A stretch of 64,000 nucleotides of DNA, taken from assembly GCA_007117515.1 (NCBI GenBank), contig SKGQ01000037.1, positions 23,286 to 87,285 of the forward strand, in the 5' to 3' direction. Positions 1 to 64,000 of this stretch are shown here, one piece after another. A program made the translations under genes and the position numbers. Source of the DNA: Ectothiorhodospiraceae bacterium (GTDB lineage Bacteria; Pseudomonadota; Gammaproteobacteria; Nitrococcales; Aquisalimonadaceae). The notes beneath the pieces are model-generated. The model was given only the letters and a program-made list of their open reading frames with translations, ran no database searches and had not been told where the DNA came from. How positions within the stretch are numbered: position 1 is the stretch's first letter; every line of letters starts with the position of its first letter.

Positions 1-971
1 GGGATCCACAGGTCAACGGTGTGGTAACCACGCTGCGGCAGACTGCCGAGGAGCTGCGGCTTTTGGGACATGCGGTCCAGGTGCTGTCGCCGAATGACGG
101 GTTCCGCACGATGGCGCTGCCCGGCTACCCGGAAATCCGGGTAGCTCTGTTTCCGCACCGAAAGCTCTCACGGCAACTGGACGCGCTCGCGCCGGACTGC
201 CTGCATATCGCCACCGAGGGTCCGATCGGTTTCGCGGCCCGACGCTGGGCACGGCGGCGCCGTATGCCCTTTACCACCTCCTATCACACACAGTTTCCTG
301 AATACCTGCGAGCACGGGCACCCGTACCCCTGAGACTCAGCTACGCCTGGCTGCGCCGCTTTCACAATGCAGCCAACCGCACGCTGGTGGCGACACCGAA
401 GATGCTGCAAACGCTGCAGGCTCGTGGATTTCGGCAACTCGGCCTGTGGACGCGTGGCGTCGACACGGAACTGTTCCATCCGTGCCGGCGCCGGGATCCG
501 GGGCTGCCGCGGCCGATCTGGGTTTACGCCGGTCGCCTGGCGGTGGAAAAGAATCTCCCGGCTTTTCTGGATCTGGACCTGCCGGGCAGCAAGCTGGTGA
601 TTGGCGACGGGCCGGATGGCGCACGACTACGAAGCCGGTACCCGGACGTGCATTTCGCGGGCTTCCGGCACGGCGAGGAACTGGCCGCCGACCTGGCCAG
701 CGGTGATGTCTTCGTCTTCCCGAGCCGGACCGATACCTTTGGGCTGGTCATGCTGGAGGCCATGGCATCAGGGCTGCCGGTTGCCGCGTTTCCGGTGACC
801 GGGCCGCTGGACGTGGTCGAACAGGGCGTCAGCGGCGTTCTCCATCAGGACCTGGCAATTGCCTGCGACCAGGCCCTGAGGCTCGACCGGGAGCGTGTGC
901 GTGCCGCTGCCTGTGGTGCCGACTGGCGCGCGGCGGCGGAACAATTCCTGAACCATCTGGCACCGATTTGA
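1..971 (+). CDS. GT4-family glycosyltransferase (MgtA/PimB-like), 5' end outside window
   Basis: Frame is open from the window start (DPQVNGVVTTL); GT4 motifs HIATEGPIG, GRLAVEKN and FPSRTDTFGLVMLEAMASG. Confidence 0.9.
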   Translation, partial: DPQVNGVVTTLRQTAEELRLLGHAVQVLSPNDGFRTMALPGYPEIRVALFPHRKLSRQLDALAPDCLHIATEGPIGFAARRWARRRRMPFTTSYHTQFPEYLRARAPVPLRLSYAWLRRFHNAANRTLVATPKMLQTLQARGFRQLGLWTRGVDTELFHPCRRRDPGLPRPIWVYAGRLAVEKNLPAFLDLDLPGSKLVIGDGPDGARLRSRYPDVHFAGFRHGEELAADLASGDVFVFPSRTDTFGLVMLEAMASGLPVAAFPVTGPLDVVEQGVSGVLHQDLAIACDQALRLDRERVRAAACGADWRAAAEQFLNHLAPI

Positions 972-976
972 GCCCC

Positions 977-1738
977 ATGTCGCCATTTCATCGACAGTGG
1001 TTTCGGGTTTCCATCGGCGCATTTCTCCTCTGCACCTGCGGCCTCTCTCTGGCCGAAAACCGCTTTCAGCTACCACTGGGCTGGTCGGATCGGGATGGGC
1101 GCTATGCGGTAACGGCGCGGATTGACTTGCCGGGCGAGAACATCGAATCACTGGAGCATCTCGTGGGCGAGGCCCGCGGTTGGTGCCGGGTTGCCCGTCT
1201 CGTGCCCGACGTCCGGGACTGTCGTGCAAGCGAAGACTCCGGGTCGCTGGTGCTGGAGCTGCGCAGCAATTCCGGAGACGGCGGACGCGAGGTGCGTCAT
1301 CGCTTCGAACACAGGCGCACGGCAGAAGGATTGGAGGCGCAACTCATTGCGCCAGCCGCGCCCCTGGGCGTTACTGATGCGGGGCTCTCGCTGGAAGCCA
1401 GGCAGAGCGATGGCATGCTCCGGATGGCGCTGACCTACGGCTACCGAAGCAGTCTGCGCAGCCGGATGGTAACCGGCGCCTACCTGCGGAGTGCGGCGGG
1501 CCGTCGCCCGGGCATCAGCCGGGATCCGGAGACAGATGAGCTGGTTACCGACCTGCGCGGCCTGATGGAACGCAATGCGATGCGCTACTTTCTGGCCCTG
1601 GTCGCCAGCCTGGAGCATGCGGATGAGCGCACCGCGGCAGAGGCATGGATCGATTCCGACGCGACTTTCGAGGCCGACCTGGCGGAACAGGAGCGGGACG
1701 CCTATCTCGGCAGCCGCGTCACCTCCGACGACATCTGA
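977..1738 (+). CDS. Hypothetical exported protein
   Basis: Long ORF directly after the GT4 gene; signal-peptide-like N-terminus (ISIGAFLLCTCGLSLA); start could be TTG 968 or ATG 977. Confidence 0.65.
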   Translation: MSPFHRQWFRVSIGAFLLCTCGLSLAENRFQLPLGWSDRDGRYAVTARIDLPGENIESLEHLVGEARGWCRVARLVPDVRDCRASEDSGSLVLELRSNSGDGGREVRHRFEHRRTAEGLEAQLIAPAAPLGVTDAGLSLEARQSDGMLRMALTYGYRSSLRSRMVTGAYLRSAAGRRPGISRDPETDELVTDLRGLMERNAMRYFLALVASLEHADERTAAEAWIDSDATFEADLAEQERDAYLGSRVTSDDI

Positions 1739-2560
1739 TCAGCGGGCGGCCAGGCTGGTGAAGTTACCGCGGTAGCGTTCCAGCTGAGATCGAACGGCAT
1801 CCCGTTGCGCGGTTGTCAGCGTCGCGAACAGGGTCCGGCTGCACTCCTGCCAGACGACCCGCGACTCGATCCGGGCGGTTTCTAGCACAGGACCGCGCGC
1901 GGCGTCATTGAGCCACCAGTCATGCAGGAAGTGTTCGACGGCCTCCTGCTCCGGCTTCGTTTCCAGTAGCGTCAACAAGGCCTTTTCACGCGCTGCACGC
2001 CAACTCAGCCAGTCCGCCGTTACATCGGGCAGTCGTTGGTCGCAGCGCTCCAGATGTGCGCGTTGCCCTGGGCCCAGCGAACCGGCCCAGGCCTCGACCC
2101 GTTGCACGGTTCGCTCTGCGCGTTCCGGCGTCCGTTCCTCGGCGTATTCCCGTCGACCTTCCGCCAACTGCTCTGCAAGGTTTATCCGCTGCGATGAATC
2201 CAGACTTCGCAGGGTGCTGGCAGTCAGGGGGATAACGTCTGCCGCCTTCCGACGCAAGAGCGCTTCGCCATCATCGAAAAGCATCGCAACGGTTTCGTCG
2301 CTGGGTTGCGATTGGGCCAGCACTGTTTCCAGTTGATCCAGCCAGGCGATCATCTCGGGCAGGCGCTGGGCGCGGTGGAACTCGCGATAAGCCTGAATTT
2401 CCTCACGCAGCAATCCGCGCTGGTCAGAACTCAGGTCCAGGTAATTGGCAACCTGACGAGCGCCGAGCCAGTCGGCATTTTCATAGACCAGTTCGACCCG
2501 GCTGCAGGCAGTCAACAGAAAGGCCAGCAGGCAAAAAACCGGGATCAAGCGCCCAGACAT
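1739..2560 (-). CDS. Lipoprotein, DUF6279-like
   Basis: ATG at 2560; lipobox LTAC followed by SRVELVYENADWL, typical of the DUF6279 N-terminus. Confidence 0.7.
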   Translation of the reverse strand: MSGRLIPVFCLLAFLLTACSRVELVYENADWLGARQVANYLDLSSDQRGLLREEIQAYREFHRAQRLPEMIAWLDQLETVLAQSQPSDETVAMLFDDGEALLRRKAADVIPLTASTLRSLDSSQRINLAEQLAEGRREYAEERTPERAERTVQRVEAWAGSLGPGQRAHLERCDQRLPDVTADWLSWRAAREKALLTLLETKPEQEAVEHFLHDWWLNDAARGPVLETARIESRVVWQECSRTLFATLTTAQRDAVRSQLERYRGNFTSLAAR

Positions 2561-2807
2561 CTCAGCATCCTCATTCAGGGAATCGATCCACTTTTCCTCG
2601 AGACCGCCAGTCTGACCAGAACGCCGTGAACGGGTTCGAAAGCGGTGACCGAAACGGATTCCGTGGCCGTGAACGGTTGCAATGGAAATATCGAGCGCCT
2701 TGCCTCGGGGAAAAATGCGGACTCCAACGCAGACGTGCGATTTGATCGGTGTTCCTCTGCCCTGGTTCGGAATGGACGCAGCAGATGGGGCACAGGGGAT
2801 ATCACCG

Positions 2808-3824
2808 ATGCTGATCAAGAGCGGGACCGCGCCGTACGGGGTCCTGGTGACGGCGCTTTGTGCCCTGTTGCTGAACGGCGCGCTGGCCGAGCAGCGTCCC
2901 CTGCGCCTTCTCGGCGCAATCTACCTCGGCGACCTGCCAACGCTGATCGCCGACCAGAAGGGGCTGTTTCGGCAACAGGGTCTTGAGGTGGATGTCAGCC
3001 TGGGTTTCTCCGGCCGCGAGAATCTGCAGGGCCTGCTCGCCGGTGACGCCGACTTCGCCCTTATGGCACCAACCCCATTCGTGCTGCATCAACTCCAGGC
3101 GGACCGCACGGAAGACGCCAACGACCCCATAATACTGGCCAGCCTGGTCCATGCAACGCGCCTCGAGGCCCTGATGGTGCGGGATGACAGCGACATCCGG
3201 CAGCCCGCCGATCTGCTGGGGCGGCGCGTGGCCTTGATGGGGGGAACCAACGCCGAATACCTCTGGTGGCTGTTCTGCCAGTTCCACGACCTGGATCAGG
3301 ACCGCATCACGGTGGTCGAGGCAACCAACCACACCGCCGGCACGCTGTTAACCAGCGGCGAGGTGGACGCCGCAGTGATCTGGCAGCCCTGGAGTCAGCT
3401 GGCGGCAGAGGCTGCGGATGTACCTTTGCGCATCCTTTCAGTGGGCGAGGGTTATACCGCCAAGTGGCTGCTGGTGGGCAGAAGGGACGTTGTCCGACAA
3501 CAATCCGAGGCGACCATCCAACTGCTTCGCGCTTACATGAAGGCGCTGGATCTTATCGAGGAACAACCGGACGCTTCACTGACCCGCTATGCGGATCATG
3601 CGGGCCTGAGCCGGTCCACCGTGACTCCCGAACGGCTGCCCGTGTTCGGTCTCAGCCTGGACTGGTCGTTGCTCGCCGATCTGCAACAGCACCTTGAATG
3701 GGCCAGAGCCCAGGGCAAAGACGGGGCGGAACTGCCGCCAGACATCATCTCCTGGATCGAACCGGGACCGCTGCTCAGTATCAACCCCGCGGCAGTCAGC
3801 CTTCCCGGGGCCCGAAACCGATGA
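2808..3824 (+). CDS. Periplasmic solute-binding protein, NMT1/THI5/SsuA-like
   Basis: AGGGG RBS before ATG 2808; signal peptide; motifs GLEVDVSLGFSG, DLLGRRVALMGGT and GEVDAAVIWQPW. Confidence 0.8.
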   Translation: MLIKSGTAPYGVLVTALCALLLNGALAEQRPLRLLGAIYLGDLPTLIADQKGLFRQQGLEVDVSLGFSGRENLQGLLAGDADFALMAPTPFVLHQLQADRTEDANDPIILASLVHATRLEALMVRDDSDIRQPADLLGRRVALMGGTNAEYLWWLFCQFHDLDQDRITVVEATNHTAGTLLTSGEVDAAVIWQPWSQLAAEAADVPLRILSVGEGYTAKWLLVGRRDVVRQQSEATIQLLRAYMKALDLIEEQPDASLTRYADHAGLSRSTVTPERLPVFGLSLDWSLLADLQQHLEWARAQGKDGAELPPDIISWIEPGPLLSINPAAVSLPGARNR

Positions 3825-6097
3825 GCCTGGTTCGCCTCTCCAGTATCAGCATTATCGCCTGCGTGCTGGCGTTGCTCGCGCTGTGCCTGATCGGTATTTG
3901 GTCACTGGACCGGCTGTACGACCGGCGCGACGCCATGGACGACCTGATCGTCCTCAAGGGGCGTGCCGATGCGCTTTCCGTTGCAAGTGACAACCTGCTT
4001 CTGTTCAGGCCCGACCCGGCGATCTGGCGCGCGTTCGTCGACGAGGCCCAGGCGGTCCGGGACAAGCTGCTGGAGCCTGACGACAGGCAGGCCGACGCGC
4101 GCCGTGCCGCGCGCCAGATCGAGCAACTGCTGGAATCGCTGGAGAGCATCCATCGGCAGCAGTCCACCAGCCCTCCAGAGCCGGGGGTCGGGCCACTGGG
4201 CGTGCCCCGCAGAGCGCGGATCACCATGAATCAGGTGGCCGGCCACGGCATCGCCATTGACAGCGCGTTCGAACAGTTGCTAGCGCAACGGCAGCAAGAC
4301 ATCAATCGGGAAACCACCCGGTTTGTCATGACCCTGGCACTGGCTTCGGCCGCCTTTGGCCTGTTTTGCATTTTCGCGTTCAGCTGGATGTACAGGCGAC
4401 TGGCCGGGCCAACCCGCGCCCTGTCATTGACCATTCAGCAGCTTCGCCAGGGCGATCGCTCCGCCCGGGCGGCCGTCAGCGGCCGTGACGAGTTCGCCGA
4501 GCTCTCCAGAACCTTCAATCAATTACTGGAGGAACAACAGCAATCGGAACGCACGATTCAGCAACAGGAAACCGAACTGGCCGGGCAGTCACGCATGCTG
4601 ACCATCGCCGGTCGGGTGGCACGTTTCGGTGGCTGGTCGCTGGATCTGCATACACGCGTGGTGCACTGGTCAGACATGGTGGCGGAGATCCACGGCACCG
4701 ATCCAGGCTATTCGCCACCGGTGGAACAGGCCATCTCCTTCTACGCTCCCGAGCATCAACCGATCATCAGCGATGCCTTCAATGATTGCGCAACCCACGG
4801 CACCCCTTTCGACAAGGAACTACAGATCATCCGCGTCGGAGGCGAACCCTGCTGGATCCGCACTACCGGTGTCGCCGTGCGCAATGAGCACGGACAACTG
4901 GTGCGGGTCGAAGGCGCATTCCAGGACATCAACGAACGCCGGACCCTGGAGCTACGACTGGAAGCAGCACAGAGGATGGAGGCCATCGGACAACTCACCG
5001 GCGGCATCTCCCACGATTTCAACAACATTCTGACGGTGATCCTGGGTAACGCCGATCTGTTGACCGAAGAACTGGCCAACGCGCCGGCACAGCGTGCGTC
5101 CGCCGAGCGGATCGCGCAAAGCGCACAGCGCGGTGCTGAACTGACCCATCAGCTACTCGCCTTCGCCCGCCGACAGCCGCTGGATCCGGCGCCAGTGGAC
5201 ATCAACGCATTCATTGATGACATGCGGGATTTGCTGCAGCGAACGCTTGGTGGCCCGGTCCGGGTGGAACTCGCACTGGCACCCGCTCTCTGGCCGGCGC
5301 TGGTGGATGGCAGTCAGTTGGAGAGCGCCGTGCTCAACCTGGCAATCAACGCCCGTGATGCCATGCCCGACGGCGGGACGCTTCTGATTGAAACGGGCAA
5401 CGCGGTACTCGAGCCCGACTACGCCGCCGCGCATGTCGATGTCACCGCCGGCGAGTACGTGCGACTGAGTGTCTCGGACAACGGATCTGGCATCCCGGCA
5501 GAAGATCTTGAACGCCTGTTCGAACCCTTTTTTACGACCAAGCAGGAGGGCAAGGGAACAGGCCTAGGCCTGCCCATGGTCTACGGCTTCATCAAGCAAT
5601 CGCGGGGACACATCAAGGTGTACTCGGAGCCGGATGCGGGCACCACGATCAACCTGTACCTGCGCCGGGCCCAGGCAGACTCGGCATCGGACCCGGCGAC
5701 GCCAGCGGATCCGGCTTCGCCGATCCGCGGCGGCCATGAGCGAATCCTGGTGGTCGAAGACGATCCGATGGTCCGGGATTTTGCGGTGCGGCGGCTTGAA
5801 CGGCTCGGTTATGCCGTGGTCACCGCCGACAGCGGGCAACAGGCGCTGGATGTACTGATTGCGGGCAAGGCAGTGGACCTGCTGTTCACGGACGTGATCA
5901 TGCCTGGCGGCCTGGACGGCGCCCAGCTCGCCGACAGGGCACGCCGGCTGCGGCCGGATCTGCCGATCCTGTTCACATCCGGTTATACCGAAAACGCCGC
6001 AATCCTCCACGGCCGCCTGGACCCTGGTCGGCAACTCCTGCAAAAGCCCTACCGGACCGCTGATCTGGCCGGCAAACTGAGGCAGATGCTTTCCTAA
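3821..6097 (+). CDS. Hybrid sensor histidine kinase (2TM-HAMP-PAS-HisKA-HATPase-REC)
   Basis: ATGA overlap with the binding-protein stop; H-box [16 protein letters not shown]-box [14 protein letters not shown], receiver [11 protein letters not shown]. Confidence 0.92.
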
Positions 6098-6242
6098 GAC
6101 TACGAGACGGCGCGGTGGATGAACGCTGACGTATGCCATGACGCCTGCATAAAAATCCGGCGTGGGTCTAGCGCGCGTGAGCGGGTAGGATTCTCTCAGT
6201 AAACAACATGCTCGAATCCCGTTCGAAGAAGGAGGAATCGCC

Positions 6243-7280
6243 ATGCGACCGATGGAACGCGCAATCCCCGCCACCCTGCTCCGTGGCGATGGCATCGGCC
6301 CGGAGATCATGGAGGCATCACTGGACGTGCTGGATGCCCTTGGAGCCCGCTTCGACTGGGATGACCAGCAGGCCGGGACCGGCGCCTATGAAAGGACAGG
6401 GGATCCGCTGCCGCAGGCGACGCTGGACAGCATTCGCAAGACGCGGCTGGCGCTGAAAGGTCCGCTGGCGACACCAGTCGGTAGCGGCTTCCGCTCGGTC
6501 AACGTGCGCCTGCGCGAGGAGTTCAAGCTGTTCGCCAACCTTCGCCCGGCACACACCTACGTGCACGGCGGCCGTTTCGAGAACGTCGACATCATTCTGG
6601 TTCGCGAGAACACCGAGGGCTTCTATGTGGGGTTCGAGCACTACATTCCGGTGGGTGACGACCCGCGGGCAGTAGCCGAGGGTACCGGGTTCAACACCCG
6701 CGAAGGCTGCCGGCGGATCGCCGAATGGACCTTCGAATACGCCCTGGAGCAGGGGCGCAAGAAGGTCACGATCGTGCACAAGGCGAATATCCTGAAGGTG
6801 CTGACCGGGCTGTTCCTGGACACCGCCATGGAGGTCGCCGAGCGTTACCGCGACCAGATCGAGGTGGAGGACAAGATCGTCGACAACTGCGCGATGCAGC
6901 TGGTGCTGAACCCATCGCAGTTCGATGTGATCCTCACCACCAATCTGTTCGGTGACATCCTGTCGGATGAAATCGCCGGTCTGGTGGGCGGCCTGGGCAT
7001 GGCGCCAGGTGGCAACATCGGTGTAGATGCCGCCATTTTCGAAGCCGTTCACGGCTCTGCGCCGGATATTGCCGGTAAGGGACTGGCCAACCCCTCCGCC
7101 GTGCTGCTGGCTGCAGCGATGATGCTGGACCACGTCGGCGAACAGCAGCGGGCCGACCTGCTGCGGGATGCGATCGAACGGGTTATCGACGATGACGGTG
7201 TGCGCACTGGCGATCTGGGCGGCAGCGCCAGTACCCGGCAGTACACCGACGCCATTATCAAGCGGCTCAGGGAGGCCTGA
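6243..7280 (+). CDS. icd: Isocitrate dehydrogenase, short NAD-type (isocitrate/isopropylmalate dehydrogenase family)
   Basis: GDGIGPE, RENTEG, VHKANILK, NLFGDILSD and FEAVHGSAPDIAG motifs; AGGAGG RBS. Confidence 0.8.
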   Translation: MRPMERAIPATLLRGDGIGPEIMEASLDVLDALGARFDWDDQQAGTGAYERTGDPLPQATLDSIRKTRLALKGPLATPVGSGFRSVNVRLREEFKLFANLRPAHTYVHGGRFENVDIILVRENTEGFYVGFEHYIPVGDDPRAVAEGTGFNTREGCRRIAEWTFEYALEQGRKKVTIVHKANILKVLTGLFLDTAMEVAERYRDQIEVEDKIVDNCAMQLVLNPSQFDVILTTNLFGDILSDEIAGLVGGLGMAPGGNIGVDAAIFEAVHGSAPDIAGKGLANPSAVLLAAAMMLDHVGEQQRADLLRDAIERVIDDDGVRTGDLGGSASTRQYTDAIIKRLREA

Positions 7281-7291
7281 GCGGAGGAAGC

Positions 7292-7750
7292 ATGTCTGCA
7301 ACAGTGCCGGAGCAGTTGTTTGTTGCCGTGGATGGTTCGGACGGGGGGCGCCGGGCGGCCGCCTACGCCGCCGCACTGGCCCGGCGCGCAGATCTGCCGC
7401 TGATCCTTTTGTTTGCGCTGCCCGACGACCCACTGGAGATGTTCGGCAGGTCCGAGGAGGGCTCGCTGCGGTATTTTCAGCCGGAGGCGTTCGAACAGCT
7501 GCGACAGGAGATGGCCCGTTCGGCGTTCGACGGTGCCCGCGAAGCCATCGGCGAAAACCAGTTGCAGATCAGCGAGGAGATCCTGACCGGCAAACCTGGA
7601 CCGGCTCTGGTAGATCGGATCTCACGTCAGCCCGACAGCCTGATCGTCATGGGCAGGCGCGGCCTGTCCCGGGCCCGCGAACTATTGATGGGCAGCGTTA
7701 CCCAGCGGGTGCTGCACCACGCGAATTGCCCCGTGCTGGTGGTGCATTGA
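7292..7750 (+). CDS. Universal stress protein (UspA family)
   Basis: VAVDGS and IVMGRRG...GSVTQRVLHHANCPVLVV motifs. Confidence 0.92.
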   Translation: MSATVPEQLFVAVDGSDGGRRAAAYAAALARRADLPLILLFALPDDPLEMFGRSEEGSLRYFQPEAFEQLRQEMARSAFDGAREAIGENQLQISEEILTGKPGPALVDRISRQPDSLIVMGRRGLSRARELLMGSVTQRVLHHANCPVLVVH

Positions 7751-7761
7751 CGCCGTTCGTT

Positions 7762-7798
7762 GCCCCGCCGACAAAAGGCGGGGCCCCGCAGCGTTTTT
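7762..7798. terminator. Hairpin between convergent usp and ggt, possible intrinsic terminator
   Basis: GCCCCGCC (7762-7769) pairs with GGCGGGGC (7777-7784); T-run at 7794-7799. Confidence 0.45.
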
Positions 7799-9466
7799 TC
7801 AGTATCCGATGGCCGCGCCATCACCACGCGGATCGGCTCCCCCTTCAAGCAGACCGGTTTCCGGGTCGTTTCGGATCGCCTGGGCATGCCCCATATTGTC
7901 GTTCCAGTCCTCCACCGGCTTAACCGGCTGACCACGGCGCTTGAGTTCGTTCACCACCAGATCGCTGATGCGCCCCTCCAGCGCCAGATCCTGGACCTTC
8001 GTGCCCCAGGTGCGCCCCATCAACCAGCGCGGCGCTTCGATGGCCTGCTGCACGTCGTAACCGAAATCGACAATGCGTGAAACCATCGCCGCATGTGTCT
8101 GGGGCTGCCCTTCACCGCCCATGGAGCCATACACCAGATAAGGCCGGCCTTGCCGATGGAGCATCGCCGGAATCAAGGTGTGGAAGGTCCGTTTCCCGGG
8201 CTCCAGGGAATTCGGGTGCGCCGGGTCAAGCGCAAAGAAAGAGCCGCGATTCTGCATGATAATGCCGGTATCTCCAGCGATTTCCACACTACCGAAATCG
8301 TGGTAGATGGACTGGATCACGGACACCGCAAGGCCGTCGGAATCGGTGGCGCAGAAGTAACAGGTGTCCCCGCCATCGCCGCCGGAACCTGCGGAAGCCT
8401 CATCCGGAGCGATACCCGGAGCCACATCTTCCATGACCATCGCCCGCTCCGGGTCGATCAGACGCCGACGCTGCTCGGCATAACCCTTGTCCAGAAGCCG
8501 ATCCAGCGGAATATCCAGGAAGCGCGGATCGGTAAGCCAGGCATTGCGGTCAGCGAATGCCAGTTTCACCGCCTCGGCCAGATGGTGCAGATAGTCTGCC
8601 GACGCATCACCGAAGCCCCGCAGGTCGAAACCCTCCATCAGGTTCAGGATCTGAAGTGCGCAAAACCCTGGGTGTTGGGCGGAAACTCATAGGCTGTGTA
8701 GCCCCGGTAGTCCACCGAAATCGGGTCCACCCAGTCGGATCGGAAGGCAGCAAAGTCGTCAGGCCGCAGCGGTGAACCCAGATCGCCCAGCGCCTGGCAG
8801 ATCCGTGCGGCGGTCTCCCCTTCGTAAAAACCGTCCCGGGGACCCTGGTTCGCCAGACGCTCGAAGGAAGCGGCCAGGGCGGGATTGGCGAGGCGATCAC
8901 CAGCGCGTGGCGCGCGGCCCCCAGGCATGTACAGCGCCGCATTGGACGAGTACTCCCGCAACAGGGCTGAATCCTTCAGGGTCCACTCCGCCAGGGAAGT
9001 TGGCCACCGGGAATCCATCGCGGGCATAGTGAATGGCGTCCTGGAACAGATCTTCCCAGGGCAGCTTTCCATGCCGCTGATGGACCTGCCACCAGCCATC
9101 AACGGCCCCGGGAACGGTCAGCGCTCCCAGGGCGCCACGGTGTGGTATCGCCTCGTCGTGACCACGACCACGGTAATAGTCGATGGTGGCCTCGGCGGCG
9201 GCCGGACCGCTGGCATTCAGGGCACTGACACGGTAGCCGTCGGCCGGGTCGGCAATCAGCCAGAAGGCGTCACCGCCGAGGCCGGCCATGTGCGGGTAGA
9301 CCACACAGAGCACCGCATTTGCGGCAATCTCCGCATCCACGGCGCTGCCACCACGCCGCAGCATGGCCTGGCCGGCCTCGCTGGCCAGCACATGGGATGT
9401 GACGACCATGCCCCGGGTCCCGCGGGTGAGTGGGCGACCGGCTCTCGGTCCACTGGAATGGGTCAT
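7799..9466 (-). pseudogene. ggt: Gamma-glutamyltransferase family (HpxW/YwrD-like), split by two single-base frameshifts
   Basis: Three consecutive ORF pieces (9466-8897, 9102-8644, 8638-7799) carry GGT motifs in order: HMAGLGGDAFW, PPNTQG, nucleophile Thr in GDTCYF, GSMGGEGQPQT, DPRGDGAAIGY; indels near 9000 and 8658. Confidence 0.8.
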
Positions 9467-9486
9467 ACCGATTCCTCCCGGATTAC

Positions 9487-9750
9487 TCAGGATTCACCGT
9501 CGGCGAACGACAGCCACTCACGCAGGCGCACGGCTGGCGGCAGAGCCGCGCCAATCACCACCAACAGAAGGCCCAGGTAAAGCATCAGACCGCTGTCCCC
9601 GGTGGAGCCGCCGCTGATCAGCGGCAGACCCAGCAGGAACAGGAAGGACGCGAAAACCCAGCCAAAGGTCAGCACCAGAAACAGGTCATTCCTGCTGACG
9701 CGGGCGATGCCGATGCGCAGGGAGTCAAAAGCGCCGGCCCGGTCGGCCAC
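9487..9750 (-). CDS. Small two-TM membrane protein, possibly the 3' remnant of a larger gene
   Basis: Two hydrophobic segments; frame is open up to 9810; no RBS before GTG 9750. Confidence 0.4.
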   Translation of the reverse strand: MADRAGAFDSLRIGIARVSRNDLFLVLTFGWVFASFLFLLGLPLISGGSTGDSGLMLYLGLLLVVIGAALPPAVRLREWLSFADGES

Positions 9751-9775
9751 CAGCTTAGACGTGAGGAGGACTGAT

Positions 9776-10342
9776 CTAACCCCGAGAGCGCCGGAAAGCG
9801 TTTCCAGCGTTCACCCAGGTGGCGCCTTCAGCCACCAGCAGCCGTCGCTTGCGCTCCACGCCCCAGCGATAGCCGGACAGGCTCCCATCCTGGCGGCACA
9901 CCCGATGACAGGGAATCAGCACGGCAATGGGATTGGCGGCACAGGCCCCGGCCACCGCTCGCGCCGCTCGCGGCGAACCGATCCGCCTCGCAATCTCGGA
10001 ATAGCTGGCGGTGGCGCCTGCCGGGATCTCGCGGAGCGCCTGCCAGACCCGCTGCTGGAATGCCGTGCCTTCGGGAGCCAGCGGCAAGTCAAATGCCTCG
10101 GCGGTAGCCAGCCCATCGACGAGACGCTCACGCCAACCTGTCAGCCATGCGTCGTCACGCACGAGACGCTTCCCGGGAAACCGCCGGCGCAGCTCGGCAA
10201 GCAACGCATCCTCTGTATCGCCAAGCAGCACTGCGCGGATATCAGCGTCACGGCCGGCCAGCAACACATACCCCAACGCGCACCCTGACACCGTGAAACG
10301 CAGGACTGCCTGCCCCGCCCCGTCCGCATTGAAGGCGTTCAT
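9776..10342 (-). CDS. ogt: Methylated-DNA-protein-cysteine S-methyltransferase (Ogt / Ada C-terminal domain)
   Basis: [12 protein letters not shown] and [12 protein letters not shown] active-site motif; ATGA overlap with the prpD stop. Confidence 0.92.
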
Positions 10343-11778
10343 ACCGCCCATGAATCCATGAACATCGGCACGGGCATCGCCTCCAGTCGCTTCTGCGTCG
10401 AACAGGCTTCCTGTATGGCGCCAGCCTGCCGGGGCGCGAAGTGGGTTGCCAGCGCCGACTCGAATTTCTTCCTTAGCAGCGGAATCCCTTCCTTGCGGCG
10501 ACGCCGGTGACCGATCGGGTAATCCACGGCGATGCGCTCTGTCTGGCTGCCGTTCTTGAATACCACTTGCACCGCGTTGCCGATGGCGCGTTTTTTCGGA
10601 TCCAGGTAATCCTTCGAGAACTGCGTGTTTTCCGTCACCCGCATGCGCTTGCGCAGGGCATCAATGCGCGGGTCGGCGGCGATGCCGTCCTCATAGTCCC
10701 CGGCAGTCAGTCGGCCGAAGATCAGGGGCACCGCCACCATGTACTGCAGGCAATGATCCCGGTCTGCCGGGTTGTTCAGCGGACCGGTCTTGTCGATGAT
10801 GCGGACGCCCGCTTCCTGCGTCTCGATCAGGATCTGATCGATCTCATGCAGACGATCCTTCACCTCCGGGTGCAGCGTCACCGCCGCCTCGACCGCGGTC
10901 TGGGCATGGAACTCGGCCGGGTAGGCGATCTTGAACAGCACGTTCTCCATGACATAACTGCCGTAGGACTGCTTCACGTTCAGCTTGCGGCCACCGAACA
11001 GCACGTCATTGAAGCCCCAGACCTTGGCAGACAGGGCCGAGGGATAGCCCATCTCGCCGGTGAGGCAGATCAGCGCCAGACGCAGACCCCGCGCCGAGGC
11101 ATCACCCGCCGCCCAACTCTTTCGCGAACCGGTATTGGGTGCATGGCGGTAGGTGCGCAGACTGGAGCCGTCGATCCAGGCGTGGGACAGGGCGTTGATG
11201 ACGTCGTCGCGGCTGCCGCCAAACAGGTGCGTGGTCACCGCCGCGGTGGCGATCCGGCAGAGCATGACGTGGTCCAGCCCGACCCGATTGAAGCTGTTCT
11301 CCAGCGCCAGCACACCCTGGATTTCGTGGCAGCGAATGGCCGCTCGCAGCACATCACGCATGACCAGCGGCGCCTCATTGCGCGCCATGCGCTGGCGACT
11401 CAGGTAATCGGCGGCGGCCAGCACGCCGCCCAGGTTGTCGGATGGATGGCCCCATTCCGCCGCCAGCCAGGTGTCGTTGAAATCCAGCCAGCGGATCATC
11501 GCGCCTATATTGAAGGCCGCCTGCACCGGATCAAGACGGTAACTGGTGCCCGGCACCGGCACGCCGTTCGCCATTTCGGCGCCGGGCACGACCGGCCCGA
11601 GCAGCTTGGTACAGGCCGGATAGCGCAGCGCCAGCATCGCGCAGGCCAGGCTGTCCATCAGCATGTAACGGGCGGTCTCGAACGCCACCTTGCCGCGGAT
11701 CTCGGTGCCCGTCACGTAATCCGCGATCGCTACCAATTCCTTGTCAGGCTGTGGCCGCTTTGCTGATTTGCTCGCCAT
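10339..11778 (-). CDS. prpD: 2-methylcitrate dehydratase
   Basis: [46 protein letters not shown]. Confidence 0.95.
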
Positions 11779-11897
11779 GGTCCGTCTCCTCTGCCAAGTG
11801 ATGCTGTTCCGTCAGTGTAGGCAGGAAGTGGAAAGGAGGTCCGGGATCGGACCGAAAGCAAAGCTGTCGACGCCAGGGGGATCAGGATCAGGAGGGC

Positions 11898-13076
11898 CTA
11901 GAAACAGTCTTCGGGAACGCGCACCCAACCTTCCATCAGAACGCGGGCACTGCGGCTCATGGTGGCCTGCTTCACGGTCCAGTTGCCTTCGATCTGTTCG
12001 GCCTCTGCGCCGACGCGCAAGGTTCCGGAGGGATGGCCGAAGTGAACGGACTGGCGTTCGCCGCCGCCCGCGGCCTCGTTGACCAGTGTGCCTGGAATGG
12101 CGGCGGCCGTGGCGATGGCGACGGCCGCCGTGCCCATCATGGCGTGGTGCAGCTTGCCCATGGAAACCGCCCGGACCAGCAGATCGATCTCGGCAGCACG
12201 AATCGACTTGCTGCTGGAAGCGGTGTAATCGGCCGGCGGGCTGACAAACGCGACTTTCGGGGTGTGCTGACGGTTAGCAGCAGCCTCCAGATCCTCCGCC
12301 AGCCCCATGCGGAGCGAGGCTTGCTGGCGGATGGTTTCCAGCCTTTCCAGGGCCTGCGGATCGCCGTTGATGGCATCCTGCAGTTCGCTGCCCTGAAAGC
12401 CGATGTCGGTGGCCCGGACGAAGGCGGTGGGGATGCCGGCATTGATAAGCGTGGCCTCGAGTCGGCCAAGGCCTGGCACCTCCAGGGTGTCTACCGGCTC
12501 GCCGGTGGGGAACAGCGCCCCGTCGCCGGCGGCGGGGTCGGTGAACACCACCGGTATCTCGGCGGCGGGAAAGGTGACGCCATCCAGTTCGAAGTCACCG
12601 GTTTCCTGCACCTGACCATTCCTTATCGGCACACGATTGATCAGTGTCTTGCCGATATTGGCCTGCCAGATCCGGATCTCGGCGATGCCGTTGTCGGGAA
12701 CGCGGGCGGCATCCACCAGTCCGCTGGCAATGGCAAAGGGGCCGACCGCCGCCGACAGATTGCCGCAGTTACCGCTCCAGTCCACTACCGGCCGGTCGAT
12801 GGCGACCTGACCGAACAGGTAATCCACGTCGTGATCCGGGCTGCTGCTCTTCGACAGGATTACGGTCTTGCTGGTGCTGGAGGTCGCGCCGCCCATGCCG
12901 TCGGTGTGCTTGCCGTAGGGATCGGGGCTGCCGATGATCCGAAGCAACAGAGCGTCGCGAGCCGGGCCGGGCTGCTGCGCGGCCGCGGGCAGATCGTCCA
13001 GCCGGAAGAACACGCCCTTGCTGGTACCGCCCCGCATGTAGGTGGCGGGGATGCGGATCTGGGGGGCGTGCGCCAT
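11898..13076 (-). CDS. prpF: 2-methylaconitate cis-trans isomerase
   Basis: YMRGGTSKG, GGATSSTSK, SGNCGN, MSRSARVLMEG. Confidence 0.95.
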   Translation of the reverse strand: MAHAPQIRIPATYMRGGTSKGVFFRLDDLPAAAQQPGPARDALLLRIIGSPDPYGKHTDGMGGATSSTSKTVILSKSSSPDHDVDYLFGQVAIDRPVVDWSGNCGNLSAAVGPFAIASGLVDAARVPDNGIAEIRIWQANIGKTLINRVPIRNGQVQETGDFELDGVTFPAAEIPVVFTDPAAGDGALFPTGEPVDTLEVPGLGRLEATLINAGIPTAFVRATDIGFQGSELQDAINGDPQALERLETIRQQASLRMGLAEDLEAAANRQHTPKVAFVSPPADYTASSSKSIRAAEIDLLVRAVSMGKLHHAMMGTAAVAIATAAAIPGTLVNEAAGGGERQSVHFGHPSGTLRVGAEAEQIEGNWTVKQATMSRSARVLMEGWVRVPEDCF

Positions 13077-15700
13077 CAGGCTCTCCGGCTTTCCGTGTCG
13101 GATTCGGCGGCGAGGAAATCCTTGGCGAAGCGTTGCAACACACCGCCCGCCTCGTAGATGCCCACATCCTCGGCAGTGTCCAGCCGGCAGATCACCGGCA
13201 CCTCGGTGGTCTCACCATTGGGGCGGTGCATGCGCAGCTGCAAGCGGGCACCCGGCGCCAGATCACCGTCCACGTCGAAGGTTTCGCTGCCGTCGATACC
13301 CAGGGTCTTGCGCGTGGTACCGGACTCGAACTGCAATGGCAGCACGCCCATGCCCACCAGATTGGTGCGGTGAATGCGCTCGAAGCCCTCGGCGACGATG
13401 GCCTCGACGCCGGCCAGTCGCACGCCCTTGGCGGCCCAATCCCGTGACGAGCCCTGACCGTAGTCGGCACCGGCGATGATGATCAGCGGCTGCTTGCGCT
13501 CCATATAGGCTTCGATGGCGTCCCACATGCGCAGGACCTGGCCGTCCGGTTCCAGCCGGGTCAGCGAGCCCTGTTTCACCTGGCCGTCGACCACTGCCAT
13601 CTCGTTGACCAGCTTGGGGTTGGCCAGCGTTGCCCGTTGCGCGGTGAGGTGATCCCCGCGATGGGTGGCGTAGGAGTTGAAGTCCTCCTCCGGCAGGCCC
13701 ATTTTCGCCAGATACTCGCCAGCTGCACTGTCGAGCAGGATCGCGTTGCTCGGCGAGAGGTGATCGGTGGTGATGTTGTCACCCAGCACCGCCAGCGGCC
13801 GCATCCCGGTGAGCGCCGGCTGCTTCGCGAAGGCGCCTTCCCAGTAAGGCGGGCGACGGATATAGGTGCTTTGCGGCCGCCAGTCGTAGAGCGGCGAAAC
13901 CTGACCCTCGTCGGCGGGTTTCAGCCGGAACATCGGCGTGTAGACCTTGCGGAAATGTTCCGGCTTCACGTGCTCGGCGACTACCGCATCAATCTCTTCG
14001 TCACTGGGCCAGAGGTCTTTCAGCGTTACCGGCCTGCCTTCTGAATCGACGCCCAGGGCATCCTTTTCGATATCGAAACGCACGGTGCCCGCGATGGCAT
14101 ATGCCACGCAGAGCGCCGGCGAGGCCAGGAAGGCCTGCTTGGCATAGGGATGAATGCGGCCGTCGAAATTCCGGTTACCGGAGAGCACCGCCACCGAGTA
14201 CAGATCCCGGTCGATGATCTCCTGCTGGATGGTCGGGTCCAGCGCGCCGCTCATGCCGTTACAGGTGGTGCAGGCGAAGGCGACGATACCGAAACCGAGT
14301 TGCTCCAGTTCCGACAGCAGGCCGGATTCCTCCAGATACAGCTGCACCGCCTTGGAGCCCGGCGCCAGCGAGGTCTTGACCCAGGGCTTGCGCTGCATGC
14401 CCAGGGCATTGGCCTTCTGTGCCAGCAGCGCAGCGGCGATGACATTGCGTGGATTGCTGGTGTTGGTGCAGCTGGTGATGGCCGAGATGATTACCGCGCC
14501 GTCCGGCATTAGGCCGTCGTCCCGGTTTTCCACCTCGCCGGCGATACCGGCGCTAGCCAGATCCGAGGTGGCCACCCGCTTGTGCGGGTTGCTGGGCCCG
14601 GCCATGTTGCGCACCACCGTCGACAGATCGAAACGCAGCACCCGTTCGAATTCAGCGGATTTCAGATCATCGGCCCAGAGACCCACCGTTCTGGCGTAGG
14701 TTTCCACCAGCTGGACCTGTTCCGGCTCCCGGCCGGTCAGGGTCAGATAATCCAGCGTCTGCTGGTCGATATGGAACATCGCTGCAGTGGCGCCGAATTC
14801 CGGCGCCATGTTGGAAATCGTCGCGCGATCCCCCACCGACAGGGCCGCGGCGCCCTCGCCGAAGAATTCCAGCCAGGCCGAGACCACGCGCTGCTGGCGC
14901 AGGAACTCGGTCAGTGCCAGCACGATGTCGGTGCAGGTAATGCCGGGCGCGGGCTTACCGGTGAGTTCCACGCCCACCATGTCCGGCAGGCGCAGGTAGC
15001 TGGGCCGGCCCAGCATCACGCTCTCGGCCTCCAGGCCACCGACGCCGATGGCCAGCACGCCCAGCGCATCCACATGCGGGGTATGACTGTCGGTGCCCAC
15101 CAGGGTGTCGGGGAAGGCTACGCCGTGGCGGGACTCCACCACCGTGCACATCTTCTCCAGATTGATCTGGTGCATGATGCCGTTGCCCGGCGGGATCACG
15201 TCGACATTTCGGAAGGCCTGCTTGGTCCAGTTGATGAAATGGAAGCGGTCGGCATTGCGTCTCTCTTCAATGGCCCGGTTCTTCTCGAAGGCGTCCTGTT
15301 CGAACCCGGCATGCTCCACGGCCAGCGAATGGTCGACTATGAGCTGGGTCGGCACCACCGGGTTGACCTGGGCCGGATCGCCGCCCTGCTCGGCAATGGC
15401 ATCGCGCAGCCCGGCCAGATCAACGAACGCTGTCTGACCGAGTATGTCATGACAGACCACGCGCGCCGGGAACCAGGGGAAATCCCGATCCCGTCGGCGT
15501 TCGGCGATCTGCCGCAGGCAATCGGTCAATTCCTCGGGCGGGCAACGTCGCACCAGGTTCTCGGCCAGTACCCGGGCAGTGAACGGCAGCCTGTCATAGG
15601 CCCCGGGGCGAACGGCCTCCACCGCCTCGCGGACATCGAAATAGTCCAGCTCCGTGTCTGGCAGCGGCTTGCGGTGCTTGCTGTTCATGGCTTCGGACAT
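13076..15700 (-). CDS. acnD: Fe/S-dependent 2-methylisocitrate dehydratase
   Basis: Aconitase motifs ITSCTNTSNP and FACTTCNGMSG; AcnD-type RVVCHDILGQTA; AGGAG RBS before ATG 15700. Confidence 0.95.
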   Translation of the reverse strand: MSEAMNSKHRKPLPDTELDYFDVREAVEAVRPGAYDRLPFTARVLAENLVRRCPPEELTDCLRQIAERRRDRDFPWFPARVVCHDILGQTAFVDLAGLRDAIAEQGGDPAQVNPVVPTQLIVDHSLAVEHAGFEQDAFEKNRAIEERRNADRFHFINWTKQAFRNVDVIPPGNGIMHQINLEKMCTVVESRHGVAFPDTLVGTDSHTPHVDALGVLAIGVGGLEAESVMLGRPSYLRLPDMVGVELTGKPAPGITCTDIVLALTEFLRQQRVVSAWLEFFGEGAAALSVGDRATISNMAPEFGATAAMFHIDQQTLDYLTLTGREPEQVQLVETYARTVGLWADDLKSAEFERVLRFDLSTVVRNMAGPSNPHKRVATSDLASAGIAGEVENRDDGLMPDGAVIISAITSCTNTSNPRNVIAAALLAQKANALGMQRKPWVKTSLAPGSKAVQLYLEESGLLSELEQLGFGIVAFACTTCNGMSGALDPTIQQEIIDRDLYSVAVLSGNRNFDGRIHPYAKQAFLASPALCVAYAIAGTVRFDIEKDALGVDSEGRPVTLKDLWPSDEEIDAVVAEHVKPEHFRKVYTPMFRLKPADEGQVSPLYDWRPQSTYIRRPPYWEGAFAKQPALTGMRPLAVLGDNITTDHLSPSNAILLDSAAGEYLAKMGLPEEDFNSYATHRGDHLTAQRATLANPKLVNEMAVVDGQVKQGSLTRLEPDGQVLRMWDAIEAYMERKQPLIIIAGADYGQGSSRDWAAKGVRLAGVEAIVAEGFERIHRTNLVGMGVLPLQFESGTTRKTLGIDGSETFDVDGDLAPGARLQLRMHRPNGETTEVPVICRLDTAEDVGIYEAGGVLQRFAKDFLAAESDTESRRA

Positions 15701-15722
15701 GGCCTGGCTCCTGCGCGGCACA

Positions 15723-16853
15723 TCAACCGCGCTCGGCGATGGGAACAACCTTGCGCAACGACGGACCAGTGTATTCGGCGCTGGGCCGAATGATTCGGTT
15801 CTTGGCCCGCTGCTCCATCACATGGGCCGCCCAGCCCGTCACCCGGGACATGACGAAGATCGGCGTAAATAACTTGGTCGGGATGCCCATGAAATGGTAG
15901 GCCGATGCATGGAAGAAGTCCGCGTTACAGAACAGCTTCTTCTCCCGCCACATGACTTCCTCGACCCGCTCGGAAACCGGATACAGCACGGTGTCGCCGA
16001 CTTCGTCGGCGAGCTTCTTCGACCAGGCCTTGATCACCGCATTGCGTGGATCGGATTCGCGATAGATCGCGTGGCCAAAGCCCATGATCTTTTCCTTGCG
16101 CTCGAGCATGCCGAGGAGCTCGCGCTCGGCCTGGTCCGGGTCAGACCACTGCTCGATCATCGCCATCGCCGCCTCGTTGGCACCGCCATGCAGCGGTCCG
16201 CGCAGCGAGCCGATGGCACCGCTGATGCAGGAGTGCATGTCGGACAGCGTCGAGGCGCAGACCCGGGCCGTGAAGGTAGAGGCGTTGAACTCGTGCTCGG
16301 CGTAAAGGATCAGCGAAGTGTTCATCACGGTAGCGTGCAACTCGCTGGCCGGCTTGCCGTGTAGCAGTTGCAGGAAATGCCCGCCGATGGAGGCATCATC
16401 GGTAACCGGCTCGATCCGCACCCCATCGTGGGAGTAGCGGTACCAGTAGGTGATGATGCTCGGGAATGCCGCCAGCAGCCGATCGGCTATGTTCTGCTGT
16501 TCGGAGAAGTCCTGCTCAGTCTCCAGTGTGCCGAGCATGGAGCAACCGGTGCGCATGACATCCATCGGATGGGCGGTGCCCGGAATCTGCTCGAGCACCC
16601 GCTTCAGCGCATCCGGCAGATCACGCATGCCCTGCAGGCACTTCACGTAGGCGTCGAGTTGCGCCTGGGTCGGCAACTCTCCATGGAAGAGCAGGTAGGC
16701 ACATTCCTCGAAACTGACATTGTCGGCCAGGTCGCGGACATCGTAGCCACGATACGTCAGACCGGTGCCTTCCTTGCCCACTGTGCACAGTGCCGTTTCG
16801 CCTGCGCTCTGACCGCGCAGGCCGGCCGCGGATGCGGCTTTCTTTTCACTCAT
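15723..16853 (-). CDS. prpC: 2-methylcitrate synthase
   Basis: GLRGQSAGETALCTVG, LYAEHEFNAST, GPLHGGANE, MGFGH. Confidence 0.95.
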   Translation of the reverse strand: MSEKKAASAAGLRGQSAGETALCTVGKEGTGLTYRGYDVRDLADNVSFEECAYLLFHGELPTQAQLDAYVKCLQGMRDLPDALKRVLEQIPGTAHPMDVMRTGCSMLGTLETEQDFSEQQNIADRLLAAFPSIITYWYRYSHDGVRIEPVTDDASIGGHFLQLLHGKPASELHATVMNTSLILYAEHEFNASTFTARVCASTLSDMHSCISGAIGSLRGPLHGGANEAAMAMIEQWSDPDQAERELLGMLERKEKIMGFGHAIYRESDPRNAVIKAWSKKLADEVGDTVLYPVSERVEEVMWREKKLFCNADFFHASAYHFMGIPTKLFTPIFVMSRVTGWAAHVMEQRAKNRIIRPSAEYTGPSLRKVVPIAERG

Positions 16854-16907
16854 GATCGTTCCTGCTCCATCATCTGGATGCCGACACCAGGCGTCGGACA
16901 TCGTCAT

Positions 16908-17807
16908 TCAGCCCTTGTTGTTATCGCCCTCGAACAGGGCATCCAGCTTGCCCTCGTAGGCGTGGTAGTCCAGCACATCGTAAAGTTCAGCGCGGGTCTG
17001 CATGGTTTCCAGCACCCCCGCTTGCGTGCCCTGACTGCGGATCTCGCCGTAGACGCTCTCCGCCGCACGGCTCATCGCGCGGAACGCCGACAGTGGATAC
17101 AAGGCCATGGCGGCACCCGAATCGCGCAGTTCATCAACGGTGAACATCGGCGTCTGGCCGAATTCGGTGATATTCGCCAGTACCGGCACCGAAACCTGGT
17201 CGGTGAAAACGCGGAACTCGTCCAGCGTGTGCAGCGCTTCAGCGAAAATCATGTCGGCACCGGCTTCGACATAGGCATGTGCACGGGCCAATGCCGCCTG
17301 CATGCCCTCGGAGGCATGCGAATCGGTCCGCGCCATGATCACGAAATCTTCATCCTTCCGCGCGTCCACCGCCGCCTTGATCCGGTCGACCATTTCATTC
17401 GCCGACACAAGGGCCTTGTTGGGCCGGTGACCGCAGCGCTTTGCCGCCACCTGGTCCTCCAGATGCACGGCAGCGACCCCGGCACGCTCCATCTCACGGA
17501 TCGTGCGTGCGATGTTGAACGCACCACCCCAACCGGTATCCACATCCACCAGCAGCGGTACCTCGGTCACGGCCGTGATGCGGCTGGCATCCTCGACCAC
17601 GTCGGCGAGTTGGGTAATTCCCAGATCCGGCAACCCGTACGAGGCATTCGCGACACCGGCACCGGACAAATAGATGGCCCGGAAGCCGGCCCGCTCGGCC
17701 AGCAGGGCCGAAAAGGCGTTGATCGTGCCGGCAATCTGCAGCGGCGATTCTTCTGCCAGCGCGTCCCGGAAGCGGCGGCCGGCACTCTGCCGGTTGATCT
17801 TGCTCAT
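16908..17807 (-). CDS. prpB: Methylisocitrate lyase
   Basis: [30 protein letters not shown]. Confidence 0.95.
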
Positions 17808-18796
17808 GACGAAATCCTCACCAGCGTGCGACCGTGACGCTTGCGTTGCAGAAGTTCCTCGGCCGCAGGCAACACGCCCTCGAGGTCGACCTCGTCGGTA
17901 ACCACGGTTTCAACATCCGTCGGCTCCAGCAGTTCCTCGACCCGACGCCAGACAGCAAGTCTCAGGTCGCGGGCGCATTCCACGGAATTGATGCCAAGCA
18001 GGCTGACGCCCCGCAGAATGAACGGCAGCACCGTGGTGTTCAGCTCAATACCTGCAGCCAGACCCACGGCGCCAATGTTGCCCCAGGGCTGCACCGTGCG
18101 CGTCAACCAGGTCAGCTGTTCGCCGCCCAGGCTGTCCACGGCACCGCCCCAGAGCGGTTTCTCCAGCGGACGTTTGCCCAGGTCCTGATCGCCCGTCAGC
18201 AGGGTCTCATTCGCGCCCAGGCCCCTCAGGTAATCGGCGGCATCGGCCTTGCCGGTGAGTGCGGTGACCTGATAGCCGGCCCGATGGAACAGGCGGATGG
18301 CGTAACTGCCGACACCACCACTGGCGCCATTGACCAGAATCGGGCCGAGATCCGGATGCTGGCCGTTCTGCTCCATACGCACCAGCGCCATTGCCGCAGT
18401 AAAGCCCGCGGTACCAACGGCCATCACCTGACGCGCATCCCACCCCTCCGGCATCGGCACGACGCTGTCGGCCGGCACGCGGGTAAATTCGGCAAAGCCG
18501 CCATCGCGTGCCTCACCCAGACCGCAACCGGTGACGAGCACTGGTTCGCCGGGCCGGAAGCGCGGATCCTCGGAGGTTTCCACGGTCCCCGCCACGTCGA
18601 TGCCGGCGTTCAACGGCATCCCACGCATGATCTTGCCTGTGCCGGTAACTGCCAGCGCATCCTTGAAATTGATGCCTGACCAGGCGGCGCGAATAAGCAC
18701 ACTGCCTTCGCTCAGCTCGTCGGCGTGCATTTGTTCAACGCGGGCATCTACACCCTTATCCGCCGCGTGACAGCGTAAAGCCTTGAAGGAATCCAT
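17804..18796 (-). CDS. acuI: Acryloyl-CoA reductase AcuI/YhdH family (MDR superfamily)
   Basis: [43 protein letters not shown]; stop overlaps the prpB ATG. Confidence 0.85.
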
Positions 18797-18856
18797 GTTT
18801 CACTCCGTCCGCCGGGAAATGCTGGAAGTGTAGCCCACGCAAAAACCGTTTCCCAA

Positions 18857-18885
18857 ATTCCTTACAAAATAAGCAGTTAAGGAAT
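18857..18885. promoter_or_regulatory. AT-rich inverted repeat upstream of acuI-prp, candidate operator
   Basis: ATTCCTTA-N13-TAAGGAAT, about 60 nt upstream of the acuI start. Confidence 0.35.
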
Positions 18886-18912
18886 CCAGGAAAGCGATTG
18901 GCGTTAGGGTAG

Positions 18913-18935
18913 AAAGGGGCTAGGCAAGCCCCTTT
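18913..18935 (-). terminator. Intrinsic terminator after lpdA (possibly bidirectional)
   Basis: Perfect 9-bp stem AAAGGGGCT/AGCCCCTTT with 5-nt loop, T-rich on both sides. Confidence 0.65.
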
Positions 18936-19034
18936 ATTAACAAGACCAATAAAGACGCTTGCTGACGCGTCCGTGCTCCAACGTCAAGGCGCCACCGAAC
19001 GGATCCCGCGCCCGCGCCGGGCCGACATTGAATA

Positions 19035-20543
<1,509 letters not shown>

Positions 20544-21809
20544 TCAGACCTCCAGCAGCAAGCGCGCCGGATCCTCGATCATATCCTTGATCGTGACCAG
20601 GAAGCTGACTGCTTCCTTGCCATCGATAATCCGGTGATCGTAGGACAGCGCCAGATACATCATCGGCCGCACAACCACTTCACCGTTCTCCACCATCGGT
20701 CGTTCCTGAATCTTGTGCATGCCCAGGATCGCACTCTGCGGCGGATTCAGAATCGGGGTCGACAGCAGCGAACCGAAAATTCCGCCATTGGTAATCGAGA
20801 ACGTGCCACCGGTCAGCTCTTCCATGCTGAGCTTGCCGTCGCGCGCCTTGACCCCCAGACCAGTGATCGTCGATTCGACGTCGGCGAAACCCATGTGATC
20901 CGCATCGCGCAGCACCGGCACCACCAGACCCCGCGGTGAACTGACTGCAATACCAATATCGTAGTAGCCGTGGTAGATGACGTCAGTGCCGTCGATGGAC
21001 GCGTTCACCGCCGGGAAGCGCTTCAGCGCCTCAACGGCCGCCTTGACGAAGAAACTCATGAAACCGAGGCGCACCTCGTGAGCCTTTTCGAACCGGTCCT
21101 TGTAGCGGCTGCGCAGGTCCATCACCGGACCCATGTTCACCTCATTGAAGGTGGTCAGCATGGCAGCGTTGTGCTGCGCCTCGACCAGACGTTCCGCAAT
21201 CCGCTGTCGCAGCCGGGTCATCGGCACGCGGCGCTCCTCGCGCTCACCGCCGGCCGGCGGCAAGGCCGGCTCCGCCGGTGGCGCTGTCGGCGCAGGCGCT
21301 GCTTCTCCGGGAGATTCCGGGGCCGCTGCGGAATCCCCGCCTTTTTCCGCGGAGCCACTGCCATCCAGATGGCGCAGCACGTCCTCCTTGGTCAGTCGAC
21401 CGCCGGGCCCGGTCGCCTCGATGGCGCCGGGATTCAGCCCCTTTTCGGTGACCAGCCGACGGACCGCCGGGGACATCTCGACCTTTTCGCTGGTGCCTGA
21501 GGGTTCCTCGGCCGCATCGCTGTCCGGCTCGGAACTCTGTTCCGCCTTGCCGGCGCCACCGGCCTTTGCCGCACCTTCTTCAAGCAGACCCAGCACCTGA
21601 TCGGCGGTAACCGTCTCGCCCTCCGGCGCCTTGATATCCCCCAGCGTGCCGGCAACGGGCGCTGGCACCTCCAGCACCACCTTGTCGGTCTCGATATCAA
21701 CCAGATTCTCATCGCGCGCCACGGCATCGCCCGGCTGCTTGTGCCAGGTCACGACGGTCGCCTCGGACACGGACTCCGGCAGGGCCGGCACTTTGATCTC
21801 GATACTCAT
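20544..21809 (-). CDS. sucB: Dihydrolipoamide succinyltransferase (E2)
   Basis: Lipoyl motif [10 protein letters not shown]; [14 protein letters not shown]. Confidence 0.96.
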
Positions 21810-21893
21810 CGGCTGTCGTTTCTCCGCTTTGCTCTGTCTAATGCGTACGTCAACGCAGACGCGCGAATAGATTCAGCGTTTCCCTCTGGCCCA

Positions 21894-24725
21894 TCAGCCC
21901 GCGGTGAGCGCATCATCCACCAGGCGGCGCTGCTGTTCATGATGGACCTTCGGCGAGCCCACGGCCGGCGAGGCAGACGCTTCGCGCCCGGTGTACAGCA
22001 GGCGCTGACTGTCCTTCACACAATTCATGATCGGATGCTGGATGGAGTACCAGGCGCCCTGATTTTTCGGCTCTTCCTGGCACCAGACCACGGTCGTCGC
22101 CTTTCCATAACGCCGCCGCAGCAACTGCGACAGCTCGTCATCCGGGAACGGATAGAGCTGTTCCAGACGTATGATCGCAGTGTCACCGAGCTCTCGCTTA
22201 CGCCGCTCGGTCAGCAGGTCGTAGTAGACCTTGCCGGTGCACAGCACCACCCGCTGCACATCCTTCGCCTTGATGTCGTCAGTCTCGTCGATCACGTTCT
22301 GCCAACCGCCGTCGGTGAGATCGTCAAGGCTGGAGGTGGACAGCTTGTGTCGCAGCAGGCTCTTTGGCGTCATCACGATCAACGGCTTGCGATAGCGACG
22401 CAGCATCTGCCGCCTGATCATGTGAAAGAACTGGGCCGGCGTGGTCGGCACGCAGACCTGAATGTTGGTGTCGGCGCAGAGTTGCAGGAAACGCTCGAGA
22501 CGGGCCGAGGAATGCTCCGGACCCTGACCCTCGTAACCATGCGGCAGATACATGGTCAGGCCGCACAGGCGCCCCCATTTGGTCTCGCCGGAACTGATGA
22601 ACTGATCGATGACCACCTGCGCGCCGTTGGCGAAATCACCGAACTGGGCCTCCCAGATCACCATCGTTTCCGGATCACTGGTGGCGTAGCCGTACTCGAA
22701 AGCGAGCACCGCTTCCTCTGAAAGCAGCGAGTCGATAATGACGAAGTCGCTGGGTTCGTTGGTGATGTGCTTCAGGGGAACGTGTACGGCCCCGTCCGCC
22801 GCACCGTGTAGCACCGCATGCCGATGCGAGAAGGTACCCCGGCCACTGTCCTGGCCCGTCAGCCGGACCCGGTAACCGTCCCGCAACAGCGTCGCGTAGG
22901 CCATGGTTTCGGCAAAGCCCCAGTCGAGTGCCAGGGCACCTGCCCCCATGCGGGCCCGGCTATCGATAATCGCTGCAACGCGGGGATTCAGTTCGAAGCG
23001 CTCCGGCAGCGTGACCAGGTTGTCGGCCAGCTCGCGCACCGTAGTGTTGGCAACTGCGGTGTTCACGGCCTCGTCCCAGCGACCACGGAAATAACGCGAC
23101 CAGTCGACCGCGAAATCATTGCGTGCACCACTGACCTGGCGCGGCGCCACCACCTGGTGGGCATCCAGTGCGTCACGGTAGTCCTGGATCATGCTGTCGG
23201 TGTCGTCCTCGCTCAGCACTCCGGCGCGCACCAGGCGCCCGGCATAGAGCTTGCGGGTGGTCTTGCGCTTCTTGATCTTGCTGTACATCACCGGCTGCGT
23301 GGCCGCCGGCTCGTCGGCCTCGTTGTGGCCATGCCGGCGATAGCAGACCAGGTCGATGACCACGTCCTTGCGGAAGCGCTGGCGGTAATCCATGGCCAGT
23401 TGCGCCACTGCCACCACGGCATCCGGATCGTCACCGTTCACGTGAAAGATCGGCGCCTGAACCATCTTCGCCACTTCCGTGCAGTACATGGTCGAGCGCG
23501 TGTCCAGCGGATGCGAGGTGGTGAAACCGATCTGGTTGTTGATGATCACGTGCATGCTGCCGCCGGTGTAGAAACCACGCGCCTGGGATAACTGGAAGGT
23601 CTCCATGATGACCCCCTGACCGGCGAACGCCGCATCCCCGTGGACCTGCACCGGCAGCACTTCCTCACCCAGCTCGTCCCGCCGGCGCTGCATCCGACCG
23701 CGCACCGAGCCGACGACCACCGGATCGACGATTTCCAGATGCGAGGGATTGAAGGCCAGCGCCAGGTGAAGGGTGCCGGATTCGGTGCGGATGTCCGAGG
23801 AGTAGCCCAGATGATATTTCACGTCGCCGGAACCGGCATTCTCGAGCTTGAAGTTGCCTTCGAACTCCTGGAACAGCTCCGCCGGTGACTTGCCCAGCAC
23901 ATTGATCAGCGTGTTCAGCCGCCCACGGTGTGCCATGCCCAGCACCATCTCGCGGACATTGTGCTTGCCGGCCCGCTGGATCAATTCGTCCAGCAATGGA
24001 ATGAACGACTCCGCACCCTCCAGCGAAAACCGCTTCTGCCCGACATACTTGCTGTGCAGGTATTTTTCGATGCCTTCGGCGGCGGTCAGTCGTTCGAGTA
24101 CCTCACGGCGCTTCTCCGGCGGCAAGGTCGGCTTACCCCGCGACCGCTCGAGACGCTCCTGAATCCAGCGTTTCTCGACGGTGTCGGTGATATGCATGTA
24201 CTCGGAGCCGATGGTGCTGCCGTAGGTCTGCTTCAGTATCGCAATGATGTCGCGGAGAGGCATCTGATCGGCGGCGAACAGGGAGCCGGTGTTGAACGAC
24301 CGATCCATGTCCTCCTCGGTCAGGCGATGAAACTCCGGCTCCAGATCCGGCGCCGGCGGAATGTCGCGCAGGTCCAGCGGATCCAGATCCGCCGCCTGAT
24401 GACCGCGCACGCGCCAGGCGTTGATCAGGCGTAGCACCGCGGCCTGTTTTTCGGCATCCCGCGGCGACAGTCCGGAACCGTTACCGGCAACCCGGACCCG
24501 GCCGTTTATCCGCGCATTACGGGCAAACTCGGCGCGGATCGGACTGTGCGGAATTTCCCGTGCCTGCCGGGGGGCGCCATCTTCAAGACCCTGGAAATAG
24601 GTGCGCCACTTTTCCGGAACCGAGGCCGCATCCTGCAGATAACACTCGTAGAGATCTTCGATAAAGGTGGCGTTGCCACCACTGAGGTAGGACGTGCGCT
24701 GCAGTTTGTCGAAAGACTGTTTCAT
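21894..24725 (-). CDS. sucA: 2-oxoglutarate dehydrogenase E1
   Basis: GQKRFSLEG, GMAHRGRLN, HGDAAFAGQG, WEAQFGDFANGAQ, GQGPEHSSARLER; start ATG 24725. Confidence 0.97.
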   Translation of the reverse strand: MKQSFDKLQRTSYLSGGNATFIEDLYECYLQDAASVPEKWRTYFQGLEDGAPRQAREIPHSPIRAEFARNARINGRVRVAGNGSGLSPRDAEKQAAVLRLINAWRVRGHQAADLDPLDLRDIPPAPDLEPEFHRLTEEDMDRSFNTGSLFAADQMPLRDIIAILKQTYGSTIGSEYMHITDTVEKRWIQERLERSRGKPTLPPEKRREVLERLTAAEGIEKYLHSKYVGQKRFSLEGAESFIPLLDELIQRAGKHNVREMVLGMAHRGRLNTLINVLGKSPAELFQEFEGNFKLENAGSGDVKYHLGYSSDIRTESGTLHLALAFNPSHLEIVDPVVVGSVRGRMQRRRDELGEEVLPVQVHGDAAFAGQGVIMETFQLSQARGFYTGGSMHVIINNQIGFTTSHPLDTRSTMYCTEVAKMVQAPIFHVNGDDPDAVVAVAQLAMDYRQRFRKDVVIDLVCYRRHGHNEADEPAATQPVMYSKIKKRKTTRKLYAGRLVRAGVLSEDDTDSMIQDYRDALDAHQVVAPRQVSGARNDFAVDWSRYFRGRWDEAVNTAVANTTVRELADNLVTLPERFELNPRVAAIIDSRARMGAGALALDWGFAETMAYATLLRDGYRVRLTGQDSGRGTFSHRHAVLHGAADGAVHVPLKHITNEPSDFVIIDSLLSEEAVLAFEYGYATSDPETMVIWEAQFGDFANGAQVVIDQFISSGETKWGRLCGLTMYLPHGYEGQGPEHSSARLERFLQLCADTNIQVCVPTTPAQFFHMIRRQMLRRYRKPLIVMTPKSLLRHKLSTSSLDDLTDGGWQNVIDETDDIKAKDVQRVVLCTGKVYYDLLTERRKRELGDTAIIRLEQLYPFPDDELSQLLRRRYGKATTVVWCQEEPKNQGAWYSIQHPIMNCVKDSQRLLYTGREASASPAVGSPKVHHEQQRRLVDDALTAG

Positions 24726-25102
24726 GGGAGTCGACACCTGACGACGGCGGGGGGATTCGAGCGGAGAGCGGCGAATGACCGAGTATCCGCAGGCAGCGGA
24801 CACCAGCGAAAACGGAACCCGGCCGCTCCGACGGAACAACCCGGACCCCGAGTTCCGAGAAAACTTACTTCCATGTCAGTTTTACGTCTCCGATGACCGT
24901 TTTTCATGACGGCTTGACATCCGATGCCTTAAAAATAACGCGCCGCAGCATGCAAACGCAAGCCGCGACAGGACTTTGCGCCGAACGACAGCACACGGGT
25001 TGCATGACGACAAGTTCGACGGAGAGCGACAGGCCGGCAGATAAAAGGTCTGTGGAGCCGAGGCAGGCCCGACGCCTTTCCGGCTTGATGCAGAGCAGAC
25101 GG

Positions 25103-25867
25103 TTACCGGGGGGTGGATTCGGCCTGGTCATCCGGCGTGCTGCGATACCAGCGCGACAACACAAGACCCAGCTCGAACAGCAGCCAGACGGGAATCGCCA
25201 GCATGACCTGGGAGATCACGTCGGGGGGCGTCAGCACCATGCCCAGGGCAAAGGCTGCGACGATAACGTAGGGCCGCTTGGCGGCCAGCGCCTGGCGCGT
25301 CGTCGCGCCGGTACGGATCAGCAGTAGGGTGGCGATCGGCACTTCAAAGGCAATGCCGAAGACCAGCAGCATGGTCAGGACGAAGTCCAGATACTCGCTG
25401 ATATCCGGCTGATAGTTGACGCCCAGCGGCGTCACACCGGCAAAGAACTGGTAGACCAGCGGCAGCACCAGAAAGTAGGCGAACGCGGCACCCAGATAGA
25501 ACAGCAAGGTACTGGAAATCAGTAGCGGCCAGACCAGCTTGCGTTCATGCCGGTAGAGACCGGGCGCAACAAAGGCCCAGAGCTGGTAGAGCAGGTAGGG
25601 TATGACGATGAAGATGGCCGCCACCAGGGACAGTTTCATCGGAATCAGGAAAGGACTGGCGACCTTGATCGCCATCAGTTCGCCGCCGGGGAGCACCGCG
25701 CGCAATGGCTCGGAGACAAAAGAAAACAAGCGGTCGTAGAACGGATAGATGCAGAGAAAGGCGATCAGGATCGCGATCACCGCGCGCATCAGCCGACCGC
25801 GCAGCTCGAGCAGATGGCTCAGGAACGGTTTGTCTTCATCCAGATCGGGTTTCTGATTCTGATCCAT
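25103..25867 (-). CDS. tatC: Twin-arginine translocase subunit TatC
   Basis: FLSHLLELRGRL, FVAPGLYRHE, TPPDVISQ. Confidence 0.96.
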   Translation of the reverse strand: MDQNQKPDLDEDKPFLSHLLELRGRLMRAVIAILIAFLCIYPFYDRLFSFVSEPLRAVLPGGELMAIKVASPFLIPMKLSLVAAIFIVIPYLLYQLWAFVAPGLYRHERKLVWPLLISSTLLFYLGAAFAYFLVLPLVYQFFAGVTPLGVNYQPDISEYLDFVLTMLLVFGIAFEVPIATLLLIRTGATTRQALAAKRPYVIVAAFALGMVLTPPDVISQVMLAIPVWLLFELGLVLSRWYRSTPDDQAESTPR

Positions 25868-26207
25868 TATCCTTATCCGGGCCCCTGCCCGCTTCGGCCT
25901 TGGCCTTGCCCGATCCAGCGGCCGTCTGCTCACTGGAGGAGGCCGCCTTGCCGTCAGCTCCCTTGCGCCCGCTGCTCATCACATCCTGGCTCATGTCCAG
26001 ATCACGCTTCAGGTCACGCTCGGCCTTGCGCAACTCATCCAGTTGCACTTCGCGCTCGACTTCGTCACGCACTGAATTGAACACCGACCGCGCCTTTCCG
26101 ACATAAGCCCCAAGGGTGCGGGCAAGGCGCGGCAGCCGCTCCGGCCCGACCACGATGAGGGCCACCAGCAGGATCAGGACAATCTCGGGAAAACTGGCGT
26201 CGAACAT
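25836..26207 (-). CDS. tatB: Twin-arginine translocase subunit TatB
   Basis: MFDASFPEI...VGPERLP. Confidence 0.94.
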   Translation of the reverse strand: MFDASFPEIVLILLVALIVVGPERLPRLARTLGAYVGKARSVFNSVRDEVEREVQLDELRKAERDLKRDLDMSQDVMSSGRKGADGKAASSSEQTAAGSGKAKAEAGRGPDKDNGSESETRSG

Positions 26208-26222
26208 GCGCCGGCGGCCGCC

Positions 26223-26483
26223 CTAGGACGACGAACGATCCTTGCGCTTGGTCTTTTTCTCGGTCGGCTCGTCTTCGGCCCGACTTTCCAGGCGCGCGGC
26301 TTCGGCATCCTGCTCGTCCTTGCCGTCGGTGTCCTTGTCGCCGTCGTTCATGGCCGAGCGGAACCCCTTGATTGCGCCACCAAGATCACCGCCGATATTG
26401 CGCAATTTCTTGGTACCGAAAAGCAACAGTACGATGACCAGAATGATCAACAGCGAACCGACGCTGATTCCACCTATACCCAT
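26223..26483 (-). CDS. tatA: Twin-arginine translocase subunit TatA
   Basis: [23 protein letters not shown]. Confidence 0.95.
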
Positions 26484-26514
26484 GGGTCAAGTCCTCCGGG
26501 GCAATGCCCCTTAT

Positions 26515-26850
26515 TCAGGAGTCGCGGGACGCCTTTTCATCCAGTCCCGACAGACCGAAACGGCGCTCCAGTTCGGCCAGTACGTCGGCCGACGACAGAT
26601 CCTTCGTGGCCAACATCACCAGTGTATGGAACCACAGATCTGCAGTCTCATAAACAAGGGCGTCCCGGTCATTCCCCTTGGCCGCGATGATGGTCTCGAC
26701 AGACTCCTCACCGACCTTCTTCAGGATCGCGTCCAGCCCCCTGTCATACAGAGAGGCGACGTAGGAACTTCCAGGATCAGCGCTGCGGCGCTGCTGCAGG
26801 ATTCCGTCCAACGTTGCCAGCACGTCGCCGGATTCGTGTTGCTTAGCCAT
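26515..26850 (-). CDS. hisE: Phosphoribosyl-ATP diphosphatase
   Basis: [25 protein letters not shown]. Confidence 0.95.
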
Positions 26851-27232
26851 AGATCTCACTCGGGTCCTTGATTACCGGATCCACCTCGACCCAGCCGCTC
26901 TCACCGTCCAGACGGCGGAAAAAACAGCTTCGCCGACCGGTATGGCAGGAGATCCCGCCCTGCTGCCTGACCAGCAACAGGATCACGTCGCTGTCGCAAT
27001 CCGTTCGGATTTCCTGCACCTGCTGGGTATGGCCGGAGCTCTCGCCCTTGTGCCACAGCCGCTGGCGCGAGCGCGACCAGTAAACCGCCTCGCCCCGGGC
27101 GACCGTGGTCGTCAGCGCCTCGCGGTTCATCCAGGCCATCATCAGCACGCGGCCGTCAGCGGCATCCTGGGCGATGGCCGGCAGCAGGCCGTCCTCGCCC
27201 CAGCGCAGCGCCTCGAGCCAGTCGGCGTTCAT
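26843..27232 (-). CDS. hisI: Phosphoribosyl-AMP cyclohydrolase
   Basis: [30 protein letters not shown]. Confidence 0.95.
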
Positions 27233-28041
27233 GCCCCGGTCTCCACTGCCGCGAGCTGCCGGATGGGCACACCACACGCGGCCATGTGCGCCTTGGCCTG
27301 AGCCATCGTGAAAGTTCCGAAATGAAAGATGCTGGCGGCGAGAACCGCGTCGGCACCACCTTTCAGTACGCCGTCCACCAGATGATCCAGATTGCCAACA
27401 CCGCCGGAGGCGATGACCGGAATCGGCACCGCGTCCACCACGGCCCGCGTCAGCGCCAGATCAAAACCTTCCCGCGTGCCATCACGGTCCATGCTGGTTA
27501 GCAGGATCTCGCCGGCGCCCAGATCCGCCATTCGCGCCGCCCATTCAACGGCATCCAGTCCGGTGCCGCGACGCCCACCATGGGTAAAGACTTCCCAGCG
27601 CGGCAGTTCATCACCGGCGCTGACCCGTTTGGCATCGATGGCCACCACCAGGCACTGCGAGCCAAAACGCTCGGCACATTCACGCACCAGCTCCGGGTTA
27701 TGGATCGCGGCGGTGTTGATGCCCACCTTGTCGGCGCCGGCATTGAGCATGCGGCGGACGTCGGCCGGCTTACGAATACCGCCACCCACCGTCAGCGGGA
27801 TGAACACCTGGCTGGCGACCTGTTCGACCACATGCACCATGGTGTCACGGTCGTCGGAACTGGCGGTGATATCGAGAAAGGTGATTTCGTCGGCACCGGC
27901 GGCATCATAGCGACGGGCAACCTCCACCGGATCCCCTGCATCGCGGATATCAACGAACTTGACGCCCTTGACCACGCGGCCGCGATCCACGTCGAGACAG
28001 GGAATGATGCGGCGACAGAGACCGGAGGCGGCGGCGCTCAT
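27229..28041 (-). CDS. hisF: Imidazole glycerol phosphate synthase subunit HisF
   Basis: [26 protein letters not shown]. Confidence 0.96.
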
Positions 28042-28048
28042 GCCGGCC

Positions 28049-28789
28049 TCAGGAAACCAACAGGCCGTTGGCAATCTTCTGCGCCTCGGCCAGGTCCAGC
28101 TTGCCCTCATACAGCGCGCGACCGACGATCGCACCGGATACCCCGTCGGATGCCGCATCACAGAGATCGCGCACGTCGTCCATGTTGGTGACACCGCCGG
28201 AAGCGATGACGGGGATGTTTACCTGCCTGGCAAGTTCGCGGGTCGCCCCGGTGTTGACGCCCTTCATCATGCCGTCGCGACCAATGTCGGTGAACACCAG
28301 GGCCTCGACGCCAGCCTCCTCGAAACGACGGGCCATATCCACGGCATCGTGCCGCGACAGCTTGGACCAGCCCTCAACCGCGACCTTACCCTCGCGGGCA
28401 TCAAGACCGACGATGATATGGCCCGGAAACTCGAGGCAGGCCTCATCGACAAAATGCGGAGCCCGCACCGCCTGGGTGCCGATGATCACGTAGTCCACGC
28501 CGACGTCGATATAGGTCTGGATGGTCTGGAATTCGCGAATGCCGCCACCCACCTGGATTTCCACCTCCGGAAAGGTCTCGGCAATCTTGCCGATGATGTC
28601 GGCATTGACCGGAAAGCCCTGCACCGCGCCGTCGAGATCGACAATATGGATGCGCCGGCTGCCTGCATCGATCCAGCGTTGTGCCATGGCCACCGGATCG
28701 TCGGAGAACACCGTCTCCTGATCCATGTTGCCCTGACGCAGGCGCACGCAGCGGCCGTCTTTCAGATCAATGGCGGGTATAAGTAGCAT
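28049..28789 (-). CDS. hisA: ProFAR isomerase HisA
   Basis: [31 protein letters not shown]. Confidence 0.96.
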
Positions 28790-28817
28790 CAAGGTCTCGC
28801 TTCGGATCGATTCGGTT

Positions 28818-29471
28818 TTAGCCGCCGGACTGGCCGTCCCAGCGCGCGAAATTTGCCAGCAACGTCAAACCGGCATGCTGGCTCTTCTCCGGGTGGAATT
28901 GCGTCGCGACTATATTCTCGCGGGCAATGGCAGCGGTAAAGGGCACGCCGTACTGACTGCGACCAATGGTCAGCCCGTCAGGCAGCAATTCGACGAAATA
29001 ACTGTGCACGAAATAAAAGTAGCTGTTATCCGGAATGCCGCGCCAGACTGGATGCGCCTCGGTCTGCTCTACGGAGTTCCAGCCCATATGCGGCACCTTG
29101 CCCGGGGCCTCGACACCGGCGGCGGCAAAGCCGTCCCGGAAGTGCCGCACGCGGCCGGCCACCAGACCTAGCGCGTCGACGCCGCCATTCTCTTCACTAT
29201 GCTCGAGCAGCGCCTGCATGCCCATGCAGATACCCAGCAGCGGCTTGCTCTCGGCCGCTTCCCGAATTACCGCATCCAGTTCCAGGCGTTGCAATTCAGC
29301 CATGCAATCGCGTATCGCGCCCTGACCGGGGAATACCACCCGGTCGGCACGGCGCACCTGCTCTGGCTCATGCGTGATGAACACGCGGGCACGATCATCC
29401 ACATGTTCCAGCGCCTTGGCGACGGAGCGCAGATTTCCCATACCGTAATCGATTACTGCGATGGTGCTCAT
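28818..29471 (-). CDS. hisH: Imidazole glycerol phosphate synthase subunit HisH
   Basis: [22 protein letters not shown]. Confidence 0.96.
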
Positions 29472-29517
29472 GCGACACTCGAATGGAGTCGGCCCGCCCG
29501 TTCGGGCCGACCGACAA

Positions 29518-30111
29518 TCAGAGGCTGCCCTTGGTGGAGGGCATAATGCCCTGCATCCGCGGATCCTGCTCGGCCGCCATGCGCAAGGCCCGGCCAAAGG
29601 CCTTGAATACGGTCTCGATCTGATGGTGCGAGTTATCGCCGCGGATGTTGTCAACATGCAGCGTCATCTGCGCGTGATTAACCAGACCCTGGAAGAATTC
29701 CCGGAACAGATCGACGTCGAACTGGCCCACCCGGGAACGGGTGAACGGAACATGGAACTGCAATCCCGGACGACCGGAAAAATCCACGACCACGCGGGAC
29801 AATGCCTCGTCCAGCGGGCAATAGGCATGTCCGAAACGGAAGATTCCCGTCTTGTCACCAAGGGCCTTGCGCAGGGCCTGGCCCAGGGTAATACCCACAT
29901 CCTCAACCGTGTGATGATCGTCGATCTGGGTATCGCCAGTTGCCCGGATCGTAATATCGATCAGGCCATGGCGGGCGACCTGTTCCAGCATGTGCTCGAG
30001 AAACGGCACACCGATATCCAGATCAGCGACACCGCTACCATCAAGATCGAGGCTGAGCCTGATCTGGGTTTCCCGCGTGTTGCGCTCGACAGAGGCGCTC
30101 CGATCAGCCAT
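29518..30111 (-). CDS. hisB: Imidazoleglycerol-phosphate dehydratase
   Basis: [23 protein letters not shown]. Confidence 0.96.
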
Positions 30112-30146
30112 TGCTGACACCCTGTGTGACGGTGAAAACGGCCGGC

Positions 30147-30155
30147 ATCATAGCA
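30147..30155 (-). promoter_or_regulatory. Possible extended -10 promoter for hisB-tatC
   Basis: TGcTATGAT on the minus strand about 35 nt upstream of hisB; no properly spaced -35. Confidence 0.3.
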
Positions 30156-30195
30156 CAGCACCACCGGCTGCAAGGCTGCGCCCGAAAGTGATTCC

Positions 30196-30633
30196 TCAGC
30201 TTTCAAGCCAGAACGTTACCGGTCCGTCGTTGACCAGCTCCACCGCCATGTCGGCGCCAAAACGACCGCTGGCCACTTGCCCGTGCGCCGACTCGGCCTC
30301 CGCCACAAGCTGGACAAACAGTTGCTCTGCCTGCGCTGGCAGCGCCGCTGTCGAAAAACCTGGTCGCGTTCCCTTGCGGGTATCCGCGGCCAGGGTGAAC
30401 TGCGGCACCAACAACAGGCCACCACCGCAGTCCCGCAGGCTGCGGTTCATGCGGCCCTCTTCATCGGCAAATACGCGATAGCCCAGCAGGCGTTCCAGCA
30501 AGCGTCCCGCCCGCACCGCATCGTCGTCACGGCACACGCCGATGAACGCCAGCAGACCTGCTGAAATCTCGCCAATGACCGCACTGTCAACGCTGACTCG
30601 AGCGTGGCTGACGCGTTGAATCAGTGCAATCAC
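30196..30633 (-). CDS. dtd: D-aminoacyl-tRNA deacylase
   Basis: LIQRV, PQFTLAAD, FGADMAVELVNDGPVT; GTG start 30633. Confidence 0.95.
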   Translation of the reverse strand: MIALIQRVSHARVSVDSAVIGEISAGLLAFIGVCRDDDAVRAGRLLERLLGYRVFADEEGRMNRSLRDCGGGLLLVPQFTLAADTRKGTRPGFSTAALPAQAEQLFVQLVAEAESAHGQVASGRFGADMAVELVNDGPVTFWLES

Positions 30634-30678
30634 GGGGCCGTTCGGCGAGCCTCGCTGCAGGCGACCGCGCAAGCCATG

Positions 30679-31179
30679 CTAGCGGCCTTTACCGCCCATC
30701 TGCTCCTGAGCCATCTTCGCCCATTGCTGCAGGGTTTCCTGGGCCCGCTCGGCTGCCTGCTGCCAGGCCTCCATGACCTCACGGCTCTGCGCTTCCCATT
30801 GCTGCACGCCCGGCTGGGGGTCCATGGTCCGCATGCTCTCGAACCAGGCCGACCAGAGCTTCTCCTGGGATTCGGTCCAGTTCTTCATCATTTCCTGCAT
30901 GCGCGAATTCAGATCCTTCATCGCATCCGGCATCTGCTCGTCGGAAACTCCCTGCTCGGAGAGCTTGCTGGCCCACTGGGCCTGCGACTCCAGCGCCTGC
31001 TTGACCGACTGCTCCCAGGCAGTCAACTGCTCCTGATACTTGGCCTGGAGCTCCTCGCTGCCCGGCAGGACAGCGCCACCGCTGAACTGACGAACGGACT
31101 GCATCCACTTGTCCCACATCTCCTGCTGGGTCTTGGTCCAAGATGTGACCATGTCTTCCATCTGCTTCTTTCCGGTCAT
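30679..31179 (-). CDS. Gln/Trp/Met-rich helical protein, PhaE N-terminus or phasin-like (tentative)
   Basis: AGGAG RBS; two repeats of W-x3-Q-x3-W-x2-W. Confidence 0.6.
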   Translation of the reverse strand: MTGKKQMEDMVTSWTKTQQEMWDKWMQSVRQFSGGAVLPGSEELQAKYQEQLTAWEQSVKQALESQAQWASKLSEQGVSDEQMPDAMKDLNSRMQEMMKNWTESQEKLWSAWFESMRTMDPQPGVQQWEAQSREVMEAWQQAAERAQETLQQWAKMAQEQMGGKGR

Positions 31180-31314
31180 CTGCTATCTCCTGACTCCACG
31201 TATCAAAAACAACTGCCAGCAGCGCTGGCATGACTTGGCACTAACCTGGGAAAGGTTAGTACACTCGGGATCCACTCAGCGTAGCCGATCATTGGCACGT
31301 CAAGGAAACCCTGC

Positions 31315-32208
31315 ATGAAACGCATCACGCTGCTGCGCATCCTGCTGCGCGCCCTGAGCGTCCTGCCCTTGCCGGTTGCCCATGCCATGGGCGCAGCCAG
31401 CGGTCAGTTGGTCTACCTGATGGCCCCCCGGTTGCGACATGTCGTGATGACCAATCTTGCCCTGTGTTTTCCGGAAATGCCGGAGCCGGAGCGGCGGCGC
31501 CTGGCGCGGGCCAGCTTCCGCGAGCTGGGCAAGCAGCTGCTGGAAACCGGAATCATCTGGTTCGGCCGTGCCGAGCGCGTGCGACAACTGGTGGTCAATC
31601 CGGAATCACTGGATGAACTGGCCAGCTACTGGCCGCAGGATCGGGGCCTGCTGCTGGCCGGACCGCACCTGGGTAACTGGGATTTGACCGGCCTGCACGT
31701 CAACAGCCGCTTCACGCTGCATCACCTGTATCGGCCACCGCGGCAGGCGGAGCTGGAACCGCTGCTGACCGAAGTGCGGGAACGCGGCGGCGGGCGCTCG
31801 CTCCCGGCCACGCCCAATGGCATTCGGACCCTCTACAAGGCCCTGCGCGGCGGTGCCCTGGTGGGGATCCTGCCGGATCAGGAAGCCCGGGGCAGCGGCG
31901 TGTTCGCGCCGTTATTCGGGGTGCCGGCACGGACCATGACGCTGCTCAACCAGATGGCCACGAAAACCGGCGCGCCGGTGCTGTTCTGCTTCATGCAACG
32001 GCTGCCCTGGGGCCGGGGTTTCCGGATGCATGTCATCCCCGCACCGCGGGGAATTGACGATCCGGACCCGGAAGTCGCCGCCGGGGCACTGAACAGGGGC
32101 GTCGAGGAGTGCGTGCGCCTGGCGCCGGAACAATACCAATGGACCTACAAGCGTTTCCGCCAGCATCCGGACGGCAATCCGTACAAGAATTCGCAGGGAA
32201 ATCGGTGA
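31315..32208 (+). CDS. lpxL: Lipid A late acyltransferase (LpxL/HtrB family)
   Basis: HxxxxD motif PHLGNWD, ILPDQ, PEQYQWTYKRFR. Confidence 0.9.
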   Translation: MKRITLLRILLRALSVLPLPVAHAMGAASGQLVYLMAPRLRHVVMTNLALCFPEMPEPERRRLARASFRELGKQLLETGIIWFGRAERVRQLVVNPESLDELASYWPQDRGLLLAGPHLGNWDLTGLHVNSRFTLHHLYRPPRQAELEPLLTEVRERGGGRSLPATPNGIRTLYKALRGGALVGILPDQEARGSGVFAPLFGVPARTMTLLNQMATKTGAPVLFCFMQRLPWGRGFRMHVIPAPRGIDDPDPEVAAGALNRGVEECVRLAPEQYQWTYKRFRQHPDGNPYKNSQGNR

Positions 32209-32269
32209 TTTGATGCACGGATGCGGTGGGCGTTTTCTCCGTATGTGGTAGGCCGCAGCGATCGAGTCT

Positions 32270-32575
32270 TTATCCGTAAACGTCCAGGCCAGTGCAAGCT
32301 TTCGCCGGGACTGCCGCCGGCTGGATGGACAACATTGCAGTAAGCACGGGGGCAGGTGGTCTTCCGATAGCGGATGGGCCAGTGCAAGCTTTCGTCTGGC
32401 CTGACGAACCTTCGGTCCAACAGGGCCAGCCGAAAACTTCCACTGCCCCTACCAGACTGAGAATGGTGTTGCTTCGTCCGGACGAAGCCCCCGACTTTCG
32501 ACGCGATCCGGACACGCGCCGCTATACCGGTTGGCACGGGGCATGATGTGGAACGGAATCCCGGCGGACCCTGAT
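32270..32575. ncRNA. Candidate structured non-coding RNA or repeat element, family unknown
   Basis: 394-nt gap between convergent genes with nested helices, an 18-nt direct repeat at 90-nt spacing and a perfect 18-nt palindrome; strand and boundaries uncertain. Confidence 0.4.
32287..32394. repeat. Direct repeat GGCCAGTGCAAGCTTTCG, two copies (32287-32304 and 32377-32394)
   Basis: Read directly from the sequence; 18/18 identical. Confidence 0.9.
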
Positions 32576-32602
32576 TTTCGAGCGTCAGCAGCCTGGGCGT
32601 CG

Positions 32603-34054
32603 CTACCGGCGCCAGAACGCCGGGGTGAACAGGACGAGGAGGGTAAAGATCTCGAGGCGGCCGAGCAGCATCGCGAACATCAGGATCCACTTGGCCACGC
32701 CGCCAATCTCACCGTAGTTGGCCGCCACGTCACCCAGACCCGGCCCCAGATTGGTGATGTTAGCCGCTACCGCCGAGAACGCCGTCACCTGGTCCAGCCC
32801 GGTGGCCATCATCGCCAGCATCATGATCGCGAACAGTGCGATGTAGGCGGCGAAAAAGCCCCAGACGGCGTCGGTGATGCGTTCATTCACCGCCCTGTTA
32901 CCCACTTTCACCAGCACCTGGGCCTGGGGATGAACCAGCCGGATCAGCTCTCGATACCCCTGCTTGATCAGCAGTGCAAAACGGATCACCTTGATGCCCC
33001 CGCCGGTGGACATGGCACAGCCGCCGATGAACGCGGTACTGACCAGCAATACCGGCAGAAACACCGGCCACTGGTCGAAATCGGCGGTGGCGAACCCGGC
33101 AGTGGTGCCAATCGACACTGCCTGGAAGATCGCCTTGGTGAAGTTCTCATTGACCGAGTCAAAGGTGCCGAACAGGATCAGCGTTGCGAAAGTGACCACT
33201 GTTACCGTTGTCAGGATCCCGAAATACCAGCGCGCCTCGGTATCGCGAAAATAATGGCGAATGCTCCGGCGACGCCAGGCCACGAAGTGCAGGGCGAAAT
33301 TGATGCCGGCAATCAGCATGAAAAACACACAGATCATCTCGATCAGGGGACTGTCAAAGTGGCCGATGCTGGCGTCATAGGTGGAGTAGCCACCAATCGC
33401 TACCGTCGAAAAGCTGTGACCAATGGCATCGAACACGCTCATGCCCGCCAACCAGTAGGCGGCGGCGCAGGCGATGGTCAGCGTCAGATAGATATACCAG
33501 AGCGCCTTGGCGGTTTCGGCGATGCGCGGGGTGAGCTTGCTGTCCTTGACCGGACCTGGCGTCTCGGCGCGGTAGAGCTGCATGCCGCCGACACCGAGCA
33601 TCGGCAGGATCGCCACCGCCAGCACGATGATGCCCATGCCCCCCATCCATTGCAGCTGCTGGCGATAGAAGCGAATTGAATGCGGCAGATCGTCGATGCC
33701 GGTGAGGATCGTGGCACCGGTGGTGGTCAGACCGGACAGGCTCTCGAAGGCGGCATCGGTCAGCGAGATCGACGGGGCCGTGGACAGGAACAGCGGCACG
33801 GCGCCGGCCATGCCGAGCACCGTCCAGAACAGGACCACGATCAGAAAACCGTCCCGGATCCGCAGCTCGTGCCGCACCCGGTGGACCGGCAACCAGAGAA
33901 TGGCGCCGAAGAGGACGATCAGCACGAAAGAGGCCAGGAACGGGACCACGCCGGCGTCCTGATACATCAGCGCAACCAGGAACGGCGGCAGCATGCTGAT
34001 GCTGAACACCATCAGCAGCAGCCCCAGAACGCGTTGCACCGCCGTCCAGTGCAT
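32603..34054 (-). CDS. trkH: Trk potassium uptake membrane protein
   Basis: ESLSGLTTTGAT, WMGGMGII, STGGGIK, GRLEI. Confidence 0.96.
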   Translation of the reverse strand: MHWTAVQRVLGLLLMVFSISMLPPFLVALMYQDAGVVPFLASFVLIVLFGAILWLPVHRVRHELRIRDGFLIVVLFWTVLGMAGAVPLFLSTAPSISLTDAAFESLSGLTTTGATILTGIDDLPHSIRFYRQQLQWMGGMGIIVLAVAILPMLGVGGMQLYRAETPGPVKDSKLTPRIAETAKALWYIYLTLTIACAAAYWLAGMSVFDAIGHSFSTVAIGGYSTYDASIGHFDSPLIEMICVFFMLIAGINFALHFVAWRRRSIRHYFRDTEARWYFGILTTVTVVTFATLILFGTFDSVNENFTKAIFQAVSIGTTAGFATADFDQWPVFLPVLLVSTAFIGGCAMSTGGGIKVIRFALLIKQGYRELIRLVHPQAQVLVKVGNRAVNERITDAVWGFFAAYIALFAIMMLAMMATGLDQVTAFSAVAANITNLGPGLGDVAANYGEIGGVAKWILMFAMLLGRLEIFTLLVLFTPAFWRR

Positions 34055-34056
34055 GG

Positions 34057-35436
34057 TTAACCGAAGAATCCCATGCCGACCTGAAACAGGCGTTCGACCT
34101 CGGGAATCAGTCGCTTGTCGACCATGAAAATCACGACGTGATCTTCGGGCTCGATAACGGTGTCCCTATGCGCCATCAGCACCTCGTCACCCCGCACCAG
34201 GCAGCCGATGGTGGCGCCGCGGGGCAGGGCGATTTCCTCGATGCTGCGGCCCACCACCCTGGATGATTCCCGATTGCCGTGGGCCACCGCCTCAATGGCC
34301 TCGGCGGCACCACGGCGCAAGCTGTGCACCATGACTACATCGCCACGCCGGACATGCGCCAGCAGCGTGCCGATGGTCGCCTGCTGCGGTGAGATCGCGA
34401 TGTCGATATCCTCGCCGCCCTGCACCAGATTGACGTAGGCCGGCCGATTGATGAGCGTCATCACCATTCGCGCACCAAGGCGCTTGGCCAGCATGCCCGA
34501 CAGGATATTGGCCTCGTCGTCATTGGTCAGGGCGCAGAACATATCGGTGTTCTCGATGTTCTCCTCCTGCAGCAGCTCCTCGTCGGCGGCATCGCCGCGG
34601 AGCACAATTGTCCTGCGCAGATCCTCGGCGATGGCCCTGGAGCGCTCCTCGGAACGTTCGATGAGCTTGACCTGGTAACGCGTCTCCAGCGCCTGGGCCA
34701 GACGCTTACCGATATTGCCGCCGCCGGCCAGAACAATGCGTTTGATCGGCTTGTCCAGTCGTCGCAGTTCGCTCATCACCGCCCGGATGTTCTTGCGCGC
34801 GGCGACGAAGAACACCTCGTCGCCGGCCTCGATAATCGTGTCGCCCTGGGGAATCATCGCCTTGCCACGGCGGAATATCGCGGCAACCCGCGCATGATCG
34901 CCGGAGATGTGCTCGCGCAGGGTCTTCAGTTCGTGCCCCACCAGCAACCCCCCGTAATAGGCCCGCACGCCCACCAGACGCACCTTGCCGCCGGCGAAAT
35001 CCAGCACCTGCAGCGCGCCAGGATGCTCCACCAGGCGCTTGATGTACTGGGTCACCAGTTGCTCAGGACTGATCAGGACATCGATCGGCAGGGCCTTGTC
35101 GGAAAACAGCTGCGGATAGTTCAGGTACTCGACAGCGCGCACGCGGGCAATCTTGGTCGGCGTATTGAACAGCGTCGCAGCCACCTGACAGGCCACCATA
35201 TTGGCCTCGTCGCTGTTGGTCACGGCGATGATCATGTCGGCATCGTCGGCACCGGCCTGGTTCAACACCGCCGGATGCGTGGCGTTGCCGTGTACCGTGC
35301 GCAGATCCAGCTTGTCCTGAAGGTCACCCAGCAGGCGGCGATTGATGTCGACGATGGTCACATCATTAGCCTCACTGGCAAGATTCTGCGCCAGCGAGCT
35401 GCCCACCTGTCCGGCACCGAGGATGATGATCTTCAT
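34057..35436 (-). CDS. trkA: Trk potassium uptake NAD-binding protein
   Basis: Two RCK domains (GAGQVG, GGGNIG). Confidence 0.96.
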
Positions 35437-35451
35437 GTGCGGCGGTTACCT

Positions 35452-36822
35452 TCAGAAATCATTTGGATCAATACCCAGCGCCTTGAGTTTGCGATACAGG
35501 TGAGTCCGCTCCATGCCCGCCAGCTTGGCCAGTTCGCCAACGCTGCCACCGGCCTCACGCAGTTGGTGCTGCAGATACAATCGTTCGAATTCCTCGCGGG
35601 CGTCGCGCAGCGGTCGATCAAAGGGCATGCCCAGACCGCCGGTGCTGGCGCCAGCGGCCCGTGCCACCGAGCCGCCAAGGGCAGCCTCGACCTCGGCCAG
35701 CTCGATCTCCTGTCCCTCACCGAGAATCAACAGTCGCTGCACCAGGTTCTTCAGTTCGCGCACGTTGCCCGGCCAGGAATACTGCAGCAGCCGGTTGCGT
35801 GCCGGCGTGCTGAGTCGACGACTGGGCAGCCCTTCCTGGCTGGGATAGGACTCGAGGAAGAACGCCAGCAGCGCGTCCACATCCTCCGGCCGTTCCCGCA
35901 GCGGCGGAATCTGCAAGGGCACCACATTGAGGTGGTAGTACAGGTCCTCGCGGAAACGGCCTTCCTGGACTTCCTGCTCGAGATCGACCCGGGTCGCGGC
36001 AAGTACGCGAACGTCCACCTCCACTGGCCCGGCCCCGCCGACGCGATGAAACGAACGACTGTTGAGGGCGCTGAGCAGCCGCACCTGGGCCTGCAGGTCC
36101 AGGTCGGCCACTTCATCGATGAAGAGCGTGCCGTTATTGGCCTGCTCCAGTCGGCCATAAAGCAAGCGGCCGCCTTCCTCGCTGCCGAACAACTCCTGGG
36201 CTGCCCCGGTGCCGGCGATGGAACCGGCCGCCACCTCTATGAACGGACCGTTGCGCCGGTTGCTGCACTGATGCAGGTAATGACCATAGGTGCGCTTGCC
36301 GCTACCGGCCTCTCCCATGATCAGTACCCAGGTATCATGACTGGCAAGCCGCTTGACCTGATTGCGCAGGGTTTCAGTGGCGGCACTGCGCCCGACAGGC
36401 TCGACGATGGTGCCGGCCTGGCGGCGCAGGCCGACGTTCTCGCGCCGCAGACGATCAGCGTCCAGCGCCCGCTCCACCACCAGCAACAGCTTGGCCATCG
36501 ACAGGGGTTTTTCAATGAAGTCATAGGCACCCAGACGGGTCGCCTCAACCGCGGTCTCGACGGTGCCGTGACCGGACATCATCACCACCGGACAGGGCAG
36601 GCCGGCGCCTTCCGCCCACTCCTTGAGCAATGAAACGCCGTCCTGATCCGGCATCCAGATGTCGAGCAGAATCAGGTCCGGACGCCGCAGCCGCAGGGCC
36701 GCTCGCGCCGCCGCTGCGTTCTCCGCTATCTGGACATGATAATCCTCATCCTCGAGGATCTCCTGCACCAGGCTCCGGATATCCGGTTCATCATCGACAA
36801 CAAGAATATGCGATGCAGTCAT
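35452..36822 (-). CDS. ntrX: NtrX-like response regulator (REC-AAA-Fis HTH)
   Basis: LILLDIWMPDQDG, GEAGSGK, FREDLYYHLNVVP, GMERTHLYRKLK; GAFTGA absent. Confidence 0.88.
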   Translation of the reverse strand: MTASHILVVDDEPDIRSLVQEILEDEDYHVQIAENAAAARAALRLRRPDLILLDIWMPDQDGVSLLKEWAEGAGLPCPVVMMSGHGTVETAVEATRLGAYDFIEKPLSMAKLLLVVERALDADRLRRENVGLRRQAGTIVEPVGRSAATETLRNQVKRLASHDTWVLIMGEAGSGKRTYGHYLHQCSNRRNGPFIEVAAGSIAGTGAAQELFGSEEGGRLLYGRLEQANNGTLFIDEVADLDLQAQVRLLSALNSRSFHRVGGAGPVEVDVRVLAATRVDLEQEVQEGRFREDLYYHLNVVPLQIPPLRERPEDVDALLAFFLESYPSQEGLPSRRLSTPARNRLLQYSWPGNVRELKNLVQRLLILGEGQEIELAEVEAALGGSVARAAGASTGGLGMPFDRPLRDAREEFERLYLQHQLREAGGSVGELAKLAGMERTHLYRKLKALGIDPNDF

Positions 36823-39023
36823 GTGCCATTCCCGCCCAGGCGGGCTCCTTGTGCTGAAAGGGGTACCGACGGTGACGAGCCGTTGACCGGCAGCGGAAAC
36901 CGCAGCTTCACCAGAGCGCCGTCGGCAAGATTCTCGGCGCCGATCTGGCCGCTATGTTCCTCGACGATCTTCTTGACGATGGCCATGCCCAGGCCCGTAC
37001 CACGTGACTTGGTCGTAACGTAGGGCTCGAACAAGTGTGCCAGCACCTCCTCGCTGAAGCCGGGACCGTAGTCCCGAACCTGAAGCTGGACACCGCGGAA
37101 GTGCCCATCGTCGACAGTGCTGGTGATCAACTCAAGTCGGCCATCGCCGCCGGCGGCCGCCTCCAGCGCATTCTTCAGCAGATTGTGCAGCAACTGGCGC
37201 AGCCGTCCCGGATCGCCACGCAGTTTGGGCAGGCCCTCGGCCAGTTTCAGAGAAACGCTCATGTCATCGCTGCGGTAAAGCTCGGCCACCTGCCGCACCA
37301 ATGCGTTCAGGTCCACCGGTACCAGTTGCAGATGCGGTGGTTGAGCGTATTCGCTGAAGGCGTTGACCATGGTCTTCATCGCCTCCACCTGCTCGATAAT
37401 CGTATGGGTGCCTCGATCCAGCAGATCACGCTCGCGCCCCTCCAGCACCGGCAGGCACTTGTGCCGCATGCGCTCGGCGGAGAGCTGAATCGGCGTCAGG
37501 GGATTCTTGATCTCGTGCGCCAGGCGGCGCGCCACTTCGGCCCAGGCGGCATCCCGCTGGGCCTGGATCAGCGTTGTGACGTCATCGAACACGATGACAT
37601 GACCGCCGGTGCCGATGGCACCGGGCAGGCTGGCGCCACTGCACATCAGCACGAGACGGCCCCCGGGCACCGTCACCGTGACCTGCTCGCGCCATTCGCC
37701 GACATTCTCGTTCAGCCGCCGCTGGACCAGTTCCGAAAACGCCAGCAGCCCTGTTTGCCGCCGGCCCAGGGCACTCAGGCTCTCCCCGGTGAATTCGGTC
37801 AGCGACAGACCCAGGATCTGGTCCGCGGCGCGGTTCCAGGTCCGCAGTCGACCACCGCGGTCAAGCGCCACGACGCCCGATGAAAGCCGGCCGAGCACGG
37901 TTTCCAGGTAGGCCCGCTGGTTCTCGACCTGGGCCTGACTGCTGCTTGCAGCGTCCCGCGCCTGGGCAACCCGGAGGCTCATGTCATTGAAGGACCGGAC
38001 CAGAAAGCCCAGTTCATCGCGCCCGGCCGGCGGCAGCTGGGTGCCGTATTCGCCGGCGGCCACCGCGCGCGTGCCTTCCGCCAGCTGTCGGATCGGCTCG
38101 ACCAGCTTGCGCGCGGCGAAGAATGCCGACCAGACGGCAAACAGCACGCTCAGCAACAGCACCAGGGACAGGGTCAGGGTGAAGGTTTCCTGCAGCGGCC
38201 GCGCCAGATACCCGACTTCCTGATGCCTGGCATACGCCTGCTGCACCTCGTCGGCGAGTGCGTTGACCCGCGGCGACACCGGGAACAGGCCCTGAAGCAG
38301 GCGCTGGTCCGGCATGCCATCGCTGCCCGGTGCCAGCACCAGCACGCGAATCTGCAGGCCGGCGTCGCCCACCGGATCCAGACCCACGTAGGGCCGTCCC
38401 TGACGCAGCTGCAGCAGGATGTCCTCTTCCGGGCGGTGCGGCAGCATCGCCGAGGGCTCCTGGGCGCTGGTGGCGATGATCCGGCCACTGGATGCCATCA
38501 GGGTCAGCTCCGTGGCACCCAGCTGTTCACGCATTTCGCCAAGCCGGATTGGCGCCACGGCATCACTCATGCCGTGCACATTGACCGCGGCGCGCTCGGT
38601 ACGCCGCAGCAACTCGCGCATGCGAACGTCAAACGACGCCTGGGACAGATTCAGCGCATCCTCCAGAACACGCTGCTCCATCCGGGTATCGAACCAGGAG
38701 TCGATGCCCTGATGCAGAAACTGAACGGAGAAGTAATAGACCACGCTCACAGGAACGAGAGCGAGCACCACGAACATGGTCACCAGGCGCACGGTGATGC
38801 GGCTGCCAGGCTGATCGCGGCGGCGCTGCAGCACCAGCCGGGTCAGATTCCAGGCGATCAGGCCGAGCAATCCGGCCAGACAGATACTGTTGAAGAACAG
38901 TAGCCAGGGATGCAGCCGACCGAACACCTCGGTATTCTGGGTCGCGGCACTCAGCAAGTAGAGCGAAACCAGCAGCAGGGCGCAAAGGGCCAGGCGCACT
39001 GCGCCCTCCCGGGGCAGACGCAT
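36819..39023 (-). CDS. ntrY: NtrY-like sensor histidine kinase
   Basis: AWAEVARRLAHEIKNPLTPIQL, EPYVTTKSRGTGLG; conserved position between DUF4390 and ntrX. Confidence 0.88.
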   Translation of the reverse strand: MRLPREGAVRLALCALLLVSLYLLSAATQNTEVFGRLHPWLLFFNSICLAGLLGLIAWNLTRLVLQRRRDQPGSRITVRLVTMFVVLALVPVSVVYYFSVQFLHQGIDSWFDTRMEQRVLEDALNLSQASFDVRMRELLRRTERAAVNVHGMSDAVAPIRLGEMREQLGATELTLMASSGRIIATSAQEPSAMLPHRPEEDILLQLRQGRPYVGLDPVGDAGLQIRVLVLAPGSDGMPDQRLLQGLFPVSPRVNALADEVQQAYARHQEVGYLARPLQETFTLTLSLVLLLSVLFAVWSAFFAARKLVEPIRQLAEGTRAVAAGEYGTQLPPAGRDELGFLVRSFNDMSLRVAQARDAASSSQAQVENQRAYLETVLGRLSSGVVALDRGGRLRTWNRAADQILGLSLTEFTGESLSALGRRQTGLLAFSELVQRRLNENVGEWREQVTVTVPGGRLVLMCSGASLPGAIGTGGHVIVFDDVTTLIQAQRDAAWAEVARRLAHEIKNPLTPIQLSAERMRHKCLPVLEGRERDLLDRGTHTIIEQVEAMKTMVNAFSEYAQPPHLQLVPVDLNALVRQVAELYRSDDMSVSLKLAEGLPKLRGDPGRLRQLLHNLLKNALEAAAGGDGRLELITSTVDDGHFRGVQLQVRDYGPGFSEEVLAHLFEPYVTTKSRGTGLGMAIVKKIVEEHSGQIGAENLADGALVKLRFPLPVNGSSPSVPLSAQGARLGGNGT

Positions 39024-39607
39024 CAGCCTTCCAGTTGCCATGTGTACCACTCACTGACCAGGCGCCAGTTGGGATTGACGTATGCCACGGTACGCAGCGG
39101 GTGCGGCAGGGCGTCCAGATCCAGCCGCACCCTGGCTTCCACCGAATAGGTCTGGCTTGCCTCCAGTTGACTGCGCCGGACCAGCGGCACGGTATCAAGC
39201 GTTGTCCAGGCAGCCAGCGCCACATCACGCCGGAAAAAAGTTCGGCGATCGCCAGTGGCACGATTGTGAATGACATAGCGGCGACTCAGGGCGTGATAGC
39301 GCAGTTCCTGCCGCTGGCTGAACTCCGCCACCTCGGCATCCCACCACCAGCGGCGGGGCCGGAGCACGCGAACCTGCAGTTCCATGGTCAGCGGCACGCC
39401 GTTTTCCAACGCATCGCGGGCATCGGCACCCAACTCAACGTCAAAGCGTGCGTCCAGATAGAGCAGATCGGTACCCGTGCGGATGTTGCCGTTAACCAGA
39501 CTGAAACCCGGCGTGTCGGCCCAGGCCGAGCCACCCAGACTGACCAGCACCAGGGTCAGCGGCAGGAACAGCCATCGTCGGAGCGCCACCGGGAATTGCC
39601 AGCTCAC
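39023..39607 (-). CDS. DUF4390 domain exported protein
   Basis: Signal peptide, ALENGVPL motif, conserved position after rsmB; start uncertain (39607 or 39631). Confidence 0.8.
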   Translation of the reverse strand: MSWQFPVALRRWLFLPLTLVLVSLGGSAWADTPGFSLVNGNIRTGTDLLYLDARFDVELGADARDALENGVPLTMELQVRVLRPRRWWWDAEVAEFSQRQELRYHALSRRYVIHNRATGDRRTFFRRDVALAAWTTLDTVPLVRRSQLEASQTYSVEARVRLDLDALPHPLRTVAYVNPNWRLVSEWYTWQLEG

Positions 39608-39612
39608 AACCC

Positions 39613-40929
39613 TTATTCCTTGCGCAGGCACGCGTAGTAGAAACCGTCCATGTCCGCCTCGCCGGCCGGAATCTGGCGTCCGACCGGTCGCTCGAACCCC
39701 CAGTGGGCATCAATGCGGACCGGCTTGACCGCCTCATGCTCCTGCATGAAGCGCTCGACAACCAACTCGTTCTCCGCCCGAAAGGCGGAACAGGTGGCGT
39801 AGAGCAGCATACCGCCCGATGCCAGCAGCGGCCAGGCAGCGGAGAGCAATCGATATTGCAGTGCGGCAAGGGCATCGATATCACCCGCCTGCCGCAGGAG
39901 CTTGATATCCGGATGCCTGCGAATGACACCGCTGGCGGAACACGGTGCATCGAGCAGGATGCGCTGGTAAGGCTCGCCATCCCACCAGCTATCCGGCTTG
40001 CTGCCATCGCCAACGCACAGCCTGGCATCCAGGCCGAGTCGCTGCAGGTTTTCGCGCAGGCGATCCAGCCGACCGCCGTCGACATCCACGGCGGTCAGGC
40101 CGGCAATCTCGGGGAAGCGTTCCAGTATGTGGCAGGTCTTGCTGCCCGGTGCCGCACACAGATCCAACACACGATCGCCGGACTGCGGCGCCAGCAGTCC
40201 GGCTGCGAGCTGGCCCGCGGCATCCTGCACGGAGACCAGCCCCTCGGCGAAACCCGGCAGACGCTCCACCGGCAGCGGTCGCTCAAGCAGGACGGCGTCG
40301 GCCGCGTGGGGATGCGGGGCGGCGCCAATGCCCGCCGCAGCCAGACTTCCAAGATAGGTATCTCTCGAGCCGAGCCGGCGATTGACCCGCAACGTCATCG
40401 GCGGACGCGTGTTGTTTGCGGCGGCGATATCCTGCCAGTGATCCGGCCAGTCCGCCTGCAGCCGGTCCAGCATCCAGCCGGGATGCGACCAGCGGGCAAC
40501 GGCGTCCGTCGGGCTGTCCAGCAACTTTCCCGCCTCTCGCAGCGCCCGCCGCAGCACTGCATTGACCAGGCCGGGCGCCCAGGGCCGCCCGAGGGTGCGG
40601 GCCGCAGCGACAGTTTCCGACACCGCCGCATGGGCCGGTGTGCGCGCATGCAGGCATTGGTAGAGACCGCAAAGCAGCAGCGCGTGAACCGCGCCCTCCT
40701 TGCGCCGCAACGGCTTGCTCAGAAGTTGCTGCAGGATGTCATCCAGCTGGTGATACCAGCGCAGTGTTCCGAATACATATTCCTGCACCAGCGGGCGATC
40801 CTCTGCATCCAGTGCCGCCAGGCGCGGCGGCAGCGCATCGGTCAGCGACCGCTGGCGACGGATGACATCATCCAGCGCCAGGGCGGCGGCGGTGCGTGGT
40901 GAGTTTTTCACGGCGGCTGTCTGTGCCAT
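39613..40929 (-). CDS. rsmB: 16S rRNA m5C967 methyltransferase
   Basis: VQDAAGQ, DLCAAPGSKT, LLDAPCSASGVIRRHPDIK. Confidence 0.96.
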   Translation of the reverse strand: MAQTAAVKNSPRTAAALALDDVIRRQRSLTDALPPRLAALDAEDRPLVQEYVFGTLRWYHQLDDILQQLLSKPLRRKEGAVHALLLCGLYQCLHARTPAHAAVSETVAAARTLGRPWAPGLVNAVLRRALREAGKLLDSPTDAVARWSHPGWMLDRLQADWPDHWQDIAAANNTRPPMTLRVNRRLGSRDTYLGSLAAAGIGAAPHPHAADAVLLERPLPVERLPGFAEGLVSVQDAAGQLAAGLLAPQSGDRVLDLCAAPGSKTCHILERFPEIAGLTAVDVDGGRLDRLRENLQRLGLDARLCVGDGSKPDSWWDGEPYQRILLDAPCSASGVIRRHPDIKLLRQAGDIDALAALQYRLLSAAWPLLASGGMLLYATCSAFRAENELVVERFMQEHEAVKPVRIDAHWGFERPVGRQIPAGEADMDGFYYACLRKE

Positions 40930-40932
40930 GGA

Positions 40933-41880
40933 TCAGCCGAGCTGCTCGCCGGGCTGCAAGGCATGGCCGTTGAGAAAGTCGGCCACCGGCATGGCGCGCC
41001 CGCCTTCCGCCTGCAGTTCAAGCAATCGCAGAACGCCGTCACCACAGGCGACCAAAATACCGTCGGCGGAAACCTCAACCACGGTCCCGGGCGGCCCCGC
41101 GTTTACCTGGCCGCTGGACGCGACAGCAGCCCGCCAGAGTCGCAGGCGTCTCCCGTCACGCCCGGTCTCGGCCACCGGCCAGGGGTTGAACGCGGCAATA
41201 CGGCGCTGGATCGCGGCCGCCGACTCGGACCAGTCGATCCGGGCTTCGGCTTTCTGCAGCTTGTCTGCATAGCTGGCCTGCGAGTCGTCCTGGGGCTCGG
41301 CAACGAGACGCCCGGCCAACAGATCATCCAGCGACTCGGCCAAAAGCGATGCGCCGATCAGCGACAGGCGATCATGCAGTGTGCCACCGGTGTCGTCGGC
41401 ATGAATCGGAGTAACCGCCCGGGCCAGCACCGGGCCGGTGTCCAGCCCTCGCTGCATCTGCATGAGACAGACGCCGGTTTCCGCATCACCAGCGAGAATC
41501 GCGCGCTGGATCGGGGCCGCGCCGCGCCAGCGTGGCAGCAGAGACGCATGGATGTTGACACAGCCTAGCCGCGGGATGTCGAGGGCGGCCTGCGGCAGGA
41601 TCAAACCGTAGGCAACCACAATCATCAGCTCCGGCTGCAAGGCCGCCAGGGCATCGCGGGCGGCGCTGTCACGCAGCGTCTCCGGCTGCTGTACCGGCAG
41701 GTCGTGATCCAGGGCACATTGCTTCACCGGGGAAGGTCGCAGCCGTCGACCACGTCCGGCCGGCCGGTCCGGCTGGGTGTAAACCGCACAGGGCGGGTGG
41801 CCGGCGTCGATCAGCGCCTGCAGCGGCGGCACCGAAAAATCAGGGGTGCCCGCAAACACGATACGCGGGGGATGTGGCAT
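40933..41880 (-). CDS. fmt: Methionyl-tRNA formyltransferase
   Basis: [25 protein letters not shown]. Confidence 0.97.
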
Positions 41881-41938
41881 GAGCGGCCCCGGAGGTCAGG
41901 AGGGTGGTATGTCGCGCACCGCGGCTGCGAGGAGCAGC

Positions 41939-42448
41939 TCAGGCGGTACTCGCGTGCCGTGCCTGCTTTTCCAATTTCTTCCGCACCCGCTTGCGCTTCA
42001 GCTCCGACAGATAGTCGATGAACAGCTTGCCATCCAGGTGATCGATTTCGTGCTGGATGCAGACTGCCAGCAGGCCATCGGTTTCCAGTTCGAAGGTCCG
42101 GCCGTGCTGATCCACGGCACGAACGTGCACCCACTCGGCGCGAGGCACGTCATCGTAATAGCCAGGAATGGAAAGGCAACCTTCCTGGCCCTTGCAACTG
42201 CCACCGCTGTCGAGGATTTCCGGATTGATGAAGACCTGCGGCTCCGAACGATCCTCGGTCAGGTCCATCACCACCACCCGCTGATGCACGTCGATCTGGG
42301 TCGCGGCGAGCCCGATTCCGGGGGCCTCGTACATGGTGTCAAACATGTCGTCGACCAGTCCGCGGATCACGTCGTCCACAGTGTTCACCGGTTTTGCCAC
42401 CGTGCGCAGGCGCGGGTCGGGGTAGCTCAGGATGTCTCGTATCGCCAT
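41939..42448 (-). CDS. def: Peptide deformylase
   Basis: [22 protein letters not shown]. Confidence 0.97.
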
Positions 42449-42694
42449 GGTATCTTTCAGCTGTCGAGTGTGTCTGATCGGACTAGTCAATCAGGGCGCG
42501 GTTCACAGTATAACGCGGTCAGGCCGGCTACATTAGATAAACACCAATGGTTTCGGCAAAATGCGGACTCTTACTCAGACGCAGCAGTGACTCGGTGTTC
42601 CCTTAGACAAAACAACGGAAAACCAGCGGATTCCCGGGCACGCCTTCAATGATGCGCCTCTGCGGAACCCAGGGCGAAGAACAGGACGCATCTC

Positions 42695-43732
42695 ATGCCA
42701 GCCAGCAAAACGCATGTTTGGACCATCAGTCTGCTGCTCGCCATGTTCGTGTTCGGCGGGACACAACTTGGGGCAACGGACGGAGTACGCAGCGATCACC
42801 CTCAGGAATACACGGTGCAGAGAGGCGACACGCTGTGGGATATAGCAGGACGGTTCCTGACCCGGCCCTGGCTCTGGCCCGAAATCTGGCAGGTCAATCC
42901 CGAGATTCGCAATCCGCACCTCATATATCCCGGTGACGTGATCAGCCTGGTCTACGTCGACGGCGAGCCCCGGTTGCGGCTCGATCGCGGCGAACGCGAA
43001 GTCCGTTTATCACCCGGCATACGCGAGGAACAGCTGGATGAAGCGATAAGCACCATCCCGCTGAGCGCGATCCGGCCTTTCCTCAACCGCAGTCACGTGG
43101 TCGATGACGCCTTCTTTGATGAGGCGCCCTACATCATTGCAGGCGAGGATGAGCGGGTAATGGCCAGCGCCGGCGACCGCATCTACATCCGCCGCCTGGC
43201 CGAGGATGCACCGGTGGATTACGCGGTGGTGCGTCGCGGCAACCCGTATATCGACCCGGACACCGGAGAGTTGCTGGGGATCGCAGCGACCTACGTCGGT
43301 GACGCGCGTCTGCGGCGCGACGGCGACCCGGCCACCGGCGTGGTCCGCTCCAGCAACCGCGAGGTGCTGCCCGGCGACATGCTGCTGGAAACGCCCCCGG
43401 AGGCCGCACGCATGCAGTTCGTCCCGCGGGCCCCGGACGAGGAAGTCGAAGGCCGCATCATCGACGTCATGGACGGCGTCAGCCAGATCGGCCAGTTCGA
43501 CGTCGTGGTGCTGAACCTGGGCAAGGAACAGGGATTGCAGGACGGTGACGTGCTGGCGATGTTCCGGGCAGGCCGCGAGATCTCCGATCCGGTTAGCAGG
43601 GAACGGGTGAGACTGCCCGAGGAGCGGGCCGGGGAGCTGATCGTGTTCCGCACCTTCGACAAGCTGAGCTTCGGTCTGGTCATGCGCGCCTCACGTCACA
43701 TGGAAGTTCTCGACGTGGTCCGCAACCCATAG
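42695..43732 (+). CDS. LysM peptidoglycan-binding protein
   Basis: YTVQRGDTLWDIA, NPHLIYPGD; conserved position divergent from def. Confidence 0.9.
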   Translation: MPASKTHVWTISLLLAMFVFGGTQLGATDGVRSDHPQEYTVQRGDTLWDIAGRFLTRPWLWPEIWQVNPEIRNPHLIYPGDVISLVYVDGEPRLRLDRGEREVRLSPGIREEQLDEAISTIPLSAIRPFLNRSHVVDDAFFDEAPYIIAGEDERVMASAGDRIYIRRLAEDAPVDYAVVRRGNPYIDPDTGELLGIAATYVGDARLRRDGDPATGVVRSSNREVLPGDMLLETPPEAARMQFVPRAPDEEVEGRIIDVMDGVSQIGQFDVVVLNLGKEQGLQDGDVLAMFRAGREISDPVSRERVRLPEERAGELIVFRTFDKLSFGLVMRASRHMEVLDVVRNP

Positions 43733-43819
43733 GAAAACGCGGATTTCCCTGCGTGCCTCGCTGGCGACGACAACACCGACCGGCAACTCCGCACCATGGC
43801 CCACCAGGGACGGTGATCC

Positions 43820-44950
43820 ATGAATGAACAGGAAGCACATATTGCACTGAGCCTGAGCAATGGCCTCGGTCCGCAACGCTACGCCGACCTCCTGGCGCGG
43901 CTGGGTTCGGCAAAGGCCGTTGTCGAGGCGGACCACGCGACACTGTGCGATGCCGGTCTGTCGACGCGCGCCATCGACGGCCTCAGGGCGGTCGACCAGA
44001 AGGCCATCGAAGGGGTTCTGAGCTGGGCAGACGGTGAGCAGCGCCATCTCCTGACACCGGCGGATGAGGACTATCCGGCACTGCTGCATGACCTCCCGGA
44101 TGCTCCATTCCTGCTCTATGTCCGGGGCGATCCGATCGCCCTGCAGACACCGCAAATCGCCATTATCGGCAGCCGCAACCCGACCAGCGGCGGGTTGCAT
44201 AATGCCGGGCAGTTCGCGCGCCATCTGGCGGCCGGTGGGCTGACCGTAACCAGCGGACTGGCGCTTGGCGTCGACAGCGCTGCCCACGCCGGGGCACTGG
44301 CGGTTTCCGGGCGCACGGTGGCGGTCACCGGCACTGGTCCGGATCGGGTTTACCCGGCGAGCAATCGACAGCTGGCCGGGGACATTCTCGAGTCGGGCGG
44401 CGCCATCGTCACCGAGTTCCCCCCCGGAACGCCGGCCCGACCTGGTCACTTTCCGCGGCGCAATCGCCTGATCAGCGGGTTGTCCGCCGGCACCCTGGTG
44501 GTCGAGGCAGGAATTCGCAGTGGCTCACTGATCACCGCACGGCTGGCGCTGGAACAGGGTCGCGAGGTGTTCGCGATTCCCGGTTCGATTCACAACCCTC
44601 TGGCTCGCGGCTGTCATTCCCTGATTCGCGACGGCGCCGCGAAACTGGTGGAAACGGCGGCGGACATCATGGATGAGTTGCCGGCACTGCTGGGGATGGG
44701 CCTGACCGAAAAGGCAGACACGGCCACCAGCGAGAGCGCGGGAACAGCTGCCACGGGCGCCGATCCCGAGCACGCGAAGGTGCTTGATGCGCTCGGCCAT
44801 GACCCTGTTCCGATGGACATTTTGTTGCAGCGCACCGGATTGACGGCTGCAGAGCTTTCCTCCATCCTGCTGATACTTGAACTGCAGGGCCGTGTGACTT
44901 CCATGCCGGGTGGGCGATATGCACGGGTCTGGCACGAGGGCCTGAAATGA
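43820..44950 (+). CDS. dprA: DNA-processing protein DprA
   Basis: AIIGSRN, SGLALGVD, FPRRNRLISGL, SGSLITA. Confidence 0.96.
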   Translation: MNEQEAHIALSLSNGLGPQRYADLLARLGSAKAVVEADHATLCDAGLSTRAIDGLRAVDQKAIEGVLSWADGEQRHLLTPADEDYPALLHDLPDAPFLLYVRGDPIALQTPQIAIIGSRNPTSGGLHNAGQFARHLAAGGLTVTSGLALGVDSAAHAGALAVSGRTVAVTGTGPDRVYPASNRQLAGDILESGGAIVTEFPPGTPARPGHFPRRNRLISGLSAGTLVVEAGIRSGSLITARLALEQGREVFAIPGSIHNPLARGCHSLIRDGAAKLVETAADIMDELPALLGMGLTEKADTATSESAGTAATGADPEHAKVLDALGHDPVPMDILLQRTGLTAAELSSILLILELQGRVTSMPGGRYARVWHEGLK

Positions 44951-45420
44951 ATGAGAACGTGTTCGACGTCCTGATGTATCTGTTCGAGAACTACCTCTAC
45001 GACGACGAACCACAGCCCGATCGGGAATCGCTGGAATCCGAACTGTTCGAGGCCGGTTTTCAGCAAATGGAAGTCCGCAAGGCCTTTGACTGGCTGGACG
45101 GTCTGGCGGCCTGTCGTGATCTTCCCGCCGGTGCCGTGGACGAGTGTCGCGCGATCCGCCTCTACACCGATGCGGAAACGGCTCGCCTGGATACGGAGAG
45201 CCGCGGGTTTCTCATGTTTCTTGAACAGATCGGTGTTCTCACCGTGACCAGTCGCGAAGTCATCATTGACCGGCTGATGGCGCTTGAGGACGAGGAAACC
45301 GATATTGATCTGGTGAAGTGGGTCACCTTGATGGTGCTCTACAATCAGCCTGGTCAGGAAGAGGCTTTCGCCTGGATGGAGAGTCTGCTGTTCGAAAATC
45401 CCGTTCATCTGGTCCACTGA
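44947..45420 (+). CDS. smg: Smg / DUF494 protein
   Basis: FDVLMYLFENY, KWVTLMVLYNQPG. Confidence 0.9.
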   Translation: MNENVFDVLMYLFENYLYDDEPQPDRESLESELFEAGFQQMEVRKAFDWLDGLAACRDLPAGAVDECRAIRLYTDAETARLDTESRGFLMFLEQIGVLTVTSREVIIDRLMALEDEETDIDLVKWVTLMVLYNQPGQEEAFAWMESLLFENPVHLVH

Positions 45421-45589
45421 ACCCGGCCCGGACCCTCGCTGTCTACTTCGCGACCGCTGGAATGCGGCTCGCGGCTATTCCGGTCACCGCCGCCCATCGC
45501 ATCGTCGCGATGGGCCAAGCGCCTGCGATTGGGTATGCCCAGACCGCATCGCGCCATTCCGCCGACCTGCTCCCAGAGCCGATGGAGTT

Positions 45590-47920
45590 ATGAGCAAAAA
45601 CCTCGTCATCGTCGAGTCACCGGCCAAGGCCAAGACTATCAACAAGTACCTGGGCAAGGACTTCAAGGTCCTGGCCTCGTACGGCCATGTGCGTGACCTG
45701 GTGCCGAAGGAAGGCGCCGTGGATACGGAAAACGACTTCGCGATGCGCTACTCGATCATCGAGCGCAACAAGAAACACGTGGATACCATCAGCAAGGCCC
45801 TGAAAGATGCCGACACCCTGATGCTCGCCACTGACCCCGATCGCGAAGGCGAGGCCATCTCCTGGCATCTCTACGAGCTGCTGGCAGAGAAAGGGCAGCT
45901 CAAGGATAAGGAGGTCAAGCGCGTGGTCTTTCACGAGATCACCGAGCGGGCAATCCGGGAAGCAATAGACAAGGCCCGTGACCTGTCCATGGACCTGGTC
46001 AACGCGCAGCAGGCACGACGGGCACTGGACTATCTGGTGGGTTTCAATCTGTCACCGCTGCTCTGGCGCAAGATCCATAGCGGCCTGTCCGCCGGCCGCG
46101 TGCAGTCTCCGGCGCTGCGCATGATCTGCGAGCGGGAAGCCGAAATCGAGGCGTTCGAACCGCAGGAATACTGGACCATCGAGTCCGACCTGGAAAAGCG
46201 GGAACAGCCATTCCAGGCAAAGCTCACCCGCTTTGCCGACGAAAAGGTCGAGCAGTTCACCGTCAATAACGCCGAACGCGCCGAGGAAATCGAGCAGGCC
46301 CTGACCACCGCCGGCCAGGATGGCCTGAAGGTCCTCAAGGTCGAACGCAAGCAGCGCCGGCGTAACCCGGCAGCGCCGTTCACCACCTCGACCCTGCAAC
46401 AGGAGGCCTCGCGCAAGCTTGGTTTTGGCGCCCAGCGCACCATGCGGGTCGCCCAGCAGCTGTATGAAGGGATCGACATCGGCGGCGAGACGGTTGGCCT
46501 GATCAGCTACATGCGTACCGACTCGGTGAGTCTGGCGCGTGAAGCGGTGGACGAGCTGCGCCAGGTGATCGACGAGCGCTTCGGCAAGGACAAGCTGCCG
46601 GACAGCCCGAACGTCTACCGGACCAAGGCGAAGAACGCGCAGGAGGCCCATGAGGCTATCCGCCCCACCTCGGCCGGCCGCCATCCCGAGGAGATGGGCA
46701 AGCGCCTGTCCGATGACCAGCGCCGCCTGTACGAATTGATCTGGAAGCGCGCGGTAGCGAGCCAGATGCTGCACGCGACCATCAACACCGTCGGTGTCGA
46801 TCTCGGTTGCGGCGAAGGCAATGTGTTTCGGGCCACCGGTTCGACCATTGCCGACCCGGGTTTCATGGCCGTCTACCAGGAAGGTGTCGACGACGCCAAG
46901 GCCGACAACAACGACCGCATCCTGCCGCCGATGGAAGAAGGCGAGACGGTCAAGCTGCTGAAAATCCGGCCGGAGCAGCACTTCACCGAACCGCCGCCCC
47001 GCTACAGCGAAGCGAGTCTGGTGCGGACGCTGGAAGACTACGGCATCGGCCGGCCCTCCACTTACGCCAGCATCATCTCGACCCTGCTCAATCGCGAGTA
47101 TGTGGAACTCGACAGCCGCCGTTTCATCCCGACCTCCATCGGCCGGGTAGTGAACAAGTTCCTGACCGATCACTTCACCCGCTATGTGGACTACGACTTC
47201 ACCGCCCGGCTGGAGGACGAACTGGATCAGGTGTCCCTGGGTGAGAAGGACTGGGTGCCGCTGCTGAAGGAGTTCTGGGACCCGTTCAAGGCCCAGGTAG
47301 AAGAGAAAAAGGACATCTCCCGCGAGGAGGTGGTGCAGGCCCGGGAACTGGGGACAGATCCGAAAAGCGGCAAACCGGTGCAGGTCCGGGTCGGCCGTTA
47401 CGGACCCTTCGTGCAGATCGGCACCAAGGATGACGAGGAAAAACCGAAGTTCGCCGGACTGCGCGCCGGCCAGAGCATGGACCACATCAGCCTCGACGAA
47501 GCCCTGGCCCTGTTCGATTTGCCGCGGGATCTGGGGGAGACGGATGATGGCGAAGACATCCAGGCCAATATCGGCCGCTTCGGCCCCTACGTGCGTTTCG
47601 GCAAGAAGTTCGTCTCGATCAAGGGCGACGATGATCCGTACACCATCAGTCGCGAGCGGGCGCTGGAACTGATCGCAGAGAAGAAGCAGGCGGATGCCGA
47701 GCGCACCATCAAGACCTTCGAGGGCACCGATATCCAGGTGCTCAAGGGGCGCTATGGACCCTATATTACCAACGGCAAGAAGAACGCCAAGATTCCGAAG
47801 GACCAGGAGCCCGAAAAGCTGGACCTGGCCACCTGCGAGGAGTTGCTGGCAAAGGCGCCGGAACGCAAGGGCCGCGGCGGGCGCAAGGCACCTGCCAAAC
47901 GCAAGACCGCAAAAAGCTGA
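45590..47920 (+). CDS. topA: DNA topoisomerase I
   Basis: LVIVESPAKAKTI, ATDPDREGE, SAGRVQS, LISYMRTDS (catalytic Tyr). Confidence 0.97.
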   Translation: MSKNLVIVESPAKAKTINKYLGKDFKVLASYGHVRDLVPKEGAVDTENDFAMRYSIIERNKKHVDTISKALKDADTLMLATDPDREGEAISWHLYELLAEKGQLKDKEVKRVVFHEITERAIREAIDKARDLSMDLVNAQQARRALDYLVGFNLSPLLWRKIHSGLSAGRVQSPALRMICEREAEIEAFEPQEYWTIESDLEKREQPFQAKLTRFADEKVEQFTVNNAERAEEIEQALTTAGQDGLKVLKVERKQRRRNPAAPFTTSTLQQEASRKLGFGAQRTMRVAQQLYEGIDIGGETVGLISYMRTDSVSLAREAVDELRQVIDERFGKDKLPDSPNVYRTKAKNAQEAHEAIRPTSAGRHPEEMGKRLSDDQRRLYELIWKRAVASQMLHATINTVGVDLGCGEGNVFRATGSTIADPGFMAVYQEGVDDAKADNNDRILPPMEEGETVKLLKIRPEQHFTEPPPRYSEASLVRTLEDYGIGRPSTYASIISTLLNREYVELDSRRFIPTSIGRVVNKFLTDHFTRYVDYDFTARLEDELDQVSLGEKDWVPLLKEFWDPFKAQVEEKKDISREEVVQARELGTDPKSGKPVQVRVGRYGPFVQIGTKDDEEKPKFAGLRAGQSMDHISLDEALALFDLPRDLGETDDGEDIQANIGRFGPYVRFGKKFVSIKGDDDPYTISRERALELIAEKKQADAERTIKTFEGTDIQVLKGRYGPYITNGKKNAKIPKDQEPEKLDLATCEELLAKAPERKGRGGRKAPAKRKTAKS

Positions 47921-47922
47921 CA

Positions 47923-48486
47923 ATGGCTGCAACGGCCTCACATCGTCTGGCAAGGGCCTGCCGCGCAGTCAATCGCGGCGGCCTCGTCGCATACCCCACC
48001 GAGTCGGTGTTCGGCCTCGGCTGCAATCCCTATAACGCCTCCGCCGTTGCGCGTCTGCTCCAGGTCAAGCGACGCCCGGTGGCCAAGGGGCTGATCATCC
48101 TCGCCAGTCATTTCGAGCAACTCGACCCCTTGCTGGCCCCGCTGCCGGCGGCCATGGAATCCACCATTCTCGATAGCTGGCCTGGCCCGGTGACCTGGGT
48201 CCTGCCGGTGCATGAGCGAACCCCGCTGCTGCTTACCGGTGGCCGCAGTACCCTTGCCGTCCGCGTTACCGCCCATCCCCTTGCTGCCGCCCTATGTGAG
48301 GCTTGCGGGCCGCTGGTCTCCACCAGCGCCAACCGCAGTGGAAACCGCCCGGCGCGCACGGCGCTACAGGCCCGTCTCAGGCTTGGCACCGACGTCGACG
48401 CAATACTTGCCGGCCAGGTCGGCGACAGCCCGAACCCGACCGAAATCCGCGATGGCCGCACCGGCGAAGTACTGCGCGCTGGCTAG
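47923..48486 (+). CDS. tsaC: L-threonylcarbamoyladenylate synthase (TsaC/YrdC)
   Basis: AYPTESVFGLGC, STSANRSG. Confidence 0.93.
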   Translation: MAATASHRLARACRAVNRGGLVAYPTESVFGLGCNPYNASAVARLLQVKRRPVAKGLIILASHFEQLDPLLAPLPAAMESTILDSWPGPVTWVLPVHERTPLLLTGGRSTLAVRVTAHPLAAALCEACGPLVSTSANRSGNRPARTALQARLRLGTDVDAILAGQVGDSPNPTEIRDGRTGEVLRAG

Positions 48487-48625
48487 CAAAGCCGCGGACG
48501 CCACCCGTCGGAATCATCCCGGCCCTCGGTCAACGCCGGTTGAAGCCTTGGCGATTTATTCCAGCGACTGCCCTCGGGCATACTCGGCGCCTGGCGTTGG
48601 GCGGGATGCAGGCACTGCATTGCGC

Positions 48626-48731
48626 GGGCAGGCGGAGGCCTCTACGGAGGAACGACGGCCGCAGGGATGCGGCCGTCGAGCCCCCAGGGACGGGTTTATG
48701 GCGTTTCCGGAGTCGAGGCCTCCGCCTGCCC
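48626..48731 (+). repeat. REP/MITE-like nested palindrome, copy 1
   Basis: Perfect 17-bp inverted repeat (48626-48642 / 48715-48731) enclosing a 10-bp hairpin with loop AGGGAT. Confidence 0.75.
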
Positions 48732-48747
48732 CAACCCCAACAGCTGA

Positions 48748-49695
<948 letters not shown>

Positions 49696-49775
49696 GGTAG
49701 CGACAAGCGGGCGCCGTCGCGCGACGCGATCCGTGTAGACTCCATTTCAGGTAAAACCGCCTCGGGACAAGACCC

Positions 49776-50417
49776 ATGGACAAGACTGCAATGCGTTTCG
49801 TCGGCACCACCTTTCTGAAAGGACTGGTTGCCGTCCTGCCCATAATCGTCACGATCTACCTGATCATCTGGCTGGCCACGCTGCTGGAATCGGTGATCGG
49901 CGGCATGGTGTCCTGGCTGCTTCCATTCTACTTTCCCGGTCTCGGACTGTTGCTCGCCATTGGCGGCATCTTCGTCGTCGGCATCCTGCTCAATGCCTGG
50001 CTGGTGCGGGCTGTCTTCGAATTGGGCGAACGCATCCTGCACCGCATTCCCCTGGTGAAGACGGTATACGGCGCGGTGCAGGACCTGATGGGATTCTTCT
50101 CCCGTAGTGGCGACACACAGGCCAGCCAGGTGGTCATGGTGCATGTGGAAATCGCCGGCGTACCGGCCCGCATCATTGGCGTGGTCACGCGGGAGGACTT
50201 CGAAGGCCTGCCGGACGGCCTGGGCCTGCCGGACCACATCGCCGTCTACCTGCCGATGAGCTACCAGATCGGCGGTTATACCGTGGTCCTGCCACGGGAC
50301 AAGGTTACGCCGGTGGACATGAGTATCGATCAGGCCATGCGCTACGCCGTGACCGCAGGCATGTCGGTGACCTCGGCCGGCCGCGGACCGATTGATTCCC
50401 CTGCGGAACAAGGCTAA
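49776..50417 (+). CDS. DUF502 domain membrane protein
   Basis: FLKGLVAVLPI, RIPLVKTVY, VYLPMSYQIGG. Confidence 0.85.
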   Translation: MDKTAMRFVGTTFLKGLVAVLPIIVTIYLIIWLATLLESVIGGMVSWLLPFYFPGLGLLLAIGGIFVVGILLNAWLVRAVFELGERILHRIPLVKTVYGAVQDLMGFFSRSGDTQASQVVMVHVEIAGVPARIIGVVTREDFEGLPDGLGLPDHIAVYLPMSYQIGGYTVVLPRDKVTPVDMSIDQAMRYAVTAGMSVTSAGRGPIDSPAEQG

Positions 50418-50697
50418 GTCCCGCCCAGGGGCGGTCATTATCTGGTAATGCCGTGGCACCGCACCTACCATGAAATCAACGGAAGTAGAGGGGACACCGT
50501 CCCGACCTTGCCGACGGCAGTGACCAATAACAAGACGAATGGCTGGCACGTGGCGCTGATCCCGCGCCAGCCTTGAAGCCAACTGCGGCACCCAGACAAT
50601 CCAGGAACCGGCCCACAAGGCTGCCTGCCCTGACTCATCCAAAGACCTTGGTGAGTCATGATTCTCCGGTGTCGCAGACAACCCAAGAGGTGATGCG

Positions 50698-53358
50698 ATG
50701 GCTGCAGTACCGGAGGATATCGATCCGCAGGAAACGCAGGAATGGTTGGAGGCCCTGGAGGCCGTCATTGCCAACGAAGGCGCGGAACGCGCCCATTACC
50801 TGCTGGAATCCCTCGTTGACAAGGCTCGCCGCCGCGGCGGCCACATTCCCTTCAAGGCCACCACGGCCTACCTGAATACCATCCCACCGCACATGGAGAA
50901 GCGCTCGCCGGGTGATCATGCCCTGGAATGGCGGCTGCGCTCGTTCATCCGCTGGAACGCGATGGCTATGGTGTTGCAGGCGAACAAGGAACGCGAGGGC
51001 ATCGGCGGTCATATCGCCAGCTTTGCCTCCAGCGCCACGCTCTACGACATCGGCTTCAACCATTTCTGGCATGCGCCCAGCGATGAGCATGGTGGTGACA
51101 TGGTGTTCATCCAGGGGCATTCAGCGCCTGGCATCTACGCCCGCTCCTATCTGGAGGGCCGCCTGACCGACGAGGACATTCGTGGCTTCCGTCAGGATGT
51201 CGGTGGCACCGGTGTCACCTCCTATCCGCATCCCTGGCTGATGCCTGATTACTGGCAATACCCCACAGTGTCCATGGGGCTGGGGCCGATCACTGCGATC
51301 TACCAGGCCCGTTTCATGAAGTACCTGCATGACCGCGGCATCGTCGACACCTCGGGTCGCAAGGTCTGGGCCTTCATGGGCGACGGCGAGATGGATGAAC
51401 CGGAATCCCTCGGTGCCATTGACGTGGCCGCTCGCGAAGGGCTGGACAACCTGGTGTTCGTGGTCAACTGCAATCTGCAGCGACTGGACGGCCCGGTACG
51501 TGGCAATAGCAAGATCATCCAGGAACTCGAAGGCGACTTCCGCGGCGCCGGCTGGAACGTGCTCAAGGTGATCTGGGGCTCGGGCTGGGACAACCTGCTA
51601 GCCAAGGACCGCACCGGCCTGCTGCAGAAGCGCATGGAGGAATGCGTCGATGGCGAGTACCAGAACTTCAAGGCCAAGGGTGGCGCCTACACGCGGGAGC
51701 ACTTTTTCGGCAAGTACCCGGAGTTGAAGGATCTGGTTTCCAACATGTCCGACGACGAGATCTACCGCCTGTCCCGCGGCGGCCATGATCCGCACAAGGT
51801 CTATGCCGCCTATCACGCGGCGGTGAATCACACCGGCCAGCCCACGGTAATCCTGGCCAAGACCGTCAAGGGTTATGGCATGGGTTCCTCGGGCGAGGGC
51901 CAGAATATCACCCACCAGCAGAAAAAGATGGGGCTGGAGGCACTGAAGGAGTTCCGCGACCGCTTCGACATCCCGGTGGCCGACGAGGATCTGGAGAAGA
52001 CCCCGTTCTACAAGCCCGCCGAAGACAGCCCGGAGATGCAATACCTGCGCGAGCGGCGCAAGGCCCTGGGCGGTTACCTGCCGCAGCGGCGGCGCGAGGC
52101 GGAGCCGCTCAAGATCCCCGAGCTGTCGGCCTTAGATCTGCTGCTGAAGGACACCGGCGAGCGCGAGATGTCGACCACGATGGCCTATGTCCGGATCCTG
52201 TCGATCCTGGCGCGGGACAAGAACCTGGCCAAGCACATCGTGCCCATCGTCCCCGACGAGGCCCGCACCTTCGGCATGGAAGGCCTGTTTCGGCAGCTCG
52301 GCATCTATTCCTCGGTGGGCCAGCTCTACACCCCGGAGGACGCCGACCAGTTGATGCTCTACAAGGAGAGCAAGAACGGGCAGATCCTGCAGGAGGGCAT
52401 CAACGAGGCCGGTGCCATGAGTTCCTGGATCGCCGCCGGCACCGCCTATTCGAACCATGGCGTGAACATCATCCCGTTCTACGCCTTCTATTCGATGTTC
52501 GGCTTCCAGCGGATCGGTGATCTGGCCTGGGCCGCCGGCGACATGCGGGCCCGCGGCTTCCTCATGGGCGGCACCGCCGGGCGCACGACGCTGAACGGCG
52601 AAGGGCTGCAGCACCAGGATGGTCACAGCATGCTGCAGGCAGCCATGATCCCCAACTGCATCGCCTACGATCCCACCTTCCCCTACGAGATGGCAGTAGT
52701 GATCCAGGACGGCCTGCGCCGGATGTATCAGGAACAGGAAAACGTCTACTACTACATCACGATGATGAACGAGAACTACGGTCAGCCGGCCATGCCCAAG
52801 GGCGCCGAGGAAGGCATCCGCCGTGGCATGTACCTGTTCAGGGCCGGCGGACGCGGCAAGACCCGCGTCCAGCTTCTGGGCGCGGGCACGATTTTCCGCG
52901 AGGTGATCGCCGCCGCCGAGTTGCTGAAGAAGGACTGGAAGGTGGACGCCGATCTGTGGGGCTGCCCCTCGTTCAACGAACTGCGGCGCGACGGCATGGC
53001 CACGGAGCGCTGGAACATGCTGCATCCGGACAGGAAGCCGAAGACCTGCTGGGTGCAGGATCAGCTCAAGGACCGCAAGGGCCCGGCGGTGGCAGCCACG
53101 GATTACATGCAGGCCTATCCGGACCAGATCCGGCCGTACCTGGGCGAGCGCCGCTTCATGACCCTGGGTACCGACGGCTTCGGTCGTTCGGATACCCGGG
53201 AGCAGCTGCGCAGGTTCTTCGAGGTGGACCGCTACTACGTCACCGTGGCCGCGCTCAAGGCACTGGCCGACGATGGCGAGATCGAAGCGAAAACCGTGTC
53301 CGCGGCAATAAAGAAGTACGGCATCGACCCGGAAAAGCCGCTGCCGACCACGGTCTGA
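50698..53358 (+). CDS. aceE: Pyruvate dehydrogenase E1, homodimeric type
   Basis: DIDPQETQEWL, PTVSMGLG, GDGEMDEPES, GEGLQHQDG. Confidence 0.97.
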   Translation: MAAVPEDIDPQETQEWLEALEAVIANEGAERAHYLLESLVDKARRRGGHIPFKATTAYLNTIPPHMEKRSPGDHALEWRLRSFIRWNAMAMVLQANKEREGIGGHIASFASSATLYDIGFNHFWHAPSDEHGGDMVFIQGHSAPGIYARSYLEGRLTDEDIRGFRQDVGGTGVTSYPHPWLMPDYWQYPTVSMGLGPITAIYQARFMKYLHDRGIVDTSGRKVWAFMGDGEMDEPESLGAIDVAAREGLDNLVFVVNCNLQRLDGPVRGNSKIIQELEGDFRGAGWNVLKVIWGSGWDNLLAKDRTGLLQKRMEECVDGEYQNFKAKGGAYTREHFFGKYPELKDLVSNMSDDEIYRLSRGGHDPHKVYAAYHAAVNHTGQPTVILAKTVKGYGMGSSGEGQNITHQQKKMGLEALKEFRDRFDIPVADEDLEKTPFYKPAEDSPEMQYLRERRKALGGYLPQRRREAEPLKIPELSALDLLLKDTGEREMSTTMAYVRILSILARDKNLAKHIVPIVPDEARTFGMEGLFRQLGIYSSVGQLYTPEDADQLMLYKESKNGQILQEGINEAGAMSSWIAAGTAYSNHGVNIIPFYAFYSMFGFQRIGDLAWAAGDMRARGFLMGGTAGRTTLNGEGLQHQDGHSMLQAAMIPNCIAYDPTFPYEMAVVIQDGLRRMYQEQENVYYYITMMNENYGQPAMPKGAEEGIRRGMYLFRAGGRGKTRVQLLGAGTIFREVIAAAELLKKDWKVDADLWGCPSFNELRRDGMATERWNMLHPDRKPKTCWVQDQLKDRKGPAVAATDYMQAYPDQIRPYLGERRFMTLGTDGFGRSDTREQLRRFFEVDRYYVTVAALKALADDGEIEAKTVSAAIKKYGIDPEKPLPTTV

Positions 53359-53435
53359 AGGACTCGATCCCGATTTCGCGCGGCTTCGGGTGCAGTGACA
53401 CCGCGGTGCCGCGATAACTGCAAGGAACAGGCGTC

Positions 53436-54809
53436 ATGGCGACGACAACCATCAAGGTGCCCGACATCGGCGACTTCGACGAGGTCGATGTCATCGAAGT
53501 GCTGGTAGCGGAAGGTGACACCGTGGAGGCGGAACAAAGCCTCATCACCCTGGAATCCGACAAGGCGACCATGGAGGTGCCGGCGGAGAGCGCCGGCAAG
53601 GTCAGCAAGGTGCTGATCAAGGTCGGCGACAAGGTGGCTGAAGGCACGGCCATTCTCGAGCTGGAAACCGACGGCACGGATGCATCGGACAAGACCGAGG
53701 ATACGCCGGCCGCATCGGAACCCGCCGAAGAAAAGGAAGAAAAGAAGGATCCGGCGGCCGACACCCCGGAAACCGATACGCCCAAAGCGGCCGAGCCTGC
53801 GGTCACCAAGGCGACCGATCACCAGCTCTACCAGCTGGAGGCCGATGCCGAGCCGGTGCCGGTCCAGAGCATCGATAGCGAAGGGCACCGTCTCGCCCAT
53901 GCCTCTCCGGCGGTCCGGCGCTACGCCCGCGAGTTGGGCATCGACCTGTCCGGGCTGTCCGGGTCTGGTCGCAAGGGACGGATCATGCGCGAAGACGTGC
54001 AGCAGTTCGTCAAACAGGCGGTGAGCCAGACGGCCGGTGGCGGCACGACGGCCGCACCGGCGGCAGGGGGCATGGGCATCCCGCCGATCCCGGAGGTGGA
54101 CTTCAGCAAGTTCGGCGAGGTCGAGGAACAGCCACTGTCCCGGATCAAGCAGAAGTCCGGGCCGCATCTGCACCGCTCCTGGCTCAACGTGCCGCATGTC
54201 ACCCAGTTCGACGAGGCCGACATCACCGAGCTTGAGGCCTTCCGCAAGGCCGAGAAAGCCGCCGCCGAGAAAGCGGGCGTCAAGCTCACGCCGCTGGCCT
54301 TTCTGGTCAAGGCTGCGGCCGCCGCCCTCCGGGCCTTTCCGAACTTCAACAGCAGCCTGAAGCCGGATGGCTCGGCCCTGATCGTCAAGCACTACATCAA
54401 CGTCGGCGTTGCGGTGGATACACCCAATGGCCTGGTGGTGCCGGTGATCAAGGATGCCGACAGGAAGGGCATCTTCGACATCGCCCGCGATCTCGGCGAG
54501 ATCAGCGTCAAGGCCCGCGACGGCAAGCTGGGCCCCGGCGACATGCAGGGTGGCACCTTCAGCATCTCCAGCCTCGGCGGCATCGGCGGCACGGCCTTCA
54601 CGCCCATCGTCAATGCGCCGGAGGTGGCGATCCTCGGTGTCTCCCGCTCGGACATGCAACCGAAGTGGAACGGTCAGGAATTCGAGCCGCGGCTGATGCT
54701 GCCGCTGTCGCTGTCCTATGACCATCGGGTCATCGACGGCGCCGCCGCGGCCCGCTTCACCACCCATCTGAGCGGCCTGCTGGGGGATCTGCGGCGGCTG
54801 GTGCTTTAG
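53436..54809 (+). CDS. aceF: Dihydrolipoamide acetyltransferase (E2), single lipoyl domain
   Basis: [30 protein letters not shown]. Confidence 0.96.
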
Positions 54810-54833
54810 CTGGAGGCTGGGCTGCCGTACCGG

Positions 54834-54939
54834 GCAGGAGGGGAGCAGGCTGCCGTCGCGGGACGGTGTGAAAACGTCCTGTAAGCTCGACGGCGGCGTC
54901 CATGCCGCCGACGCCCGAGCCGGCAGCCTCCTCCCCTGC
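54834..54939 (-). repeat. REP/MITE-like nested palindrome, copy 2 (opposite orientation)
   Basis: Imperfect outer arms with perfect core AGGCTGCCG/CGGCAGCCT, inner 7-bp hairpin, and a core shared with the 48626 element. Confidence 0.7.
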
Positions 54940-55126
54940 TGCCGAACGCTTTGGGGGTTGACCGGGCGCAGCCACAGCCTGGATGTGGTGCGCCCCTGCA
55001 TTGATCGAAGTCCTGGCGTTGGAATGACCAACAACGGCGGCGGCAGGTGCGGAAGGTCTCGAAGCCTCGGCTGCGGCAAGCCCGATAACTGCCAGCACGA
55101 GATGACAACGAATCAAGGAATCGGAC

Positions 55127-56902
55127 ATGGCGAACGAAACGATCAAAGTCCCGGACATCGGCGATTTCGATGAAGTCGATGTCATTGAAGTGCTGGTTGC
55201 GGAAGGCGACGAGGTCGCCGCGGAACAGTCGCTGATCACCCTGGAATCCGACAAGGCGACCATGGAAGTGCCGGCGGACCGGGCCGGAAAGGTCAGCAAG
55301 ATGCTGATCAAGGTCGGCGACAAGGTCGCCGAGGGGACGCCGATCCTGGAGCTCGAGGCCGCCTCCGATGCCGGAGAGGCCGACAAGCCCAAGTCCGGTG
55401 AACAGTCTTCCGAGGACAAGCCGGCGGCGCCGGAAAAGACTGCTGCAAAGCCCAGGCAGGACCAGGCCACGCCGGCGCCCGGCGATGCTCCTTCTGACAC
55501 CGACTGCGACCTGGTCGTGGTCGGCGCCGGACCTGGTGGTTATACCGCCGCCTTCCGCGCCGCCGATCTGGGGCTGAAGGTGATCCTGATCGAGCGCTAT
55601 CCGAGCCTCGGCGGCGTCTGCCTGAATGTGGGCTGCATTCCGTCCAAGGCCCTGCTGCATGTGGGCCACATCATGGACACCGCGGCGGCCTTCAAGGACC
55701 ACGGCATCATCTTCAACAAACCGAAGATCGAGCTGGACAAGCTCCGCTCCTGGAAAGACTCCGTGATCGGCAAGCTCACCGGCGGGCTCGCCGGCATGGC
55801 GAAGAAACGCAAGGTGGAAACCGTGACCGGTGTCGCCCGCTTCACCGGCAGCCATTCGCTCAGCGTCAAGGGCGAGGACGACGAGCGCGAGATCCGCTTC
55901 AAGCACGCCATTGTGGCCGCCGGTTCGCGGCCGGTCATGCCGCCCGGCATGGACCTGGATGACCCGCGGGTCATGGATTCCACCGACGCACTGAAGCTGG
56001 AAGACATCCCGAAACGGCTGCTGGTCATCGGCGGTGGGATCATTGGCCTGGAGATGGCCACCGTCTACGCGGCCCTGGGCTCGAAGATCACCGTGGTCGA
56101 AATGCTGGACCGGATCATGGTTGGCGCCGACAAGGACCTGATCCGACCCTACGAAAAACGTATCCGCGGCCGCTACGAGAACATCTTCCTCAAGGCCAAG
56201 GTCACCGGCATGGAAGCGCAGAAAAAAGGCATCAAGGTGTCCTTCGAGGGCGAGGGCGTGCCGGACACCGACACTTTCGACCGGGTGCTGGTATCGGTGG
56301 GGCGGCGGCCGAATGGTGATCAGCTCAATCTGGAGGCCGCCGGGCTGGAGCATGATGGCGGTTTCATCAGCGTCGACGATCAAATGCGCAGCAGCGTGCC
56401 GCACATTTTCGCCATCGGCGACATCATCGGTCAGCCGATGCTCGCCCACAAGGCGTCGCATGAAGGCAAGGTGGCAGCGGAGGTCATCGCCGGCGAGAAA
56501 AGCGCATTCGATGCCCGGGTGATTCCGTCGGTGGCGTATACCGATCCGGAGGTGGCCTGGGTCGGACTGACCGAAGAACAGGCCAGGGAGCAAGGCATCG
56601 AGGTGGAGAAAGGTCTGTTCCCCTGGGCCGCCAGCGGTCGCGCCCTGGCCATGGGCCGCGACGAGGGCCTCACCAAGCTGCTGTTCAGCAAGGAAACCGG
56701 GAGGCTGGTCGGCGGCGCCGTGCTCGGCCCCAATGCCGGGGATGTGATTGGTGAAATCTGTCTTGGCATTGAAATGGGCGCAGAAGCGGCCGACATCGGC
56801 CTCACCATCCACCCGCATCCGACTCTGATCGAGACCGTGGGCATGGCGGCCGAGGCAGCGGAAGGGACGATCACCGACCTGTACATGCCGAAAAAACGTT
56901 GA
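55127..56902 (+). CDS. lpdA: Dihydrolipoyl dehydrogenase with N-terminal lipoyl domain (PDH E3, PdhL type)
   Basis: Lipoyl domain [11 protein letters not shown], linker, then [13 protein letters not shown] and HPHPTLIE. Confidence 0.95.
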   Translation: MANETIKVPDIGDFDEVDVIEVLVAEGDEVAAEQSLITLESDKATMEVPADRAGKVSKMLIKVGDKVAEGTPILELEAASDAGEADKPKSGEQSSEDKPAAPEKTAAKPRQDQATPAPGDAPSDTDCDLVVVGAGPGGYTAAFRAADLGLKVILIERYPSLGGVCLNVGCIPSKALLHVGHIMDTAAAFKDHGIIFNKPKIELDKLRSWKDSVIGKLTGGLAGMAKKRKVETVTGVARFTGSHSLSVKGEDDEREIRFKHAIVAAGSRPVMPPGMDLDDPRVMDSTDALKLEDIPKRLLVIGGGIIGLEMATVYAALGSKITVVEMLDRIMVGADKDLIRPYEKRIRGRYENIFLKAKVTGMEAQKKGIKVSFEGEGVPDTDTFDRVLVSVGRRPNGDQLNLEAAGLEHDGGFISVDDQMRSSVPHIFAIGDIIGQPMLAHKASHEGKVAAEVIAGEKSAFDARVIPSVAYTDPEVAWVGLTEEQAREQGIEVEKGLFPWAASGRALAMGRDEGLTKLLFSKETGRLVGGAVLGPNAGDVIGEICLGIEMGAEAADIGLTIHPHPTLIETVGMAAEAAEGTITDLYMPKKR

Positions 56903-57007
56903 AGGTTCGATACTGCAGGTTCAACGTGGCGCAAGCGCGCCCGGACTCCACCACTGCGCAACTGTTGATTCAGTCGCGTCATGTTGAACACTGGACGATT
57001 TCGCCGC

Positions 57008-58000
57008 ATGAGCTACGCACGAATCATAACGACTGCCCATTACGTTCCAGAACGCCTGGTCAGCAACGCCGAGCTGAACGCGCATTTCACGGCACTGGGC
57101 AAGCCGGAAGTGATCGGCAAGTTCGAGGCCAGTAGCGGCATTCTCCAGCGCTGGTACGCTGCGGAAGACTGGGCCACATCGGACCTGGCCCTGCCGGCGG
57201 CGCGGCAGGCCCTGGAACGCGCCGGGCGACGACCTGAAGACGTCGATCTGATTATCGTCGGCACCGATTCACCGGACTACATCACCCCCGCTACCTCGAC
57301 GGTACTGCAACACAAGCTGGGGGCGCGCAACGCCGGCACCTTCGATGTCGGTTGCGCCTGCGCCTCGTTCCCCACGGGGATCGCCACTGCGGCCGGGCTG
57401 TTGCAAGGAGGCACCGGCCTGCGCACCGTGCTGGTGGTGGGCGCATACCTGATGCGCAAACTGGCCGATCCGGATGACCCGATGATCTTTTTCTATGGCG
57501 ACGGCGCCGGTGCCGCGGTAATGGAACTGGGCGATGCGCCCGGCTATATCGGAGCCGCGTTTCGTGCCGATGGTGCCTACGCGAAGAGCTGGGGTCTGTT
57601 CGCCGGTGGCACAGCGGAACCGGCCTCGGCGGAGGCCGTGGCCGCGGGTCGGACACAGGTGCGACTGGTTGAGCGTTATCCACCCGAGATCAATGACGAT
57701 GGCTGGCCCCGGCTTTTTGATCAGCTGTGCGCCAACACCGGCATCAACGTCGATCAGATCGATCACCTGATCTTTACCCAGGTCCGTCGCAATACCATCG
57801 AGCTGGTTGCCGACCGCATCGGTCTGCCCCGGGACAAGGCACCACTGATCATGGACCGCTGGGGTTATACAGGATCCGCCTGCATCCCGATGGCACTCTC
57901 CGATGGCATGGCCAATGGGCGCATGCGGACCGGTGATCTGGTGGTCATGATCGGTTCCGGGGTCGGCTACAACCAGGCCGCGGTGGCGCTGCGCCTTTGA
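57008..58000 (+). CDS. 3-oxoacyl-ACP synthase III-like (FabH fold) enzyme with non-canonical active site
   Basis: FDVGCACASF with catalytic Cys; HQAN replaced by TQVR and GNT by GYT. Confidence 0.8.
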   Translation: MSYARIITTAHYVPERLVSNAELNAHFTALGKPEVIGKFEASSGILQRWYAAEDWATSDLALPAARQALERAGRRPEDVDLIIVGTDSPDYITPATSTVLQHKLGARNAGTFDVGCACASFPTGIATAAGLLQGGTGLRTVLVVGAYLMRKLADPDDPMIFFYGDGAGAAVMELGDAPGYIGAAFRADGAYAKSWGLFAGGTAEPASAEAVAAGRTQVRLVERYPPEINDDGWPRLFDQLCANTGINVDQIDHLIFTQVRRNTIELVADRIGLPRDKAPLIMDRWGYTGSACIPMALSDGMANGRMRTGDLVVMIGSGVGYNQAAVALRL

Positions 58001-58055
58001 GGAAATGGGGCCTGGCCCGCGTCTGCGCCTGGGGCGTGTTTACTCGCGCACCGGA

Positions 58056-58673
58056 TCAGGCGCCGAGACGATCGAGCAGCGCCTTGAAACAGGTTTCGAC
58101 CTGGGTTCTTTCATGCTTCCGAATGGCCGCGGCCTGCTCCTGGCCGATGGACTCTTCCAGCGTCGCAAGCATACCCGACTGCACCGCGGATTCGCGCGCA
58201 CTGTCCGTCTCCACCTGGTGCAGTGCGCGCAGGAATGGCGTATCCGGACTCTGATCGTCCGGCAGGAACGGCCATAGACGAACCACGTCCAGCAGGGCAT
58301 GACTCAGGGCCAGATAGCGATAGAACAACTCCGGGTCTGCCAGCAGCCCCTGCAGATACAGGGCCGCCCCGGTCCGGTTCCACAGTTCCAGGTTGAGGTT
58401 GGTCGCTTCCATGTAGAGCAGTGGATTGGCCGACCAGGCGGTCGCCTTGCCGAGCAGCGTCGCCAACTCGACTTCCTTGAAATACTGCTGCCGCAGGGCC
58501 TTGTGGGAGGGCACATCGGCATGCTGCAGATCGGCGCGAGCCAACACCGCGCTGTTGATGGCCTTCACGGACTGCACGAACAGCGTAATCCGGGTCTGGT
58601 CGTCGGGATGTACGCTGCCGCGCGCGAAGCGCGCCTCGATCCGCTCCCGTGTTGCCGTATCGATGATGGCCAT
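58056..58673 (-). CDS. Hypothetical helical protein
   Basis: 205-aa ORF filling the gap between the FabH-like gene and gdh; no recognised motif. Confidence 0.6.
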   Translation of the reverse strand: MAIIDTATRERIEARFARGSVHPDDQTRITLFVQSVKAINSAVLARADLQHADVPSHKALRQQYFKEVELATLLGKATAWSANPLLYMEATNLNLELWNRTGAALYLQGLLADPELFYRYLALSHALLDVVRLWPFLPDDQSPDTPFLRALHQVETDSARESAVQSGMLATLEESIGQEQAAAIRKHERTQVETCFKALLDRLGA

Positions 58674-58878
58674 GGCGCCCCCCGGCTTTGCCCTGTCCTG
58701 CCAGTTTGCTACCGACCGGCCTGACAGCCAAACTCGAGTGAAGGAAGCAGCCGTGACTGCCAGATGACTCGAGTCCGACCTCTGGCGCGGACACGGCAGG
58801 AACCCGGCACTTCCCTACCATGAAAAGAACCGCCGGCCCTTTCCTGATGGATTCGTGCCGGCAGCGCGGGTGAGCAAC

Positions 58879-61800
58879 ATGCAGCACAGCGCCGAGGAGT
58901 ACAAGCGCCGCAGCATCAACGCGGTCGTTGAGCGTATTCACCAGAAGTGGCCAGAGGACACGGCGCCGCTGCTGGAAACCCTGGTTGCTCAATACTTCCG
59001 TCGCGTTCCGGCGGATGATCTGCAGCAGCGCAAGCCCGACAATCTTTACGGAATGACCGCGGCGCACTGGACGCTGGGTCGGCAACGCCGTTCCGGGCTG
59101 GTTCGCACTCAGGTGCTCAACCCGACGCCGGACCGGCATGGCTGGGAATCCAGCCACACCATCCTGCAGGTGGTAATGGAGGACCAGCCGTTCCTGATCG
59201 ATTCGATTGCCATGGCGCTGAACCGGCGCGGTCTGACCATTCATCTGACGGTCCATCCCATCGTCCGGGTAAAACGGGACGCGGATGACGAGATCTGCGA
59301 GCTGTTTGCCGACGACAGCAACGACGACGCCCAGGCCGAGGCCTGGATGCACTTCGAAGTCGACCGGATCGCCGGCGAAGACGAACGAAAGGCCTTGCAG
59401 AACGATGTCAAGACCGTCATCGAGCAGTGCCGCATCGTGGTCAACGACTGGCTGCCGATGCGGCAGCGCATGCAGGCCGTCCTAGAGGCGCTAGGCAAGC
59501 CCGGCGACCAGGAGGAGCAGGAGTGTCATGCCTTCCTGCAGTGGCTGATCAAGGATCATTTTACCTTCCTGGGTTACCGTCACTACAGGTTGCAGAAACA
59601 GGGTCGGGAGTATCAGCTGAACGGCGATCCGGATTCGGCCCTGGGGTTGCTTCGGGATAGCGACGGGGACCGCAGCACCCGACTCAGCAAGTTGCCGAAA
59701 GATGTCCGTGCCCGCGCCATGCAACCCGATCGCCTAGTGCTGACCAAATCGGCGAATCATTCACCGGTCCACCGGCCGGGATACATGGATCATGTGGGCA
59801 TCAAGGAACTCGACGACAAAGGCCGGGTTGTCGGCGAGCACCGCTTCCTCGGCCTTTACACGTCGGCCGCCTATAGCCGCAACCCGCGGGATATTCCGCT
59901 GCTCCGGCGCAGGCTGGATGCGGTGATGCGGAAGGCGGCGCTTCCGCGCAACAGTCATTCCGCCAAGGCACTCAGCCACCTTCTGGAAACCTACCCCAGG
60001 GACGAACTCTTCCAGAGTGATGTCGACACCCTCTATCGCATCGGCATGGGAATCCTGCACCTGCAGGAGCGGCAGCGGGTGAGGCTTTTCGTCCGCGAGG
60101 ACACCTACCGCCGTTTCGTCTCCTGCCTCGTCTATGCCCCGCGGGACCGTTATGACAGTAGCGTGCGCCGGCGTATGCAGAAGGAGCTGGAGCAGGCCTT
60201 CGCGTCCACACGCAGCGAGTTTTCGGTGAACCTGTCCGAGGCGGTACTGGCCCGCATTCATTTTCTCCTGCATGTCCCCGACCACCGCATACCCGAGGTT
60301 GATCTGCAGGCGCTGGAACATCGGCTGGCGCATGCCGCCAGGGACTGGTGCGACGAACTGCACGAAGCGCTGCTCGATTACTACGGGGAAGCCGACGGCA
60401 ACCACCTGTTCGAGCTTTATGGTCAAGCCTTCAGCGCCGCATACCGGGAGGACACCAGCGCGCGTACCGGCGCTCAGGACGTTGCCCGTCTGGAGTCACT
60501 GGATCCCGACCAGGATCTGCAAATCATGCCTTACCGACCGCTGGAGGCGCCGGACAACCTGATCCGCCTCCGGCTTTACCGCTTCGGCAATGCCATTCCG
60601 CTATCCGATGCGCTGCCACTGTTGGAGAACATGGGTCTGCGGGTGGTGGATGAACGCCCGTATGCGATCCACCTGGGCGCCGAAACCCACTGGATCCATG
60701 ACTTCGGACTCGAAGACGTAAGCCAGACCGCACCCGAACTTGACCAGGTCCGGGAGCTGTTCGAAAGCGGCTTTGATGCGATCTGGCATGGCCGGGTGGA
60801 GAACGATGGTTTCAATCGCCTGCTGCTGGGGGCACGACTGAGCTGGGCGGAGATCATCATACTGCGGGCCTATGCACGTTACCTGCGGCAAACCGGCACG
60901 ACGTTCAGTCAGGCCTACATCGAGGACACGCTGGTCGCGAACCCGCGGATCACCCGGCTACTGGTGCGGCTGTTCCACTACCGCCTGGATCCGGATCGGA
61001 CCGACAACAAGCGGGCCGCGCGGGTGGCGGAGCAGATCGAGTTGGCGCTGGCCGATGTACCGAGCCTGGACGAGGATCGAATCCTGCGACGCCTGCTGGC
61101 GGCAATGCAGGCGACCCTGCGCACCAGCTTCTATCAGGACACCGGCGAAGAGGAGGCGCTGAGCCTGAAACTCGCGCCGGCGGCTATTCCGGACATGCCC
61201 GAGCCGCATCCGGCGTTCGAGATCTACGTCTATTCGCCGCGGGTCGAGGGGGTACATCTAAGGGGCGGCAAGGTTGCCCGTGGCGGCCTGCGCTGGTCGG
61301 AACGCAAGGAGGATTTCCGCACCGAGGTGCTGGGTCTGATGAAGGCGCAGATGGTGAAGAACGCGGTCATCGTCCCGCTTGGGGCGAAGGGCGGGTTCGT
61401 CGCCCGACAGTTGCCCGAGGAACGCGAGGCCCAGCAGGAAGAAGTACGTGCCTGCTATCGTCTGTTCATCCGTGCCTTGCTGAATATCACAGACAATTAC
61501 CCCGGTGGCGAGATTGCCCCGCCTCCAGAGGTGGTTCGTCAGGACGGGGATGATACCTATCTGGTTGTCGCCGCCGACAAGGGCACGGCAACATTCTCGG
61601 ATACGGCCAACGCCATCGCTGCCGAATATGGCTTCTGGCTTGGCGACGCCTTCGCGTCAGGCGGCAGCAATGGCTACGACCACAAGAAAATGGGGATTAC
61701 CGCGCGCGGCGCCTGGGTGGCGGTCCAGCGCCATTTCCGCGAAATGGACCATGATATCCAGAGCACGCCGTTCAGCGTTGTCGGCGTTGGCGACATGTCC

Positions 61801-63693
61801 GGCGATGTATTCGGCAATGGCATGTTGCTGTCACGCCAGATCCGGCTGCTTGCCGCCTTCGACCACCGGCACATCTTTCTGGATCCGGATCCCGATCCGG
61901 AGGTCAGCTTCCAGGAACGGCAACGGTTATTTGGCCTTCCCCGCTCGTCCTGGGATGACTACGACCGAGGCCGACTGTCAGCCGGTGGCGACGTGTTTTC
62001 GCGCAGCGCCAAATCCGTGGAGCCGTCGGCCAGAGCCTGCCAGGCCCTTGGCATCGAACCGGGAGCGCGTACCCCGGCCGAACTGATGCAGGCAATCCTG
62101 CGGGCGCCGGTGGATCTGTTCTGGAACGGCGGCATTGGCACCTATGTGAAGGCCAGCAGTGAAACCCATGCCAATGTGGGTGACCGCAGCAACGATGCGG
62201 TCCGCGTGGACGCCAGCGAGCTGCGTTGCCAGGTGGTCGGCGAAGGCGGCAATCTTGGCGTTACGCAGCGGGCGCGCATCGAGTTTGCGCAGGCCGGCGG
62301 CCGCATCAATACCGATGCCATCGATAACGTTGGCGGCGTCGACTGCTCCGACCACGAGGTCAATATCAAGATCCTGTTGAACGGCCTGGTGGAGGCCGGC
62401 GAACTCACCGAGCCCCAGCGCAACCAGCTGCTGGCCGATATGAGCGACGAAGTGGCCGCGCTGGTTCTGCTGGACAATGACCGGCAGACCGAATCCCTGA
62501 GCATCATGCAGGCCAGGGCACCACGACTGCTGGCAGAGCAGGCCCGCCTGATCCGCGACATGGAAGCCTCCGGCCGTCTGAACCGGGAGCTGGAAGCCCT
62601 GCCGGGCGAGCGCCAGATCGACGAACGTCTGGCGCTTGGCGAAGGCCTCACCCGGCCCGAGATGGCCGTCCTTCTTGCCCACGCCAAGCTGGCTGGCTAC
62701 GAGTCCCTGATCAATAGCAAGTTGCCGGATGATCCGGACCTGCAGGACACGCTGCACAGCTACTTTCCAGGCGCACTCTGCGAACGCTATGGCCAACATC
62801 TTCCCGGTCATCGGCTGCGGCGCGAGATCATTGCCACCCAGGTCTGCAACGAATTGTTCAACCGGCTCGGCGCCAGCGTGCTGTTCCGTCTCAATGAGAA
62901 AACCGGGGCCACCGCCGAAGCCATTGCGCGCGCCTATTTCGTCAGTCGCCAGGTATTCCGGCTCGAAGTGCTGTGGTCGGATATCGACCGGCTTAATCAT
63001 CAGGTCTCCGGGCAGACCCAATCCGCCCTGCGGCTGGCAGTACTCGATGTGGTCGAGGCCGTCATGCTCTGGCTGGTGCGGCATTTCGACGGTCAGCAGG
63101 GCATTGCCCAGGCGGTGGAACGCCTGCAGCAGCCGGTTCAGAACCTGGACGAGGCGCTGCCGGACCTGCTGCCGGCCGAAGATCACGCCTATCTCGCCGA
63201 CTGCACCAATAGCTGGCTGGATGCCGGCGTTCCCGAGGTCCTGGCGCAGCGAATCGTTCGGCTTGAGCCGCTGTCCTCGGCGCTGGATATCGCGCTGATG
63301 GCTGAAGACACCCAGGCCTCCCTGACCCTGGCTGCCGAACTCTACTTCCGCCTGGCGGCGGAACTGGACCTGCGCTGGCTGTCGGCCAACATCCAGGCGC
63401 TGCCCGGCGATGATCCGTGGCAGGAACGCTTCCGCAGCGGTCTGCAGGACAGTCTCGGTGGGGCCAGACGGCTGCTGGCAACGGCGTTGCTGCGGGAGCG
63501 GGACCAGGACGGTGAGGCCGCGGCTCTGATGGATGACTGGCGGTTGCAGCAGACCAAGGCCCTGCTGCGCCTGCAGCAGACAGTGCAGGATCTTCGCGCT
63601 GCCGGCACGCCGACCGCGGCGATGCTTAGCGTCACGGTGCAGGATTTGCAGGATCTGGCGGCACTTACGACCCAGGGCCATGCCGATGCCTGA
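58879..63693 (+). CDS. gdhB: Large NAD-specific glutamate dehydrogenase (GDH2 type)
   Basis: About 1600 aa; RGGLRWS, KNAVIVPLGAKGGF, AADKGTA, GYDHKKMGITARGAW, GEGGNLG. Confidence 0.95.
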   Translation: MQHSAEEYKRRSINAVVERIHQKWPEDTAPLLETLVAQYFRRVPADDLQQRKPDNLYGMTAAHWTLGRQRRSGLVRTQVLNPTPDRHGWESSHTILQVVMEDQPFLIDSIAMALNRRGLTIHLTVHPIVRVKRDADDEICELFADDSNDDAQAEAWMHFEVDRIAGEDERKALQNDVKTVIEQCRIVVNDWLPMRQRMQAVLEALGKPGDQEEQECHAFLQWLIKDHFTFLGYRHYRLQKQGREYQLNGDPDSALGLLRDSDGDRSTRLSKLPKDVRARAMQPDRLVLTKSANHSPVHRPGYMDHVGIKELDDKGRVVGEHRFLGLYTSAAYSRNPRDIPLLRRRLDAVMRKAALPRNSHSAKALSHLLETYPRDELFQSDVDTLYRIGMGILHLQERQRVRLFVREDTYRRFVSCLVYAPRDRYDSSVRRRMQKELEQAFASTRSEFSVNLSEAVLARIHFLLHVPDHRIPEVDLQALEHRLAHAARDWCDELHEALLDYYGEADGNHLFELYGQAFSAAYREDTSARTGAQDVARLESLDPDQDLQIMPYRPLEAPDNLIRLRLYRFGNAIPLSDALPLLENMGLRVVDERPYAIHLGAETHWIHDFGLEDVSQTAPELDQVRELFESGFDAIWHGRVENDGFNRLLLGARLSWAEIIILRAYARYLRQTGTTFSQAYIEDTLVANPRITRLLVRLFHYRLDPDRTDNKRAARVAEQIELALADVPSLDEDRILRRLLAAMQATLRTSFYQDTGEEEALSLKLAPAAIPDMPEPHPAFEIYVYSPRVEGVHLRGGKVARGGLRWSERKEDFRTEVLGLMKAQMVKNAVIVPLGAKGGFVARQLPEEREAQQEEVRACYRLFIRALLNITDNYPGGEIAPPPEVVRQDGDDTYLVVAADKGTATFSDTANAIAAEYGFWLGDAFASGGSNGYDHKKMGITARGAWVAVQRHFREMDHDIQSTPFSVVGVGDMSGDVFGNGMLLSRQIRLLAAFDHRHIFLDPDPDPEVSFQERQRLFGLPRSSWDDYDRGRLSAGGDVFSRSAKSVEPSARACQALGIEPGARTPAELMQAILRAPVDLFWNGGIGTYVKASSETHANVGDRSNDAVRVDASELRCQVVGEGGNLGVTQRARIEFAQAGGRINTDAIDNVGGVDCSDHEVNIKILLNGLVEAGELTEPQRNQLLADMSDEVAALVLLDNDRQTESLSIMQARAPRLLAEQARLIRDMEASGRLNRELEALPGERQIDERLALGEGLTRPEMAVLLAHAKLAGYESLINSKLPDDPDLQDTLHSYFPGALCERYGQHLPGHRLRREIIATQVCNELFNRLGASVLFRLNEKTGATAEAIARAYFVSRQVFRLEVLWSDIDRLNHQVSGQTQSALRLAVLDVVEAVMLWLVRHFDGQQGIAQAVERLQQPVQNLDEALPDLLPAEDHAYLADCTNSWLDAGVPEVLAQRIVRLEPLSSALDIALMAEDTQASLTLAAELYFRLAAELDLRWLSANIQALPGDDPWQERFRSGLQDSLGGARRLLATALLRERDQDGEAAALMDDWRLQQTKALLRLQQTVQDLRAAGTPTAAMLSVTVQDLQDLAALTTQGHADA

Positions 63694-64000
63694 CACCGTC
63701 GCCTTGGACTACAGACAGCATGGCGATTCCGCCCAGCCGACACTGGTCCTGCTGCATGGTTTGTACGGTTCGGCCAGTAACTGGGCGCGGATCGTTTCGA
63801 CCCTGGCGCAAGATTATCGGGTGCTTTCCCCGGACCTGCGGAACCACGGTGGCAGTCCGCAGCATGTGGATATGCGCTATCCGGCGATGGCCGCCGACGT
63901 ACTTGCGCTGCTCGACAGCCTGGACATCGAAAAGGCCCACATTCTCGGCCACAGCATGGGCGGCAAGGTGGCAATGCTGTGCGCCTTGCAATCGCCGCAG
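63686..64000 (+). CDS. Alpha/beta hydrolase (YbfF-like esterase), truncated by the window end
   Basis: My translation MPDTVALDY...LVLLHGLYGS...PDLRNHG...LGHSMGGKVAM, with nucleophile motif GHSMG; start overlaps the gdh end; not in the ORF track. Confidence 0.88.
   Translation, partial: MPDTVALDYRQHGDSAQPTLVLLHGLYGSASNWARIVSTLAQDYRVLSPDLRNHGGSPQHVDMRYPAMAADVLALLDSLDIEKAHILGHSMGGKVAMLCALQSPQ

Follow-up and report, generated by a model that had tools for sequence, protein, structure and literature searches.

The window, a 64,000-nt stretch of DNA from an Ectothiorhodospiraceae bacterium whose genome assembly (here G000) comprises 2.40 Mb in 210 contigs, contains a 394-nt spacer between two convergent genes, lpxL, encoding a lipid A biosynthesis acyltransferase, and trkH, encoding a potassium transporter. 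An earlier note on this DNA had proposed that the spacer holds a novel structured RNA consisting of two modules at an exact 90-nt period, either an ncRNA transcribed on its own, with binding or guide modules in tandem, or the RNA part of a non-autonomous mobile element. Its description of the locus was partly confirmed. Both flanking genes were assigned by Pfam matches, and no confident gene lies in the spacer, the open reading frames of which match no Pfam family and are not recognised as genes by a codon-usage model trained on the genome. The repeated motif GGCCAGTGCAAGCTTTCG is indeed present as exact copies at 32287 and 32377, with 0 chance matches expected (100 shuffles), and the similarity around the two copies reaches 30 nt at 87%.

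Positions 32267-32542 are a short tandem array of units of a dispersed repeat family, in which we distinguish two related hairpin unit types, A (the type present in the window) and B. The features of the locus, in window coordinates, are as follows:

31315..32208, plus strand: lipid A biosynthesis acyltransferase gene (LpxL/LpxM family; PF03279, E = 9e-53)
32267-32347, plus strand: array unit 1 as a whole, type A minus most of its hairpin
32267..32304, plus strand: type-A 5′ lead of unit 1 (..TTTATCCGTAAACGTCCAG) with the left arm's first 18 nt (GGCCAGTGCAAGCTTTCG), the remainder of the hairpin being absent
32305..32347, plus strand: "short-tail" linker variant of unit 1 (CCGGGAC...GACAACATTGCAG-TAAGCAC), which follows complete A hairpins elsewhere
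32344..32353, plus strand: B-less junction, GCAC joined to GGGGGC (from comparison with the flanks of all A copies)
32354-32530, plus strand: array unit 2 as a whole, a complete A with long tail
32354..32375, plus strand: type-A 5′ lead of unit 2 (AGGTGGTCTTCCGATAGCGGAT; family alignment, consensus GGTGCnnTTCCGAnAGCGTCn)
32376..32449, plus strand: complete type-A hairpin of unit 2 (inverted repeat and consensus structure)
32450..32530, plus strand: "long tail" of unit 2 (TACCAGACTGAGAATGGTGTTGCTTCGTCCGGAC...CCGCTATACCGG; nhmmer profile positions up to 177)
32531..32542, plus strand: second B-less junction, TTGGCAC joined to GGGGC (flank comparison)
32543..32602, plus strand: possible degenerate third unit (lead-like ATGATGTGGAACGGAATCCCGG, tail-like CCCTGATTTTCGA; direct repeat 32489/32569, lead likeness by eye)
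32603..34054, minus strand: trkH potassium transporter gene, convergent (PF02386, E = 8e-93)

In unit 1, positions 4-53 of the family profile align to window positions 32267-32316 (nhmmer), and the half arm meets the short tail at a common GCTT(T)CG. Homologues of this short tail are found 3′ of complete A hairpins at three other sites in G000 (C161:2862, C178:7195 and C136:9966). We infer that unit 1 arose by internal deletion of a type-A unit, an event compatible with microhomology; since unit 1 would then be a truncated A, the 90-nt period is the length of a truncated unit and not a structural period. The hairpin of unit 2 has arms of 26 nt each (32376-32401 and 32424-32449) that are 85% complementary, and its 22-nt apical region (32402-32423) includes a cUUCGg/GAA mini-hairpin; the long tail that follows has conserved ends and a variable middle. 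In most arrays a type-B hairpin occupies the place of the first junction (GCAC-TGAGTGCCGGGGGAGG...CCTCACGCGGCAC-GGGGC), and 13 of the 17 copies with a long tail have a B hairpin next to the tail, inverted and starting with TGAGTGCCGGGGGAGG; B is absent from both expected places in the window array. The last 60 nt of the spacer may, with low confidence, represent a decayed third unit.

A dispersed family of two hairpin unit types

The spacer gave 77 matches when compared by BLAST with its own genome, and iterated nhmmer searches yielded 149 strand-hits, corresponding to 83 non-overlapping copies in 46 intergenic clusters. Together these amount to 8.9 kb (0.37% of the genome). For 9 of the 46 clusters, a contig end is less than 200 nt away. 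The hairpins of both types measure ~75-85 nt. Type A is composed of a 5′ lead (TGGTGC..TTCCGAnAGCGTCn), a 74-nt imperfect hairpin (GGGCCAGTGCAAGCTTTCGTCTGGCC - apical region - GGCCAGCCGAAAACTTCCACTGTCCC) and a 3′ tail, which has either a long form ending in CCGCCATACCGG or a short form with GACAACATTGCAG. The TCCG-N4-CG that had been seen upstream of both motif copies is part of the family's 5′ lead (consensus TTCCGAnAGCGTCnGGGCCAG) and is conserved as claimed. Type B reads GTGCCG-YGTG-AGGACAAGCTTTTTTCCGTCC - apical region - GGCCGGAGAAAAACCTTCTCCT-CCCC-CGGCAC, and common to both types is the core C-AAG-C-TTT.../...AAA-M-CTT-C, with mismatches at identical fixed positions.

B is usually found 3′ of an A tail, inverted and joined by fixed linkers, and the two types build mosaic A-B-A-B arrays of up to 5 units and 649 nt (at C136, C129, C4, C7, C22, C153 and C161), in which the linkers CCGG-TTGGCAC-TGA.. 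and ..GCGGCAC-GGGGC-TGGTGC are conserved. A 5-nt direct repeat, GGCAC, brackets B, and the B-less junctions read GGCAC directly followed by GGGGC; this repeat could be a target duplication or just microhomology. The flanks of the A copies show no visible target duplication, and no clean new insertion of A or B with a target-site duplication was caught.

The family is intergenic. None of the clusters lies under a confident gene call, and in 4 clusters a long ORF call overlaps the repeats, which we read as over-extension by the gene caller. Spacers between convergent genes make up 15 of the 32 occupied spacers compared with 17% of all spacers (p = 9e-5), and copies occur in both orientations relative to their neighbouring genes. 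The family has spread to about 46 such intergenic sites with a preference for convergent spacers, and its arrays grow and shrink, with exchange of sequence among copies.

The conserved hairpin

An alignment of 37 A copies, 29 from the window's genome and 8 from a congener, gave as consensus structure a single long hairpin of 27 pairs, 10 of which show double compensatory changes, with one-sided changes and G-U intermediates almost absent. Pairing is kept in 98.3% of the cells of this hairpin, and sliding the 3′ partner lowers the figure to 35-53%. Double changes were counted in 59 cells versus 14.3 in shuffles and the observed covariation was reached by 0 of 500 shuffles, counts that overstate the number of independent events because the copies are related by descent. 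At least four distinct A stem variants exist. The consensus for B comprises 22 pairs, and 4 of these show double changes.

Set against this family structure, the pairings proposed in the earlier note fared unequally. CTGGCC/GGCCAG lies within the conserved hairpin with 26-nt arms and shares in its covariation. The GCCGG/CCGGC hairpin of module 1 and its GTCCA/TGGAC closure fall into the short-tail segment, and their pairings are lost in the homologues at C161, C178 and C136. The GGGGCAG-g-TGG/CCA-CTGCCCC helix said to close module 2 competes for the 3′ arm of the true hairpin and lies outside the family consensus structure, and the pairing register of the TCCG-ATAG-CGGA lead hairpin varies by copy, giving by eye no consistent covarying helix. 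The two modules had been taken to carry different hairpins with retained pairing; their stems are non-homologous, because the module-1 pairings are not conserved; module 1 is probably an internally deleted copy. The multi-way junction is likewise not supported, because the family does not preserve its closing helices.

For the 3′ tail no common fold emerged (RNAalifold on 19 tails: 3 pairs, 0 covariation), and single-sequence folding was modestly better than for shuffled sequences (z = -1.8 on the plus and -2.3 on the minus strand). On the A strand we counted 6 G-U and 9 A-C pairs; with G-U not favoured over A-C, nothing here points to selection acting on one RNA strand. For an RNA element, too, one would expect a hairpin to evolve by compensatory changes. 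No promoter-like site was found in the spacer, and no terminator-like site in 32100-32700 on either strand, the U-tract of an intrinsic terminator being absent. Rfam gave 0 matches for the whole window at gathering thresholds; in E-value mode the sole match was a spurious one to SCARNA11 (E = 3.3).

Distribution, turnover and search for a mobiliser

Among 30 genomes of relatives, at least 28 matches were found in one congener (G003) and a single fragment in a second; the family was not found in the other 28, which comprise 2 congeners and 26 genomes of other genera or families. A 16-mer scan of a 596-Gb collection of genome contigs returned a single true match, in Methylonatrum kenyense AMT 1, and otherwise almost exclusively chance matches, because a 16-mer is too short for 596 Gb. 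G003 is probably M. kenyense AMT 1. A gapped-pattern scan of metagenomes yielded 33 contigs, 30 from the same population as the window's genome and 3 chance matches. These contigs did not broaden the phylogenetic range; they showed polymorphism within the population and bridged gaps in the assembly. The window's genome matches contigs from soda-lake brine metagenomes at 99% or more, and the sequence of the window locus is identical in 6 other public assemblies.

An empty lpxL-trkH site, which the earlier note had suggested looking for in relatives, is present in the congener G001 (L036:1230-1760), where the two genes are arranged as lpxL-TAG-AAT-TTA-trkH with a spacer of 3 nt from stop to stop. 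The corresponding spacer in G003 is ~290 nt long and contains one copy of A together with the remnant of a B, in the same orientation. In G004 (L035:2440-2760) the spacer is unrelated, ~615 nt long and repeat-free; it contains an uncharacterised minus-strand ORF of ~105 codons. The G002 contig stops just past lpxL.

The hairpin in the window is 97% identical to a paralogue at C178:16366 versus 75% to its positional orthologue in G003. Orthologous arrays of G000 and G003 differ in the number or orientation of their units (C82 versus L026, C7 versus L025), and the same-population haplotypes L149 and C94 differ in array content. These differences between species and haplotypes, together with the identity between paralogues, point to turnover or gene conversion among the copies. 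Two public contigs (L181:3394-4400 and L186) match the window up to a point inside the A hairpin, beyond which they follow a different A locus (C179); these uninformative switches are probably assembly chimeras through the repeat, with real recombinants as the alternative. Several other public contigs of the locus terminate within the repeat. An apparent rearrangement of G000 contigs C94 and C204 relative to G003 was rejected as an assembly break, as the metagenome contig L153 joins both.

A profile search with PF01797 (Y1 transposase) found 0 genes in G000 and 1 in G003. This RAYT gene (L031:1246-1980) is flanked by classical GTAG-tagged REPs (GTAGGGTGCATTAAGCGMAGCGAATGCAC, GTAGGGCGGATCAAGCGCAGCGGATCCGC, GTAGGGTGCATTAAGCGAAGCGAATGCAC) of the type GTAGGGTGCATTAAGCG.., and no A/B match was found within 1.2 kb on either side of it, even at E <= 10. 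A and B are therefore not the RAYT-flanking repeats, and for G003 the RAYT was rejected as the enzyme spreading A/B, as judged from the flanks of that gene. In G000 the two GTAG REP motifs gave 35 and 41 matches (the lists overlap), and a 38-aa RAYT fragment that the Pfam genome search had missed is located at a contig end (C9:7-120). Because the G000 assembly is fragmented, the non-association with RAYT is firmest for G003.

The genome and the 30 same-population metagenome contigs yielded no longer element with A/B ends and no transposase adjacent to a copy. Tight bracketing by A copies was seen only for the genes of a MazE-like antitoxin (PF11455) and a PemK/MazF toxin (PF02452); the other intervals bracketed by A/B contain ordinary genes and no candidate mobiliser. 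The toxin-antitoxin pair (G000 C204:8788-9335, matching L153 8462-9105) resembles a small repeat-bracketed cassette.

A third, unrelated family of repeats in the same genome is a ~275-nt MITE, whose terminal inverted repeats read GGAAACACTGAT.../...ATCAGTGTTTCC and which is usually flanked by TAA/TTA or TAG/CTA (IS5-like TNA target). It gave 139 BLAST matches in G000, including 20 full-length copies, and its copies are 93-95% identical to the M. kenyense copy, while genes are only ~82% identical. Its presence or absence between contigs of the same population, with an empty site at L152:4133-4237 versus a filled one at G000 C49:2735-3009 and further cases at L157:2473-2876 and L044:6797-7079, suggests that it is probably active. 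One subfamily of this MITE occupies the apical loops of A/B hairpins. We saw it directly inside the loop of at least 4 A/B copies (C49, C22, C7 and C204), a pattern with which three truncated copies (C78, C143 and C129) agree. REPs are known to serve as IS insertion targets (PMC1525189). Pairs of MITE-type terminal repeats also flank segments of 0.9-1.6 kb in G000 (C209:3440-4489, C177:8596-10187, C141:4045-4944 and C100:173-1029) and segments of up to 2.4 kb at C36 and C76. These hold ordinary single genes, judged by eye to resemble those of a ParA-like ATPase, an amidase and an FKBP-type isomerase, and none contains a transposase; they may be cargo-carrying derivatives or two solo ends.

Relation to known repeat systems and competing explanations

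Several known families of bacterial intergenic repeats bear comparison with A/B. Correia elements of Neisseria and ERIC/IRU elements of enterobacteria are imperfect palindromes located between genes, ~100-150 bp long and with ~26-bp arms, and they are often co-transcribed and folded in the RNA; Correia elements have in addition a TA target duplication, a functional promoter and IHF sites. In A/B, by contrast, no TA duplication, promoter or IHF sites were found, and there is neither sequence similarity nor an Rfam match. Correia and ERIC/IRU elements have been reviewed (Delihas 2011, PMC3184786).

With classical REPs, A/B share the character of high-copy, extragenic, imperfect palindromes (83 copies), but a REP unit measures 20-40 nt and carries a terminal GTAG or CGTC tag, whereas A/B are hairpins of 74-85 nt without GTAG. 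The likeness to the BIMEs of E. coli (PMC3333891, PMC2817692) extends to the architecture, as these also combine two types of palindromic unit in opposite orientations through a few conserved linkers, are intergenic and often located at 3′ ends, and vary in the number of copies per array; their palindromic units are ~35 nt long compared with the 74-85 nt of the A/B hairpins. BIME classes have partly been defined by the binding of IHF, gyrase or Pol I (PMC3333891, PMC2817692). The CGTC-tagged REP superfamily (PMC3733652) is, like A/B, without a dedicated transposase, and the consensus of the A lead has a CGTC one base 5′ of the stem (AGCGTCnGGGCC). By eye, CGTC is present in ~10 of 29 A leads and absent from the complete copy in the window, and CGTC REPs have stems of 8-9 bp and loops of 4-5 nt (PMC3733652) in contrast to the long A/B hairpins.

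REPINs resemble A in having two conserved inverted arms around a variable spacer that form one hairpin with common compensatory changes. Like A/B they are extragenic, their ordered clusters are tandem repeats that include flanking sequences, and they are inherited within a lineage but differ between close relatives. Their arms are GTAG-tagged REPs and the family flanks its own RAYT, whereas A/B have no GTAG and the congener's RAYT is flanked by other REPs; the single-copy cognate RAYT flanked by the same repeats that defines a REPIN system was not found for A/B. A and B also differ from REPINs in the asymmetric 5′ lead and 3′ tail and in the alternation of two hairpin types.

A/B is an undescribed repeat family of the known REP/BIME/REPIN kind in Methylonatrum-like soda-lake bacteria, and the lpxL-trkH spacer is quite probably a partly decayed tandem array of this lineage-specific palindrome family and not an independent ncRNA gene. 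Insertions would persist between convergent genes because they do the least harm there. The hairpin may be maintained because folded single-stranded or cruciform DNA is recognised by the spreading or recombination machinery or by a host DNA-binding protein, and any effect at the RNA level, such as stabilising 3′ ends or keeping convergent transcripts apart, would be incidental to co-transcription. The earlier note had named a known Rfam family or an IS end as an outcome speaking against its proposal, and a repeat family is what emerged in spirit, although it corresponds to no Rfam entry and no named IS. Its alternative of a non-autonomous mobile element comes close, given the multi-copy and lineage-restricted occurrence, the empty site, and the mosaic arrays with a composition that varies between species and within the population.

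A/B might also work in the manner of REPINs but with a partner that is not RAYT, or with the resident RAYT acting in trans on hairpins without GTAG. We regard this as doubtful; a non-RAYT partner could be an unrecognised nuclease or recombinase that is encoded once and bracketed by A/B arms.

It is rather unlikely that A/B are cis-acting RNA elements at gene 3′ ends, protecting mRNAs or separating convergent transcripts, that spread through a benefit to the host. Such a role would agree with the strong enrichment at convergent spacers and gene 3′ ends, with the long stable hairpin and its compensatory changes, with the plus-strand apical loop, often an extra-stable cUUCGg tetraloop, and with the two U-G pairs that B keeps on one strand, and REPs of other bacteria reportedly stabilise mRNA and terminate transcription (PMC3733652, PMC2817692). 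However, the copies stand in either orientation relative to the upstream gene, have neither a U-tract nor a terminator-like site and, on the A strand, have G-U pairs (6) in no excess over A-C pairs (9); the same bias towards 3′ ends would result if purifying selection removed insertions that disrupt promoters, and the sister species G001 manages without a spacer at this locus.

A third explanation, that A/B are classical MITEs derived by deletion from an IS with a DDE transposase, their hairpin arms being terminal inverted repeats moved by cut-and-paste with target-site duplication, appears very unlikely. Inverted-repeat arms of 26 nt are of a size typical for MITEs (e.g., Correia elements), the GGCAC repeat brackets B, the B-less junctions read GGCAC directly followed by GGGGC, and another MITE family, probably active, resides in the same genome. 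Yet neither a parent element nor a transposase was found in the genome or the 30 same-population contigs, no duplication is visible around A, and the asymmetric lead, tail and linkers together with the strict alternation of A and B fit BIME-like arrays and not independent insertions of terminal-inverted-repeat elements. The original proposal of a novel structured ncRNA, transcribed on its own and built from two guide or binding modules in tandem, which drew on a conserved motif beside variable stems in an ORF-free gap, is largely refuted and exceedingly improbable. Its modules belong to a DNA repeat with 83 members, module 1 being probably a deletion derivative; only one hairpin is conserved, copies lie in both orientations relative to neighbouring genes, no Rfam match, promoter-like or terminator-like site was found, and the congener G001 lacks the spacer.

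The reading as a decayed array of a REP/BIME/REPIN-kind family thus removes a false lead, because the spacer does not represent a new class of structured RNA. The family breaks assemblies, as seen from the 9 clusters at contig ends and the chimeric joins in public contigs, and it marks hot spots of local rearrangement; families of this sort are useful as strain markers. A/B coexist with a classical RAYT/GTAG-REP system and with an IS5-like, probably active MITE that inserts into their hairpin loops. The mechanistic interest is moderate and depends on finding a partner enzyme. If the partner reading were true, the C-AAG-C-TTT core with its fixed mismatches would be the recognition site, and the soda-lake methylotroph, being in culture, would make a tractable second case of long palindromic repeats that propagate without a cognate Y1 transposase. 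A/B are a test case for the persistence of repeats without a recognisable transposase, a question that is also open for the CGTC-type REPs (PMC3733652).

Follow-up and report, generated by a model that had tools for sequence, protein, structure and literature searches.

The open reading frame at positions 57008–58000 (+) of the window, the whole 64,000-nucleotide stretch of Ectothiorhodospiraceae DNA analysed here, encodes a protein, hereafter X (P0001), from a deep clade of KAS III-fold proteins in which Thr and Tyr stand in place of the catalytic His and Asn of FabH. We consider it likely that X is a non-decarboxylating, CoA-dependent acyl-cysteine enzyme whose rebuilt, co-evolved active site serves catabolic modules. 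The sequence-only reading had proposed a non-decarboxylating acyl-CoA condensing or transfer enzyme of undescribed chemistry, and at the level of enzyme class this is still the best description; PDB matches, NCBIfam models and the literature yielded no characterised or solved member of the clade.

Translation of 57008–58000 gives an unbroken 330 aa ending in a TGA stop (57998–58000), as expected from the intact frame first noted. An alternative in-frame ATG lies at 56981, but homologues instead align from residues 1–4 of the 57008 start. Pfam assigns both KAS III domains, ACP_syn_III and ACP_syn_III_C (E = 1e-14 and 4e-24), and the AlphaFold2 model (pLDDT 89.5) superimposes on FabH structures with Foldseek TM values of 0.80–0.84. 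With FabH/KAS III (EC 2.3.1.180; 4dfe, 4ryb, 1hn9), X shares the thiolase fold, both domains, the position of the nucleophilic Cys and recognisable GDGAGA and glycine-rich loops. We propose that X works in the cytoplasm as a homodimer-type enzyme of the KAS III fold. However, its identity to FabH is 27–33%, and it falls under the cut-off of every NCBIfam FabH model (NF006829, 194.6 against 249; TIGR00747, 172.5 against 292.1; the remaining models still further below). The Atlas search with X returned generic KAS III clusters only.

Residues were placed using HMMER alignments of X with solved FabHs (4dfe, 4ryb and the E. coli-type 9ka2), and a MAFFT alignment with the canonical FabH of the same genome gave the same three placements. 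These alignments confirm the retained Cys and the His-to-Thr and Asn-to-Tyr replacements read initially from the sequence, and the codon coordinates given for them (57359, 57776 and 57866) were exact. The invariant Cys118 (codon 57359–57361, like all those below on the + strand) aligns with the FabH nucleophile Cys112, Thr257 (57776–57778, motif FTQ) occupies the position of His244, and Tyr287 (57866–57868, motif GYTGS) that of Asn274. An extra cysteine, Cys116 (57353–57355), two residues upstream of Cys118, is invariant in the family of 65–88% identity and variable in the wider clade.

Two further active-site positions differ from FabH. Asp87 (57266–57268) stands at the position of Thr81, which in FabH lies within the contact network of Cys112 and Gly306 (PMC9040583); nearly all representatives of the Thr/Tyr clade have Asp here, and none of the canonical FabHs sampled does. 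Cys292 (57881–57883) stands at the position of Ser279; it is Cys in nearly every intact Thr/Tyr-clade representative, whereas nearly all canonical FabHs have Ser or Thr there. The Asn/Tyr variant P0155 has Ser at this position. Moreover, the FabH 'GNEVFK' loop is replaced in X by a PPEINDxGWP segment, and the ACP-docking Arg249 position, which is Arg in nearly all canonical rows, is variable in the Thr/Tyr clade and not conserved in X.

The replacements are a property of the whole clade. All 120 nearest homologues (65–88% identity, from Gammaproteobacteria to Acidobacteriota) keep the motifs [FL]TQ and GYTG[SA], so the possibility that the substitutions are private to this strain fails. Among 30 diverse members of the family, D87, C116, C118, N229, W233, T257, Q258, Y287 and C292 are all invariant, and no His is. 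About 25 more distant clusters (33–45% identity), with about 20 full-length representatives, still have Asp87, Cys118, Asn229, Trp233, Thr257-Gln258, Tyr287 and Cys292 in common, and X carries the complete clade signature, including Tyr287-Thr-Gly-Ser. The canonical representatives all have His and Asn together with a non-acidic residue 87, and the co-varying residue set is absent from them. The early suggestion that the frame is under selection is borne out by a dN/dS of about 0.06–0.12, indicating strong purifying selection. Across four families of one gammaproteobacterial order, nearly all genomes carry X, in a single copy; the family occurs in most genomes of that order and in about one-tenth of the sampled Acidobacteriota.

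The loss of the canonical His and Asn could also mean that X is catalytically dead, as a structural or regulatory subunit of the PqsB or PhlA type, or that it merely hydrolyses acyl-CoA. The KS III-like ChlB3 has hydrolytic activity on thioesters (PMC9573744), and an SCP-x thiolase encoded in an acidobacterial X operon could act as the catalytic partner of an inactive subunit. We regard this explanation as unlikely, since the Cys and a set of polar residues at active-site positions have stayed unchanged across very deep divergence, with dN/dS at 0.06–0.12, unlike what a decayed site would show. In addition, this genome has no convincing SCP-x thiolase to serve as a partner, and a DUF35 scaffold protein was not seen in the annotated contexts. 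A complex of X with an SCP-x thiolase and a DUF35 protein, in the style of archaeal thiolase/HMGS or PhlABC, was rejected for the same lack of an SCP-x thiolase in this genome and because the supposed DUF35 protein, a 132-aa neighbour of X, is a MaoC hydratase; a 416-aa neighbour is an MFS transporter.

The genome has a normal Cys-His-Asn FabH, encoded in a plsX-fabH-fabD-fabG-fabF cluster on contig C193, so X is an additional enzyme. In the window, as the sequence-only reading had observed, ACP and fab genes are missing around X; the same holds at the other loci examined, and no ACP or malonyl genes were found across about 100 X loci. Proteins of this type are labelled 'ketoacyl-ACP synthase III' in databases; this annotation is very probably wrong, because the X family lacks the residues and the ACP site that the reaction needs.

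Gene contexts in other lineages point to catabolism. In Acidobacteriota, the operon runs from genes for a TetR regulator, a TonB-dependent receptor and a FabG-like SDR through X to those for a hydrolase, an AMP-ligase, an SCP-x thiolase and two further hydrolases. In the wider clade, X is immediately preceded by an alpha/beta-hydrolase gene, in many cases with an overlap, and immediately followed by an AMP-ligase gene and then by hydrolase, MaoC and MFS genes; the importer there is a TonB-dependent receptor, a Liv-type ABC system or an SSS symporter. In Burkholderiales and Xanthobacteraceae, genes of the CoA-transferase family adjoin X. The best NCBIfam matches of the hydrolases are PcaD-type enol-lactonases, all under the cut-off, and weak matches to the alpha/beta-hydrolase type AcoC E2 model also occur; the SDRs are FabG-like and the ligases MenE/FadD-like. 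Across lineages, the typical catabolic module joins X to an importer, an esterase- or lactonase-like alpha/beta-hydrolase and either an acid-CoA ligase or a CoA-transferase; a FabG-like dehydrogenase, a MaoC hydratase and an SCP-x thiolase may or may not be present.

In the window, X follows the genes of pyruvate dehydrogenase (PDH): aceE (50698–53358, +), aceF (53436–54809, +) and lpdA with an N-terminal lipoyl domain (55127–56902, +). The gene for a large NAD-specific glutamate dehydrogenase (gdh, 1612 aa; 58855–63693, +) lies downstream. X might function within the PDH operon, acting on PDH-derived acetyl-CoA, for example by non-decarboxylative condensation, or on acetyl-dihydrolipoyl groups, and the earlier proposal was that it possibly consumes this acetyl-CoA. 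X is co-directional with lpdA and, as first described, begins 105 nt after it (lpdA end at 56902, ATG at 57008) with no clear terminator: a scan of the spacer (56903–57007, +) found no terminator-like or sigma-70-like site, and the X transcript is probably read through from lpdA. The arrangement aceE-aceF-lpdA-X is found again in several families of the order, small genomes of 1.7–2.2 Mb among them, with gaps of 32–215 nt, and the weak AcoC E2 matches of the hydrolases beside X elsewhere also agree with such a role.

The adjacency of lpdA and X is nevertheless restricted to a single order. Synteny there extends over the entire block, starting upstream of aceE and reaching past gdh, so the adjacency is not specific to X. 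In the relatives L040, L042 and L045 of the same order, X still accompanies c2, c8 and gdh, yet no PDH genes lie upstream, and the lpdA–X spacer is poorly conserved among relatives. Beyond the order, X was next to PDH genes in only one of the loci examined (L055, a MAG labelled Lysobacteraceae); the other lineages have operons of importer, hydrolase and ligase or CoA-transferase instead. The proposed tie to PDH-derived acetyl-CoA is thus a weak one, and a functional place of X in the PDH operon seems improbable to us.

A third explanation would make X a secondary-metabolism acyltransferase of the CerJ/ChlB type, moving an acyl group from CoA or ACP to a natural product, at one of its hydroxyls or amines. 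The comparison with CerJ and ChlB6, made from the outset, holds in kind: the fold is shared, the Cys is kept, the triad is non-canonical, the KAS III scaffold is (in X, presumably) no longer used for decarboxylative condensation, and ping-pong acyl transfer via the active-site Cys is a plausible shared mechanism with CerJ, ChlB3 and ChlB6. The known altered-triad KS III-like enzymes are acyltransferases, and CerJ, ChlB3 and ChlB6 have a Cys-His-Asp triad (PMC9573744). The comparison does not extend to the residues, since the X family has no invariant His and carries the Asp/Thr/Tyr/Cys set, nor to the setting, which is catabolic or in central metabolism, whereas the CerJ/ChlB enzymes belong to polyketide clusters with ACPs. 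No PKS, NRPS, ACP or glycosyltransferase genes occurred in about 100 contexts, where importers, TetR regulators and CoA-activating enzymes dominate, and sequence comparison with the PDB at E <= 1e-10 gave no CerJ-type structure. The near-universal, single-copy distribution of X in its order is also unlike that of a biosynthetic cluster gene. We consider this explanation very improbable.

Returning to a CoA-dependent acyl-cysteine enzyme, the decarboxylation machinery of FabH (His244 and Asn274) and its ACP-docking Arg are replaced in the X clade, where the predicted site has Cys118 as nucleophile, Asp87 beside it and Cys292 as a second cysteine, with the hydroxyls of Thr257 and Tyr287 as predicted hydrogen-bond donors. 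Most likely, an acyl group would pass from a CoA thioester to Cys118 without malonyl decarboxylation and without ACP. We infer CoA as the carrier entirely from gene context, because Trp32, Arg36 and Arg151, which we take to be the CoA-binding residues of E. coli FabH, are not conserved in X.

Two reactions may follow from such an acyl-enzyme. In the first, X would catalyse a thiolase-like retro-Claisen or Claisen reaction on a beta-ketoacyl-CoA, i.e., C–C cleavage or its reverse, with Asp87 or Cys292 as acid/base and Tyr and Thr in place of the His/Asn oxyanion hole. In the second, X would move an acyl group between an oxygen ester or alcohol and CoA. We slightly favour the first.

Thiolases (EC 2.3.1.9 and 2.3.1.16), which belong to the same superfamily, are CoA-dependent and non-decarboxylative and use a two-cysteine mechanism, and X also has a second, clade-specific Cys; the order hydrolase, ligase or transferase, X in the operons parallels the route of PcaD, PcaIJ and PcaF. 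On the other hand, X lacks the thiolase His and the Cys of the C-terminal CxGGG-type loop, its second Cys being elsewhere, and thiolase models score poorly on it (Pfam Thiolase_N, 20.8 bits against 26.4; TIGR01930, 18.5 bits). The genome also encodes two canonical thiolases and the acidobacterial operon has its own SCP-x thiolase, so a thiolase role for X would be partly redundant. Given these two thiolases and a PhaC, the idea that X is the only thiolase of this genome for PHB synthesis was rejected.

HMG-CoA synthase, with its Glu-Cys-His site, offers a partial likeness. The strand GTE[ST], which we take to bear its catalytic Glu, would match GTDS (Asp87) of X, and its YTGS-like and GSG motifs presumably correspond to GYTGS and GSG. 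However, X has no such His and is overall much closer to FabH; the archaeal HMGS model NF003274 gave 61.4 bits against a cut-off of 244, over residues 41–172 only, and Pfam HMG_CoA_synt was not detected in X at E <= 0.001.

OleA is likewise a non-decarboxylative thiolase-fold condensing enzyme, and the alpha/beta-hydrolase, AMP-ligase and SDR families near X echo OleB, OleC and OleD. OleA itself retains the Cys-His-Asn triad, to which the partner subunit adds a Glu, and its structures match only residues 20–137 of X (E about 1e-16). An Ole-type beta-lactone/olefin cluster was rejected in spite of the overlapping gene families, because neither the residues nor the types of SDR and ligase fit, and nor does the context of importers and TetR regulators, which points to catabolism. 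The thiolase-fold Cys of OleA can be acylated by oxygen esters, namely p-nitrophenyl alkanoates (PMC8180931).

It is conceivable, though we hold it only tentatively, that the Thr/Tyr clade constitutes a new mechanistic class, with a His-free Asp-Cys-Cys site, a Tyr/Thr oxyanion hole and a reaction new to the thiolase fold, recruited in soil Acidobacteriota to uptake operons and in haloalkaliphilic gammaproteobacteria to the central node of acetyl-CoA. Such a reaction may be the CoA-dependent thiolysis of oxygen esters, e.g., hydroxy-acid oligomers, with the ester-bond energy kept as acyl-CoA, or it may be a His-independent retro-Claisen cleavage.

The Thr/Tyr substitution marks a large, widespread and unstudied group, probably acting on CoA-linked acids in breakdown pathways, and the co-varying swap at four positions of the active site amounts to a natural experiment in re-tooling the thiolase fold. 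In importer-linked operons, X keeps a fixed position, flanked by the genes for a hydrolase and a CoA-activating enzyme. This suggests that soil bacteria which are abundant but poorly cultured degrade esters or keto/hydroxy acids through a step not yet described. X is also a clean, expressible target, a soluble 330-aa protein with obvious point mutants.

Convergent with X lies c8 (P0121; 58056–58673, −), which encodes a 205-aa all-helical protein. It folds into a bundle of helices similar to TenA, HO-like and ferritin-like proteins (Z about 13, Foldseek E > 0.01). A diiron heme-oxygenase-like oxidase was rejected, as helical bundles can reach Z = 13 by chance and the ligand set is judged missing, with only one His and one Glu invariant. 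In Proteobacteria, c8 is a recurrent neighbour of X, usually paired with an alpha/beta-hydrolase. In this genome, that hydrolase (c2-type), like the SCP-x thiolase, has no convincing match and the AMP-ligases and SDRs are generic ones only; X is here a stand-alone copy that keeps only its helical partner c8.

The KAS III-like gene X (57008–58000, forward strand; protein P0001) is translated without interruption into 330 residues up to a TGA stop, and its product carries the Pfam domains ACP_syn_III (E = 1e-14) and ACP_syn_III_C (E = 4e-24). Residue equivalences were obtained by HMMER with the FabH structures 4dfe (Burkholderia), 4ryb (Neisseria) and 9ka2 (E. coli-type) and by MAFFT with the genome's own FabH; the two alignments are concordant at the key active-site positions. 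Since FDVGCACASF pairs with FD[VI]xAAC[AS]GF of FabH, Cys118 is the nucleophile; LIFTQV pairs with L[IV]PHQA and WGYTGSACIP with HGNTSAASIP, which places Thr257 at the His244 position and Tyr287 at the Asn274 position. The codons that the sequence-only reading assigned to these three residues (57359, 57776 and 57866, respectively) are exact. An AlphaFold2 model from 30 homologues (pLDDT 89.5, pTM 0.88) has FabHs as its top PDB matches (TM 0.80–0.84). Translation, Pfam, the alignments with solved FabHs and the model thus confirm the Cys-Thr-Tyr version of the FabH triad in an intact reading frame, as first read from the DNA; the finding is real and not an artefact.

Nor are the substitutions private to this strain, the outcome that would have counted against that reading. 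A protein search with X gave 5832 relatives, and the [FL]TQ and GYTG[SA] motifs are kept in all of the best 120 inspected (120/120; 64–88% identity), which belong to Ectothiorhodospiraceae, Aquisalimonas, Alkalilimnicola, Methylonatrum kenyense (86%), Paucimonas, Oxalobacteraceae, a Xanthomonadaceae MAG and Thermoanaerobaculia. Further carriers from a scan of genome contigs were MAGs of Lysobacteraceae and Xanthobacteraceae and many more Acidobacteriota. When 30 diverse members are aligned, Asp87, Cys116, Cys118, Asn229, Trp233, Thr257, Gln258, Tyr287-Thr-Gly-Ser, Cys292 and Asn322 are among the invariant columns, and no position holds an invariant histidine. The dN/dS values against the two nearest orthologues are 0.06 and 0.12, with dS near saturation. 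In a quick maximum-likelihood tree, the members nearest X (the 65% family) form a single clade (SH-aLRT 100%). It splits into three subclades: Acidobacteriota, a single family of the window's order, and all other Proteobacteria. Copies from Burkholderiales and Alphaproteobacteria fall within the gammaproteobacterial group, and canonical FabHs form a separate clade with full support.

The Thr/Tyr state reaches well past this family. In an alignment of the full-length matches from an exhaustive search of 1.84 billion cluster representatives, about 20 sequences at 33–45% identity share with X Asp87, Cys118, Asn229, Trp233, Thr257-Gln258, Tyr287-Thr-Gly-Ser and Cys292. Ten of them were looked up: two come from Anaerolineales and Caldisericia MAGs, and the other eight are metagenome proteins. 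In the same alignment, every canonical FabH representative has His and Asn, position 87 is Ser, Thr, Val, Ile, Ala or Cys and never Asp, and position 292 is nearly always Ser or Thr. Nearly all canonical rows have Arg in the column of E. coli Arg249, the ACP-docking arginine; in the Thr/Tyr clade this column is variable. Four positions of the active-site region were thus altered together and fixed thereafter. Asp87 very probably lies beside the Cys118 nucleophile, since it occupies the position of FabH Thr81, which is within the contact network of Cys112 and Gly306 (PMC9040583).

Distribution was counted in genome samples, in which "not found" falls short of absence. X was found in 33 of 41 genomes of the window's order, that is, in four of the five families sampled and in 0 of 7 genomes of the fifth; in 0 of 300 genomes of an even sample of the rest of the phylum; and in 17 of 151 sampled Acidobacteriota (12 at ≥61% identity, five from the wider clade). 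The only KAS III gene besides X in the source genome (2.4 Mb, 210 contigs, 97% complete) lies on contig C193; it is 32% identical to X, bears the motifs DISAACSGF, LVPHQAN and HGNTSAASIP and has neighbours matching plsX, fabD, fabG and fabF in size and order. As this true FabH lies in a fab-type cluster, X is not the initiator of fatty-acid synthesis.

X departs from FabH in its triad, model cut-offs, ACP site and context, and no NCBIfam model matches it at or above cut-off; its public annotation as ketoacyl-ACP synthase III is very probably wrong. Unlike thiolases, it has neither a thiolase domain above cut-off nor the His, and it likewise lacks the domain match and His of HMG-CoA synthase. 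Its GTDS, YTGS and GSG segments may resemble HMGS motifs, with Asp87 at the position of the catalytic Glu. A sequence search of the PDB returned no member of the Thr/Tyr clade. X combines a known fold with an active site that has no earlier description.

The lpdA stop at 56902 is followed by a forward-strand spacer of 105 nt with no terminator-like match, in accordance with the initial description, and no sigma-70-like match; co-transcription of lpdA and X is plausible. The order aceE-aceF-lpdA-X recurs in the window's order, 1.7–2.2 Mb genomes included, with lpdA–X gaps of 32–215 nt. Synteny spans the whole stretch, beginning two genes ahead of aceE and reaching gdh (NAD-specific glutamate dehydrogenase), an alpha/beta-hydrolase and a malic-enzyme/phosphotransacetylase fusion downstream; three relatives (L040, L042 and L045) have X and its downstream neighbours without PDH upstream, and the spacer sequence is not conserved among relatives. 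The position of X next to PDH thus argues only weakly for a common function, and the suggested tie to PDH or its acetyl-CoA finds no support past synteny. L055, from a Lysobacteraceae-labelled MAG, likewise has X after lpdA, which could be due to block gene transfer, binning error or taxonomic mislabelling. The lpdA product (55127–56902, forward strand; 591 aa) has an N-terminal lipoyl domain (residues 5–76) fused to dihydrolipoyl dehydrogenase, an already known form of E3; the aceF product is short, with 457 aa and one lipoyl domain, compared with 554–558 aa in the nearest relatives.

The closer proteobacterial neighbours of X are c8 (P0121; 58056–58673, reverse strand), a 205-aa helical protein, and c2, an alpha/beta-hydrolase. 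Where both are present they are always adjacent, convergent to X in most carrying loci of the order and co-directional (c8-c2-X) in Burkholderiales. The pair is distant from X in three genomes, one family has X without either, and the source genome and its nearest relatives retain c8 and have lost c2. P0121 has no Pfam or NCBIfam match and only 24 homologues among 5.8 billion proteins; its all-helical model (pLDDT 88) resembles TenA, heme-oxygenase-like and ferritin-like bundles (Z ~13), but the ligand set of a diiron protein is missing. The alpha/beta-hydrolase gene after gdh (63720–64000, forward strand, continuing past the window's end; G000:C208:86986–87744) encodes a product with 23–29% identity to the hydrolases accompanying X elsewhere and precedes the malic-enzyme/phosphotransacetylase fusion in relatives.

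In the loci examined from other lineages, apart from L055, the neighbourhoods are importer/hydrolase/ligase or CoA-transferase operons, not PDH. Acidobacteriota of the 65% family have one operon of TetR, TonB-dependent receptor, FabG-like SDR, X, alpha/beta-hydrolase, AMP-ligase, SCP-x-type thiolase and two further hydrolases. Metagenome contigs scanned with an alignment of distant members gave 34 usable loci; an alpha/beta-hydrolase lies directly upstream of X in about 27 (gaps −23 to +58 nt, overlaps frequent) and an AMP-ligase directly downstream in most; genes for another hydrolase, a MaoC-type hydratase and an MFS transporter commonly come next. Importers here are a TonB-dependent receptor, a Liv-type ABC system or a sodium:solute symporter, with TetR. 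At L125, L128 and L133 (metagenome), the operon with the distant X homologue starts, ahead of the TonB-dependent receptor, with a PHB-depolymerase-family esterase (PF10503), a hint of polyester or feruloyl-type ester substrates. In Paucimonas the genes flanking X encode a 3-oxoacid-type CoA-transferase subunit, a 4HBT thioesterase, SDRs and ETF-QO; in Xanthobacteraceae X is the last gene of a Liv-type ABC operon and is followed by an acetyl-CoA hydrolase/transferase-family gene. No ACP, malonyl-CoA:ACP transacylase, PKS or NRPS gene was found around X in about 100 loci. The constant core across contexts is a hydrolase, a CoA-activating enzyme and X. The usual partners of X are missing from the source genome.

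The KAS III scaffold, the conserved nucleophile, the CoA-activating neighbours and the polar set co-evolved at active-site positions suggest that X is probably a non-decarboxylating, CoA-dependent acyl-cysteine enzyme. The decarboxylation and enolate-stabilising residues of FabH are both lost, as is the ACP-docking arginine; X would be acylated at Cys118 by a CoA thioester, as an intermediate step, and would not decarboxylate malonyl units. Tentatively, the reaction could be thiolase-like cleavage or formation of beta-ketoacyl-CoA: Asp and the clade-specific second cysteine could provide the acid/base that thiolases take from their second Cys, and the Thr/Tyr hydroxyls could stand in for the His/Asn oxyanion hole. 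The order hydrolase, ligase/transferase, X parallels PcaD, PcaIJ, PcaF, and the best family matches of the associated hydrolases are PcaD-type enol-lactonases, all under cut-off; however, the source genome also has canonical thiolases, and the acidobacterial operon has an SCP-x thiolase of its own. A slightly less favoured candidate is the transfer of acyl groups between CoA and oxygen esters or alcohols, for which OleA, a thiolase-fold enzyme whose cysteine is acylated by oxygen esters, is a precedent (PMC8180931). The likeness to CerJ and ChlB6 drawn from the sequence holds in that altered-triad KS III-like acyltransferases exist, but not in detail, as the CerJ/ChlB3 type uses Cys-His-Asp (PMC9573744), whereas the X family has neither an invariant His nor a biosynthetic cluster. 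Our best guess for the substrates of such an acyl-cysteine enzyme is short hydroxy- or keto-acyl-CoAs from imported esters or lactones.

The Thr/Tyr gene has paralogues in tandem in L121 and L122 (metagenome) and in L084 (a Thermoanaerobaculaceae MAG), where the entire unit of X, hydrolase and AMP-ligase is present twice in succession.
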